A stretch of DNA of 64,000 bases from positions 29,389,254 through 29,453,253 of the forward strand of contig NC_133621.1 of assembly GCF_048593235.1 (NCBI RefSeq), given 5' to 3'. Position 1 is the stretch's first letter. Each line of letters starts with the position of its first letter. The notes below the pieces were generated by a model that saw nothing but the letters and a program-made list of their open reading frames with translations, made no database searches and was not told where the DNA came from. Source of the stretch: Sminthopsis crassicaudata. Taxonomy: Eukaryota. The position numbers and the translations under genes were made by a program. This document shows positions 1-64,000 of the stretch, piece after piece.

Positions 1-800
1 TGGATTCCTTTAGACAGAATATTCATCACTATGTACACCACTATTGTTCAGATCATGTCTAATGCTACTAACATTGGTTCTTTGCTGAGGAGCGAGGTGA
101 AAATTATAAAATGCAAAGAAATTAGAATAGGGAGAATTGCATACTTCCAATTTTCAGAATTGTTCTGAATTTCAGTTGTGTTCCTAGCACAGGCTTTATT
201 CTATATTGATTTCTGTTTTCATATTTATCTAGAAATCCAATTTACATGCACTTATGAAGTGGAAAATCATTGAAGACCTAATATTCTATTCATGCATATA
301 TAAATTAATATTAAGAATTTTCAAAATAAATTCAAAGTGATATGGAGGTCTGGACCAGAAGACTATCAGACCAGAGTTGACCTGGTGAATGGATGGAGAA
401 TGACGTAGGACTTGCTAGACAAATGCCACCAAATTTCAAGATACAGTGATGTAGATGATAGAATTGGGCTTCAAGGTAAATAAGAGGGATTACTGAAGAA
501 TGGTGGTAAAGGGAAAAATCTAAATGTAGTAAAGGGGAATATTAAGGAGAAATCCTTCTTTTGCTGACTCACTGATTGGGGTTTGGGAAACTAAGACAAG
601 ATGAATTCAGTTTTGGAGAGGTGTACATATAAGTGACAAATGTGTTACTTGAGGAAATGGGTTTCTTTTGAAAGAAAATGGAAGATATTCCAAGAAGATG
701 AGTTTTGATATGAATGGAGAAACAAATGAAGAAGAAAGAGTAGGATGAATATTCTGTCAGAGTCAGACAGAGATTAATAGCTGAAAAGGTAGTTTTGACC

Positions 801-965
801 TGTTGTTGTTATTTGACCTTCATTCTTGAAGAGGATCAAGACATCAGGAAGGAGATGCCATGCCATGCAAGTGAGTTGGATTTGAGTGAGGGAGGGCTGC
901 CCCTCCAGAGTCATCTGTCCAGATTAAGATCAAATCTACTGGAGATGGCCCTGGATATATTAGGA
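801..965 (-). mobile_element. RTE-associated SINE or RTE 3' end (WALLSI-like; exact family uncertain)
   Basis: TGTTGTTGTT tail then CCTTCATTCTTGAAGAGGATCAAGACATCAGG...GCAAGTGAGTTGGATTTGAGTGAGGG; reverse-complement match to the copy at 59290-59375. Confidence 0.6.
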
Positions 966-1117
966 AGTGTCTTAAAGCCTATGAACCTCTTCTCATAATG
1001 TTGTTTTTATTAAATACATACAATAAAGACCAAAGATTAGAAAGGAAACCAATTATATTAAAATGAAATTGTCATTTAAAGTATTTTTATTTAATGTTTA
1101 AATTTTTAAGTATTTAT

Positions 1118-1200
1118 TTTTGATGAGACAATTACACAAGTATTATGTGTCTGAGACCAAATTTGAACTCAGACTCCCCTGAAGGGCTATCCACTGGGCT
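1118..1200 (-). mobile_element. CORE-SINE fragment
   Basis: GTGTCTGAGACCAAATTTGAACTCAG (reverse B-box/CORE). Confidence 0.6.
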
Positions 1201-1254
1201 TTCCTCCCCTTCCCCTCCCCCCCAGTTTTTTAAATGGGAAGACATTCTGTTAAG

Positions 1255-1375
1255 AATATTCCAGACCAGAATTCAAATCTAGTTTTAGATACTTAACAGC
1301 TTCCTAGCTGTGTGGCCCTGGGCAAGTCACTTAATCCCAACTACCTCAGTAAAAACAAACAAACAAACAAAAAAG
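1255..1375 (+). mobile_element. WSINE1-type CORE-SINE with (AAAC)n tail
   Basis: GAATTCAAATCT...CTTCCTAGCTGTGTGGCCCTGGGCAAGTCACTTAATCCCAACTACCTCAG followed by AAAAACAAACAAAC. Confidence 0.8.
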
Positions 1376-1477
1376 AATATCTCCTAAGGAAGCAAAGTTA
1401 ATTGGATAATTTGACAAGATTCACAACATAAAGGGTCAAAATGTGAAGTCCTGCAATCATACTAAATATCAGATGAT

Positions 1478-1715
1478 TCAGTTGTTATTCATTCATTTCA
1501 ATCATGTCCAACTCTTTGTGGACTGATTTGGGGTTTTGCTAGCAAAGATACTGGACTGGCTTTCCATTTCCTTCTCTAGCTTATTTTACAGATGAGAAAA
1601 TTGAGGCAAATAGATTTAAGTTACTTTCTCAGAATCACACAACTAATAAGTATCTGAGGCCTGACTGGAACTCAGATCTTCTTGATTCCAGGCCTAGCAC
1701 CCTATCTAGTGCTCT
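1478..1715 (-). mobile_element. MAR1-type SINE
   Basis: GTTGTTATTCATTCATTTCAATCATGTCCAACTCTTTGTG...GCAAAGATACTGGA...TTCCATTTCCTTCTCTAGC (RTE-like tail) joined to reverse CORE (TTTTACAGATGAGAAAATTGAGGC). Confidence 0.85.
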
Positions 1716-2989
1716 CTTAGGCACTCTTAATAAATCTTCCTACCTATCTATGGTATTTATATACACATATGTCTCAAGAATCTTGGGTAATATAAATGAT
1801 ATCTTAATAATATAATATATATTAATAAATAGAATAAATAATATCTTAAAAATTTCCAATTTCCCAGATGCAATCTTGTAATCTAGATTTATTTGAAACT
1901 TGTTTTGCCTTCTGAATTTATTAATAGAGAGAATGGTAATAGGGATATCTGTCTCTATAGATAGACTATATACTCTATCAGCTCCATCACTGGGCAAAGA
2001 TTATGCAAAAGGGGTAATGATTTTTCATTAACTCAGTAATTTAGCACAAGAGCTCTCTGATTCTTTATACTATTATTCCAAATTTTCAATGTCAGTGTAA
2101 GAGTAGATACTGTGTACAAAGTCCCAAGTAGTCATGCTTTGTCTATGAGTAAATTGAGAACATTATAAAAATGGCTTCTAAGATATTTTTCAGTCTAGTC
2201 TATGACCCTATCAACAATTTCTTGGGTCACTATGACCAAACCAGAGGGGGCAGGTCTGAGATGATTAACCTTTCTAGATAGAAGACAGCCTTTCATCAGA
2301 CACATATTTGAAGACCAGAAATAGGATTCCATTGGAAAGCTTTTTCATGCTCAATGAGGTGAATAGGACCCCAACAACCCCAACAAGATCGGGTTTTTGT
2401 TGCTATATAGGTTATAAGAAAGGAAGTTAGCAGGAGAGGAATTGAATCTGAAAGCCAAGCTGCTCCCTACTCTGAAGGATCTGGGATCTTATTCAGCTCC
2501 CATCATGCTTTGTGAGGCAGTGGAGTAGGATCATTGTTAGGTCACAAAATGTTTGAAATGTAGGGGGGAAATCCAAATAACAAATTACATGTAATTTATC
2601 AAATATTTGCATGATCATATTCCTCCTACTAATTTAGGTTAAATAGTTCATAGAACCTATTAATTTACTTGGGTTGTTTTACGTCATGTGGCAGACTTAA
2701 CTGAACCTACCTACTTTCTAACACTGTATTATTTCCTATCATTGAAAATAATGAATTGAGTCTAACACTCGAGTTCATTTGCATATCATTTTTGTAGAAT
2801 TCCTTATGACAGGTTAGCATAAGTAAGATGAAGAATGATCCCACAATGAAAATTCATCTTTTTATTTGATTTATATCAAGAATGGTTTCTGAATAGGTCT
2901 TGCATTTGTGACCACTTTTTCTCTATCAGAAATTTTTAATATAGATTGACACTACCTAACACCTCTCATCTAAGAAGAAAGAGAAACTG

Positions 2990-3310
2990 GATTTGCATTA
3001 AAAATGTCAAATTGTTAATAGTTTTCTTTGGTGTTTTTTTTTTTTAATTCCTCAAAATTAAATTAATGCAGTAATTATCTTTTTTCTCTCATGTAGAAAA
3101 AAATACCAAAAAGCAAATGAGAAAATATAAACCAAATTATAGAGAATAAAATAAAAAAAAAATAATGGGAAAAAAAACTAAAGATAAGAAAAATTAAATA
3201 ATACTTGATACAATGATTAGCTTGTTCTACTCCATTTAGGATGATTTCTATTTTAAAAGCAATAGTTTCAAAAACATACATTTGGCCAAAAAATATCACT
3301 ATTTAATATG
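2990..3310 (-). mobile_element. Degenerate L1 3' fragment
   Basis: A-rich block resembling the antisense L1 3' ends elsewhere in the window. Confidence 0.4.
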
Positions 3311-3479
3311 AAAATTGTGTGACTGATGAATCTGTACTCAGAGCACATATCAGGTGTTTTTTAAGATGCAGCTTTTATTTTCATTCCTATGCCTTAATAC
3401 TAATTGTTGCCCAGTTAATCTGTTTTCCACATTATCTCTTAGAATCCTAGATTTCCTTGAAGAATCACCAAATGCCACC

Positions 3480-3690
3480 GTCTTCAAAAACCTTTTGCAG
3501 TCACCTTGGCTGCTGGAGCCATCACCTCTGAGATTTTTTTTCCCATTCTATATATATTATATATATACCTAATAAATTACCTGTTGTCTCTTCTTCAAAA
3601 TATAAGCTACCTGAGTGTAGGAAGTGCTTTTGTCTTTATATCCTTAGAATTTAGCACGGTACCTGTCATCTAATAAGCTCTTATATTTAT
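3480..3690 (+). mobile_element. L2 3' end
   Basis: TAAGCTACCTGAGTGTAGG...TTTGTCTTTATATCCTTAGAATTTAGCACGGTACCTG...TAATAAGCTC matches the L2 terminal pattern. Confidence 0.65.
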
Positions 3691-4954
3691 CCATTGGTTG
3701 ATCATTACAGAGTCATCATCAAGGAGCCTCTTCTTGTATCCTGTTCCTAAGACTTTAGGCAGCTTAATCAAAATCTCCCTAAGCTTTCTTGTCAATGTAT
3801 TCAGTGCTAAACAGGTTCTAATTTAGGCAACATTAAATTCTAAGAGCCCAGTGTTTATATCCTGCCAGTGCACAGCCTTGGGATGGTGGGGATGTTAATG
3901 TTTTCTTTAGGAGTATTGACAACCATCCTCTTCCTGCTCCACCTTCTTGACTACTTATCTCCCTGGTTAAGGTCACAAGCAGAAAAATAAGTGGATTGCA
4001 TAGCACAGAAATCAACTATAGATGATTTATGGAAAGTATCAGCTCTAGAAGGTGATGTAAAAAACATATCAGGGATGCTAGACACCAAGGAGAATATACA
4101 GGAGTGGTATAGAAAGCAATCTGATTGACAGTTCTGTCTTTTCTTCCCAGACAGAGCTATCCTATGACCCTGTCATTCAATCTTTTATTGAACATCTCTT
4201 CTATTATATTCTGTCAATCTTTTATTTTGTATAATGGCTCTTTAAGATTGAAGCTTAGTTACAAAAGCTCTTAAATGGCAGTCTCATTGAAAAATCTGAG
4301 TAACCTTTTTTTAGGAATCATACTCATTTATTTCCCTTCTATTTTCAATATAGTTAAAAAGTTTACTTGAACACATTTACAGAAATAATTTTCATGGCCA
4401 TTTTATTGGTTGATTTTTTTATTTCAATTTTTTTTATTTTAAAATTATAATTAAGAGTTATTTTATTCCTAATTGAGGAGGACAGTAGGGCCTAAATAAT
4501 TCATGATAAAATTAAACTTATAAACTGTATGAATATATGACATACTGAGATCAAATAAAAACTTGCATTTTAGGGAAATATTAATTAACAACAGGACTAT
4601 AATCACTTAATTATTATGATAGATAAGGATGATGAAGAGGAGGAGGAGGAGAGGGTCTCTCTATCTTGCCCAATCTGAAAGCAGAGGATTGTCTCTTTGG
4701 CTGTAAGCCCATTACTGATTGACTTGGAAGATGCGATCTCCCTTTGTGACCTACTTAGGCCATATTGTCCATTCCTTACCCTTGTCTCTGTGTCTCTAGG
4801 GCTTTTTAATATTAATATCTGTCTTAATGTAAATACCCAATTAGCTTTATTCTACTGAAGGTTATAACTCTGAAACTGTCAACATTTTCAGAAGCAGAAA
4901 ATATAATTATCTGCCACCATTCAGATCATCCTTTTATTTTCCATATAATAATTC

Positions 4955-5850
4955 TGACCTATATGATCAGAAAAGTTTCAAGTTTGAAAGAACTTCAGTC
5001 ACCTTTCCATATGTGAAGAAGAATCTTCTCTAATGCATATTTGCCAAATAGCCATCCAGTCTTTGTTTGAAGTTTACCATCATAAAGAGGAACCCAAAGT
5101 TTTCTATAGCCATCTATTTTACTTATAAACTGACTGATTAGATTACCCTGACATCAGTCTAAATTTGCCTCTTTCTAACTTTCTCTATTTTTTTCCCCTA
5201 GGGCCAAGCAAATTCCTTTATGGGATAACCCTTCAAATAAATACTTGAAGGCAGCTATTATACCATTTCCCTCTTCTATTTCCTCCTGTCTTAAGATTTC
5301 TCTTCTTCAGGCTAAATATTTTAATTTCCTTAAATCAATCTTTTCATATATAGCATGAATTTCAGAATCCTTCCACATTTTGGCTAACTTCCTCTGAATC
5401 CTCTCTTGCCTATAAGTATCCTTCTTAGAATAAAGTAGACTAAACTAAATGTAATACTGTAGGTATTATCTAGTAGAGGTACAATATAGCAGAGCTATAA
5501 CTACCTGATTTCTGAAAGCTCTGCCTGGTCTTATTCAGCTCAAGACCATATTATACCACTATCTCATTTTGGGTGTGGAGTCCTTTGCAACCCAGAAATC
5601 TATTTTTTTTTCCAAATTTCTCTCTAACCAAGTCTTCCCTATCTTGTGAAACTTCTTTGTTTTGTATGTAATACTTTTGGTATACTTCTATTTCTTTCTT
5701 TCTTTTTTCTTTCTTTTTTTATTTTGTCCAATGCTCTAACCCATCAAGATTCTTTTGAATCCTGATTCCCCTTTTTGTATTTCATCAATCAATTCCCTCA
5801 CCAGTTTTGTAAGATCTTAACATTGGATAAGTGTCATCTATGCCTTAATT
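4955..5850 (-). mobile_element. L3/CR1 LINE fragment
   Basis: GCCATCCAGTCTTTGTTTGAAG, CTGACATCAGTCTAAATTTGCCTCTT, CCCTTCAAATAAATACTTGAAGGCAGCTAT and CTCTTCTTCAGGCTAAA are CR1 3' motifs in reverse. Confidence 0.75.
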
Positions 5851-5949
5851 AATTTAAAAATCTCTATGCTTGACTTCTTTCTCAGAAAAGAAAAAAAAAA
5901 ATTAGTAGAATTTCATATTAATTTTTCTTCTCTTCAATGTACTTTTAGA

Positions 5950-6400
5950 AAATATTTTAATCTGCTTTTAGGTCACTAATAATTTTATTTTAAAAAATAG
6001 GTTTTAGATTCTTGCTCTCCCTCTAGTTTCTCTCCTGTCCATTGAGAAAGCAAATAATATGATACCTACTAAATGTGTAAAATTATATATCCATATAAAC
6101 CATATTTCCAAAAGAAAGCAAAAAAAAAAAAAAAACCAAAAAAAAAAAACAAAAAACAAAAAAAAACAAAAACATGCTTCAATAGACATTTCAGGTTCAT
6201 CAGTTCTCTTCCTGGAGGTTGATAGCATTTTTCATCTTGAGTCCTTTGAATTTTCGTGGATCATTGTTTCGTTCAAACTAGCTTTCTTCCACCGTTGCTT
6301 ATCTCTATATTATTGCTGTTATTGTGTCCAATGTTATACTTCTATTCATCTCACTTTGCATCAGTTGATATCTTCCCAAGGTTTTCTGAAACCACGTCTC
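5950..6400 (-). mobile_element. L1 3' end fragment
   Basis: CATGCTTCAATAGACATTTCAGGTTCATCAGTTCTCTTCCTGGAGGTTGATAGCATTTTT...GAATTTTCGTGGATCATTG, shared with other antisense L1 3' ends here. Confidence 0.7.
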
Positions 6401-7236
6401 AATGAATAATTAATTCAATAGCTGGGGAAATGGGTTTGAATTTTGAAAACAACTATAGTATTATATATTTAGAAATGGAAGCTTTTTAGTCAAATCTATT
6501 TTATTCAAAAAAAAAAAAAACTGAAGTTCTAATGAACTTAAATAACTTGCCCAAAATGAACTAGGAGCTAAAAATGGAAGAATTAGAACATAAGTCCACA
6601 AACTCCAAATTCAGTGGGCATCCCCATGCATGCAGATCTATACATGTAGATTTGTGTGTGTATCTATATTTATTGTAATGTCTGCTTTGAGTAAATTATG
6701 CATTTTTAATTAAGGCACAGACTTTGTTAAAGGATTCAGAAATTTTTCAATTAAAAATAGCAGGCGTGACTTATCAGATCCCCTTTCAATTTTTTTCTGG
6801 AAATTTAAGAACATAAAGTAGTCAGTGTGGGTATGCAAATATCTGTATCTTTAAAGGATCTTGAAAGGAAGAAGCTGATGAACTGCAAGTCATCAGAAAT
6901 TTTCTAATTAACTGAAAAGTGACAAGGGCCTGTGAGATAGATCCTAATTAATAGAATTGAACAGAATTAAATAGAAAAAGGAAGGGAAAAATAACTTGTT
7001 TTAAATATGACAACTTTTTCCAGAGAGTCCCAAAATGTTTGTTAGATCTAGAAATGAATGACCAAAGGTACTCATAGAATTTCCTTCCATAGAAATCTTA
7101 GGGGAAAAAAAATGACAAATATAATTGGTCAGAATAATTGAAGGGCAGAGATAAGGCAGATCATCTTTTATGACCTATGAGATTACAGGTTAGAACCTAT
7201 TATTCTAAGCCATGATTTCATGAACTAATAGCATAA

Positions 7237-7472
7237 TGTTGTTGTTCAATCTTTTTAAATTGTGTTCAACTCTTTGTGACTAGGTTTGGATTTTTCTTGA
7301 ACAAGATACTATAGTGGTTTGTCATTTCCTTCTCCAGCTTATTTTTATTTAAACATGGTTAGATGATTTTTCCAGGTTTACACAGCTAGTAAGTGTTTTA
7401 AGATGAATTTGAACTCAGACTTTCCTGCCTCCAAGTCTGGTGCTCTATCCATTGTATCACCTTGCTGCCCTG
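7237..7472 (-). mobile_element. MAR1-type SINE
   Basis: GTTGTTGTTCAATC...AACTCTTTGTGAC...AAGATACTATAGTGGTTTGTCATTTCCTTCTCCAGC...GAATTTGAACTCAG...CTCTATCCATTGTATCACCTTGCTGCCC. Confidence 0.85.
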
Positions 7473-7539
7473 ACAGCATACTTGATATATCATTATTTAG
7501 TTAAGGCTAAGGGGACCAAAAAATCCTTGAGGAACAAAA

Positions 7540-7685
7540 TCCTGGAATCAAGGAGCCTGGGTTCAAATCCTGGCTTTACTAATTTCTATCCTGGTAACCT
7601 TAGTGGAGTCACCTGCCTTCCACTCTGGATGACAGTTTCCTGATCTCTTATATGCAACATTTGGATTAAATAATTTCTGCACTTC
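7540..7685 (+). mobile_element. MIR/MIR3-type CORE-SINE
   Basis: GGAATCAAGGAGCCTGGGTTCAAATCCTGGCT B-box region followed by a degenerate core. Confidence 0.6.
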
Positions 7686-8559
7686 ATTCGACCTCCAACT
7701 TTCTGGCTCATCTCACATTTGTTAATGGGATTCATGATTTGGATAAGCATTGGATTATATGACCTGGTATCTATGATACCTTGTTTCGTGGAAATGGCCC
7801 TCATAATTCAATTCCATGTAGCCATGAAATGTTAATATCCTTTCCATGGTTCCTATTTTCCTAACAGTGTAATCAATTTCATCATGTTATTGCATATTTT
7901 GTAGAAAAAAAAATCAACAAGAAAATAACAAGATAAAATTTAGAGGGGAAGAAGCTTTAGCAGCATAAAACTTGATGTGTCAAATTAGCAAATAAAAATG
8001 ATTTAAGGTTAAAAGGAAAAAGTAAACCACTCAAAGATATGTCAGAGATCCAGTGTACTGTGTTTATAGTCTATTCAGTGGTGCCAGAGAAGTTAATGAA
8101 TGACATTTCCCAGATGTGATACTGAAATTGCCTCTTCAAGTCATAATAGTATACTAGTGGAGTGAGAGGAGGGTGGGCTTTTATGATAACAACTTCCCAT
8201 CTGTGAGGATCTTTGTATTAAATGCTGTTTATTCTGAATAAGTCTATTTTTTTTTTTTAGTATATTCCATCTAATGTTGATTGCATATGAAAATATAGAA
8301 AAAAATAATGTTTTTCTGTTCTCAACTGCAATTTTTTGGGAAGGAGGCACAGCATTTATATTTAAAAGCTTACCATTGCATCTGCAAAGTGAAAGAGAGA
8401 ATTGGGATAACATTTTTTTTTTTTTTTTGAGTCAAAGTAAAACATTTGATTTAATTTCAGTATTTGATTATTTCATCTGAAAGTGATTTGGGGCCAATGC
8501 TATCTGGATCAGATAACTGTCTTGAAAGATGTCTAGTAAAGGAATTATTATTTAGGCAG

Positions 8560-9130
8560 TCAGTGACCTCTTTCTGTAGAGGATCCTCAAGTTTCTACCC
8601 TCTGCCCTGACTTCTCTTTTGTGATTGACTCAATCTCTTCTCATGTTTGCTTACTAGCTCCACCCAGTGGTCTCATTTGGACCTATTAATTACCTCAACT
8701 TAATTCATCATTGCTCCCAGAATACCTGTTCTGGGTCTGTGTTCTGCATTTCTATTACTGTTACCTTCATTTTCCTAGGTATTCAAGTTAAAACTCTTGG
8801 AGTTACCCTTACATATTATTTTCCTAAAATCTGTTTTCCATATCATGTCTTCCTACTTGACCTCACTCAATGAACTTTGATGGCTTTCCACTTTCTATGG
8901 GAAAAACTACAAACTCTGTAGCTTGATATTTGATGCCCTTCACAAATAAGTGCATGCCTAATTTCATCTTCTCTACTTATTTTATAATATCCCTTTTTCC
9001 TGCCAAAGTAGTGCTATTCATTGTTCCATATGTATAATCCATTCATTTGGCCATGTGGCCAAAAGTATGGAATGCCTTCTCAACTATTAAAGTTTACTGT
9101 TTTCTTTAAATATCCACTCAACTAAAATTT
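8560..9130 (+). mobile_element. Degenerate L2 fragment
   Basis: Pyrimidine-rich L2-like 3' region (CACTCAATGAACTTTGATGGCTTTCCACT...GATATTTGATGCCCTTCACAA). Confidence 0.5.
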
Positions 9131-9179
9131 CTTTAATATCTAATTATAAATGAATCTAATGACCTTACCATTTTCAACA

Positions 9180-9530
9180 ACTGATCAAGACCTAAGGACT
9201 TGACAATGCCGGCTTTAGTTCCCTTCATGGCCACTGGGAAAAAATTCATTTCATCTGCCCATTCTACTAGGGGAAATCTTCTCATGCTTGAAATAGACAC
9301 TCCCCTAACTCACTGATAGATTTGAGGCTTGTCAGATACCCTCAAACCAGTTTAGCCCACCTGCTAAGACAGTTTTACTGGAGTGTGCCCACACTTCTAG
9401 GAGTCAAGGTGTGAGCTGGGTGACTAGCTGGACACCAAAGCTAGATGAACTGTCCTGAAAAAGATCTGGCAAGTCTTTACATAAGAGGTGCTAATCTTCC
9501 CTTAATACTTCCCAGCCTCCCCAAAACATG
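9180..9530. mobile_element. Marsupial RTE-type SINE-like repeat (family uncertain)
   Basis: GC-richer block GGAAATCTTCTCATGCTTGAAATAGACACTCCCCTAACTCACTGA...AGAGGTGCTAATCTTCCC resembles a common marsupial repeat; recognised from memory only. Confidence 0.4.
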
Positions 9531-11019
9531 CCTTATTTATCTGTTTTCTCATATATAGTGGATGCTCAACAGGTTTTTGAAATAAGAATGATACACTTGA
9601 ATTCTTCCCCTTTCAGTCTTCTGTTTCCAAGTTTTGGCATTTGTTGGGTAGAAGAAACCATTCCAATTCTAAACTTATCTCATAAAGATCTTTAAGAAAG
9701 TTTCACATTGTCTTATCCAGAACTCCCTATCTGCTTGTCAATTAAACTAGGTCAATGGACTCCAATGAGGCTTTTGGCTGAATGTTGCATTATAACAAAT
9801 TAAAAACATTACCAAGATCAACTTATTGAAGCCATAACCAAGGGTGTTCAGGATCAGCATCAGAACCAGGGTGTATAGTTCAGCGCTGACAGTGTCAAGT
9901 CAGAAGATTTTGGCAACACTTTTAGTGTTTAGTTATAGAAATGTAATTAAAGTAAGAAATGAATGTTGACTTGGGATCAGGGATAACCGAGGCAGAATCT
10001 GGTATGAGGCAACTACTAATTGCATGATTTTGAGAAGTCATTTTACCCTTATTAAATAGAATTTCAATGGATTCTGACTTGATCCTTCCAAATTCACTGC
10101 CAGAACTAAATTCACAATCCTGTGTGAGAGTCCCACGCCCCTCTAAGATACTCCCAAAAGAAAGCTTGTGTCAGAGGGGTCTCTATCTCTCCTCTCTGGG
10201 GTGATGTTTGCCCTCACATAACCCCAAACTGAGGGTACAATTCATACTTCTGGTTCCAGTATGAATCGACGTGATTTGCCCATGACCTACCTTTGAATTT
10301 CTCTGATTTAGCCAAATGAAACTGGGCAAAGTCAAATTAACTTCATTTTGTAGCCTTACAAGGTCAAATGAAAACAGGACTTAGAATAGCATGGTGTTCC
10401 ATACAGTATATGTTCTTTCCTATTTGGGGAATGTAAAATCTGGTTTGTACTTTGACATCCAATGCATGTTATGTTTTCCTTGAGAGTGCAGATCTCTACC
10501 CCACAAACACTCAGCCACATTATTTTCCGGTCAATTAGCTGACAGCACAGCTAGGGTAGTTATCATTGGTTGAATACTGAGAATGCCTTTGAAGTTTTGC
10601 CTTTCTCCAACTTTGCCAGGTTAACCTTGTGAGGAAGAATCTTGTTATGAAAAGATCTGGGGAAATTTGTGCTATATATTATTTTGCAAGGAGTCTTTTT
10701 AAACTGCAAACTGACCCCTTAAACAGAGAGGAACAAGAGGAATTCTTTGTTGATTCTTTATGAGCAATGGAAGCAATTATAGACTAGAAGAATGGGATCC
10801 TAAGTTAATTGGTTAACAAGTATTTACTTCTAGGGAGACAAAGATGAAAAACTAAAATAAGACCTGTCCTCAGGGAACTTACTTAATGGAGACAACAGGG
10901 GCACATACATATATGCATATATATGTGTGTGTATATATACATATATATATGCAGGCAAATATGCTCATTCCATATTTACAGTATAAATATGGAATAAATA
11001 GAAGTATATGTAAATAATT

Positions 11020-11270
11020 AAGAAGCAAGGGCACAGTATGTTGGGCTTGGAATCAGAAACATACATCTTGAATTCAAATCTGGCTTCAGATACTTATTAG
11101 CTGCATGGCCCTAAGCAAGTTATTAAACCCTTCTTGTCTTCTTTTCCTCCTCTATAAAATGTGCTGGAGAAGAAAATAGCAAAACATGCCCAGTATCTCT
11201 GCCAACAATACCCCAAATGAGGTCATGAAGAATTGGACAAGATTGAAAAATGGATAACATTATAAAATAG
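11020..11270 (+). mobile_element. MAR1-type SINE
   Basis: TTGAATTCAAATCTGGCTTCAGATACTTATTAGCTG core then GCTGGAGAAGAAAATAGCAAA...CCAGTATCTCTGCCAAC...CCCCAAATGAGGTCATGAAGAATTGGAC. Confidence 0.85.
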
Positions 11271-12034
11271 TGAAATACTTGTGATCCATAAAGACAGGGC
11301 AGCTATATCTTAAATTAAGAGATGGATCTGTTGAGAGATATTCTATCAGATTTCAGAGTAAATGACATGTGTTACTTAGATATTTCCCTTGAAAACAAAA
11401 AGCTTTGTTAAAAGAAATGACACAAGTGGCGACTTTTTTAATTCTTACATTCCAGTAACTGTTATTTGGTATAAAACACACATGACAAACTTTCATCTCA
11501 TGTATCAGTTATTCAGGGTTTTTTCCTTGAGTACAAACTTTGGGGGAACCAGTGCTGTTTTTCTCCTAATTTATATACTCATAGAACAGACTAGAAATGG
11601 AGAAGCAACCCTTTGGGGCTACCGTAGACTCCAAGAATTTGAGAGTTGGAAGGAATAGCAGAGCTAATGGAGAGTATAAAAATAAATATTCTAAAAGACA
11701 GTGTTGTAAATAATACATAAAAATAAGCATTCTCATGTTTAATGAATGCCATCATATAGCATGTGTCAACTTACTATAACTATCTCCAGCTGCATTACAT
11801 TTAGTGGTAAAAAAAAGTGCTCAAGGTTATGTGTCTACATAGTATGTATCTAATGTTTTGAAAAATAACAATAGTTTTCATCTCCAAATCTGAAAAGATT
11901 TCTGAGTATATGTTTACTATCTTACCTTTGCTTTTACTAGCTTTCTCACTGTGCTATTTATCAGTCAGTTTATGCCCCTGAGTACTCAACTTTTCCTAAG
12001 TCCTACTAAATTGCTAATGTTTTAAAAGCAGTAT

Positions 12035-13445
12035 TTTTTTCTTTCTTTTCATTTCATTTTTTTTCATTTTCAATACTATTTTATTTTTCTAGCAACATGT
12101 AAAGAAAGTTCTCAGAATTCATCTTTGTAGGATTTAGAGTTCAAATTTTTTTCTCCCTCCCTTCCTTACTTCCCCCACCCCAACATAGCAAGCAATCTGA
12201 TATAGATTCAACATGAACAATTCTTCTAAACATATTTCTATATTTGTCATGTTGTGAAAGAAAATGGAACAAATGGGAATAAAATTCTTGAGAAACAAAA
12301 AACAAGCAAACAAACAACAACTATAACAAAGAGGTGAAAACAGTATGCTTTGATTTGCATTCAGTTTCCATTGTTCTCTCTCTAGATGTGGCTAACATTT
12401 TCCATTCCAAGTCTATAGGAATTGTTTTAGATCACTGCATTGCTGAGAAGAGCTAAGTCTATCTGCCATAGTTGATCATCACATGATCTTGCTGTTACTA
12501 TAAACAATGTTGTCTTATTTCTGTTCACTTCACTCAAAATCAGTTCATGTAAGTCTTTCTAGGTTTTTCTGAAACCAGTACACCCATCATTTCTTCAATA
12601 ATAATAATGTTTCATTACCTACATATACCATAAGTTATCTAGCTATTCCCCAACTCATGGGCATTCACTCAATTTCCAGTTCCTTGACACTACAAAAAGG
12701 TCTGCTATAAACATTTTTGCATATGTGGTTTCTTTTCCCTTTTTTATTATTATTTTTTTTTTTTGGGACACAAACCTAATAGAGACACTGTTGGATCACA
12801 GGATATACACAGTTTTATACTCTTTTGAGCATAGTTCCAAAGTGCTCTCCAGAATGGCCCTATCAGTTCACAACTCCACTAACAATGCATTAGTGTCCCA
12901 ATTTTCCCACATCCTCTTCAAAACGTCTCATTCTCTTTTCCTGTCATTTTACCAATATGATGGTACCTCAGAGTTGTTTTAATTTATATTTTTAATCAAT
13001 TGTGATTTAGGTTATTTTTATATTCTCTAAACAACTTTAAATTTCTTCATCTGAAAAGATCTTCATACCCTTTGACCATTTATTAATTAAGGAATGCTTT
13101 ATATTCTTATAAATTTGACTCAGTTCTCTATATATTTTAGAAATGAGACATCAGAAATACAGACGGTAAAAATTATTTCCCAGTTTCCTGATTTCCTTGT
13201 AATCTTGATTGCTTTGGTTTTGTTTGTGTAAAACCTTTTTATTATTGTAACCAACATTATCAATTTTTAATTTCATAATGTTCTCTACTTCTTTGGACAT
13301 AAATTTTCCATTTCTACATGGATCTGACAGGTAAACTATTCTTGCTCTCATAATTTGTTTATAGTATCACCCTTTATTTCAAAATAATGAACCCATTTCA
13401 ACTTTATTTTGATAAAGGGATTGGGATGTGGTTTATGCCTAGATT
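12035..13445 (-). mobile_element. L1 3' portion (end of ORF2 plus 3' UTR)
   Basis: CTCTCCAGAATGGCCCTATCAGTTCACAACTCCACTAACAATGCATTAGTGTCCCAATTTTCCCACATCC is the reverse complement of the conserved ORF2 C-terminal region; T-rich tail at left. Confidence 0.9.
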
Positions 13446-13571
13446 TTAGCAGGCACCTTTTCTTATCTATACTTTACACCTTATTTTGTCTGTAGCACAG
13501 CATATTGCACACAGTGGATAACCAATTAATCAGAAAGTATTTGTTAAAATACTATTCTATGCCAGGAATAG

Positions 13572-13757
13572 ATGGTGGTGCAGTGTATAGAATACTTCAC
13601 TTGAAATTGGGAAGACTCATCTTCATGAGTTCAAATTTAGCTTCAGACACTTACTATGTGACCCTGGACAATGGAAAACTACTCCAGTATCTTTGCCAAG
13701 AAAACTTCAAAATGGAGTCACAAAGAACCAGACATGACTGAGAGGTCTCAACAACAC
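13572..13757 (+). mobile_element. MAR1-type SINE with internal deletion
   Basis: GGTGGTGCAGTGTATAGA A-box, GAGTTCAAAT B-box, then CTCCAGTATCTTTGCCAAGAAAAC...GGAGTCACAAAGAACCAGACATGACTGA. Confidence 0.85.
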
Positions 13758-27230: not shown

Positions 27231-28039
27231 ATAGACAGTATTTTGTTCCTGCTTTTTGCTCATTTTTTCCCATCTTAGTTTTTGACTTTTAATTCTTTGA
27301 TAATGTGGAACTCTCCTTCTGGAGTAAAGGGAGCACTGTCCCAAGTTTCAGAATTTTTGTGCATCTGTTTTCAGGGATAATTATGTGGACTTGTCAATTC
27401 TGAGTTCTTCCAAATTGGCATGATGTAGGGAGAGTTATGTTAACCACTTTCCTGATATGTAATCTGGTCTGTGACAAATCACAAGCATAATTTTCCTTAA
27501 TGGAACTGTGACCAGGGTCTTAAACCTGATGTGATGGCACCCCTCCTCACCTTGACACTGAGATCTAGGACTGCTACCTAGATTCAAGAATGGGAAATGC
27601 AATAAGAGTCCTGCCCCTGGTACCAGCAAAGGGCCTCCTGTACTTTTTTTGTGATTCTTTTACTATCTGTGGGCTGAGCAGTCTAGAAACCATCCCTGAT
27701 TCAGTCATCCCTGATTTGTTGGTGACCATCCTGTGCTGGATTACACTCTATCTTCACCTAGTGCAAAAGGCCTTTCTTGCTCACCTTCTAAGTTGCCTTC
27801 ATCTAGAAAATAATTTGTCTATCCTCTTGTGGGTTCTGCCACTGCAGAATTTGATTTGAGGCATTTTTTGTAATTGTTTGGAGTTTTGGGGAGAATTCAG
27901 GCAATTTCCTGTCTTTTCTTCACCATTTTGCTTCTGTAGCTCCAAGTCTCTTCCTCCCACCCTTGGCTCTTAGTTTTATATTAAATGCTACTTATCATTT
28001 TGAGAAAGGTTCCATTAATTTTCTAGTGTTGTTGTTGTT

Positions 28040-29560
28040 GTTTAATCATAATGAGTTTTGTATTTTGTCAAAGACTTTTTCTTTCTATCCATTAATATAT
28101 TCATGACTTTTGATTTCTTGTTGGTCAATTATGCTGATAGTTTTCCTGATATTGAATCAATCCTACACTCAAGGAATAATTCCCACCTGATCATAGTGTA
28201 TGATCTTTGTGATACATTGCTGTAATCTTGCTAGTATTTTATTTAAATTTGTTTGCACAATTTTCACGATGGAAATTGGTCTTTAGTGTTTTTTTCTCTG
28301 TTTTTGTTCTCCCTAGCTTATGTGTTTAAATCATATTTGTATCATTAAAGGAATTTGGAAAAATTATTTAACTATTTTTTAAAAAATCTGTAAAGTATTG
28401 AGATTAATTGTTCTTTAAATGTTTAATAGAATTTGCTTATGAATCTATTTGGTCCTGGGATTTTTAGTTCACTGATGTCTTGTTCAATTTTTTTTTCTAA
28501 GATATGGTTATTTAAATATTCTATCTCCTCTTCTGTTAATGTGGGAGATTAATTTGTTTTTGTAAATATTCATCTGTTTCATTATTTTATCAGCTTTACT
28601 GGCATATGATGGACAAAATAATTCCCAATAGTTAGTTTAATCTTTTTTGGTGCTACATTCACTTTTAATTTTTTGATGCTAGCAATTTTCTTTTTCAAAA
28701 TCAAATTTACCAATTAAAAAATATTTTATTGATTTTCTTTAGTAAAACCTGTCCTTAGTTTTATTTGTTAGTTTTCGTTTTTATTATTCAAAATCCCTCA
28801 ATTTTCAAGATTTCCATTTTGGGACTTAATTGAGGATTTTAATTTTTTGTTAAATTTTTATTTTTAATTACTTGTAGTTCCCAAGTCATCAACCTGTTCC
28901 TCTTCTCTTTCACTGATATATGCATTTAGAGTTATACATTTCCCTATAATTACTGCATTGACTGAATACCACACATTTTAGAGTGTTCTCTCATTTTTAT
29001 CATTCTCTTTAATGAAATTAATGATTGTTTTTATAATTTGTCCTTTAACCTCCTCATTCTTTAGAAATAGATTGTTTATTTTCCAATTAGCATTTAACAT
29101 ATGCATCCATGTTCCTTCATTGACTATAATTTTTATTGTATTATGACATGAAAATGATACACTTACTTACACTGATTTCTGCTTTTTTGCATTCAGATCA
29201 AAATTCACCAATGGGCTATTTGTTTTTGTTGTTGTTGTTGTTGTTTGTTTATTTTTTTCTGTTGTTGTTTTTGTTTTGCTTTATTTTAAGGTACCATATC
29301 CAAAGTTATGATTCTTTGTATTCCCTTTCCATTTTCTTTAGACATCTAACATTTCCAAGATTATATTCATCTTCTTGATGTCTTTACTTTTTTTTTTTTT
29401 TAGATTTGTCTAGTTCTTAGAGAGGGGGAATTTGAGGTCTATTATGAGTGTAGTTTTACTTGTAATTTTTCTCTTGTAATTAATTTAACTTTTTCTTTAA
29501 AAATTTGGATGCTTCGTCATTTAGTGCATATATGTTTAGTTATTATTTTAATCATATGTA
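28040..29560 (-). mobile_element. Degenerate L1 ORF2 fragment (endonuclease to pre-RT region)
   Basis: CCTGATATTGAATCAATCC...CCCACCTGATCATAGTGTATGATC...GCTAGTATTTTATTTAAATT and GGATGCTTCGTCATTTAGTGCATATATGTTTAG are antisense ORF2 motifs. Confidence 0.85.
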
Positions 29561-29584
29561 CCTTTTCATGCTTATCCCTGTAAC

Positions 29585-29790
29585 AAGAAGATTCATTTTC
29601 ATGAATCCAAATCCAGCCTCATATACTTACTAATTGTGTGATTCTGGACAAATTACTTAATCTTTTGTTTGCCCTGGAGACAGGTAGGTGGATTAGTGTC
29701 TAGGGTTACACAGTTAATAAATGTTTGGGGCTGGATTTGGATTCACAAAGATAAGTCTTTCTGACTACAGGAGCAATATTCTACTCACTG
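29585..29790. mobile_element. Inverted pair of CORE-SINE fragments
   Basis: TGAATCCAAATCCAGCC (29602-29618) is the exact reverse complement of GGCTGGATTTGGATTCA (29729-29745); weaker pairing extends both ways. Confidence 0.8.
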
Positions 29791-30232
29791 AGTATTATGG
29801 ACTAATAAAGGTGCAATATTTACAATAGCTGACTTGACCAATTCCATGTACTGATGTAGTTTTTTTAAATAGATGCTATGTAGACACAGAATAAGTATAT
29901 AATTGGTAACTGCATTTGACAAAAAAAAAGTTCTTGTGACATTTCAATTATTTATTTATGGTGATAAAACAACATAATCAATGAACTCTGAATTAGAAAT
30001 GGATTGCAGTGAAAGATGTGATATAGACATTTATTATTTTTATCATCCTGAGCTTGGGGTTTATTGTGCTCTAGTTTTCCAGGAAAATTGAAAATTAATC
30101 CCTCCAAATTAAAAAAAAAGTTTTTTTTAATCATAAATAATGGATTCGAGCTGGTCAGATTGCCTATTTAATAAAGTAGGAAGATTTACAATGGAACTGA
30201 CAACTTTTATTTTTATTTTTTTCTTGTTACAG

Positions 30233-30343
30233 ATGGACCCAATTCAGAAAGCAGTAATAAATCATACATTTGGGGTTCCTCTTCCTCATCGAAGAAAGCA
30301 AATTATATCGTGCAACATTTGCCAGTTGAGATTTAATTCTGAT
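30233..30343 (+). CDS. ZNF385D: Internal coding exon of zinc finger protein 385D (N-terminal half of the first matrin/U1-type C2H2 finger)
   Basis: 111 nt encoding [37 protein letters not shown], matching my recollection of human ZNF385D (paralogues ZNF385A/B read MDPVQKAV...). Acceptor ttttttttcttgttacAG ends at 30232, branch-point-like CTGAC at 30197-30201, donor GTAAGT at 30344-30349. Phase 0 on both sides. The rest of ORF 30140..30394 is intronic read-through. Confidence 0.96.
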
Positions 30344-31599
30344 GTAAGTTCATCATTTGTTATTCACTATAAAAATTCATTATATTTTTTCTAATCAGAA
30401 AGGAATAGAGCTTCCTTAAATATTCTTCCATAACTGAAAAAGTCTATAGTTGTTATTATATTGAAACTGTATTAATCTATGGTGTGCCCTTCTTTTGGAA
30501 GCCTGCTTATTTTTTGATAAGGAAAAACAGTGCATGTACTAAGTTTTGATTGTATAACTTAGTGGTACTTTAACACCATTGCTTAGTGCACAAAGAAATG
30601 GTACATGGCCCTGGGTTACTTGATGTCCAGTCAGATTCTCAGCCACAGAGGCCCATTAGAGGCCCACTGACTTGAGCTGTATGTGCAGGGTTAACCCTTA
30701 GCAAAGTTGTTCAATGGACAATATTTGTCTTTTCTACATCTACATTTACCCTCTTCATTCACTCAATTTTATGTTTCCATCTTGGCCCAGATTACTGTTA
30801 ACTAGTCACCTGAGTATACCTAAGACATTCCCCTTGCATTGATGTAGTTGTCAAGGGGTGCTTAAAAATTTACTTTAAGGAATGAGATTTCCTTAAGAGA
30901 ATTTAATGCTCCATAGGGAATGCCCAAGAGTCTGAATACAATATGAGAATTTCCCAGATACAGTACTTCAAGTCCTCCCACCCTAGCATCTTACCACCAT
31001 CACCTTCCAAGAATTCTGTCTATGTTTTCTGTTGACAGTATTCCTGTGTGGTTTTGACTGTAAGGCTCAGTATCACTCATGTGACTAATTTTGAATAAAG
31101 ATGATGCTGGGATCAATATATTTTTCTTCCTTTGGGGCAGCCTACTTTTTGAACCTTGGAAACTCTGCTGTTTGGAGCAGCCAAGCAAAAAGAGGATAGA
31201 ATTTGCATCCTTGTCTGGTGAATTAAGAGGTCATATAGCATGCCGAACTAAATTATTCTCTATTTTTATCCTTTCGTTGCATGAAGAAATCAGTGATTTT
31301 ATTGTTGCTATTTTTGATGTTGTCAATTGGCTGATTTGGTTTCTTGCTGCACCTGCCTTAAAATATAACTGTCTAGTCCTTTATGTTTTCAGATTCTTTA
31401 TAAACATGACCTACGAAAATTCACTTATACAAGACTTAAAAAATATTCTTCTTTATGCATTAGTACACTCTCTCAGTGATGAGTTAATTTTAGAAAGTTC
31501 AGTTTTACTATTTTTAAAATATGTGGGAAGATTCCTTTTGTTGATCTCATACAAGATATGACCATTTTCAAGAACTTTCAGGAACAAAACATTCTTGTT

Positions 31600-31770
31600 A
31601 CAGTAGGTGTGTAGTATAATGCAATGAACCCTGGCTCTGCAATCTAAGCATTTGGGTTCAAATTCTGTCTCTAAATTGGACAATTTAAGTTTCCAAGGCC
31701 TCAATGCCTTTATTTGTACAGTGAGCAGGTTGGATAAAATGGATTCTAAGATCTTTTCAAACTTAAAATA
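31600..31770 (+). mobile_element. MIR3-type SINE
   Basis: TTGGGTTCAAATTCTG...TTGGATAAAATGGATTCTAAGATCTTTTCAAACTTAAAAT. Confidence 0.65.
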
Positions 31771-31984
31771 AAACCTATTTTTCTATGTAGAAACTGTCAT
31801 AAATCTAAAATCTTTCTTGAATATTTAATAGGTAAATAAAAACTACTATATTTGGAGATATTAAACCGATAGTTGGTTTTTAACTTTCACAGATTAAAAA
31901 AAAAAAAGTAGTAAACCATAATTACCAAGAGCAATTAGGAAACTGAGTACATGCTTCCTAAATAATAAAAGTCAGATATCATTA

Positions 31985-32180
31985 TTGTTTCTTTCTCTTC
32001 CCTTTCTTTTCCTCTTATTCTCTTTTTCTTATATTTTTCTTCTGTTCTGCTGCTTCTATTCCTTCCATTCTCCTTTTCCCATCCTTCCCTTTCCCTTCTA
32101 CTTCTTCCTTTTTATTTCTTTAATCTCTTTTCCCTCCCATTCCTCTTCCTATGTTTTGTCTTCTTTTCTCTTCTTCCTTT
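31985..32180. repeat. Polypyrimidine low-complexity tract
   Basis: About 195 bp of mostly C/T. Confidence 0.9.
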
Positions 32181-33099
32181 GAAGTTTAGGTAGAAAAAGT
32201 TTTGGTATAAGTTTCTATCACACTTATGTTTAATACCCTGTTTATTATTGCATAGGAAGAGAAAATCAATGCTTTTTAAGGTGACTAAAATATGAGGGTG
32301 CAAGATTATCCTCCTTTATAACTCTCCAGCATATTAATGTTTTTCTTAAACCATAGTGGCAAAACTGAGCTCAGTGTCTTAGCTGAGTTTTGATGAAGGA
32401 ATTCACCTCACATCTTCTGATTACAAATGCTGCTCACTTTACACTATATAACATTGATTTTCCATATATAAATATTCAAGTATATCCAAACATATGACTC
32501 CCATTTATACACATATGTGTGTATCTATTTAAAAAAAATAACTGAAGTTTTCTTTTAGGTGTTTTTGGTCATTTCCTTTAAATGAAACTTTCAACCTTCT
32601 ATGAAACTTGTTTTCCATGGATAAACGACTTCTGCTACTTTCCAAGATTGTCAGGTTATTTGTCTTCCCATCTCAACTAGATGAGTAGACCATCAGTACT
32701 ATTTCCCTTCAAAAGCAGTCCTTTGGCATAATCATTAACTTTCACAAAAAGAACAGGGAACTCTGTTGAGATTCCTTTGTTTTGTTGCTCAGTGGCCTTG
32801 AGTCCAAAGGAAGCCATCTCTACAGAGTTTGCTGGTCACATAAGCTTCTCATAGAATCAAAATACAATGAGCAATGTCCTTTGAAGGGCCAGTTCTTGCC
32901 CAGTGTGTGCCTCAGAGAAACAGCATGTCCATCAGTGTTGCCTGAGAACCTCTTCTAGCTTCGAGTTTGAACATTGGAGATAATCCCTAACAAAGAAAAA
33001 CCAATGGGTGGATCATGAAAGAAAATATTGTCCAAACTCCCACAGATTTCAAAATCTAAAGAAAAATCAGGTGGGCACAGAGAAACAATTGTGCCCAAA

Positions 33100-33245
33100 A
33101 ATAACAAAAGGATTCTTTGAAGAGATATGAACCCTTTAGAGGAGTTTATAATCTCTTATTTTAAATTTTGATAACCATCTGTTTTAAGCATTTAAAAATG
33201 TTATTCTGAAAAGGGGTCCCTAGATTTAACCAGACTGCTAAAAGA
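33100..33245. mobile_element. hAT-Charlie-type MITE fragment
   Basis: GCATTTAAAAATGTTATTCTGAAAAGGGGTCCCTAGATTTAACCAGACTGCTAAAAG; homologous to 47468-47655. Confidence 0.6.
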
Positions 33246-33749
33246 TGGTTAACCATAATGGTTAATCGTTCCTTCTTAAAATGAAAATTTTAATAGTGGT
33301 AACTGGAGTGATGGTGGTAACACATTTAGCATGTGTTCATTTAGATTTTACTATATATAAGGATCTGGAGTTATAAAGCCTAAAATAAAATAACCCTTAT
33401 CCTTAAGAAATTTACAATCTACAGAAGGATCCATAAAGGTCCATAGTCAATCAAAGAGTCTGAGAAGGAAGGCTGGACTGATTTTATTCAAATAGAAATC
33501 AGTTAAGTGAGATATATCATTTTCTAAGCAGAAAATCAGTTATTGGGGGAAGAATCATTCTGAGCCTATGACTTGCTTAGGAGAGGCAAATTATAAACAG
33601 TCTATACATCAATTTTTTGGACAAATAAGAACAGAGAATTAAGTGAAGATAACTGAATTATAGAATTTAGTTCAGAGACATAAATAATCTCTGCAGATTT
33701 CTAGTGCAATACATAATAGAAAGTAATCCCCATTAAATGATATGCATTC

Positions 33750-34020
33750 AAGTCTTTGCTTGAAGAACTCCAAGGACCAGAAATGTCTTTTCTTCCAAGG
33801 CAACCCATCTCATTTTGAGGTAGTCTAATTGTTAGGAAGTTTTGGTATGGTAGGAGTGGAAATGTTTCAGTTTTACTATTTTCTTCCTTAAAAGCTGCCT
33901 CCAAAAAAAGATCCAGGAGGCAGTTAGTGATGAAGGACTGTGGCTCAGGACAGAGATTACATAAAGGGTGGAAGAATAAAGTTTGGGCTGGATATAGGAG
34001 TAGATAGATGCACAAGGAAG
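33750..34020 (-). mobile_element. Adjacent L3/CR1 (about 33750-33850) and L2 RT-region (about 33900-34020) fragments
   Basis: CCAAGGCAACCCATCTCATTTTGAGGTAGTCTAATTGTTAGGAAGTTTT (CR1) and AGGCAGTTAGTGATGAAGGACTGTGGCTCAGGACAGAG (L2). Confidence 0.6.
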
Positions 34021-36177
34021 TGATTGGCTCACCAATTGATTGGTCAAGGTCCCCAAAGGAGAAGTAAACTACTCTATAGCCAATTTTCATCACTAACTTC
34101 TAAGCAGTTGTGATTTATTATAGCAGTAAAATGGATATAAAAACAGAAAACACGGTCAAAAAGTATCAACTTCACCAATGAGGGTTTTGGAATGTTTGGG
34201 CTATTCTTATGAATGGATGGATACATTTCCCCCAGCCATTCCCTACCCAGTCAGGAACACAGAAAAATGTTTTCAGGTATGACTTAATTTCAAGGAAGTA
34301 GCTTGAGACTTGAAAAAAAAAATCTTGTGTTCAGGTCTCAGAATTCTAGTATCCTATAGGGACATTTTAAATTTTAGGATTTCTCAAAGGGCAGAAGTCA
34401 AACTTTTAGTTATATGTCCCTTCTATAGGAATAGTTCAAAGTACAAAAATGATTTCATTACATAGCAAAGGAAGTGGACATCCAAGAAAAAAACTTCTAT
34501 TTTGAGATCCATGAAATAGTTTGTCTGCTGAAACATCCAAGATCCCCTAAGAAACTGCATGAGATACTGTTTTAATTTGAATTTAATTACTTTTTTCTCT
34601 CTTTATGTAATTATATACATATCTCAAAAGAGCTTTGGATGTTACTAAAATCCCCCCAAAATTAAAATTTACCAAATCTAAAAATTGTTAAGTGTTGAAA
34701 GGTATGTTTATGTTATTTTTTTTTTTTTACTGGAGATGATATTTGCTGTTGATGATCATTCATTGATTTGTTTTATCCTTATTAATGTATTTTTACATCA
34801 CTTTTATTTCCAAATATATTTTTGATACTTTCTTTTCAAAAGCATTATCCCTTGTAGCAAAGAATAGAAAGAGAAAAGACAAAACCCATATATCTAAATT
34901 AACCAACATAGCAGCCAGTTCTGATAGTATATATGATCTGGTGACCTACAACAAAGAGGTCAGGGTTAGCAATGGATTTTCTTCCACCATTTTCAGGCCA
35001 AGCCTGATCTCAATAAATCTCAGATTTTTGTTGTGATTTTTTTTGTTTGTATTTCTAGGATGCACCCACGTCGTTGAGTATATAGAAAATGAGATATACA
35101 TAATTCTTTCTCCACTATATAATCATTATAATTTCTACTAGATTCATTGCTGGTGAAATCTGCCCTTTAATTAGGCAAAGGATGCCCCTTGATTATCGAA
35201 CTCATGAGCTCATTAAAATCTCCTTCTCTGGTATCTTGGGAACTATCTGAGTTTGGGGCACTAGTTTAGGTCACATGAAAAGTGGGTGTGTGAGATGGAG
35301 GAACTCCGTGTACAATAGAAATTTAGTAATGAATTGGAACTATACACCAAATGCAATGTTAACCATGTAAAGAACCATGATGTATAACAACAGAGTAATT
35401 AAAATAGGATTAACCAGTTTAATTCATAATTACTAGTAATTATTATCAGAATGCTAATATTCAAACTTCACTGGGACAAAATATGGTTTGCAAGACTGTT
35501 AATTATCCATTTTTATATCTTACCTTCTTTTATACTCTTTAACTAATACTCAGGTAAAAATCTGTAGACCATTTAGTTGGACCAATCTTTTCCTCCAGTT
35601 GGGCCTTTCCTGGCCATTTTCCCTGAGTCAGTCACTTTTTCTGTCACCCATCAATGCCCCTTCAGGAAGCTTCACTGTACCTCTGTGTAACTGGGCTTTA
35701 CATCATGTCAGGAGGGCAGGGTTGCTTCTTCTGAAGAGTTCCAGACTTTTGAAAATGACAAGTTCACCTATTTAAGTAAAAGAAAGACAAAAAAAGGGCA
35801 ACCTCATCCCAGGAAAAGGCAGTTCACATGCTGACATCTATATACTCCTGGGTAAAAGCTAAGTCAGATTCTCTGACTTTCACTGAATCCCTGGAAGCAT
35901 CCCTAAAGGACTCTGATACTTCATGATGGAATGGCTCACTTCCTTCGTACATTCACTGGATTATGGTCCAGCAGCCTATTAGGAGATTTTGTATCATCTC
36001 CTGAGTCTTCCAGTTTACAACCATTTTGGAGCGTTATCACCAAACAGGGCAAATACTTTAGCATTAATCATATGGGAATTATTCCCCACTCCACCCCCTC
36101 CTCTCTACCCCTGTATGTAGGAACAATAGGAACCTCAGCTGGACATACTTCCATGTGGAATTTTGTTGCACATTGCT

Positions 36178-36395
36178 GTGTTGTTGTTTTTGTCTATTTC
36201 AACTGTTTCCGATTCTTGGTGACCCCATTTGAGATTTTTTTTAGCAAAAATAGTGAAGTGGTTTGCTATTTCCTTCTCTAAATCATGTTAAAGATGAGAA
36301 ACTGAGGCAAACAGGGTTAAGTGACCTGTCTAGGACCACACAAATAGCAAGGGTCTGAAGCTAAATTTGAACTCAGGTCTTCAGAACCAGCTGCT
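36178..36395 (-). mobile_element. MAR1-type SINE
   Basis: GTGACCCCATTTGAG...GTGGTTTGCTATTTCCTTCTC...GATGAGAAACTGAGGCAAACAGGGTTAAGTGAC...TTTGAACTCAGG. Confidence 0.9.
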
Positions 36396-37149
36396 TACAC
36401 ATTGTTATATGTTTATTTGTTTCCTGATTCCATTTATTCTACTTTGCATTAATTCATACTCAAATGAGATGGTATTTGTAAAGTACTTTCACATAATTAG
36501 GGCACATTAACATAGGCAATTAACAAATATCTGTCTCTTTCTATCCCTCTTTCATAAAATATGTTTTTTTATCCTTTAAAATTCTCATTTATTTTTGTTT
36601 CATAATATTGTATTACATTTTTATTCCATAATTTGTTTAGTAAATGATTTCCTGCATTTTGTTCATTTTCCCTTCAAATACTGTATTGCTGCTTTAAATA
36701 TTTTAATTGTATCATTTTTTTTTTCAATTTTTCACTTCTTTGAAGTGTGTACCTGCCAGTGAAACCTCTGGGTCAATGAATATTTGTATGGATAATTCCT
36801 TAACACAATTCCACTTTTTTTGGAGGGGGCAGTGATGAGTGTGTGGGTGAGGGGGTCATAATTCCAAATTGCTTTTTAAAATTATCTCCGTTCACATTGA
36901 TGTTAAGTAGCCATTACTATTCCTCTCATCAATTTAAAAAAATAATTTTTCTTGATATCTTTCAATTTCATATGACCTACAATTCTCAATGTATCTCCTA
37001 CTCTTCCTCTGGAGAATCATCATTTATAATAATGGGTAAAAGTGATAGAAAGAAATAGCAAAAACAACAAAAACCACATTATTTATGTAACTTTCCGTCT
37101 CATCTCAGCAGGGAAACTCATCAAGGCTAACTATGGGCATGACATTTTA

Positions 37150-38030
37150 TTTTTTTTCTTATTATTGTAGTAAGTTTATTTTTAATACACAAAGCTTTAT
37201 GAATCATATTGCAAGAGAAAAATCAGAGCAAAAGGGAAAAACTATGGGAGAGATTAAAAAAAGAAGTGAATATTGAATGTGTTGATTTACATTCAGCCTC
37301 CTTAGATCTTTTTCTGGATGCAAATGATATTTTCTGTCCAAAGTCTATTGGAATTGCCTTGGATCACTGAACCACTGAGAAGAGCCAAATCTTTCATAAA
37401 GTTGATGATTGCACATTCTTACTGTTATTGTGTGCACTGTATTCCTGGTTCTGCTTGTTTTGCTCAGCATCAGTATGTGTAAATCTTTTCAGGCTTTTCT
37501 ATAATCAGCTTGTTAGTCATTTTTCATAGAACAGTATCCCATTACCTTCATGTGTCATAACTTGTTAAGTCCAATTAATGGGTATCCACTCCTTTTCCAA
37601 TTCTTTGCTACCACAAAAAGAGCTGCTACAAACATTTTTGTGCATGTGGGTCCTTTTCCCTCCTTTATTATTTCCTTGAGATACAGACTTAGTAATGACA
37701 CTGTTAGGTCAAAATATACAGTTTTATAGCTCTTTGGTCATATTTCCAGACTGCTCTCAAGAATGGTTGGATCATTTTACACCAATAATGCATTAGTGTC
37801 CCAGTTTTCCCACATCTCCTCTCATATTTATATTATCTTTTCCTGTCCTCTTAGCCAATCTGAGACATGTGTAGTGGTACCTGAGAGTTATTTTAATTTG
37901 CATTTCTCTAATCTAATAGTGATTTAGAGGAATTTTTATATAATTATAAATGGCTTTACTTTTGTTATCTGAAAATCTTCTGTTCATATCCTTTGACCAT
38001 TTATCAGTTGGATGCATTCTATTTTAATTC
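37150..38030 (-). mobile_element. L1 3' portion
   Basis: CTGCTCTCAAGAATGGTTGGATCA...CACCAATAATGCATTAGTGTCCCAGTTTTCCCACATC...GACCATTTATCAGTTGG. Confidence 0.92.
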
Positions 38031-38909
38031 ATTTCTTGTTATTGGTCTTGAGTGTTTATTGTTGTAATAATTCATTGTATCATTTTCCTGTTTACTTGTA
38101 ATCACTTCAGAAGGATCTTCATATGCTTTCCCACACTCATAACATTCATAATTTCTTGAAGCACTTATCACTAGTCCTTACCCCATTAGTGTAAATTTCT
38201 GCATGAAATTAAATTCATGCACCATGCAGAATAGAAAGAGAAGTAGAAGAGAAGTGAGCGAGTCTATGAATTAGAGCTCCACAGGGAGGAGGCATGGATA
38301 TGATAATTAAGAAATTTCCTCTAAGTCTTTGTTCTTTGCATTTGATTATCATTTGTAGTCTGTAATATTATTCCTTTCCTTTTTGATACAACTTACATTG
38401 TTTTTCTTATAAATGATGTCTATTCTCTGTTTTAATTACAAACCTTTAAATGAAATGGATTAGAATTTGCCCCAAATTCCAATCCTTTCAAGACTTTAAA
38501 TTTGTTTAAATCAGAGGAAGGAAATAATATATTCGATCTGACCATTTCAGGATCAATAAGATCATAACAGTTTATGTATTGATGACAATTGACAATATGA
38601 TGAAAATAGGATTGAGAGTTACAAGGGCCTTTAGAAAATAAGATTACAGATTTAAAACTAGAAGAAATTTTAGAGGTCATATATTCAGCATCTTCATTTT
38701 CCTACTTTTGCACATTTATAGGACCATAGGTTTGGAAGACATCTTACCCATGGTAATTTAGGTAGTAAGTGCCAGCAATAGAACTTTATCCCTTATAATC
38801 CTAATCCCATGTTTTATGTTTATAGTAAAGGAGCCAAATAAAATAAAATAAAATAAAATATTATAAGGAATAGTCTAAATACCATAATTAAACACAACTA
38901 ATATTAAAG

Positions 38910-39110
38910 TTAGATCAGAATCACAGAATTTGAGAGTTGGAAGGCTCCCAGGGGTCATGTAATATAACACATGTGTAAAAGCAATCCTTACCCTTACATA
39001 CCAGACAAATTGTCATCCATCATCAGTTCTGAGACTTCCAAGGAAAGGGAGTTCATAAGCTCTCAAGGCAGCCCATTCCATTCTTGGATAGCTCTACCTA
39101 TTAGGAAGAG
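38910..39110 (-). mobile_element. L3/CR1 3' end
   Basis: GAATCACAGAATTTGAGAGTTGGAAGG...CTCAAGGCAGCCCATTCCATTCTTGGATAGCTCTACCTATTAGGAAG. Confidence 0.8.
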
Positions 39111-52790: not shown

Positions 52791-53949
52791 CCCAAGTAAT
52801 TGTGAGCAACGATAAGGTGAGGGCCAAAATCCATAATTACATTGATAGAAGAAAATGCTGAGTGGGGAAGCTACCTCTACCAATGAAGGTTAGTATCTTC
52901 TACAATTGGTAGTCTTAAAGATTTGGGGGGCAATGAGAAGCTAAGATACTTCTCAGAATCACACAGAATCATGCAGTGTCAGAAATATAGATTCCTAGAT
53001 GTCCTGTTCTCTTTCTAACATGCTCTATGTCCTCTCAGAAATTTGAGCTATTATATTATTATTAATAATACATTTTAGCTGCTTTAAGAACTGTATACAT
53101 AGATACATTGGGCAAAAGATGGACACCACAAATTATGACTGAGAAAAAGGACTAGGATCTCTTAGATAAAGAATGAGATACGGAATATCTTTGGTGGATT
53201 AGAGTGATTTTGTGAAAATGCCTTCTTGAGTAGTCTGTGGGAAGAGGGGAGAGATCTAATGCTTCCATTAAAATGTTATTCTATGTAGCATTTGATAAGA
53301 ACTTATACATCCAGCTTTCACATGGTTTAAAGGAAAAAAATACTTGATTTCGAATCAGAAAAACAGTTCAAATATTGGATGCTATTTAATCAATGTGACT
53401 TGAACAAGGTCATTAATCTTCTGAAACTAATGTGAAGTAGTTGTGGTGAGATGATTGAATTAGATCATTAAATCATAGAGTAAAGCTCTATCAGAAGCTA
53501 TCTAGTTAGTCCCTCATATTACAAAAAAGGAAACTGAGTCCTAGAGGAGTTAACTGATGTACTCAATGCTGCACTGGTTGTTAGTTACTGAGATAGGATA
53601 ATTTGAACTCATTCCAAATTTCAAGATCTTTTAACTGAGTGGAACTGCATCTCTGATAACTACTAAGATTCATTTAACCTATGAACCCTAGGATCTAAGT
53701 ATTTCTGTTTTGTTTTCTCCATCAAAAATAGTGGATTAGAGGTAGTAGCCCAGCTGAAGTCTTTCAATATTCTCCTAGAAACAACTTTAAAATAACTCCT
53801 CAACTCAAATTATAGAGCAGCAGAGATTCCTTTTCTCTGTAAGACAATTTAGGAAGTCAACAGAATAGACCTATGGCCCTGAGGAGGAGAACTGTCCCAA
53901 GCATACACAAATGGCAAGATCAACAGTGGCAATAGCATCTTCAGGATGC

Positions 53950-54445
53950 TCATCAATTTGATGAACATGTTATAGAATATGGTTTTGAAGTAAAAATATT
54001 GTTAGAAATGATGAGGGAGAAAAATTCAGAGAAACCTAAGAAGATCTAGATGAACTAATATAATATGCAATGAAGAGAACTAGAAGATCATTGTACATAG
54101 TGAAAGCAGTATTATGATAATGCTCAAATGTAAAAGATTTGGCTATTCTGATTAATGAAGTGATACAACACAATTCCAGAGGACTGATAATGAAAAAATG
54201 CTATCTATCTCCGGAAAGACAACTGGCGAAACCTGAGTTCAAATTGAAGTATAATTTCCCCCCTTTTTTTTGGAATATAGCTAATATGAAAATGTTTTAC
54301 ATGATTTCACATGAATAATTTATATCATATTGCTTACCTTCTCAGTGAATATATAATAGGGTGGGGGGATATGAGATTATTTTGAACTCAAAAGATAAAA
54401 AGAAAAGAATGCTAATGAATAAATAAATAATAGATAAAAATAAAC
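53950..54445 (+). mobile_element. Old sense L1 3' end with A-rich tail
   Basis: GTTAGAAATGATGAG...TTCAGAGAAACCTAAGAAGATCTAGATGAACTAAT...GAAGAGAACTAGAAGATCATTGTACATAGT...AATAAATAAATAA. Confidence 0.8.
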
Positions 54446-54814
54446 ATGCATAGTCCAGAGGGAAAAATAAGAAAAAGAAATAATTCCTACCTACAGGGAA
54501 ATGATATAAAAAAGAAGTTCAGAAAGATTGAGGCAAAGATGGATCATCTTTGTGCTCCAGTTCTAATAATCAATGGACAATTGAAAAATAAAATTAAAAA
54601 ATTGAGTTGATTGTTAAAGTTCTTATGGTGAATTACTGAATACCGTGTTTCCCCGATAATAAGACCTATCCTGAAAATAAGACACCCACATACTCTTTAA
54701 TATTCCGCTAAAATAAGCCCTCCCCCGAAAATAAGCCCTATCGAACTTACTATGAAAACGGTCATCATGGTGATCCCCTGCGCTATATGCTGTGTAGCGG
54801 TACCTTCAGTAAGC

Positions 54815-54988
54815 AGCGCCGCCCTCCCCTCCCGGGTGAAACGCACGTCGCGCTCCGAGCTGCATCCAATCAGAGCTGCAGCAGTGAGCGCGTCATCCTC
54901 TTCTTCCCTGGTGATTTGCTTGCTGGCGCTACTGAGAGCAGCGCCGCGGAGTAGAGCTGAGACAGGACCATCTAAAAACTCGGTAAGT
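54815..54988 (+). promoter_or_regulatory. Promoter-like cassette in the MITE: GC-box-like tract, GCACGT, CCAATCAG, then splice donor
   Basis: CGCCGCCCTCCCCTCCC near 54817-54833, GCACGT at 54843-54848, CCAATCAG at 54866-54873, CG|GTAAGT with GT at 54983-54984. Motifs only; no activity data. Confidence 0.4.
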
Positions 54989-55022
54989 TCAGTAAGCGAT
55001 GGAGAATAAAATAAGCACTCAG

Positions 55023-55148
55023 GGGGCATGATGGAGGCTAAAAGGGGCATGATGGAGGCTAAAATGGGCATGATGGAGGATAAAAGGGGCATGATGGAGG
55101 CTAAAATGGGCATGATGGAGGATAAAAGGGGCATGATGGAGGATAAAA
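55023..55148 (+). repeat. Six-copy 21-bp minisatellite inside the MITE
   Basis: Units (G/T)GGGCATGATGGAGG(C/A)TAAAA start at 55023, 55044, 55065, 55086, 55107 and 55128. Confidence 0.97.
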
Positions 55149-56799
55149 TAAGCCCTCCCCTGAAAATAAGCCCTCTGGTGTTTTTTAGTCCCAAAAAATA
55201 ATAAGACAGTGTCTTATTATCGGGGAAACACGGTAGTTATACTAATTTAGTAAAATGATAGTAAAATGTTGAATAATAGAGTTAATTTGGATTTAGACTT
55301 TGGGAGAATTTATGATATATTTCCTAAGCACACTATTGCTGATGATTGGTAAAGGTAGCTTACAAATAAAATTAATGATAGAGAAAATGTCTCCTTGGAA
55401 TCAATTTAATTCAGTTCTACAAAACATTTATTATCTACTTGCTATGTGCAAGGCATTTACCTAGTTGCTAAAGATATGAAGATGAAAAATGGCAAAACCC
55501 TTGCTTTAAGAGGAAGTAAAATTTAAAATATATATATAGATTTAAAATTACAGATTCTGAATTCAAATCATGCTTTAACCCTCGTGGGACCTTGAGAAAG
55601 GTACCTATCTTCTCCACACCTTAGTTTCACTGTCAATGAAATGCAATGAAGTAGGATAATGCTATTAAAGGCCCTCTCAGATTGAGATTCCATGATTCTG
55701 TGATGGATGTTAAGAGTAAAGGATATCATGATGTACAAAAAGATGTTACAAATAATTTAATGCACACAATGAGGAGACAGTCACATTTCACTGAGGGGAA
55801 TCAACAAAGATTTCATGTAGGAGACCATTCTTGAGACAGATTAAAAAAAAAAAAAGCCTTGGTCAAGGGAAAAAGGAAGTAACAATGGATAGTTGGGAGG
55901 AAATGCAATACACACTGGGGAATGAATGGTAGAGTATGTTGAAATTGAGGAGTATGGGTAGGAAAATTTGGCATCTCAAGTTAAAAAGTTAGACTACATC
56001 CAGTGGAAAAACTTTGAATGCCATTCAGTAAAAATTTAAATTCCTCCAAGGTGCTCAGAATCTTGACATAGATAATCCCCATGTAGAAAACCATGTTTCT
56101 GCTATTATTCACATAGGTCTTTTATTTCCAAAATAAATATCTCTTCATGCTAATCAGGTAGGCCAGTGTCTATTATTTTTGCCTAAACAGATGGAGAAAA
56201 TTGTTCTTTGGGGGTGTATATTTTGAAGAAATGAAAATGTAAAGACTGGAAGAATTCACGTTGGTTTCCTAGAGGAAACCAGTAAAATTGCTGTAAGCAA
56301 AACTATTAAATGCTTCAAATTTTCATTTCATTGCTTATGCTGAAATAGCTATGGTCTCTTACTGAGAGACAACCACCATCTAGAGTGATTTTTAAAGAAC
56401 CATTTGTCATCATTAAAAGGAATACATTTACCCTAATTTCTGAATGTTCTTAGGATGAAAATGTAGCCCCAGTTGTGCTATATCTGCATTTGTGTAGGCA
56501 TCAAATGGGAAATGTGATTAAGACACTAAAATATTTTTAAAATGTATGATAAAATGTGCAAGACTGAACTTGGTTTGACTCTGGATCTATCATTAGTTAA
56601 GTGTATAAGCTGGAGTTAGTTATTTATCTTTTTTTGAGAATTAGCCTCCTCATCTGTAAAACATGGATAGAAATAGAATTGTAACAGAGAGTCACTGAAA
56701 AGTAGACAAAGTTTATTCCACAATCTATCCACCCTTGCAAATGGGTATCTCTCCTCCCAAATATGTAAAATCTTAATACTGTTAGCTATATGGCAAAAA

Positions 56800-56885
56800 A
56801 AGGAAGAAGAAAAAGAGGAGGAAGGAAAGGAAGAAGAGGAGAAAAAGAGAAGGAAAAAGGGAATGGGAGAAGGAAGGAAGAAAAA
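56800..56885. repeat. Polypurine (GA-rich) tract
   Basis: Read directly. Confidence 0.85.
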
Positions 56886-57482
56886 AAGCTCTCAAAATAT
56901 TATGATTTCAATGCAGATTGTAATTTTTTTTCTCACCCAAACCTGAGGAAGTGAATGAAATTATTATTCCTATTTTACAGATGAGGAAACTGAGGCACCA
57001 ACCATCTATATGAGGTTCCTAGGATATGTGTCTCATGCTGAACCTGAAAAGAGGAATTACTTACTCCAATTCCATTTCCTCTATTATATGAGCCAATTGG
57101 ATATTTAAAAATATCCTGGATCTTGTTTACATCCCTTTCCCTATCAAAACTTTTTAATTCTATTCCATTCTTTTAGACTTCCATTGTGTGCTATTTGATT
57201 GCTACTTAATAACACAACCTTGCTTTGCTTCTTCAAAGATCCAGGATTTCTTATAGGTCTTTAAAACCCTTTAAATGAATGATTGTAGGTGAAAATAGTT
57301 CACCATGTCTTGTGATGAGGCTCTTCAAATTTAGCTAGAATAAACCCCAGCAGTCTATCACTGATACTAGATTTATAGCTTTTTAAAATAGGTTGAAAGT
57401 TAAAGAACTTGTCTCTGCCAACATAACCTTTGAGGATCTGATAATTTCCTTTACTGCTGAGATCTCAAAAAAGAGTCACATA

Positions 57483-57720
57483 AGCTGGGTGGTACAGTGA
57501 CCAGCAATGGAGTCAGGAAGAACTGAGTTCAAATCTCTCATACACTTACTAGCTGAATGACTCTAAGCAAATCCCTTAACCCTATTTGCCTCAGTTTACT
57601 TATCCATAAATGAGCTAGAGAAAAAAAAAATGCCATATCACTTCAATACCTTTGTTAAAAAACAAAAATGAAAACAAAAAACCCAAATGTGGTCAGTCAC
57701 AACTAAAAATGACTGAACAC
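57483..57720 (+). mobile_element. MAR1-type SINE
   Basis: GCTGGGTGGTACAGTG...GGAGTCAGGAAGAACTGAGTTCAAATC...CCCTATTTGCCTCAGTTT...ATGAGCTAGAG...GACTGAACAC. Confidence 0.88.
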
Positions 57721-57884
57721 ATTCTGTTATATTGTGCCTCTCCCTTCCAATGTTATCTCTATGTCTATTTGGGATTTTTCTTTGATTCCAAATCTGTAAT
57801 TCCTTCTATCTCAGCACTCTTTCTCTCTCTGTATGTGCTCTTCCTCCTCTAGTTAATTTGAATGCATTAATTTCTTTTATTTTC

Positions 57885-57990
57885 TTTTTGGAGGCACCTG
57901 GAGTTAAATGACTTATCCAGGGTCACACAGCTACTGTCTGAGATTAGATTTTAATTCAGGTTCTCCTTGATCCCAAAGTTGGTGGGGCCC
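57885..57990 (-). mobile_element. WSINE1-type CORE-SINE fragment
   Basis: TTTTGGAGGCACCTGGAGTTAAATGACTTATCCAGGGTCACACAGCTA. Confidence 0.7.
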
Positions 57991-58074
57991 CTTCCACTGT
58001 ATCCCAATTTATATATTTCCTCTTGCCACTGAACGGACCCACATGGCTCCAGAGAAAAGAGTTAATTTTTTTGA

Positions 58075-58158
58075 CTTTGCACTTAGAGCCAATTCACTTG
58101 TAAGTCATGACATCACATACTTGATGTCTTGATCCTTGAATGAAACATAAATAACAAT
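58075..58158 (+). mobile_element. 3' end of RTE-associated SINE (same family as 801-965 and 58920-59375)
   Basis: CCAATTCACTTGTAAGTCATGACATCAC...TGATGTCTTGATCCTTGAATGAA...AATAACAA. Confidence 0.6.
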
Positions 58159-58209
58159 CTATGAGTAGGAAAAACTACCCCACCAAGGACCTATTTGGGT
58201 AGTTCCAAT

Positions 58210-58833
58210 NNNNNNNNNNNNNNNNNNNNNNNNNNNNNNNNNNNNNNNNNNNNNNNNNNNNNNNNNNNNNNNNNNNNNNNNNNNNNNNNNNNNNNNNNNN
58301 NNNNNNNNNNNNNNNNNNNNNNNNNNNNNNNNNNNNNNNNNNNNNNNNNNNNNNNNNNNNNNNNNNNNNNNNNNNNNNNNNNNNNNNNNNNNNNNNNNNN
58401 NNNNNNNNNNNNNNNNNNNNNNNNNNNNNNNNNNNNNNNNNNNNNNNNNNNNNNNNNNNNNNNNNNNNNNNNNNNNNNNNNNNNNNNNNNNNNNNNNNNN
58501 NNNNNNNNNNNNNNNNNNNNNNNNNNNNNNNNNNNNNNNNNNNNNNNNNNNNNNNNNNNNNNNNNNNNNNNNNNNNNNNNNNNNNNNNNNNNNNNNNNNN
58601 NNNNNNNNNNNNNNNNNNNNNNNNNNNNNNNNNNNNNNNNNNNNNNNNNNNNNNNNNNNNNNNNNNNNNNNNNNNNNNNNNNNNNNNNNNNNNNNNNNNN
58701 NNNNNNNNNNNNNNNNNNNNNNNNNNNNNNNNNNNNNNNNNNNNNNNNNNNNNNNNNNNNNNNNNNNNNNNNNNNNNNNNNNNNNNNNNNNNNNNNNNNN
58801 NNNNNNNNNNNNNNNNNNNNNNNNNNNNNNNNN
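58210..58833. other. Assembly gap
   Basis: Run of N. Confidence 1.
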
Positions 58834-58919
58834 AAGTTTGAGCACTGAAACCTCACAAGATATCTTGGGTTTACAGGTCATATTTCTTTTATTAAAAAAA
58901 AAAAAAAAACAACTTAAAT

Positions 58920-59375
58920 TCATATCACTCTTGCTCTCTTTCATTGGTCTACAATACATCCCATGTCAAGCTAAGCTCAGTCATTGTACTTTGTTGGCTC
59001 AAAGTGAGTGTTAATAGAATTTCTCACTTTTTTGGCCAGAAACCCTGGCCTATTGTCCTATTTTCCAGGGATGGATCTTCTTTTCTTTTTTAAATTAGGT
59101 AAAAGAGGCCATTCTTTGCCTCATTACTTAACTGCCCATAATCCCTGGTTGGGTCTTGCCTCAATCAAAATGAGCCCTAGGAAAGGTCTTGGCTATAAAA
59201 GGCTAAGGTATCTCACCGAATCTCTAGTCATCCTGAGCTATATCTGACTTTTGGATCCAGATGGCTCTAGAAAAGAAAGTGAGCCATTCCTCATTTTAAT
59301 CCCATTCACTTGCAAGTCATGGCATCTCCCTGATGTTGTGATCCTTCTTGAGAATGAAGGACAAAAATCAATAAC
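58920..59375 (+). mobile_element. RTE-associated SINE or RTE 3' region (WALLSI-like; family uncertain)
   Basis: GGCCAGAAACCCTG...AAAGAGGCCATTCTTTGCCTCA...GGATCCAGATGGCTCTAGAAAAGAAAGTGAG...CATTCACTTGCAAGTCATGGCATC...GAGAATGAAGGACAAA. Confidence 0.65.
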
Positions 59376-59766
59376 CATTGTGTGTCTATGTGTCTCTACC
59401 AATTCTTGTAGCTCTCTATCTTTCACCCTATCTCTCTATCCTTCTACCTATTTTTAAATAAGTTTTGTGGAAACTTATTTGTGGGAAACAATGAATTGAA
59501 AGGGACTTTTAAAAATTAATTGCAGTTCATATCCTAATCTAGATGTATGTAGGACTGTTATAGGTTAAAATATCCATTTGCTAATCAGTTTCCCCACTGA
59601 GGTGGAATCCCTCAAATGGAATGGTGGAATGGCCCCAAATCAGTAAGGGACTTTTTAAATAGTTCCTCAAATGTAATGGTCATTTTTTCTTGGTTGTCAT
59701 GTATCTTGGAGATTTAGAGCTAGCAGCTCATTCTTGAAGTTATTTTATTGTTTTAACACATTAAAT

Positions 59767-59906
59767 NNNNNNNNNNNNNNNNNNNNNNNNNNNNNNNNNN
59801 NNNNNNNNNNNNNNNNNNNNNNNNNNNNNNNNNNNNNNNNNNNNNNNNNNNNNNNNNNNNNNNNNNNNNNNNNNNNNNNNNNNNNNNNNNNNNNNNNNNN
59901 NNNNNN
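59767..59906. other. Assembly gap
   Basis: Run of N. Confidence 1.
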
Positions 59907-61009
59907 TTGTTAATACAGACCCAAGGGGACAACACTTGCTGATTTAAGCAGTTTGCAGCAACATTAACAATCATTTATTACATAAGAAGGGTATTTAAGA
60001 CCATTACCAAAATGGTGAAGGCTAATATCAATAAGCATAGGTATATTGAAGTTATATTATTGTATTTCAAAATGTTTTGGACTTCAAAGTGGCCAGCAGT
60101 AATGAGAGAACCTAGACAGGCAGGTACTTTGCTATTATTTCCTGAGTTTCTTTTAATTTCTAATCCAAAAGGATAACAATGCTATTAAAATTTGTATGGT
60201 CTCCAGAGGGTTATTGTGAGATTACAGCATGATGTTTAGGTAGTTATCTGGGCCCAGAAAGGAGAAATGACTTGTCCAGGATTAGTGGATGTTTGGTGTG
60301 GGGGTTAAATCTAAGTCTTCCTAAGTATAAACTCAGTACTCAACACTCTCTGAAAGTAATTATAAGACATGTAAAACATGTAACACAGATTGGAAATATA
60401 AATCTCAAAATGTATGCTTTTGTTGTAATTATTTATAATGTTTATGGTCTTACCATTATGGTATAAAATGATAATAATATTCATGGTATTAAAATGCCCC
60501 CTTGCATCATAGAGACCCAAGTTCTCCAAAACTTTATCAAAATAAAAGCTCCCTCAAGAATTCCTCCTCTGCTTGAAGTCTTCTAGTAATAGCACACTCA
60601 CTACGCAATGAAACAACATATTTCATTGTGAGACCACTGTAATTGGAAAAAACTTAATCATATGCCCATGGTCATGTTTACTATTCGTAAGGTAATTATT
60701 GTTCTGAGCTGTTTTTAAGATACCCATTTTAGGAAAACAAAATAAATAAATCACCAATGATTGATTTTCTGATGGGGAGGAAATAATATGATTTCAAACA
60801 TTTAGCTATTTTAGTGCCTTGTTAATTCTCAAGTTGCAGTTGGCTGGACATCTATTCATGTCTGTCTCCATAGTTAAATGCCTCTACGAGTTTATAGGAA
60901 ATTCTTTAGAATCTAGTTAATGTCCTTCTCCCAAATAAAAAAAAAAAAAAAAAAAAAAAAGAGGTTCAGAATATCCAAGATTTAAAGAGTTGCTTAGAAA
61001 AATGAAAGA

Positions 61010-61350
61010 GTAAATGACTCTTTAGTGTCAAACAGTGGGGATTTGTCCATCCAGAAGCTGTCACTAGATATTTCTTAAAGCTCCCTTTCGAAGTAATTCC
61101 TATCACTTTTAGATATTGCTAAGAGTGAAGAAGATTTTTTTCTTAAATCAAACCAAAATTGACCTTTTTTTTTTTTTAACTTCCATCCCTTGCCACAAGT
61201 TCTATTTTTTCAGTCTTCTACCATGTGACAATCCATTAGATAATTGATGACAGTTACCATGTCCCCAATGAGTCTTCTCTTTTTTCAGCTCAGCCTTTCC
61301 CAGTTCCTTCTAGTGATTCTTATGAAGTTCTCAAGGTTCTTTAGCATCAT
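61010..61350 (-). mobile_element. L3/CR1 fragment
   Basis: CCATGTGACAATCCATTAGATAATTGATGACAGTTACCATGTCCCCAATGAGTCTTCTCTTTTT. Confidence 0.65.
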
Positions 61351-62400
61351 GCTTACTCCTTGCTGATTATTTATTTGTCAGAAATCAATTAGATTAAAAT
61401 CAATTTTTCTTTTAAGGCATCTTTATAAACGATTTTATACAGTTTTAAATATTCTATGTTCCCAATCAATATTGGGCATCCCTAGATTAGAGGATCAAAT
61501 GGTAATTTCTTTCTATTAAATTAATAACTAATTTATTAGCAAGTGATCATTTATCGATTTTTATCTTCTTGTTATTCTCTGAGCAACATATTCTTAAATA
61601 TGACCCATACTAGTAGCCCTGACCAACAAGCAATATGATAAGAGAAATGTCAATTAAAAAATATCTAGGTTAAGTGATTAGTTTAAGTGAATTTAATTAA
61701 TCACTAATTACAATGTCAGAGGACTCTAGACATGAAGATTACTTATGTGCATACACACATGCACACATACACACTCATACATGAAAACATGAATACCAAT
61801 CCATTTGTTGTGCAGATCAAGTCCATATAGGACAGTATTTCCCAAACTCTAGGATATTGAGTCCCTTCCTTCTTAATTACCGTTGTCTCTGTAGGATGGG
61901 GGGAGATTTTTCACCCTGTATCACACTATTCTTCCTGTCTGCTCAGAGGACATTAGGGAAATTTCATGGTGCTTAGCACTGGCAAGGCAGCTGGTAGGGA
62001 TGTAAATCATTATTTGTAGACTGTGATGAAGTTCAGGAACAAAGGTATTTTTTAACAACTACAGTTCTGTGGGACAGATTTATTAATAGAATAATCAGCC
62101 TACTCATGAATTGAAGGCCAGGCAGAGAAAAACATCAAAGGGAAGACTACTAAAGGTTTATATAGAAGTGGCAGGTCTTGATTTCCTTTCTTAATAGAAA
62201 GTGTTTTCTCTACTAAAACTTTGGGGGATTAATTTTCAGTGAATAGTCAGTAGAAGAAATTGTCTAATGATGTGTAAAAATTGCTTTCCCTTGATTTTTA
62301 TGAATAACTTTAATTTGGGAAGTTCACTTTTAAAGTAAAAATTGATGGGTATTTCAAAGGATAGGCCATTGGGACCTGCAGTTTGAAAGACATGTATTCA

Positions 62401-62917
62401 CTTTTTATTATAGCTTTTTATTTACAAAACATGCATGGGTAATTTTTCAACATTGACCCTTGCAAAACCTTCTGTTCCAACTTTTCCTCTCCTTCCCCCC
62501 ATCCCCTCCCCTAGATGGAAGGTAATTCAATGCATGTTAAATGTGTTAAATCCAATATATGTATACATATTTATACAGTTATTATGCTACACAAGAAAAA
62601 TCGGATCTAGAAAGAAAGAAAAAAAAACCTGTGAAGGAAAACAAAAATGCAAGCAAACCATAATAGAAATAGTGGAAATGCTATGCTTGTAGTCCACACT
62701 CATTTCCTATATTTCTTTCTCTGGGTGTAGCTGATTCTCTTCTTTACTGAACAATTGGGACTGACTCCAGTCATCTCATTGTTGAGGAAAGCCATATCCA
62801 TCAGAGTTGATCATCGCATAATCTTGTTGCCATGTATAATGATCAGTTCACTCAGCATCAGTTCATGTAAATCTCTTGAAATCATCCTGCCCGTCATTTC
62901 TTACAGAACAATAATAT
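62401..62917 (-). mobile_element. Younger dasyurid-type L1 3' end inserted into a MIR
   Basis: Same terminal sequence as the 48556 copy. Probable decayed TSD ACATGTATTC (62390-62399) / ACATGCATTT (62922-62931); the right copy is followed by AAA, fitting the L1 endonuclease TTT/AA target. MIR head lies to the left and MIR body continues 62930-63110. Confidence 0.9.
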
Positions 62918-63224
62918 GAGTACATGCATTTAAATCTAGCTTCAGTAGTTGTGTGATCCTTGGTAGGTCCCTCAATATCTGCCTGCCTAAGTTCCCTCTA
63001 TGGTAAAATCCATGTGATAATACCACTTAACTCTCATGGTTATTGTAAAAAGAAAATGAGATACTTGCAAAGTACTTTGTAAACCTTATAGCACTATATA
63101 CATGCTTGTTATTATTGCTAATTATTATTAACATGAATAACAGCATTACTTGTGAAACAAAAGTTCATGGGATCTTTGGAGATTCAAATACAAGAGCAGA
63201 TAGAATGTATTTTATTATTCATTC

Positions 63225-63560
63225 AAAGGCAACATGAAATAGTGAATCATTAAGCCTTCAATGAGTTCTGTTTGTGTGCCTGGCACAGTGCTAAGTGATG
63301 GCAAAAACATGGTCCTTACCCTCAAAGAGTACACATTCTAATAGAGAAAGTAATAAGTAGATATCTAGATCCATACAAAATAGTATGATTCTGGGTATAT
63401 GGAAAGAAATTTCATTGGGGATAATACAAGCAGCTGGTGACTGGGAAAGGCCTCTGCAGGAAATGGGATTTGAGACGAGTGCTGAAGGAAGCCAGAGAAT
63501 CTAAAAGGTAGGGGTAAGAGAAAAATATTCCAAGCATAAGGACATTATATCCTAAGACAT
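63225..63560 (-). mobile_element. L2 3' end
   Basis: GTGTGCCTGGCACAGTGCTAAGTGATGG...GGTCCTTACCCTCAAAGAGTACACATTCTAATAG...GGGAAAGGCCTCTGCAGGAAATGGGATTTGAG. Confidence 0.75.
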
Positions 63561-64000
63561 GTAGCCATCTTGTCTACATTACAAAGTAGGAAGGAGGGGA
63601 ATTATATGATGAATTTGATGAGTCTCAACATGTCAACATAAAACTTGGTAATGATGTCAATATGAAAGAAAGCCAAAGGGAGAAGCTAAATTTTGTTTAA
63701 AAATATAGTTTAAAGATCAAGAAATAAATGAAATGACACATAATTAATCATAACCCAAATTTGTATAGGAGAAAAACTCTTAAAATTATTTTTCAATTAA
63801 AATCTGTTTTCCCTTCTCCTACTATTTATCCTTAAGGGAAAAGAGGAAAAAATATTTTACAAATATGAAGCCAAACAAAACAAATTCAATTTTTGCTCAA
63901 TTCCACGAAAAAAGAAAAAAAAAATCTGTGTTTTATTCTGTGCTCTAAGTTCCTCACCTCCCAGGAGTCTTATATTAACCTTCACAACTTGGCCCCTTCC

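What the first reader, a model, noticed from the sequence alone, without database searches (positions are those of the whole stretch)
54641..55235. Pristine, CpG-rich Tc2/pogo-like MITE in a marsupial intron: candidate recent, possibly horizontally acquired DNA transposon family
Seen directly: perfect 23-bp TIRs (one containing two CpGs, undecayed at both ends), TA duplication, and about 26 CpGs in 591 bp by hand count versus about 2 in the preceding 640 bp. Every other DNA-transposon remnant in the window is heavily decayed. Established: CCGT ends with TA TSDs mark Tc2-type elements; the mammalian Tc2 families I know (Kanga, MER104) are ancient; horizontally transferred hAT elements (SPIN in opossum, OC1 in Tasmanian devil) are precedents in marsupials. 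Inference: this family transposed recently, needs an autonomous partner elsewhere in the genome, and may derive from a non-mammalian source; its layout reminds me of amphibian and reptile MITEs. I cannot tell whether it is already in Repbase or Dfam.
Basis: partly seen in the sequence, partly recalled or inferred. Interest (0 to 1): 0.78.

Follow-up and report, generated by a model that had tools for sequence, protein, structure and literature searches.

The report
Young Tc2/pogo MITE in a marsupial
This 595-base insert is a fresh copy of a thousands-strong family of small "jumping genes" in a marsupial genome. I found the intact enzyme gene that moves the family, and its nearest named relatives are in a bat and a lizard, so it adds a rare case of recent, horizontally spread DNA-transposon activity in a mammal.

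Summary
There is a TA duplication, perfect 23-bp inverted ends, and 26 CpGs in 591 bp (o/e 0.73), against 142 CpGs in the whole 62.5-kb window (o/e 0.08).

The element is a non-autonomous deletion derivative (MITE) of a pogo-superfamily transposon of the Tc2/"Passer" type.
- **Partner.** I recovered an intact 432-aa DD35D transposase gene (P0006). Its 5' UTR and 3' end match the MITE's interior and right end.
- **What the MITE keeps.** It retains the transposon's CpG-rich promoter-like core, a non-coding first exon and a splice donor. It has lost the splice acceptor and the ORF.
- **Abundance.** In the host species, summed word depth over the element is 2,500-7,000 times the flank depth, with almost no variants. 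Two other coded species carry a different subfamily.
- **Relatives.** Transposase relatives are scattered across bat, lizard, snake, frogs, fish, spider, leech and whipworm. dS is 0.39-0.42 to bat and lizard. A sugar-glider protein is 98% identical.

Horizontal origin is therefore well supported. The donor and the date are unknown, and the entry need not be recent. What is recent is the burst of the host's own subfamily.

The scan noted the same family three more times elsewhere in this genome. I could not check Dfam or Repbase.

The parts
54641..54642 (.). Left copy of the TA target-site duplication
   Evidence: in metagenome relatives 113 of 143 TIR ends are also flanked by TA
54643..54665 (+). 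Left 23-bp terminal inverted repeat
   Evidence: exact same 23-mer at the ends of autonomous and MITE relatives
54655..54740 (+). Left subterminal direct repeats (GAAAATAAG[A/C]CC motif, about 18-bp spacing), the likely transposase binding sites
   Evidence: families D2-D4; same motif array in L003 and L122
54741..54982 (+). CpG-rich promoter-like core and non-coding first exon of the parent transposon (GC 56%, CpG o/e 0.96; CCAAT at 54866-54870)
   Evidence: Positions 54897 onwards align to the 5' UTR of the autonomous copy L124. Promoter function is inferred, not shown.
54983..54988 (+). 5' splice donor (G|GTAAGT) of the transposon's 5'-UTR intron, retained without its acceptor
   Evidence: L124 has GGTATGT at the matching place and the acceptor CCCCCAG just before the ATG. 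The acceptor is also present in the bat and lizard copies, and a GTAAGT donor lies upstream in the bat copy only.
55023..55148 (+). 21-bp tandem array, 6 units, an expansion of a motif present 3 times in the parent's 5'-UTR intron; it runs to the deletion junction at 55143/55144
   Evidence: This part has far lower depth in the two other species laid (bins 54946-55119).
55144..55210 (+). Right subterminal region, matching the last bases of the autonomous element after its 3' UTR
   Evidence: The loose end before 55144 in host and organism-B contigs equals the L124 3' UTR apart from one base each.
55211..55233 (-). Right 23-bp terminal inverted repeat
55234..55235 (.). Right copy of the TA target-site duplication

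Best explanation
The stretch is a young insertion of a non-autonomous element (MITE) from a pogo-superfamily DNA transposon of the Tc2/'Passer' type.

**How it arose (inferred).** An autonomous copy lost everything from its 5'-UTR intron to about 90 bp before its right end, joined at a short ATAAAA-type microhomology. What remains is both 23-bp TIRs, the subterminal GAAAATAAG[A/C]CC repeats, the CpG-rich promoter-like core, the non-coding exon 1 and its splice donor. A 21-bp intron motif then expanded to six units.

**How it moves (inferred from family knowledge).** A 432-aa DD35D transposase (P0006-like: an HTH_Tnp_Tc5 domain plus a DDE_1 catalytic core) supplied in trans binds the ends. It cuts the element out and pastes it into a TA dinucleotide, which is duplicated.

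**History.** The host lineage, said to be the fat-tailed dunnart, amplified its own 595-bp subfamily to an order of thousands of copies recently. CpGs and TIRs are therefore undecayed. The transposon lineage reached marsupials by horizontal transfer at an unknown date from an unknown donor.

**Side effect (inferred, untested).** Each copy is a portable promoter + first exon + splice-donor cassette.
For: **Anatomy.**

**Family size and uniformity.**
- Summed word depth on the element is about 15,000-24,500 in run X2, against about 6 in the flank.
- In X4 it is about 172,000-242,000, against 34.5.
- Within the element no listed position has a host variant above 2% of depth. The exceptions are two 1-bp indels.
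- Organisms B and C share 11 near-fixed differences.
- Most copies in B lack about 54963-55139, and this part also has low depth in C.

**Partner.**
- P0006 is intact in two Logan contigs that are 100% identical over 1,494 nt.
- L124 bases 1-150 align to 54897-55150, and its last 18 bases equal 55144-55161.
- The 30 nt before that match loose ends in 2 host contigs and 28 organism-B contigs, apart from one base each.
- Pfam finds DDE_1 at 207-370 and HTH_Tnp_Tc5 at 71-134.
- I counted 35 residues between the second and third catalytic D in the sequence printed.

**Same ends elsewhere.** L003, L122, the lizard copy and, with decayed CpGs, the bat copy carry the same end sequences.

**Horizontal transfer.**
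- The tree places the marsupial protein in a shallow unresolved clade with whipworm, lizard, bat, frog and snake.
- dS is 0.39 to the bat and 0.42 to the lizard, with dN/dS 0.23-0.28. Bat to lizard dS is 0.26.
- Gao et al. report Passer in mammals only in bats and Afrotheria (PMC7386202).
Against: - All runs were Logan contigs, so depth is not a true copy number, and the tool says so.
- No pairwise divergence among genomic copies could be measured.
- The species behind P0006/L124 are unknown (coded or bare SRR ids). L124 carries the B/C-type variants, not the host-type ones.
- An intact autonomous copy in the host itself is therefore not shown. Only two contigs carry the partner's 3' junction.
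- The L124 contig starts at the equivalent of 54897, so 54741-54896 is not proven to be part of the autonomous element.
- Promoter and splice-donor activity are untested.
- A dS of about 0.4 to the nearest named relatives means no close donor has been sampled.
Confidence: 0.85

Rival explanations
1. The family entered Australian marsupials once, long ago (before dasyuromorphs and diprotodonts split), and has persisted vertically by continuous activity. On this reading nothing about it is a recent acquisition. Only the host's MITE subfamily is young.
For: Words of the element occur in 7 further coded organisms. B and C hold abundant copies of a sister subfamily. A Petaurus breviceps protein is 98% identical to P0006. 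Antechinus has 3,098 TcMar-Tc2 copies (PMC9631953). A dS of about 0.4 to bat and lizard leaves room for tens of millions of years of residence.
Against: If L124 comes from a dasyurid, 98% aa identity with a diprotodont transposase is too high for about 55-60 My of separate near-neutral evolution. The origin of L124 is unknown, so this is not decisive. OC1 shows that separate entries into Australian marsupial orders do happen (PMC4408412).
Confidence: 0.35
2. The family was acquired very recently and separately by the dunnart lineage from a non-mammalian donor.
For: This copy is pristine and the host's copies are uniform. Relatives occur in frogs, squamates and invertebrates.
Against: Other organisms hold a sister subfamily with the same core. 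The host subfamily differs from it by only about a dozen fixed changes plus an internal stretch (about 54963-55139) that most B copies lack, which fits divergence inside marsupials. The nearest non-marsupial transposase is only 82% identical. The exact 23-bp TIR is also found in elements whose transposase is only 62% identical, so TIR identity says nothing about how recent a transfer is.
Confidence: 0.08
3. It is an old insertion whose CpGs survived because the element is kept unmethylated, for example as an exapted CpG-island promoter, rather than because it is young.
For: The core looks like a promoter, with a CCAAT box, CpG o/e 0.96 and a splice donor.
Against: The AT-rich ends are also perfect (25/25 complementary, both TA copies intact). 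The copy matches the majority letters of a family with thousands-fold depth at every listed site. Hypomethylation would not protect non-CpG sites.
Confidence: 0.03
4. It is an assembly artefact or contamination.
For: No single contig bridged either junction by 31 letters or more.
Against: The element's words occur in 12 runs from 4 studies of the host species. Contigs run from unique flank into each TIR with 0 differences (records 13 and 15). The short reach is what k=31 contigs give at a high-copy repeat.
Confidence: 0.02

Closest known systems
Passer family of the pogo superfamily (Gao et al. 2020, PMC7386202), equal to the 'TC2' clade of Dupeyron et al. 2020 (PMC7325037)
   Same: TA target, a DD35D catalytic triad, and an HTH_Tnp_Tc5 DNA-binding domain plus DDE_1. 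The host range overlaps that given for the clade: spider Stegodyphus, leech Helobdella, fish, squamates, amphibians and bats. NCBI names the relatives 'pogo transposable element with KRAB domain', and POGK is Passer-derived according to Gao et al.
   Different: Gao et al. found Passer in mammals only in Chiroptera and Afrotheria, whereas here the hosts are marsupials. I did not place P0006 in a tree with their named reference sequences.
   Same: Same superfamily label and TA target (from my own knowledge, not tested).
   Different: Those are old and decayed. This family has an intact transposase, near-identical copies and undecayed CpGs. No Repbase or Dfam sequences were available to compare.
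OC1 (OposCharlie1) and hAT-1_MEu, horizontally transferred DNA transposons of dasyurids (PMC3621081, PMC4408412)
   Same: Recently active, horizontally acquired DNA transposons with abundant MITEs in the same host group. OC1 also occurs in one diprotodont (the honey possum), which parallels the Petaurus hit here.
   Different: Those are hAT elements with hAT ends and, from my own knowledge, 8-bp duplications. This is a pogo/Tc2 element with a TA duplication and an unrelated transposase.
Host-transposase fusion genes formed through a splice acceptor in front of the transposase ORF (Cosby et al. 2021, cited from memory)
   Same: The acceptor CCCCCAG just before the ATG is conserved in the marsupial, bat and lizard copies. 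Many database relatives are gene models that fuse host exons (SCAN, KRAB, R3H, DnaJ) to this transposase.
   Different: The window's MITE has lost the acceptor and ORF and keeps the opposite half: promoter, exon 1 and donor.

Membership tests
pogo superfamily, Tc2/Passer family | TA target-site duplication | tested here: met
   TA at 54641-54642 and 55234-55235. 113 of 143 relatives' ends are flanked by TA.
pogo superfamily, Tc2/Passer family | Ends shared with autonomous elements that encode a pogo-type transposase | tested here: met
   The exact 23-bp TIR lies next to an intact DDE_1 + HTH_Tnp_Tc5 ORF in L003. Near-identical ends occur in L122, Zootoca L126 and Rhinolophus L127. The L124 3' end and 5' UTR match the MITE.
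pogo superfamily, Tc2/Passer family | Transposase with DDE_1 catalytic domain, HTH_Tnp_Tc5 DNA-binding domain and DD35D spacing | tested here: met
   Tested on the partner P0006, not on the MITE itself. Pfam DDE_1 E 2e-19 and HTH_Tnp_Tc5 E 7e-11. 35 residues lie between D2 and D3, counted by hand on the sequence.
pogo superfamily, Tc2/Passer family | Phylogenetic placement inside the named clade | tested here: inconclusive
   The tree groups P0006 with Stegodyphus-, squamate-, frog- and bat-derived proteins, the hosts listed for TC2/Passer. No sequence labelled Passer or Tc2 by the papers' authors was in the tree.
MITE (non-autonomous deletion derivative) | No transposase coding capacity, but terminal and internal homology to an autonomous element | tested here: met
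   The three longest of the four ORFs lying inside the element have no Pfam match. The alignment to L124 shows the ORF deleted between 55143 and 55144.
MITE (non-autonomous deletion derivative) | High copy number of uniform short copies | tested here: met
   Depth is 2,500-7,000 times the flank and even across the 595 bp in two host runs, with almost no variant letters. This is a contig-depth proxy, not a count.
Kanga/MER104 (ancient mammalian TcMar-Tc2) | Sequence match to the Repbase/Dfam consensus; old, pan-therian distribution | not testable with these tools
   No Repbase or Dfam library was available. The youth of the family argues against identity with these relics.
hAT elements OC1/SPIN | 8-bp target duplication and hAT-type ends and transposase | tested here: not met
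   The duplication is 2 bp (TA) and the transposase is of the pogo type.

The most novel reading that the evidence does not exclude
The family is still active in the host and has moved between Australian marsupial orders.
- The insertion at 54641-55235 would be polymorphic. In an independent individual (X4) a right-flank contig carries 28 letters that do not fit the element immediately before the TA. That is the exact length a k=31 graph gives to an empty-site allele in a heterozygote.
- A near-identical transposase (98% aa) sits in a sugar glider, far closer than about 55-60 My of vertical descent would allow.
- The thousands of promoter + exon + donor cassettes would then be seeding new first exons in host genes.
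Probability: 0.3. Interest if true: 0.82.

Novelty: new member of a known kind. Interest (0 to 1): 0.6.

Why it matters
Recent DNA-transposon activity is rare in mammals. The known cases are mainly vesper bats, a few horizontally transferred hAT families (SPIN, OC1) and some mariners.

This family adds a pogo/Tc2 lineage with an intact transposase gene and an order of thousands of near-identical MITEs in Australian marsupials. A 2020 survey of the Passer family did not list marsupials as hosts.

It gives a second, independent system beside OC1 for studying how transposons enter and spread in marsupials. It also offers a candidate naturally active vertebrate pogo transposase to test. Finally, the host now used as a laboratory marsupial model carries a large set of identical CpG-rich promoter and splice-donor cassettes, whose effects on neighbouring genes and whose methylation can be measured.

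Tried and rejected
- **TIR in papers.** Searching for the TIR string found nothing.
- **Viral contigs.** Neither the TIR nor the transposase was found, so there is no vector lead.
- **RNA families.** Rfam and tRNA scans of the element found nothing.
- **Solved structures.** No PDB relative by sequence.
- **Candidate host partners.** L003, L121, L122 and L123 were examined as possible partners for the host's MITE. I rejected them because only their ends match. L121 groups with the spider Stegodyphus.
- **A possible ORF start.** I first read the loose end before 55144 as the start of a minus-strand transposase ORF. It is the partner's 3' UTR.
- **Exact TIR as a transfer signal.** I considered the exact-TIR match in metagenome contigs as evidence of a recent donor and rejected it. 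Those hosts look like a tunicate, their MITEs share only about 100 bp at each end at 75-81% identity, and the linked transposase is 62% identical.
- **Petaurus loci.** They could not be fetched, because the gene range or the file was too large.
- **Orthologous site.** Its state in organisms B and C could not be read, because the joints table was truncated and only one read-laying run was allowed.
- **Literature.** Searches for a described marsupial Tc2/Passer family found only a summary table for Antechinus.

Full report
**What is there**

The finding's coordinates are exact. Arms 54641-54665 and 55211-55235 are 25 nt long and fully complementary. That is a TA on each side of a perfect 23-bp terminal inverted repeat, and the repeat contains two CpGs. 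The 23-mer occurs nowhere else in the window even with three mismatches, and never in 100 shuffles.

The 591 bp between the TAs hold 26 CpGs (GC 49%, o/e 0.73). The 640 bp to the left hold 2 and the 640 bp to the right hold 1. The whole window holds 142 (GC 34%, o/e 0.08).

Inside the element are four features:
- Subterminal direct repeats of a GAAAATAAG[A/C]CC motif at both ends.
- A 250-bp core with GC 56% and CpG o/e 0.96, carrying a CCAAT box at 54866.
- A G|GTAAGT splice-donor motif at 54982.
- A 21-bp unit repeated six times at 55023-55148.

The three longest ORFs inside the element match no Pfam family. No Rfam family or tRNA matches either.

**A large, uniform, lineage-specific family**

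Sampled words of the element occur in 20 public runs. Twelve runs from four studies of the host organism (coded A) hold 59-92% of the words. Seven further coded organisms (B-H) hold 14-24%.

I laid contigs from two host runs and from organisms B and C on 2.6 kb around the element.
- In host run X2, summed word depth is about 15,000-24,500 over the whole element, against about 6 in unique flank.
- In host run X4 it is about 172,000-242,000, against 34.5.
- The tool warns that this is not a copy number. I read it only as an order of thousands.
- Within the element no listed position has a host variant above 2% of depth. The exceptions are two 1-bp indels, so this copy equals the host majority at every listed position.
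- B and C share eleven near-fixed differences (54695, 54697, 54900, 54909, 54910, 54930, 54932, 54942, 55186, 55187, 55192).
- Most B copies lack about 54963-55139, and C also has low depth there.

The 595-bp form is therefore the host's own subfamily, amplified after it separated from the B/C type.

Three other first-reader notes describe the same kind of element elsewhere in this genome. Earlier agents name the genome as the fat-tailed dunnart. I did not check either point.

**Junctions**

In host run X2, one contig covers 54291-54667 and another covers 55212-55831, each with 0 differences. They reach 27 and 24 letters across the junctions. That is below the tool's 31-letter rule but is what k=31 contigs give at a high-copy repeat. 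X2 may be from the assembled animal.

In X4, an independent sample, a 1,783-nt contig fits from 55234 rightwards and has 28 letters before it that do not fit the element end. Twenty-eight letters is the exact reach of an empty-site allele in a k=31 graph (28 + TA + 1 = 31). This hints at a heterozygous empty allele. The letters were not shown and I had no second call, so this is a lead and not a result.

**The autonomous partner**

- They come from eukaryotic DNA that is not CpG-depleted (GC 40%, o/e 0.87), and 113 of 143 TIR ends are flanked by TA.
- They carry MITEs of 318-734 bp that share only about 100 bp at each end with the window's element.
- One contig, L003, has the TIR and the same motif array followed by an intact 431-aa ORF with DDE_1 and HTH_Tnp_Tc5 domains.

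Using that protein as a query returned a set of transposases of about 430 aa. One of them, P0006 (432 aa), is encoded on two Logan contigs, L124 and L125, from different runs. The two contigs are 100% identical over 1,494 nt.

L124 is the parent type of the window's MITE:
- Its first 150 bases align to 54897-55150, including the GGGGCATGATGGAGG motif.
- Its last 18 bases equal 55144-55161.
- The 30 bases before that match the 'loose end' seen before 55144 in two host contigs and 28 organism-B contigs, apart from one base each.

L124 carries the B/C-type letters at all six diagnostic 5'-UTR sites. The species of origin of L124 and L125 are unknown to me.

**Anatomy explained**

In L124 the 5' UTR has a donor (GGTATGT), an intron of about 130 nt that holds three copies of the 15-nt motif, and an acceptor (CCCCCAG) two bases before the ATG. 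The acceptor is conserved in the bat and lizard copies, and the bat copy also has a GTAAGT donor upstream.

The MITE keeps the left end, the CpG-rich core, exon 1, the donor and part of the intron. It then jumps at 55143/55144 to the last 92 bases (TIR and TA included) of the element. Both sides of the junction read ATAAAA-like, which suggests a microhomology-mediated deletion (inference). The six-unit array is an expansion of the intron motif.

The CpG richness therefore belongs to the transposon's own upstream region. It survives because the copy is young.

**Classification**

P0006 has DDE_1 at 207-370 and HTH_Tnp_Tc5 at 71-134. Thirty-five residues separate the second and third catalytic aspartates, counted by hand on the sequence. 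DD35D with this domain set defines the Passer family of Gao et al. (PMC7386202).

The hosts of its relatives are the spider Stegodyphus, the leech Helobdella, fish, squamates and frogs. They match the TC2 clade of Dupeyron et al. (PMC7325037).

**Horizontal transfer**

| Comparison | aa identity | nt identity | dS | dN/dS |
|---|---|---|---|---|
| P0006 vs Rhinolophus ferrumequinum (bat) | 82% | 86.9% | 0.39 | 0.23 |
| P0006 vs Zootoca vivipara (lizard) | 79% | 84.5% | 0.42 | 0.28 |
| Bat vs lizard | 85% | 89.6% | 0.26 | 0.29 |

- The bat and lizard copies are the closest named relatives, and both are intact ORFs.
- From my own knowledge, host genes between marsupials and placentals have dS near 1 and are saturated against squamates. 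These values are too low for vertical descent.
- A maximum-likelihood tree puts the marsupial protein in a shallow, unresolved clade with whipworm, lizard, bat, frog and snake sequences. Pipistrellus pairs with Xenopus.
- The patchy distribution, the conflict with host phylogeny and the purifying selection are the usual signature of repeated horizontal transfer.

No close donor is sampled, however. The exact TIR is shared with elements whose transposase is only 62% identical. Their host looks like a tunicate: its PIG-F is closest to the ascidian Clavelina at 42% identity and E 6e-54, with the next best hit at E 3e-24. TIR identity therefore carries no dating information.

**More than one marsupial order**

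The 90% cluster of P0006 contains XP_068919392.1 of the sugar glider Petaurus breviceps papuanus. This gene model splices SCAN-domain exons onto a transposase that is 98% (423/432) identical to P0006. A second Petaurus gene model carries a 55-aa piece.

The family is therefore in Diprotodontia as well as in the window's host. This could reflect an old single entry or transfers between orders, as reported for OC1 (PMC4408412). Deciding between them needs the species identity of L124 and the Petaurus DNA, and I could get neither.

**Known or new**

- I found no paper that describes a marsupial Tc2/Passer family.
- Gao et al. list Passer in mammals only for bats and Afrotheria.
- The Tasmanian devil transposon study treats only hAT families.
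- The Antechinus genome paper lists 3,098 'TcMar-Tc2' copies totalling 1.75 Mb in a RepeatModeler table, without comment (PMC9631953). The mean of about 560 bp fits this family.
- Automatic libraries therefore probably already hold it. Dfam and Repbase could not be searched here.

I rate it a new member of a known kind.

**Limits**

- All read evidence is from contigs.
- Organism names were coded.
- I obtained no copy-to-copy divergence, no state for the orthologous site, no expression or methylation data, and no proof of an intact partner in the host itself.

Noticed in passing
L001-L120 (JGI metagenome contigs, e.g. L015:3614-4013, L053:8671-9092): More than 120 contigs of non-CpG-depleted eukaryotic DNA carry TA-flanked MITEs of 318-734 bp with the exact 23-bp TIR. 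The host is probably a tunicate (PIG-F nearest to Clavelina lepadiformis at 42% identity). This TIR is therefore conserved across very distant hosts.
   Followed up: partly
L003:37-1741: An intact autonomous Tc2/Passer element (TIR, motif array, 431-aa transposase) sits on a 1.9-kb metagenome contig. Its transposase is 62% identical to the marsupial one. The right end is cut off by the contig end.
   Followed up: partly
P0178, P0013, P0011, P0016, P0078, P0082: Many database relatives are gene models that splice host exons (SCAN, KRAB, R3H, DnaJ) onto this transposase. This fits the conserved splice acceptor just before the ATG. Some may be real host-transposase fusion genes, including a SCAN fusion in the sugar glider.
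   Followed up: no
L127:36368-37663 and L126:1501-2796: Both the greater horseshoe bat copy and the common lizard copy of this transposase are intact ORFs. dS between them is only 0.26, itself a case of bat-squamate horizontal transfer.
   Followed up: partly
window 53728-53814 and 54250-54336: Two short stretches in the left flank have very high contig depth in all four runs (hundreds to about 100,000). They are pieces of abundant interspersed repeats shared by organisms A, B and C. I did not classify them.
   Followed up: no
window 55235-55238 / 54639 (organism B, table 5c): A contig in organism B joins an element's right end to another element's left end with 10 letters between. This means adjacent or nested insertions of the family in that species.
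   Followed up: no
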